Source: Amoeboradix gromovi X-113
Taxonomy: Eukaryota > Fungi > Sanchytriomycota
Length of the DNA stretch: 13,915 nt
Assembly: GCA_018985225.1 (NCBI GenBank)
Contig: JADGIF010000221.1
Span: 1 to 13,915 of the forward strand
Direction: 5' to 3'
Shown: positions 1-13,915 of the stretch, piece by piece
How the letters are laid out: each line of letters opens with the position of its first letter
How positions within the stretch are numbered: the first letter of the stretch is position 1
Translations under genes and position numbers: made by a program
The notes under the pieces: generated by a model
What the model was told of the DNA's origin: nothing
The model's database searches: none
What the model saw: the letters and a program-made list of their open reading frames with translations, nothing else

Positions 1-69
1 CATAAAATTAATAAAGCTGAAATAATGTTCCAAGTTGTTACAGAAAGTTAGTCCAGTTTTTATATTTGA

Positions 70-76
70 TGTCCCA
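70..76 (+). promoter_or_regulatory. TGTCCCA motif 32 nt upstream of the FAR11 ATG
   Basis: The same heptamer lies in sense orientation upstream of BDP1 and RPF2. Confidence 0.45.
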
Positions 77-108
77 GATGTAAAACTATACATTTTTCAA
101 TACATTTC

Positions 109-1986
109 ATGAAACGTGAAGATAAGCACACTCTTGGCCCTCCGTTTATTTTCAATGAACTAGTTATTGGCTGCGATAGATTTATTAAAGAAGACGCCCC
201 AATTTTAGTAGATCTCATGTTTGACGGTACTGATATGAGTGCAACCAGTGAACATTTAAAGCTACTTCTCTCTCAAATGTACCATCGTAAAGAAGCTGAT
301 TTTAGGCATTTCCTGGATATTTGCCGCATATCTATCCGGCTTTTTGACTCTGTTAACACCAATGAATACTACATGTCTATTTTGATTTTAAACTTGTATT
401 CCTGGATCGACAAAAATGGAACTAAATCAATAATGCTTAAGAACGTAGACCTCATCCTTGCGCTGCTAAACAAAATTACTACTCATTTCAACCACCAACT
501 TATACGTAATACCATAGCTTTAATTAGCCAAATATTTCACATTTTTGCTACACCCAGTAAAACCCGAAAAAAAACGATGCAGATATCAATCGATGATTAT
601 TATGCCCTTCAAAACAACTTGTTTACTAGATATCAATTCATTCTGCCAAACTTGCCTCTTCCTTTTGTTAATAAATCGTCACATAGCATGGATCCTAACA
701 AACAACCAATCCACCCCTTACCTCAAAGTATTAAACAGGTTATCAACCTTTATTCAAATTATCTAACAATTAAAGATAAAGATTATTGCTGGTACAGAGA
801 ATATCAGGAAATGGAGAAATCTGCGTCATTAACATCTATGGGTATTTCTGCAAAACAAGCTCCCTCTTTAAATAAGCAGGACCCATTCTCATTGTTTGTG
901 AAAGCCTTTGTCCCTAATCTCAATGATTTTGTGCTAATTTTGTTAAAGCTCTTATTGATTGGAGCACCTATGCCCAGCAAATACGGCGGAAATACCCCTG
1001 AAACAAGTCCTTATGCCAGCACTTTGTTTGTTAAGGATCAGATCTCTGCTATCCACTTGGAAATGAACAGATATAGAGAAGCCCTGTTCTATTTTATAGT
1101 GGAAGCTCTTCTAAACTTGTTAGACTGCTTAAAATCCGATGATATCATATTGGAATATGTCAAATGCTTGTTAAATGATGCGAATCTGATTCCTCTTTTT
1201 TTAAAAATACTTCAATTTAAGGATCCTGTTAAGTTTATCCAAGGAATACCTGATAGAAGCAGCCTGAACATTCTGCCTGAAGTTGGCCCTTATTGTACGA
1301 CTACATTCAAGGCTTCTTTAAACGCATTCAAAATACTAAATAAGATTTCACGGCACAGCGTGAGTAGAAGCATAATGTTGGCAGTTCACAAGTCACCAGA
1401 TGTTCTAAAAAAGTGGAATTTGATAAACAATTCAGAAATTCAAATCGCTAGCCTTAAGTTACTAAAAATAGTTTTTCCATATGCTACGCGTAAGTTCAGA
1501 CAGACAAATATGAAGATTGCCTCTCAGATATATTGCACTCTCAAATTTGAACCTTTTGAATCATTTCTGAAATTCGAAGATACTGCGGCATGTCAGTTGA
1601 AAGGAGATGCAAAAGATATAGACAACCGCAAAGTAATATCACATAAACTAGATAGGCTACTAGGTGCAGGTCATTGGAGTAATTATGGGACATCTGATGA
1701 AAATAAAGAAATTGGCAGTTTTTTAAGGATTCAAAGCCAATTTTCGATCAGCACTTCAATAGAAGATGTAAGTGCTTTCACAAACGAAATGATGATCGAA
1801 TCCAAAGAAATGATTCGGTTGTTCATATCCAGAGACATAAATCAGCTAGTGAATGAAGACGATGTCGCTGCTGAAGAGGCTCAATTATGGGTCCAGTCTT
1901 TTAGCGACCTGTTCTTTTCAGATGACCGAATAGAGAACGAAATGGAGAAGGAACAAGCTTTGATTGTGGTAGATGAAATAAGTTAA
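109..1986 (+). CDS. FAR11: STRIPAK subunit Far11/STRIP1-2 family protein, 625 aa
   Basis: The C-terminal region (KILNKISRHSVSRSIMLAVHKSPDVLKK...LKLLKIVFPYATRKFRQTNMKIASQIYCTLK; RYREALFYFIVEALLNLL; DANLIPLFLKIL) matches the STRIP/Far11 DUF3402 pattern. The N-terminal half is divergent. Confidence 0.8.
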   Translation: MKREDKHTLGPPFIFNELVIGCDRFIKEDAPILVDLMFDGTDMSATSEHLKLLLSQMYHRKEADFRHFLDICRISIRLFDSVNTNEYYMSILILNLYSWIDKNGTKSIMLKNVDLILALLNKITTHFNHQLIRNTIALISQIFHIFATPSKTRKKTMQISIDDYYALQNNLFTRYQFILPNLPLPFVNKSSHSMDPNKQPIHPLPQSIKQVINLYSNYLTIKDKDYCWYREYQEMEKSASLTSMGISAKQAPSLNKQDPFSLFVKAFVPNLNDFVLILLKLLLIGAPMPSKYGGNTPETSPYASTLFVKDQISAIHLEMNRYREALFYFIVEALLNLLDCLKSDDIILEYVKCLLNDANLIPLFLKILQFKDPVKFIQGIPDRSSLNILPEVGPYCTTTFKASLNAFKILNKISRHSVSRSIMLAVHKSPDVLKKWNLINNSEIQIASLKLLKIVFPYATRKFRQTNMKIASQIYCTLKFEPFESFLKFEDTAACQLKGDAKDIDNRKVISHKLDRLLGAGHWSNYGTSDENKEIGSFLRIQSQFSISTSIEDVSAFTNEMMIESKEMIRLFISRDINQLVNEDDVAAEEAQLWVQSFSDLFFSDDRIENEMEKEQALIVVDEIS

Positions 1987-1987
1987 A

Positions 1988-1999
1988 AATAAATTTATT
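1988..1999. terminator. Bidirectional poly(A) signal AATAAATTTATT between convergent FAR11 and BDP1
   Basis: Perfect 12-bp palindrome giving AATAAA on both strands; it overlaps the BDP1 stop. Confidence 0.65.
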
Positions 2000-2840
2000 A
2001 CATGACAAGCATTGCAGACTCACTTTCACTGCTAAACTCGACTTGCCCAACAACCTCAACATTGTCTTCATCGTTCTGCTTTTGCTTTTTAGAATTCGAC
2101 AGCTTTTTGCTCTTTTTCAGTACAACTTCCTTGTTTTTTTCCTGCTCCTCCATTACTTTATAATATGGTCGAGGAACAGGTATATCAGCGTCTCTATACT
2201 TTTCGATCTCCTCAATATCGCAACCACATAGTTTGGCGAATTCTTGAGTATTAATAAACTCTTTGCGAGAGAGACATAAATTCATAAGCAAAGGATTTTT
2301 ACGCTCTTCGATCTTGTATTTGTTACGCACTTGAATACGCGTCTTATTGTTTAGAGCCCCTGCTATTAATCCGAAGTCAGTGCCCATTAAACTTAGCAAT
2401 TTATAAAACTTAATTGACTCTGCTTTTGACCACCCAGTGCGACTGGATTTCTTTTGAAAACTCTTTTCATTAATATATTCATCTTTCTCATCAACTAGCT
2501 CAGCTGTCTGTGCACGAGTATCTGTAACAACAATTTTGCCATCTATGATTTGCATTTGCTCAGTGACCTCATCAACATCGTCAAGATTCTCGTTTCTTGG
2601 CTGCACCTGAACTTTGGATCTCTTCCTCATTTTGAAAGTCTCGCCGGATATAGGTTTAATCGTGCAGAATGCCTTCAACGGCCATTGTTCACGAGGTAAG
2701 TTTTTCAAATCATTTTCACAGTCTGATTCACCGATTACTCTACTACTTGGTTTAATTGGATCCATGTCATCTGAGGAGCTTAATAGCACTGCATGGTTTG
2801 AGGAAGTCTTCCGTTTCTTGGTTCCTTTAATTGTTGGCAT
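1998..2840 (-). CDS. BDP1: TFIIIB subunit B'' (Bdp1), SANT/Myb-like domain, about 280 aa
   Basis: WSKAESIKFYKLLSLMGTDFGLIAGALNNKTRIQVRNKYKIEERKNP is the Bdp1 SANT signature, preceded by QMQIIDGKIVV and YINEKSFQKK. The ORF track starts at GTG 2882; the first ATG is at 2840. Confidence 0.88.
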   Translation of the reverse strand: MPTIKGTKKRKTSSNHAVLLSSSDDMDPIKPSSRVIGESDCENDLKNLPREQWPLKAFCTIKPISGETFKMRKRSKVQVQPRNENLDDVDEVTEQMQIIDGKIVVTDTRAQTAELVDEKDEYINEKSFQKKSSRTGWSKAESIKFYKLLSLMGTDFGLIAGALNNKTRIQVRNKYKIEERKNPLLMNLCLSRKEFINTQEFAKLCGCDIEEIEKYRDADIPVPRPYYKVMEEQEKNKEVVLKKSKKLSNSKKQKQNDEDNVEVVGQVEFSSESESAMLVM

Positions 2841-2874
2841 TACGAAATCTATCTCCGTTGTTTTGCTGCACTTC

Positions 2875-2881
2875 TGGGACA
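2875..2881 (-). promoter_or_regulatory. TGTCCCA motif 34 nt upstream of the BDP1 ATG
   Basis: Context GTGTCCCA...AACGGAG is shared with the RPF2 upstream region. Confidence 0.45.
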
Positions 2882-3039
2882 CAATCTATATTGATGCACT
2901 ATCATTAACATTTCGAGAGACCTAATACATACCTTTTAATCGCCTTGACGTTTAATCTCTAACACTTACTGAATGGTGTTATTCTGAAAATTATTAAATT
3001 GGAAAAAACGCAGTGTTATATTTGAATTTTTCTCAGTAA

Positions 3040-3345
3040 AAACTAGATCAGAAATGGTTTTAACTTTAAATTCCTTAATGAAATAATAGCGAAACCAAGC
3101 CAGATGCTACCTTGTTTGTGAACAGGACGACGTTGCCAACATCAAGACAGAACACCAAAATGGTTATCGGCTGAGGTATTGCAACATGTGCTCAAGTGCT
3201 AATCAGCCAAGCTGTTTTGAAAGAGATATTGCGAGTGCATTTTTCTTGTTGAGAAAGGCTTGATGGCATTTTATGGGGCTGAAAAATGTTGCCAGGAAGC
3301 CCTTGGAGTTGGGAAGATTGCTGAAATTGGATCCCATATTGCGTA
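3040..3345 (+). mobile_element. Degenerate Fanzor/TnpB C-terminal relic A (Fanzor1-like)
   Basis: Joined across frameshifts: KWFNFKFLNE(3080)...SQ / C(3105)YLVC(3117)EQDDVANIKTEHQNGYRLRYC(3180)NMC(3189)SSANQP / AVLKRD(3226)IASA / FLVEKGLMAFYG. This is the order Glu, CxxxC, RLxxCxxC, RDxxxA seen in the RuvC-II / zinc ribbon / RuvC-III region. Boundaries are approximate. Confidence 0.6.
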
Positions 3346-3473
3346 TAATCAAGATAATTGATGTTTAAGCAAAACTGGTAACTGAATAACTAACTATTTA
3401 TAACGCGCACGGCTTCTAAAATCCCGTCAAGCAATTTTGGGTTCATTAGCATAAATAAAATTAAAGAACAAAT

Positions 3474-3761
3474 TTATTTTTGGCCAATTTTATGAATATC
3501 TTCGATTACTTTAAGATCTTGCTCATCTAAATCGTCGATAAAGAAACTCAAGTTATTTTTTACTATTTCTTTATATATTGACACTCCCACCTTTGAATAA
3601 TCAAGCGTGTTTGAGTTCGCCAACTCGAATAATTTTTTCTTATTAAAATCAGAATTCATTAACTTCTTGAATTTGGTATGCATCAACTTAGAGATAAGAT
3701 GTTTACAAGAGCCAGATAAAAGCTCATTCAGCTCCAAATTTGATACTTTTTGTAGTGGCAT
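3474..3761 (-). CDS. Hypothetical protein, 95 aa from the first ATG (MPLQKVSNLELNELL...IHKIGQK)
   Basis: Open frame with globular, charged composition. It ends in AAA-TAA-AT like the bona fide genes here. No family recognised. The ORF track start (GTG 3797) is non-ATG. Confidence 0.55.
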   Translation of the reverse strand: MPLQKVSNLELNELLSGSCKHLISKLMHTKFKKLMNSDFNKKKLFELANSNTLDYSKVGVSIYKEIVKNNLSFFIDDLDEQDLKVIEDIHKIGQK

Positions 3762-3922
3762 TGGAAAGAACCAGAAACTGACCCATAATTCATCCACTTT
3801 AAAAAGTAGACTAACTTGTATTTACAAAGAGTGCGTATTTATCATCTTAAAACTAGGCTGCAAAGTTGCTCTCGTTTCTTCTCTACCAGTCACGTCTTTC
3901 GCCATTAACAACAGGCGATTAC

Positions 3923-4020
3923 TTACTTGAAAATTGTTTGGGATGCATACACATCTCCATGCACAAATAAGTCACAGGTATTGTGCGGTTAACCACATAT
4001 AAATAACTATCTCATTTCTT
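3923..4020 (-). mobile_element. Degenerate Fanzor/TnpB C-terminal relic B
   Basis: A single minus frame reads KEMR*LFIC(3997)G*PHNTC(3976)DLFVHG(3958)DVYASQTIFK*. This resembles RxFxC..C..xxRDxNASxNI, with R>G and N>Y each one nucleotide away. A hairpin TCGCC-N10-GGCGA (3899-3918) follows immediately. Confidence 0.55.
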
Positions 4021-4060
4021 TTTGTCATACCTTTTACCCCTCTAGTATACCTTTCACGAC

Positions 4061-4939
4061 ATGTCGCACACATCTTACGAAATCAAACCGCTCTTGCAGT
4101 CGATGTTGGAAGAGAAGGGCACAAGGGTTACTATGAAAATTGTGAAGCAGTATCTAAAAGATAGAAACGTTGAAATACCAGAGAAACTTATATTAAAGGG
4201 TTTGGTGCAAGATGCATTAGAGAATTTTGATGGGTCCAGCTCAGGATCTGAATCCCAGAGAACTATTAAAAGAAGCAGCTCTGACCCAGAACCAGTAAGT
4301 CTTCAAGAGATAAATGCTGGGCAAACCGCTACTGGTGCAACTTCTAAAGCTAGAGCTGGACAGCAGTTGGTAAAAAAAGGGGTAACTGCATCAGTGAAAA
4401 ATAACACCGGCACCTCTGCAGTTGAATCTAAGAGGGTTGAGAAAATTAAGAATTTGCCAAAATCGGTCAAAGCTCCTAGTACACTTTACCGCTACTTTAA
4501 GGCCGCGACTATTACAATTCCGTACAAGGGGCTGAAATCTATGTCTTTAAAGGAGCAATATTGCCATTTAGTTGACCTTTTGACAAACAATTTTATAAGG
4601 TGTAAAATAGAGTTACCAATAGAAAACAAGACTACTTCAAAGTATTATAAATGCAGCGACAGAAAGTGGACAATTGATCTGTGCAAACAAGTTGCAGAAG
4701 AGCTAGAATTAAAGAGAGAAATGGAGGAATTAAGAATTGATGGTAGGGGATTTTCAGGAGAACCTATCTTTGGCGGCAGAGCTTCCAATGGGAGTAAAAT
4801 AAAAGACGAGGATGTTTTTTCGCAAGAATCTGAATTTTCAAGTTTGGAGAGTGATAAAATTAATACTGTCAATAAACGTTCGATATCATCGAGTGATTCA
4901 GATAAAAGCTCTCGTGTAAAGAAGACCAAGATGGAGTAA
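4061..4939 (+). CDS. HIRIP3-like histone chaperone with N-terminal DEK-C-like domain, 292 aa
   Basis: N-terminal EIKPLLQSML...VTMKIVKQYL...ILKGLVQDAL fits DEK-C. After a low-complexity linker, LYRYFKAA...YKGL...EQYCHLVDLL...TIDLCKQVAEELELKREMEEL resembles the conserved HIRIP3 C-terminal region. The tail is Ser/acidic/basic. Confidence 0.55.
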   Translation: MSHTSYEIKPLLQSMLEEKGTRVTMKIVKQYLKDRNVEIPEKLILKGLVQDALENFDGSSSGSESQRTIKRSSSDPEPVSLQEINAGQTATGATSKARAGQQLVKKGVTASVKNNTGTSAVESKRVEKIKNLPKSVKAPSTLYRYFKAATITIPYKGLKSMSLKEQYCHLVDLLTNNFIRCKIELPIENKTTSKYYKCSDRKWTIDLCKQVAEELELKREMEELRIDGRGFSGEPIFGGRASNGSKIKDEDVFSQESEFSSLESDKINTVNKRSISSSDSDKSSRVKKTKME

Positions 4940-4959
4940 ATTTGTTTTTCGTCAAGATT

Positions 4960-5130
4960 TGTCCACTACCGTAAATCTAATTTCCTGGATTGGCTACCAT
5001 ATATACAAAAACATTTACCAATCAGACTTATACTACGTATGGAACGTTGGAAAAAGCAAACTAGAGACTGTAAATATGCAAATTGTCATCTACAGCTAGA
5101 TAGAGGTTATATTGCATCGAAGAACTTAAA
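4960..5130 (+). mobile_element. Degenerate Fanzor/TnpB C-terminal relic C (Fanzor2/IS607-TnpB-like)
   Basis: VHYR(4964-4972) / FPGLATIYTK(5008)TFTNQTY(5029)TTY(5038)GTLEKAN*RL / KY(5075)ANC(5084)HLQLDRG(5105)YIASKNL. Single-base reversions give HYR...TExFTSQTCTTCGTL...RLxKCANCHLQLDRDYNASKNL, a near-textbook TnpB/Fanzor C-terminus. Confidence 0.75.
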
Positions 5131-5249
5131 CTTTAAACCCATGCATAATTGTCCTCTGACTTATTCAACTTCTTTTCGGAAAGTTTTGATATTTTAGGTA
5201 AATAGCACTTTTTATTAGGAGTATTCAAGAGACGTCGGCCATTTGTTTT

Positions 5250-6320
5250 ATGCTTGGTTGGAAGGATATTGTGAACAACTCGTCTATTACAGAGGATAAA
5301 AGATCAAGCTTTATATGCAAATATTGTGAATTTAAAGCTCCATACCATAAAGAAATTGTCATTCCACATTGTGCAACTTGCGTGAAATCCCCAAAAGAAA
5401 TGCGATCATCATTTTGCGATGAAATTGACGAGGTTTGCCCTGGAATTCTAGAGAAATACAATAACAATTTATTGAATACCAAGAGATTAAATCATAAGTG
5501 GGAGAACATTGTTACTAGCCATGTCATAGTATCAAACAACTTATTTACATGTTTGCTCTGCGAAGTTACTGATGTGTATACTAAAAACTCTGTGATTCTG
5601 CATTTTTCAAACTGCTCATCAGAAAAAACCCAGATTTTAGAGCAAATTAACAATGATCTAATAGAATTTGGATCTGAAAAACTGTTAAATATCAGTTGTG
5701 GTCTTCAAGAACTAAAAACATACAGCTGGAAGTCAATTTGCTTAAAGTATGGCATATTTTCGGAATCGAATTTCATCTGTATGATGTGCATACCCGGTAA
5801 AGTTCAGAATGTGCCAACTCCAAATAAATCTGGAGTGGTTCGGCATTTGTTAAGCTGCTCTGGAATGTCTCCATTTCTTGATGATTTTATGATACTTATG
5901 GAAGATTATGGCGATGGAGCCTCACAGTATTTGAAATATATAAGCCCATCAAAAAATGACCCTGGAAGAAAGAATATAAAATATCATAAGAACCTAATTG
6001 GTGCAAAACCTGTACCAAACGCATACAAAAAGACTCTAGAATTGGGTAGACTTGGAGAGTCTGCAGCTATTTCTATGGATAAACCTGTTTACAAAGCATA
6101 CAATGAAAACTGGGTACAATTGGGTATACACTACGGAGTGTTCTACTTGGAAAAATGCAGGTTTCTTTGCGGCAAGTGCAGCAAGTACATATACCATGAC
6201 AGAAAAATTGTGTTAAGACATTTATGCATATGTATAACCGACGAGCAAGAACATAAAAAGCTGATCAGAAAAATAAAACAATTTTGCCCAAAATTAGTCA
6301 CCAAATTTGATCTAGAATAA
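5250..6320 (+). CDS. Protein with four tandem BED-like CCHC zinc fingers, 356 aa
   Basis: Four units of W-x16-18-C-x2-C-x13-18-H-x3-C, each with FxC before the first Cys, at aa 4-44, 84-122, 160-203 and 288-328. Confidence 0.7.
   Translation: MLGWKDIVNNSSITEDKRSSFICKYCEFKAPYHKEIVIPHCATCVKSPKEMRSSFCDEIDEVCPGILEKYNNNLLNTKRLNHKWENIVTSHVIVSNNLFTCLLCEVTDVYTKNSVILHFSNCSSEKTQILEQINNDLIEFGSEKLLNISCGLQELKTYSWKSICLKYGIFSESNFICMMCIPGKVQNVPTPNKSGVVRHLLSCSGMSPFLDDFMILMEDYGDGASQYLKYISPSKNDPGRKNIKYHKNLIGAKPVPNAYKKTLELGRLGESAAISMDKPVYKAYNENWVQLGIHYGVFYLEKCRFLCGKCSKYIYHDRKIVLRHLCICITDEQEHKKLIRKIKQFCPKLVTKFDLE
5259..6233 (+). repeat. Four protein-level zinc-finger repeats (5259-5381, 5499-5615, 5727-5858, 6111-6233)
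   Basis: FICKYC..IVIPHCATC; FTCLLC..SVILHFSNC; FICMMC..GVVRHLLSC; FLCGKC..IVLRHLCIC. Confidence 0.8.
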
Positions 6321-6393
6321 CTTTTTTTAATAAATTGGGTCCTCTATTTGGCATAAATTAAAATTCTTCAAGTGAAACGTTTTCACAATAGAC

Positions 6394-7647
6394 ATGTCAA
6401 AAATTAAACTTGGATTCATTGGATGGGGAGAAATGTCTAAAATGTACTACAGGCATCTGGAAAATGTAGAGTATCTTGTGAATGATCTGGCGCATGTTCT
6501 CCCGAATATTATTAGTGCGTATCCAGACGTCAAAGTTTATGAAAATCCTATTCATGTAGCAAGAGAAGCAGACTATTTGATATTTAGTGTAGACACCAAA
6601 TCACTAGAGCCTGTTGTTAAGCTGGTTGGGCCTAGCATTAAAATGAATGCTATTGTTGGAGGTACGACTTCCATTAAGCAAATGGAGATTGAATTATTTG
6701 AGAAATACGTGCCAAGTGATGTGGCAATTATTACATTCCATTCCATGCATGGGCCATTGGTCGACCCTACTGGCATGCCGCTTGTCTTTATCCCTTTTAG
6801 GTGTACTTCTATACAGAAGACAATTGTATTAAAGCTCTTAGCACCATTAAAATCCAAACTAGTAGAGATGGAGACTGGAAGTGAGCATGATAGAATAACA
6901 GCAGATACACAAGCCGTAACTCATGTCAGCTTCATGGCCATGGGATTAGCTTGGAAGAACCAGGCTCTCTACCCGTGGGAAACGGATTTGTATGTTGGTG
7001 GGATCGAAAATGTCAAAATTGGATTTATGTGCAGAATATTCAACAGTGCATGGCATGTCTATGCCGGGTTAGCTATAAGTAATACCAATGCCCACTTTCA
7101 AGTCAGTCAATATTCAAAAAGTGTTCAAAGCCTATTCCGGTTAATGATAGAGGAAAATGAAGTAGAATTTAGGAGTCGCATATACAAAGCCAAAGAATTT
7201 GTATTTAAGAACAGAGGCTCTGAATTGCTGCTTAGCGATGCTGTATTGCAAAAGCACTCACTTGGTGGTCCAACTACTCCAAAACTATCTAACTCGCATT
7301 TATCATTGTTGGCTGTGGTAGACAGCTGGTATGCTCTAGGAGTTAGCCCATATGATCATTTAATATGTGAAACTCCTCCATTTAGATTGTGGTTGGGGAT
7401 TGTCGAATATTTGTTTTGCAATGACACACTGCTAGAACTGTCAATCCAAACTGCATTGTTTAACAAAAGCATTAGATCTGATGATCTTGCGTTCTGCGCA
7501 GCAGCTCAAACATGGGTACAATTAATATGCACTAAATCTTATGAATCATACAAAACGCAATTTGAAGAAATACAGCTGTTCTTTAAAGACAAATTGAAAG
7601 CTGGGTTTGACATGTCAAGCAAAATAATAACAAAGTTGAAAAAATAA
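6394..7647 (+). CDS. TYR1: Prephenate dehydrogenase, fungal type, 417 aa
   Basis: Rossmann GFIGWGEM, HSMHGP, HDRITADTQAVTH, YPWE..YVGGIENVK, NSHLSLLAVVDSW and PYDHLICETPPFRLWLG are characteristic of fungal Tyr1. Confidence 0.95.
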   Translation: MSKIKLGFIGWGEMSKMYYRHLENVEYLVNDLAHVLPNIISAYPDVKVYENPIHVAREADYLIFSVDTKSLEPVVKLVGPSIKMNAIVGGTTSIKQMEIELFEKYVPSDVAIITFHSMHGPLVDPTGMPLVFIPFRCTSIQKTIVLKLLAPLKSKLVEMETGSEHDRITADTQAVTHVSFMAMGLAWKNQALYPWETDLYVGGIENVKIGFMCRIFNSAWHVYAGLAISNTNAHFQVSQYSKSVQSLFRLMIEENEVEFRSRIYKAKEFVFKNRGSELLLSDAVLQKHSLGGPTTPKLSNSHLSLLAVVDSWYALGVSPYDHLICETPPFRLWLGIVEYLFCNDTLLELSIQTALFNKSIRSDDLAFCAAAQTWVQLICTKSYESYKTQFEEIQLFFKDKLKAGFDMSSKIITKLKK

Positions 7648-7656
7648 ATTTATTTT
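7641..7656. terminator. Bidirectional poly(A) signal AAAATAAATTTATTTT containing the TYR1 and RPF2 stop codons
   Basis: Perfect 16-bp palindrome. The two TAA stops are 2 nt apart and each lies inside an AATAAA. Confidence 0.7.
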
Positions 7657-8543
7657 AATCCTTTTAATTTACGAGGCTGCAGATCCGCCAAATCCTGTTG
7701 CTCAACGTATACACGAGCAACCATATCACCCATTTCAGTAGTAGATACATTCTTTTGCTTCTTTGCTTCTTTTGGCAGTTTTACTGATTGCTTCCATACA
7801 TCTTGCTGAGGGAATTGAACCCTACGAAGTTCGTAATCAATTCTAGGTCCGATTTCCACCAATTCAACCTTTGGAAGAGATAACTCTGACTTTTTCATTA
7901 GCACGCTGTAGCAGCGCATAAAGACTTTACCATTAGTGATTGAGTTATCCTTAGAGGTAGATGTACGTGTGGTAGCGGAATCCAGAGTAAAAGTGATCAT
8001 CCACTTATTGCCATCCAATGCAATTTTATCAACAGTTGGATCACCTCTAAAGAAGTCTGAAAAATAATTTTGAAGGTTTTTGACCTCTAAGTTACTCTCC
8101 CAGTCGCCTACAAATGACAAAAATGGACGACTCCCAAAGTCTGGCAACAATGTCGCATCCTTCACGATATCAGCACTCTTCTTGAAATTAGTAACACCTA
8201 ACTCATACATGTCTAATATCTGGTAATTATACAATCTTATAAAACAAAATTGATTTGGTCTTTTCTTAGAGTGAGAGGCAAGTACTAGTAGACTGGCATC
8301 ACTTTTTTGAGAGATAAATTCAACAGAAGCAGAATCTTCAAATGGTCTGATGTTATTGTTTTTGACGAATTTAATTCCCCAAGGAACCTTCATGTTGAAC
8401 AGCTCCGCCATACAATTTATGAGAATTTGTGATGTTTTAGATGATTTCATAAATACAACTTGCTTTCCGTTTTCTATCCTTTTGGATTCCTTTTCTTGCA
8501 ATGCTTTCTTACCTTTTCGGGTTTTCGCTTTCTTAGTATCCAT
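7650..8543 (-). CDS. RPF2: Ribosome biogenesis factor Rpf2 (Brix domain), about 297 aa
   Basis: KKAKTRKGKKALQEKESKRIEN, KNNNIRPFED, SHSKKRPN, ILDMYELG, YFSDFFRG, PKVELVEIGPRIDYELRR and KKQKNV...GDMVARVYVEQQDLADLQPRKLKGLK. The first ATG (8543) matches the family N-terminus; the GTG at 8621 is unlikely. Confidence 0.95.
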   Translation of the reverse strand: MDTKKAKTRKGKKALQEKESKRIENGKQVVFMKSSKTSQILINCMAELFNMKVPWGIKFVKNNNIRPFEDSASVEFISQKSDASLLVLASHSKKRPNQFCFIRLYNYQILDMYELGVTNFKKSADIVKDATLLPDFGSRPFLSFVGDWESNLEVKNLQNYFSDFFRGDPTVDKIALDGNKWMITFTLDSATTRTSTSKDNSITNGKVFMRCYSVLMKKSELSLPKVELVEIGPRIDYELRRVQFPQQDVWKQSVKLPKEAKKQKNVSTTEMGDMVARVYVEQQDLADLQPRKLKGLK

Positions 8544-8564
8544 GTATCCTCCGTTTACAAAATT

Positions 8565-8571
8565 TGGGACA
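8565..8571 (-). promoter_or_regulatory. TGTCCCA motif 21 nt upstream of the RPF2 ATG
   Basis: Minus strand reads GTGTCCCAAATTTTGTAAACGGAGGATAC-ATG. Confidence 0.45.
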
Positions 8572-8789
8572 CTTTGGGAAAACGGCCCCAAGTATAAATC
8601 TAAAGATATTCCTTGCGACACTATCCAATTGTAAGAGCCTATTTCAGCCCTTTGCTACCAACTTGGGCATTTATGCATAATCAAAGATATCAACGACTTT
8701 TTTTACCGCAGCATTCTTGTCCTGACCAAACAGTGTTGCTAAAACACCAAAAATCGTTGGCCAGCTCTCTAGCAGGTGCTGCTAGATGC

Positions 8790-8975
8790 TTTCTGATTAG
8801 ATTCTTAGAGCTGCCTATCAGTAAATGACTCTATCTCTTTTTTCTCACTTATCATTGAAGCACAACTTCGAAACTCTTGTACTTCCTTATTTGCCATCCA
8901 TTCATGATGATTCACAGATACAACAAAATTTAAGTGATAAGAACTATGGCAATGTATGGTATATATACTATTTAC
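8790..8975 (-). mobile_element. Possible highly degenerate Fanzor/TnpB C-terminal relic D
   Basis: A minus frame reads SLKFC(8925)CICESS*MDGK*GSTRVSKLC(8862)FNDK*(TGA 8847, one base from Cys)EKRDRVI. After frameshifts it continues (D)IGSSKNLIRKHL, and NVIVN lies upstream. CxxC...CxNxxC...DxxSSKNL fits, but more edits are needed than for the other relics. Confidence 0.38.
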
Positions 8976-9078
8976 TATCACATTGTTTAAGTTAAATTTC
9001 CGATTTCAATTAACTCTTAAAGTCTACAGAGTGTACTTCAGGGTCACAATTTAGCCTATTTTGCAAATCGAGAGTCAT

Positions 9079-9408
9079 TTATTTGAACAGCTTCAACGCT
9101 TTTAAGTAGTCAGGTCTATCATTTGGATTAATAGGAATCACCGCCATTGCTACAGCGATGTTTTCGGGTTGTTCTATCCATTCAACAAATTTGATTTTAT
9201 CGCTCTCTAAACTCATTTTTAATTTTTGGAAATCTTTGTCATTTGCACCTAGAACTACTTTTCTCATAGCATATCCTTGATCCAGGTATTCTCTCATTTC
9301 CTCATGATATTTGTGAACTAATAAGCTAACAGCGTGCGCTGCCTGTGCTGCCTGTGGACCAGCCTTCCATTTCAGATCACTTCTCAAAACTATGTAGAGA
9401 ATGCTCAT
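9079..9408 (-). CDS. PTRHD1: Peptidyl-tRNA hydrolase 2-like protein, 109 aa
   Basis: YIVLRSDLKW..G...AQAAHA, MRKVVL and WIEQPENI..A.A..P are PTRHD1 motifs. The first ATG is at 9408; the ORF track used TTG 9429. Confidence 0.9.
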   Translation of the reverse strand: MSILYIVLRSDLKWKAGPQAAQAAHAVSLLVHKYHEEMREYLDQGYAMRKVVLGANDKDFQKLKMSLESDKIKFVEWIEQPENIAVAMAVIPINPNDRPDYLKALKLFK

Positions 9409-9431
9409 GTTTTGGAAAAATTTATACAAAT

Positions 9432-9659
9432 TTATTTAACATATTCGTCACATAACTCATCTAGTTTAACATTTATAATGTTGCTCATCTTCTGCAGAAC
9501 CAGTCTGTATGCCTGCTCTGGATCTATTATATCCTCACCAATTATTTCTTCTATGTTCTGATCCAACTGAACTTCTTTAACAAACCTTCCAAATACGCTC
9601 CTCCCTATCTTTTCTGTTCGTTTATCATGAAAATCCATTTTCCGTTTCAAAAATGTCAT
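9432..9659 (-). CDS. Hypothetical small protein, 75 aa (68 aa from ATG 9638)
   Basis: Fills the space between two genes exactly, has a helical/acidic composition and ends in AAA-TAA-AT. Its ATG overlaps the upstream TGA (ATGA). Confidence 0.55.
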   Translation of the reverse strand: MTFLKRKMDFHDKRTEKIGRSVFGRFVKEVQLDQNIEEIIGEDIIDPEQAYRLVLQKMSNIINVKLDELCDEYVK

Positions 9660-10795
9660 CTCAATAGTTTAGATAACTCCTTTTGATGAAATTGAAGTTG
9701 ATCCAGAATACCTTGAACATTATCTACCTCTATGGATGCTAATTCTCTTTTAGTATCAAACCACAAATCCTTCAATTTGTTAGTGTCTTCACTGTTTGGG
9801 GTGTATTCAAAAGGACTATAATGCGTAGTAGATTTTATGTATTTAGGTGTGCTTTTGACAGCTGAAAACTCTTCGTCCTCTGGATTTTTTGCTATTTCTT
9901 GTAATACAATTTGATTGCTTTTCAAGGTTTCTCCCAATTTATCAATCATACTTTTTTGTTGTTCAATAATAGAGACAAACTTTGAAGGCTCTTCAGGAAG
10001 AACCGACGATGTGTCCTGCTTTTGATGGGTCTCGGATAACTTATCTCTTAGCCTTCTTATCATAGATTGAGAATTCTCCAACTGAACAAGCAGTGATTTA
10101 TTCTTTTCTTTTTCGGCTTGTAAAAGATCATAAGATCCATTTGCTTCCAGAACATTCATTGATTTTTTATTTTGCGTGTCATTTAGCCTTTCTTTTAGAT
10201 CATTATTTTCATTATTTGCGTTTTTATATTTTGCAACCATCAGCTGATATTCGTAATGCAATTTACCATACTGTACGGCCAACTTCTCGTACTCTTCACC
10301 TATATCATTATAATCGTCCACGCATAAGTTGTAATTCACTGTCAATTTATCCAGGGCGTCTTGACAAGTTCTTAATTTAGAATAGGAATTATCCAATTGT
10401 ATTTGAGTATCTAACAACTGCTGGTTCAATTTCAGTGTTGAGTCATTGGCTTGAAAATTTACTTGATGCTTAAATTCTGATTGCCGGTACCTTTTTAATT
10501 CATCAAGCTCAATTTCTTGTTTATCCAACAAGTTTTGATATTCATCCAATTTCAAGCTCAACTCTTCTACAGAGTAGGCCTCCTTCTCAGTTTGTAATTG
10601 TGCATTGTGTAAGTCGGGTATAGTTTGTATTTGCTCATTCTTGAATTGGACATTTGTTCCAGTTTTCACAGCTTTATGTACTTTTACATTTTCATTTAAA
10701 CCTCTTTTTATGAATGGCTTGCTCATGTTTTTACGATCAATAGCATCTTTAAGCTGGTTGTATTCCGATGAAAATTCTTCAAACAGTTTATTCAT
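9656..10795 (-). CDS. Long coiled-coil protein, about 379 aa, function unknown
   Basis: Heptad-rich E/Q/K/L segments over roughly aa 65-300. The first ATG is at 10795; the ORF track used TTG 10804. Confidence 0.75.
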   Translation of the reverse strand: MNKLFEEFSSEYNQLKDAIDRKNMSKPFIKRGLNENVKVHKAVKTGTNVQFKNEQIQTIPDLHNAQLQTEKEAYSVEELSLKLDEYQNLLDKQEIELDELKRYRQSEFKHQVNFQANDSTLKLNQQLLDTQIQLDNSYSKLRTCQDALDKLTVNYNLCVDDYNDIGEEYEKLAVQYGKLHYEYQLMVAKYKNANNENNDLKERLNDTQNKKSMNVLEANGSYDLLQAEKEKNKSLLVQLENSQSMIRRLRDKLSETHQKQDTSSVLPEEPSKFVSIIEQQKSMIDKLGETLKSNQIVLQEIAKNPEDEEFSAVKSTPKYIKSTTHYSPFEYTPNSEDTNKLKDLWFDTKRELASIEVDNVQGILDQLQFHQKELSKLLR

Positions 10796-10846
10796 TAAAT
10801 TCAAATTGTTTCAAAACAACTAATTAAAAATCAATTTATTTATTCT

Positions 10847-13462
10847 TCAGCTGTGCAATAATATGTACGCATACCGCACTTTAATTGCAGTCGTTCTTAC
10901 TATTCTCTTCTGGTCATCCAACATCGGCCTTAGAGCATTAATTACCAAATCCTTGAATCTTAAAGGATTGTGAATTGATCCGAGAGTTTGTAAGCAATTC
11001 AATGCCAAAAGTTTGACCTGCAGTTCATTACTTTGTATGCATTTTAACAGCTTTTCTATGATGTTGTTTAATGTGTTCACATCAATATCGTTTGGCAATG
11101 CCTTTGCCAAGCTGGCAAGAGCCTTTAACTGCAATTCCTGGACTAGTAATGCATCTATTAGAATAGGTAACAATGTATCTATCTCCATTAACACAATACT
11201 TTCGCTCATATTATTGATAAATCCGAATATTGCGCTCAAGTAGTTATTTTTTTTTTCATCTTGCAGCGACCTATACTGGAATAATTCCTCTGATACCTGA
11301 TAAAACATACGTTGAACTGCGAAACTCTTTATCTTGCAAAAGTTTAAGTTACTCAATGTATCATCATAATTGAACACTATTTCAAACAACTTACTAGCCA
11401 TTTTACTGTTTGATCCATTTAGTAGCGCCGCCAATACCTGGAGCAATGACTTGGATGTCGTATGGCATTTGGAAATAGCTGCCTTTGTAATCCATGCATA
11501 TATTAGACCATTTTGCTTAAATTCCTCGGTATTTAAAGTATTCAATCTAGTTGAAAACGATTTGAAGTCTAATGAATCAATAAACCTAGTAAGAATGTTA
11601 TTTGGGAGTTTGTTAAGCATGTTTGCGACCACTTTCGAGAAGCATTCGTAAAATATCGGATGAGTAGTAGCTTTTACAAAATGTCGTGTAATAGCATCCA
11701 AGTCGTCATCAAAATCATACTGCCGTAGTCCACACATAGCAGAGCAGTATACAAGTGTGATATTGCGACACTCTATCATTGTAATACTGTTTTTGTCATT
11801 ATGGATATTTGCTATTTCACGAACATATTTCATTAATTTTAGTTGACCATTAATCGACAAGCAGCAAGTTAGCAACAGAACCATTTTCGAAAGTATTGCA
11901 TCGCACTGTGAATAATGTATTTTCTCATGAAATGCGTCAATCAACAAATACATTATTTCAAGCAGTCTATCATCAATAATCCTTCTTGGTAACATATTGT
12001 CCTTTAATATGATGACAATGAGGTCCATGATGTTCATTGCATCATCAGATGTCGTGGTAGCTAGAAGTTGATTCAGTATGTTATGTAAGACAAAATCTAC
12101 ACATTTGGATTCAGAGAGCGACAAAATAGCTTTTATAGCGTAGTCCAGTTTCGATGGCAGCAAGTGGCATATGTAGTCACACATCATACCCGGTGCGATG
12201 CATTCCTTAGTATATACATCTGCTAGTTCTCTAATACCGGTTATTATGCATTCTCGTACTAGTTGCGATGTGTCATGAATTGCTTTCGTGAATTTGGTTA
12301 AAATTTGTGCCAAAGAAGAGTCCGTGAAGCAGCCCTGTATTAATAGTATGCGCCTTAGGTTAGAAAAGGCAGACACTCTTAACGGCGCAAACTCAGATAC
12401 ATACCCATCTTCCAAAATGACCAGAAACTTTTCATTAAATTCCAATAGATCCGCAGCAACAAATCCTTCGCATTCCTGGATTCCCTTTAACACTTCTTCA
12501 ACCCTGTCTAAAACAGCGCTTTTAAACACAAGAACATCGCTGGAATGATACATTGAGCAGAAAACTAACGCTGTGTTTGTAATTATTTTAGAGCAGTTGC
12601 TGGGACAAGAGCAACAACAAGAAAGAAGTTGAGACGCCAACCTAGCATTTCTGGAATCCGGTGGAGTCATATTCTCAACAGCCTTTGTAATTACAACTTC
12701 TAGTAACGGTGGGAAGTTGTCGACAAGTTTAGACATACATGGAATGGCATCAGGTCTGCATCGTACAAATATATCCTCAAATAAGATGGATTGCAATTTA
12801 TCCAAGTGTGGTATGGACTGAGCCTTGTCCAAAGAAGAATTTAACAACGAAAGAGATTGCTTTGGTTCCGCTTCTATTTTATCCATTATTAATTCAATTG
12901 TTAGTGGTAAAAAATGTGGTGAGGACAATATTTCTTGAAGGAGTGACTTCAGCAGCTTATCCGTTGTGCGATCTGCATTACTTGTAAAAGTTATTGGAAA
13001 ATAGCAACTCGTAACTTCATACAGGCTATCTCTAATTTTAGAAATATCAATCATATGAATTAACTTTAAAGTGGAAGCAAAGATAATGCACAAGTTGCGC
13101 GGATCTTTTTCACCATCAATGGATTGTGTGTAAAGCTCAATAAAAGTTGGAGATGGTGAACAACTTCTAATAAACTGTTCAAACAATAAAAAAATGTTTT
13201 TTCGACTGTTGTATGGGTTTGATTGAACATTAATAGTCTTGTTCAATTCTTGAATAATCTTTTTTAGCAGTTCGGGAGTGAGTTTGCTTTTGTGCAAAAC
13301 TAAGTAATTCAGTATTGTATCAACGCTAAGTGTGTCCTCAATTCTACCAATAAGGAAATCAAGAATGTGGACCACTTGTGATTCTTCTGTTGTGAATTCA
13401 ATCAGCTCTTCTATAGCACGTTGTCTTTCATAAGGATCAGTTGATTTCAACAACTCTGACAT
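10847..13462 (-). CDS. MMS19: MMS19/MET18 cytosolic Fe-S assembly HEAT-repeat protein, 871 aa
   Basis: DGEKDPRNL, CYFPITF, QRMF and C-terminal LDDQKRIVRTTAIKVR are MMS19 signatures. Confidence 0.92.
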   Translation of the reverse strand: MSELLKSTDPYERQRAIEELIEFTTEESQVVHILDFLIGRIEDTLSVDTILNYLVLHKSKLTPELLKKIIQELNKTINVQSNPYNSRKNIFLLFEQFIRSCSPSPTFIELYTQSIDGEKDPRNLCIIFASTLKLIHMIDISKIRDSLYEVTSCYFPITFTSNADRTTDKLLKSLLQEILSSPHFLPLTIELIMDKIEAEPKQSLSLLNSSLDKAQSIPHLDKLQSILFEDIFVRCRPDAIPCMSKLVDNFPPLLEVVITKAVENMTPPDSRNARLASQLLSCCCSCPSNCSKIITNTALVFCSMYHSSDVLVFKSAVLDRVEEVLKGIQECEGFVAADLLEFNEKFLVILEDGYVSEFAPLRVSAFSNLRRILLIQGCFTDSSLAQILTKFTKAIHDTSQLVRECIITGIRELADVYTKECIAPGMMCDYICHLLPSKLDYAIKAILSLSESKCVDFVLHNILNQLLATTTSDDAMNIMDLIVIILKDNMLPRRIIDDRLLEIMYLLIDAFHEKIHYSQCDAILSKMVLLLTCCLSINGQLKLMKYVREIANIHNDKNSITMIECRNITLVYCSAMCGLRQYDFDDDLDAITRHFVKATTHPIFYECFSKVVANMLNKLPNNILTRFIDSLDFKSFSTRLNTLNTEEFKQNGLIYAWITKAAISKCHTTSKSLLQVLAALLNGSNSKMASKLFEIVFNYDDTLSNLNFCKIKSFAVQRMFYQVSEELFQYRSLQDEKKNNYLSAIFGFINNMSESIVLMEIDTLLPILIDALLVQELQLKALASLAKALPNDIDVNTLNNIIEKLLKCIQSNELQVKLLALNCLQTLGSIHNPLRFKDLVINALRPMLDDQKRIVRTTAIKVRYAYILLHS

Positions 13463-13497
13463 TCTCTAAGAAAAGTAGACTGGAGGGGCAGAGGGGG

Positions 13498-13915
13498 ATG
13501 TCAAAAAGAAAGAAAACCTGAGATACTAGATGCCCAAAACCATCGAAAATTTCAGTGCTCAAGCTCTATGAAGCCATTGCACTAGCACTTAAATCGTGTC
13601 TCTTTTTGCACAAGTGCATACTGAACAATAAGAAATTTAATTAAAACCGTTGGCGTGCAAGTGAAAAAGACAAAAAATAAACAACTCTCAATATCATAGG
13701 ACTTCTTTTTATTGGTACTGGTGTTTTGTCACCATTCAACACTTTGCAGATCTACGACTTGTAGCAAATTTTATCGCATCAGAATGTGCGAAATGAAAAG
13801 AACTCAAAGTTCATTAGAGTTGCGACCATTCAATAAAAATATGATGTGTCCAACACTTGTAGTAGCTGCAAGCGTTATGAAAGGATTCAATCGTTGCGTC
13901 AATTGTCAGCAATGC
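13498..13915 (+). mobile_element. Degenerate Fanzor/TnpB relic E (Fanzor1-like), running off the window end
   Basis: One frame with 5 stops reads ...NNKKFN*NRW(13651)RASEK...GLLFIG(13714)TGVL...KFIRVATIQ*(TAA 13834, one base from GAA Glu)KYDVSNTC(13858)SSC(13867)KRYE. After a frameshift: GFNRC(13895)VNC(13904)QQC. The RD motif would fall just outside the window. Confidence 0.62.

Follow-up and report, generated by a model that had tools for sequence, protein, structure and literature searches.

Among the closest described systems is Spu-1 of the zoosporic fungus Spizellomyces punctatus, where 42 Fz loci are accompanied by 134 ghost loci, TIR-bounded, nuclease-less units of ~500 nt that keep the omegaRNA region at the right end and are preceded, 5' of the left TIR, by a conserved CA motif (Saito et al. 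2023, PMC10432273). PATE-like minimal IS200/IS605 elements of bacteria are also protein-less and keep both ends and the omegaRNA; they rely on TnpA and TnpB in trans and are retained through cutting of the empty donor site (Meers et al., PMC10055086). In IS607-type Fanzor2 elements TnpA overlaps Fanzor2, the nuclease has a DPG motif and a shifted catalytic Glu, and there is no TIR or target-site duplication (TSD) (Bao and Jurka 2013, PMC3627910; Yoon et al., 10.1101/2023.08.09.552727). The mini-elements that we describe from the tiny parasitic sanchytrid Amoeboradix gromovi, a fungus with a genome of 10.5 Mb, are probably the counterparts of Spu-1 ghost loci or PATEs, packed at extreme density. 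Unlike Spu-1, they fall into at least four families with ~1,200 recognizable copies, retain 70 to 145 ORF codons, have full-length relatives in giant-virus-like contigs, and carry a putative omegaRNA. PATE-like elements differ in their Y1/HUH mechanism and in numbering tens of copies rather than hundreds, and known IS607-type Fanzor2 elements differ from those found here, where internally deleted minis predominate by ~20:1 in a fungal nuclear genome.

The window analyzed here is the whole 13,915-nt stretch of an A. gromovi contig. A preliminary description had reported five enlarged gaps in it (2841-3473, 3762-4060, 4940-5249, 8544-9078, and 13463-end), each said to hold an eroded Fanzor/TnpB 3' end beside a start codon. 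The coordinates and sizes of these gaps are right, with the other spacers in the window ranging from an overlap to 73 nt, and RuvC-I is indeed missing from the window; RuvC-I, N-termini, and TnpA are present elsewhere in the genome. Judged against dinucleotide shuffles, the claim of Fanzor sequence in every gap holds for three of the five (3081-3335, 5001-5221, and 13647-end) and not for 3762-4060 and 8544-9078, which gave no significant protein signal. The features recognized are listed in Table 1.

Table 1. Element relics and intervening DNA in the window
Feature	Coordinates	Strand	Remarks
Family-D element, left end (~32-nt TIR and subterminal DNA)	1-75	-	Young; truncated by contig start
Family-B relic (TIR, Fanzor1-type)	3081-3335	+	Zinc-ribbon/RuvC-III remnant 3090-3260; right end 3335, then ATAT
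Very old repeat with D-type terminal motif (3794-3835); probable Fanzor1-type relic	3786-3935	-	~24 nt from ATG at 3761
Old family-A-type relic (IS607/Fanzor2)	5001-5221	+	Zinc ribbon, RuvC-III remnant, right end 5221
Very old dispersed repeat (family E); probable Fanzor1-type relic	8566-9063	-	B-like terminus 22 nt before RPF2 ATG (8543)
Intergenic DNA between MMS19 ATG and family-C copy	13463-13646		Without significant DNA or protein match
Young family-C element (IS607/Fanzor2-type)	13647-13915	+	Left end, zinc-ribbon remnant; truncated by contig end

The family-B copy in gap 2841-3473 scored 217 bits as DNA (0/200 shuffles) and 61 in frameshift-aware protein alignment (0/300), and residues 567 to 628 of an external 642-aa protein, P0006, match this gap (E = 2e-7). 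The first ~130 nt of the family are not recognizable there (left-end test, 374/1000, not significant), and the right end points to the stop codon of the gene at 3474-3761. The family-A-type relic in gap 4940-5249 (37 bits as DNA, 0/200; protein score 37, 0/300) retains ~70% identity to family A (E = 7e-12 over 5009-5228), is missing ~49 nt inside the scaffold region in the alignment, and ends 28 nt upstream of the ATG at 5250. The family-C copy scored 321 bits as DNA and 32 as protein (0/300); it starts at a CCG target motif (13647-13649) with its left end towards MMS19, and its sister copies match PF07282 (E = 1.2e-6). HMMER and frameshift-aware profile alignment recovered no significant protein signal in 3762-4060 (Fanzor1-type, 28/300 shuffles; Fanzor2, 36/300), in 8544-9078 (Fanzor1-type, 128/300; Fanzor2, 2/300, not significant after 22 tests), or in 13463-13646. 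As DNA, gap 3762-4060 scored 6.6 bits for a D-type terminal motif (0/200), and its look-alikes in C413 and C519 are weak (E = 0.12); the repeat in gap 8544-9078 has a B-like end motif (3.0 bits, 1/200) and matches two other loci, C611 (E = 4.6e-6), which itself has two further relatives, and C364 (E = 6e-4). Both repeats are probably relics of Fanzor1-type elements. Genome BLAST of 3762-4060, 4940-5249, and 8544-9078 returned self matches only, and profile methods were required; a repeat search within the window had no matches because the relics come from different families. The family-D end at 1-75, outside the coordinates of the preliminary description and overlooked by it, scored 65 bits with nhmmer (E = 1e-20, 0/200), is 81 to 97% identical to ~12 other copies, and lies 33 nt away from the ATG at position 109.

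Genome-wide candidate counts put the four or more families (A to D) at about one recognizable copy per 9 kb, and at one per 2 to 4 kb in the window once old relics are counted. The proposed massive Fanzor-element invasion is supported, as is the option of non-autonomous elements. Every family has the same build, with a left end, an internal deletion, the last 70 to 145 Fanzor codons, and a right end, in units of 395 to 625 nt. The ORF remnants are confined to the C terminus, as had been described, but they belong to two-ended minis of several families rather than to the eroded 3' ends of one invader, and selective retention of the omegaRNA end alone is not supported, left ends being as abundant (571 family-A candidates, versus 560 for zinc ribbons and 28 for TnpA in genome searches). 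Copy alignments show ends that are sharp and common to the copies, with unrelated flanks; family B comprises 108 candidates (74 to 87% identity) and family C 93 (86 to 97% identity, with a sharp common boundary and a 421-nt unit). As in ghost loci and PATE-like elements, both ends are kept and the nuclease gene is non-functional in the mini copies. Insertions persist only intergenically and are frequently nested in older copies. Empty spacers in this genome are mostly <100 nt, and certain annotated A. gromovi proteins are transposon remnants.

Families A and C are of the IS607/Fanzor2 type, without TIRs or TSDs, and have a core dinucleotide common to the left flank and the right end. The left flank of family A is CAG (C in 24/27, A in 19/27, and G in 23/27) and its right end GAG, and those of family C are CCG (11-12/12) and GCG (9/9), so that the two triplets differ by one letter, as do GGG and CGG in ISXfa1. 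The suggested search for intact Fanzor ORFs in the assembly recovered one surviving locus with TnpA and Fanzor2. Its serine recombinase (PF00239, E = 6.6e-16, L021 2770-3282) overlaps the nuclease gene, and the 671-aa Fanzor2 carries PF12323 and PF07282 together with DPG, the shifted Glu, a zinc ribbon, and the RuvC-III Asp, with the mimivirus TnpB-like protein L79 as its best PDB match (E = 1.6e-13). TnpA fragments also occur in two long family-A-type copies (C46 and C385). The intact gene is only ~66% identical to family A in DNA and is not its direct parent; a search of viral contigs found no family-A parent, and one DNA sequencing run mapped to the intact locus revealed no empty-site or circle joint.

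Families B and D are kin to giant-virus genes of probable Fanzor1 type and are bounded by G-rich TIRs matching those around full-length versions of these genes; for the family-D TIR, the match is with the 3' end of the L076 locus. Both have ANNT flanks, and a single clean 4-bp duplication, ATTT, was found (L021 89-92 and 4657-4660). TSDs are inexact in most copies of both families but exact in 2/6 full D copies, and family B has ANNT on either side with a mostly inexact duplication. Short TIRs and, probably, 4-bp AT-rich duplications (ATAT, AAAT, and ATTT) are shared with the Sola2-associated Fanzor1 elements DFa and PPa (PMC3627910), and an AWWT TSD of 4 bp is the superfamily trait used here, with tentative assignment to Sola2 made from termini and TSD only. 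The two families show clear homology to 585- to 642-aa proteins with DPG, WGxG, a zinc ribbon, and RD, which belong to Nucleocytoviricota DUF8286/PF07282 clusters and are similar to TnpB in fold; there was no sequence match to solved Fanzor1, and the AlphaFold model of P0009 has a pLDDT of 44. In the fragmented assembly the longest open frame is 436 aa, and neither an intact Fanzor1-type ORF nor a DDE transposase was seen. Giant viruses are a likely source of the TIR families.

The bordering of gaps by start codons, which is correct in the window, does not extend to a wider sample of 182 kb of element-centred loci with approximate gene calls made in this analysis. There 10/32 filled spacers are convergent and have no start codon, as often as expected, and right ends face starts 25 times and stops 22 times (11 and 11 within 100 nt); promoter-proximal targeting is not supported (Fisher P = 0.67). 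Elements lie randomly with respect to gene starts and are unusually numerous, and their proximity to start codons would follow from the shortness of native spacers, which measure 2 to 90 nt. Such placement argues for a known kind of selfish element and not a gene-control system. The suggestion that relics are kept by the host to aim Fanzor, whether for cutting or binding only, at gene starts could draw on three window relics that end 22 to 28 nt upstream of an ATG, on the persistence of an intact Fanzor2, and on the predicted folding of young right ends, but it is largely refuted by this symmetry, by the lack of purifying selection on individual scaffolds, by the lost fold of window relics, one of which has a 49-nt scaffold deletion, and by predicted guides that differ in all 32 sampled copies, each being just the copy's own flank; we consider it extremely improbable. 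Second sites of 16-nt predicted guides (≤2 mismatches) occur at a level judged to be chance, without calibration. Element ends that now serve adjacent genes as promoters or 5' UTRs are improbable too: some elements stop 2 to 50 nt from an ATG, and native promoter DNA may therefore have been displaced, but left ends occur as often as right ends, and ends facing starts as often as ends facing stops, and old relics are not conserved. A CCC signal before ATG was dropped, since it shows no excess near elements (3/13 element-proximal versus 10/47 other genes) and GGG is as frequent.

Right ends of young A, C, and D copies are predicted to fold in an omegaRNA-like manner (z, -1.4 to -3.8), with B ends at 0.2 and -1.0, a weak consensus fold, and no match in an Rfam search. 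The old window relics no longer adopt this fold (z of +0.13 for the 3335 end, +0.35 for 5221, +0.89 for 8566-9063, and +0.97 for 3786-3935). Copy-private mutations are neutral and break the fold, being uniform along the element (P = 0.24) with an omega of ~1.3 and keeping base pairs in only 9/45 cases, versus ~30% expected; variants shared between copies preserve it (8/11), have an omega of 0.45 (P = 4e-4), and are depleted over the final 172 nt (P = 5e-4). Structure-preserving shared variants may reflect selection in coding parents and not in the minis. In family D, position -5 of the left flank is C in 12/12 copies, giving a C-ANNT motif comparable to the CA of Spu-1, but the mirrored G appears in only 2/8 right flanks. 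Given the fold-preserving shared variants and the TAM-like left flanks, omegaRNA-guided retention probably contributed to the spread of the families. The main competing account, somewhat unlikely in our view, is that these are plain MITEs in which the ORF remnant and the fold are passengers from a few master deletion derivatives, and the omegaRNA had no role in spread. Neutral decay, left parts likewise 180 to 270 nt long, and the capacity of coding parents to yield the shared-variant signals agree with it, but it does not readily accommodate the keeping of the 3' scaffold region by all four families, which are independent and represent two transposition systems, the TAM-like asymmetric left flank of family D, or the one-letter difference between left flank and right end in families A and C.

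We regard it as very likely that the gaps hold selfish, MITE-like or ghost minis of Fanzor transposons, amplified in successive waves by transposases that would have acted in trans and now decaying neutrally. Families A and C would have been moved by the IS607 serine recombinase and families B and D by a DDE enzyme, probably Sola2-like. The 3' part may have been kept because the omegaRNA is encoded there: a full-length Fanzor supplied in trans would cut the empty site, recognized by the TAM and the copy's own right flank, and repair would restore the mini copy. A more far-reaching version, which we consider unlikely, would have the intact Fanzor2, together with an unassembled Fanzor1-type gene, loading omegaRNAs from hundreds of young minis to this day, RNA-guided retention having driven a MITE expansion across the genome of this reduced fungus that now accounts for much of its intergenic DNA, with some ends secondarily becoming promoters.

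These findings do not point to a new regulatory system. A. gromovi probably carries one of the densest loads of Fanzor-derived elements seen, from both Fanzor classes, and it supplies a new intact Fanzor2. The flanks of the minis form a natural data set from which TAMs (CAG, CCG, and C-ANNT) could be read, and the minis themselves allow one to ask whether non-autonomous elements gain an advantage in transmission from omegaRNA-guided retention.

The window is one entire contig of 13.9 kb in an assembly of 10.55 Mb in 1,319 contigs from A. gromovi, a sanchytrid fungus whose 10.5-Mbp genome was sequenced after whole-genome amplification (PMC8371127). Its genes are eukaryotic, uninterrupted, and closely packed, with products annotated as a DUF3402 protein, a Myb/Bdp1-like protein, prephenate dehydrogenase, Brix/Rpf2, PTH2, and MMS19. 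The five enlarged gaps reported in the preliminary description are real, and the Fanzor homology claimed for all of them holds in three, which passed both a search with DNA profiles made from genome copies outside the window (each gap scored against 200 dinucleotide shuffles) and a frameshift-aware protein-profile alignment performed with our own script (300 shuffles). In gaps 3762-4060 and 8544-9078, however, the protein signal was not significant against the 300 shuffles, and the C-terminal motifs read there by eye are therefore unproven.

Elements and open reading frames in the window, and element loci elsewhere in the assembly
Sequence	Position	Feature	Remarks
Window	1-75	Young element end, family D	Additional to the five gaps
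Window	3081-3335	Family B relic	DNA and protein tests against shuffles passed
Window	3762-4060	Gap with D-type terminal motif only	6.6 bits, 0/200 shuffles; weak look-alikes
Window	4061-4939	Orphan ORF	No Pfam match
Window	5001-5221	Old family-A-type relic	DNA and protein tests against shuffles passed
Window	5250-6320	Orphan ORF	No Pfam match; many Cys/His motifs, zinc-finger-like
Window	8544-9078	Gap with old dispersed repeat and B-like end	Repeat, E 4.6e-6; B-like end, 1/200 shuffles
Window	9656-10795	Orphan ORF	No Pfam match
Window	13463-13646	Assigned to no element family	DNA and protein profiles
Window	13647-end	Family C copy	DNA and protein tests against shuffles passed
L006	834-1309	Family A subfamily copy	Middle swapped for unrelated DNA; 260 nt on the left and 170 nt on the right kept
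L007	604-1063	Family A subfamily copy	As L006
L021 (C542)	89-4660	Intact TnpA and Fanzor2 nested in 4.56-kb element	B-type TIRs, ATTT duplication; also orphan ORFs of 303 and 103 aa (no Pfam match) and partial D end
L068	1232-1979	Young A copy within older A copy	Putative guide matches many A copies (18 sites in sample); majority preceding triplet TAG, not CAG
L076	151-2221	Full-length 642-aa Fanzor1-type gene	D-like TIRs both sides, no transposase
L078	4884-6948	Full-length 642-aa Fanzor1-type gene	D-like TIRs both sides, no transposase; giant-virus-like neighbors (TFIIB, dUTPase, DUF5901)
C459	10198-11916	Second TnpA and Fanzor2 locus, possibly intact	603-aa open frame, TnpA without stops

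Genome-wide, we recovered 560 candidates for the zinc-ribbon domain of the TnpB/Fanzor C terminus (PF07282), and all 150 that were scored exceeded the cutoff. Alignments that included the flanks revealed discrete units with sharp ends and flanking DNA unrelated among copies, in families A (about 625 nt; 77 to 95% identity to the family majority sequence), B (395 nt; 83 to 91%), C (421 nt; 89 to 99%), and D (about 500 nt; 91 to 98%); because these identity ranges differ, the families represent waves of different age. Candidates numbered 571 for the noncoding left end of A, 411 for D, 108 for B, 93 for C, and 28 for the IS607 recombinase TnpA, and arithmetic on first-look candidates gives a rough load of about 1,200 copies, or about 6% of the assembly. 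The proposal that the omegaRNA-bearing end alone was preferentially retained is not supported by the numbers of A left ends (571) and zinc ribbons (560); since left ends are as frequent, the ORF remnants are biased toward the 3' part through amplification of internally deleted, two-ended units and not through erosion sparing one end.

Families A and C lack TIRs, and their left flanks (CAG and CCG, respectively) are one letter off their right termini (GAG and GCG), as in IS607 elements, where the TAM and the element end are one letter apart (10.1101/2023.08.09.552727). An intact locus in which TnpA (PF00239) overlaps a 671-aa Fanzor2 is present on contig C542; in the DNA run this locus sits within a single contig of 3.4 kb, and its depth is similar to that of its neighbors. 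Longer broken family-A-type copies on contigs C385, C565, and C46 retain RuvC-I. Families B and D are bounded by TIRs, and a profile of their remnants matched full-length proteins of 585 to 642 aa, the majority encoded on giant-virus-like contigs densely packed with genes, as well as Nucleocytoviricota clusters with DUF8286 and PF07282. Motifs and architecture suggest that these parents are Fanzor1-type; no solved Fanzor1 matched the 585- to 642-aa proteins in a sequence comparison. The family D TIR terminates the full-length L076 locus nearly letter for letter, and one D end is interrupted by a 4.56-kb B-type element with a clean ATTT duplication, resembling Sola2-associated Fanzor1 elements (PMC3627910).

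Promoter-proximal targeting, which had been proposed from the gene starts bordering the gaps, was not borne out in 182 kb of element-centered loci with our own gene calls. Filled spacers were convergent in 10 cases, tandem in 15, and divergent in 7, near the 1:2:1 chance expectation. The absence of a convergent gap among the window's five is unremarkable. Of the right ends, 25 faced a start and 22 a stop, compared with 18 and 21 of the left ends (p = 0.67); within 100 nt, the start/stop counts were 11/11 and 10/8, respectively. Spacers without an element are mostly 2 to 90 nt, and any insertion that survives is therefore close to the end of a gene. Older copies contain or adjoin many of the young ones. 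Among the element ends at loci L001, L006, L008, and L035 to L044, the stop codons of several host ORFs fall 4 to 34 nt inside an A or C left end, indicating that some insertions replaced the native stop.

A maintained guide reservoir, also raised in the preliminary description, is not supported by the pattern of mutation. Private mutations in 35 family A copies were evenly spread, at 0.017 per site in the left end, 0.015 in the ORF remnant, and 0.019 in the last 172 nt (p = 0.24), with an omega of about 1.3. Variants common to at least 4 A copies had an omega of 0.45 (p = 4e-4) and were less frequent in this last segment (p = 5e-4). For a three-hairpin fold derived from one family A copy, pairing was kept by 9 of 45 private changes and 8 of 11 shared variants, with about 30% expected. 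Folding was better than in shuffles for both full-length loci and for the young ends of A, C, and D (z of -1.4 to -3.8); it was not for B ends or for any of the four testable window relics (z of +0.13 to +0.97), of which the 5001-5221 copy has a scaffold short by about 49 nt. Selection on the fold thus probably acted in lineages that were transposing, or in the coding parents of these lineages, rather than at single loci.

These elements are non-autonomous, two-ended units of IS607 or TIR anatomy that decay neutrally and are placed without bias. They would be mobilized in trans, the 3' part being kept because it encodes a putative omegaRNA whose guide would be the copy's own right flank, with the empty site as its sole perfect target. 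A retention mechanism of this sort was put forward for TnpB and for PATE-like elements (PMC10055086) and has also been suggested to act in Spu-1 ghosts (PMC10432273). In family D, a C occupies position -5 of the left flank in 12 of 12 copies and is mirrored on the right in 2 of 8, an asymmetry that fits TAM-dependent retention. The relics are a real example of an element type already described, ghost or MITE-like Fanzor elements, here at unusual density and probably derived from both Fanzor classes. In EukProt, at least 49 A remnants and one B remnant are annotated as proteins (P0137 to P0185 and P0001), and Fanzor remnants annotated in this way inflate the A. gromovi proteome.
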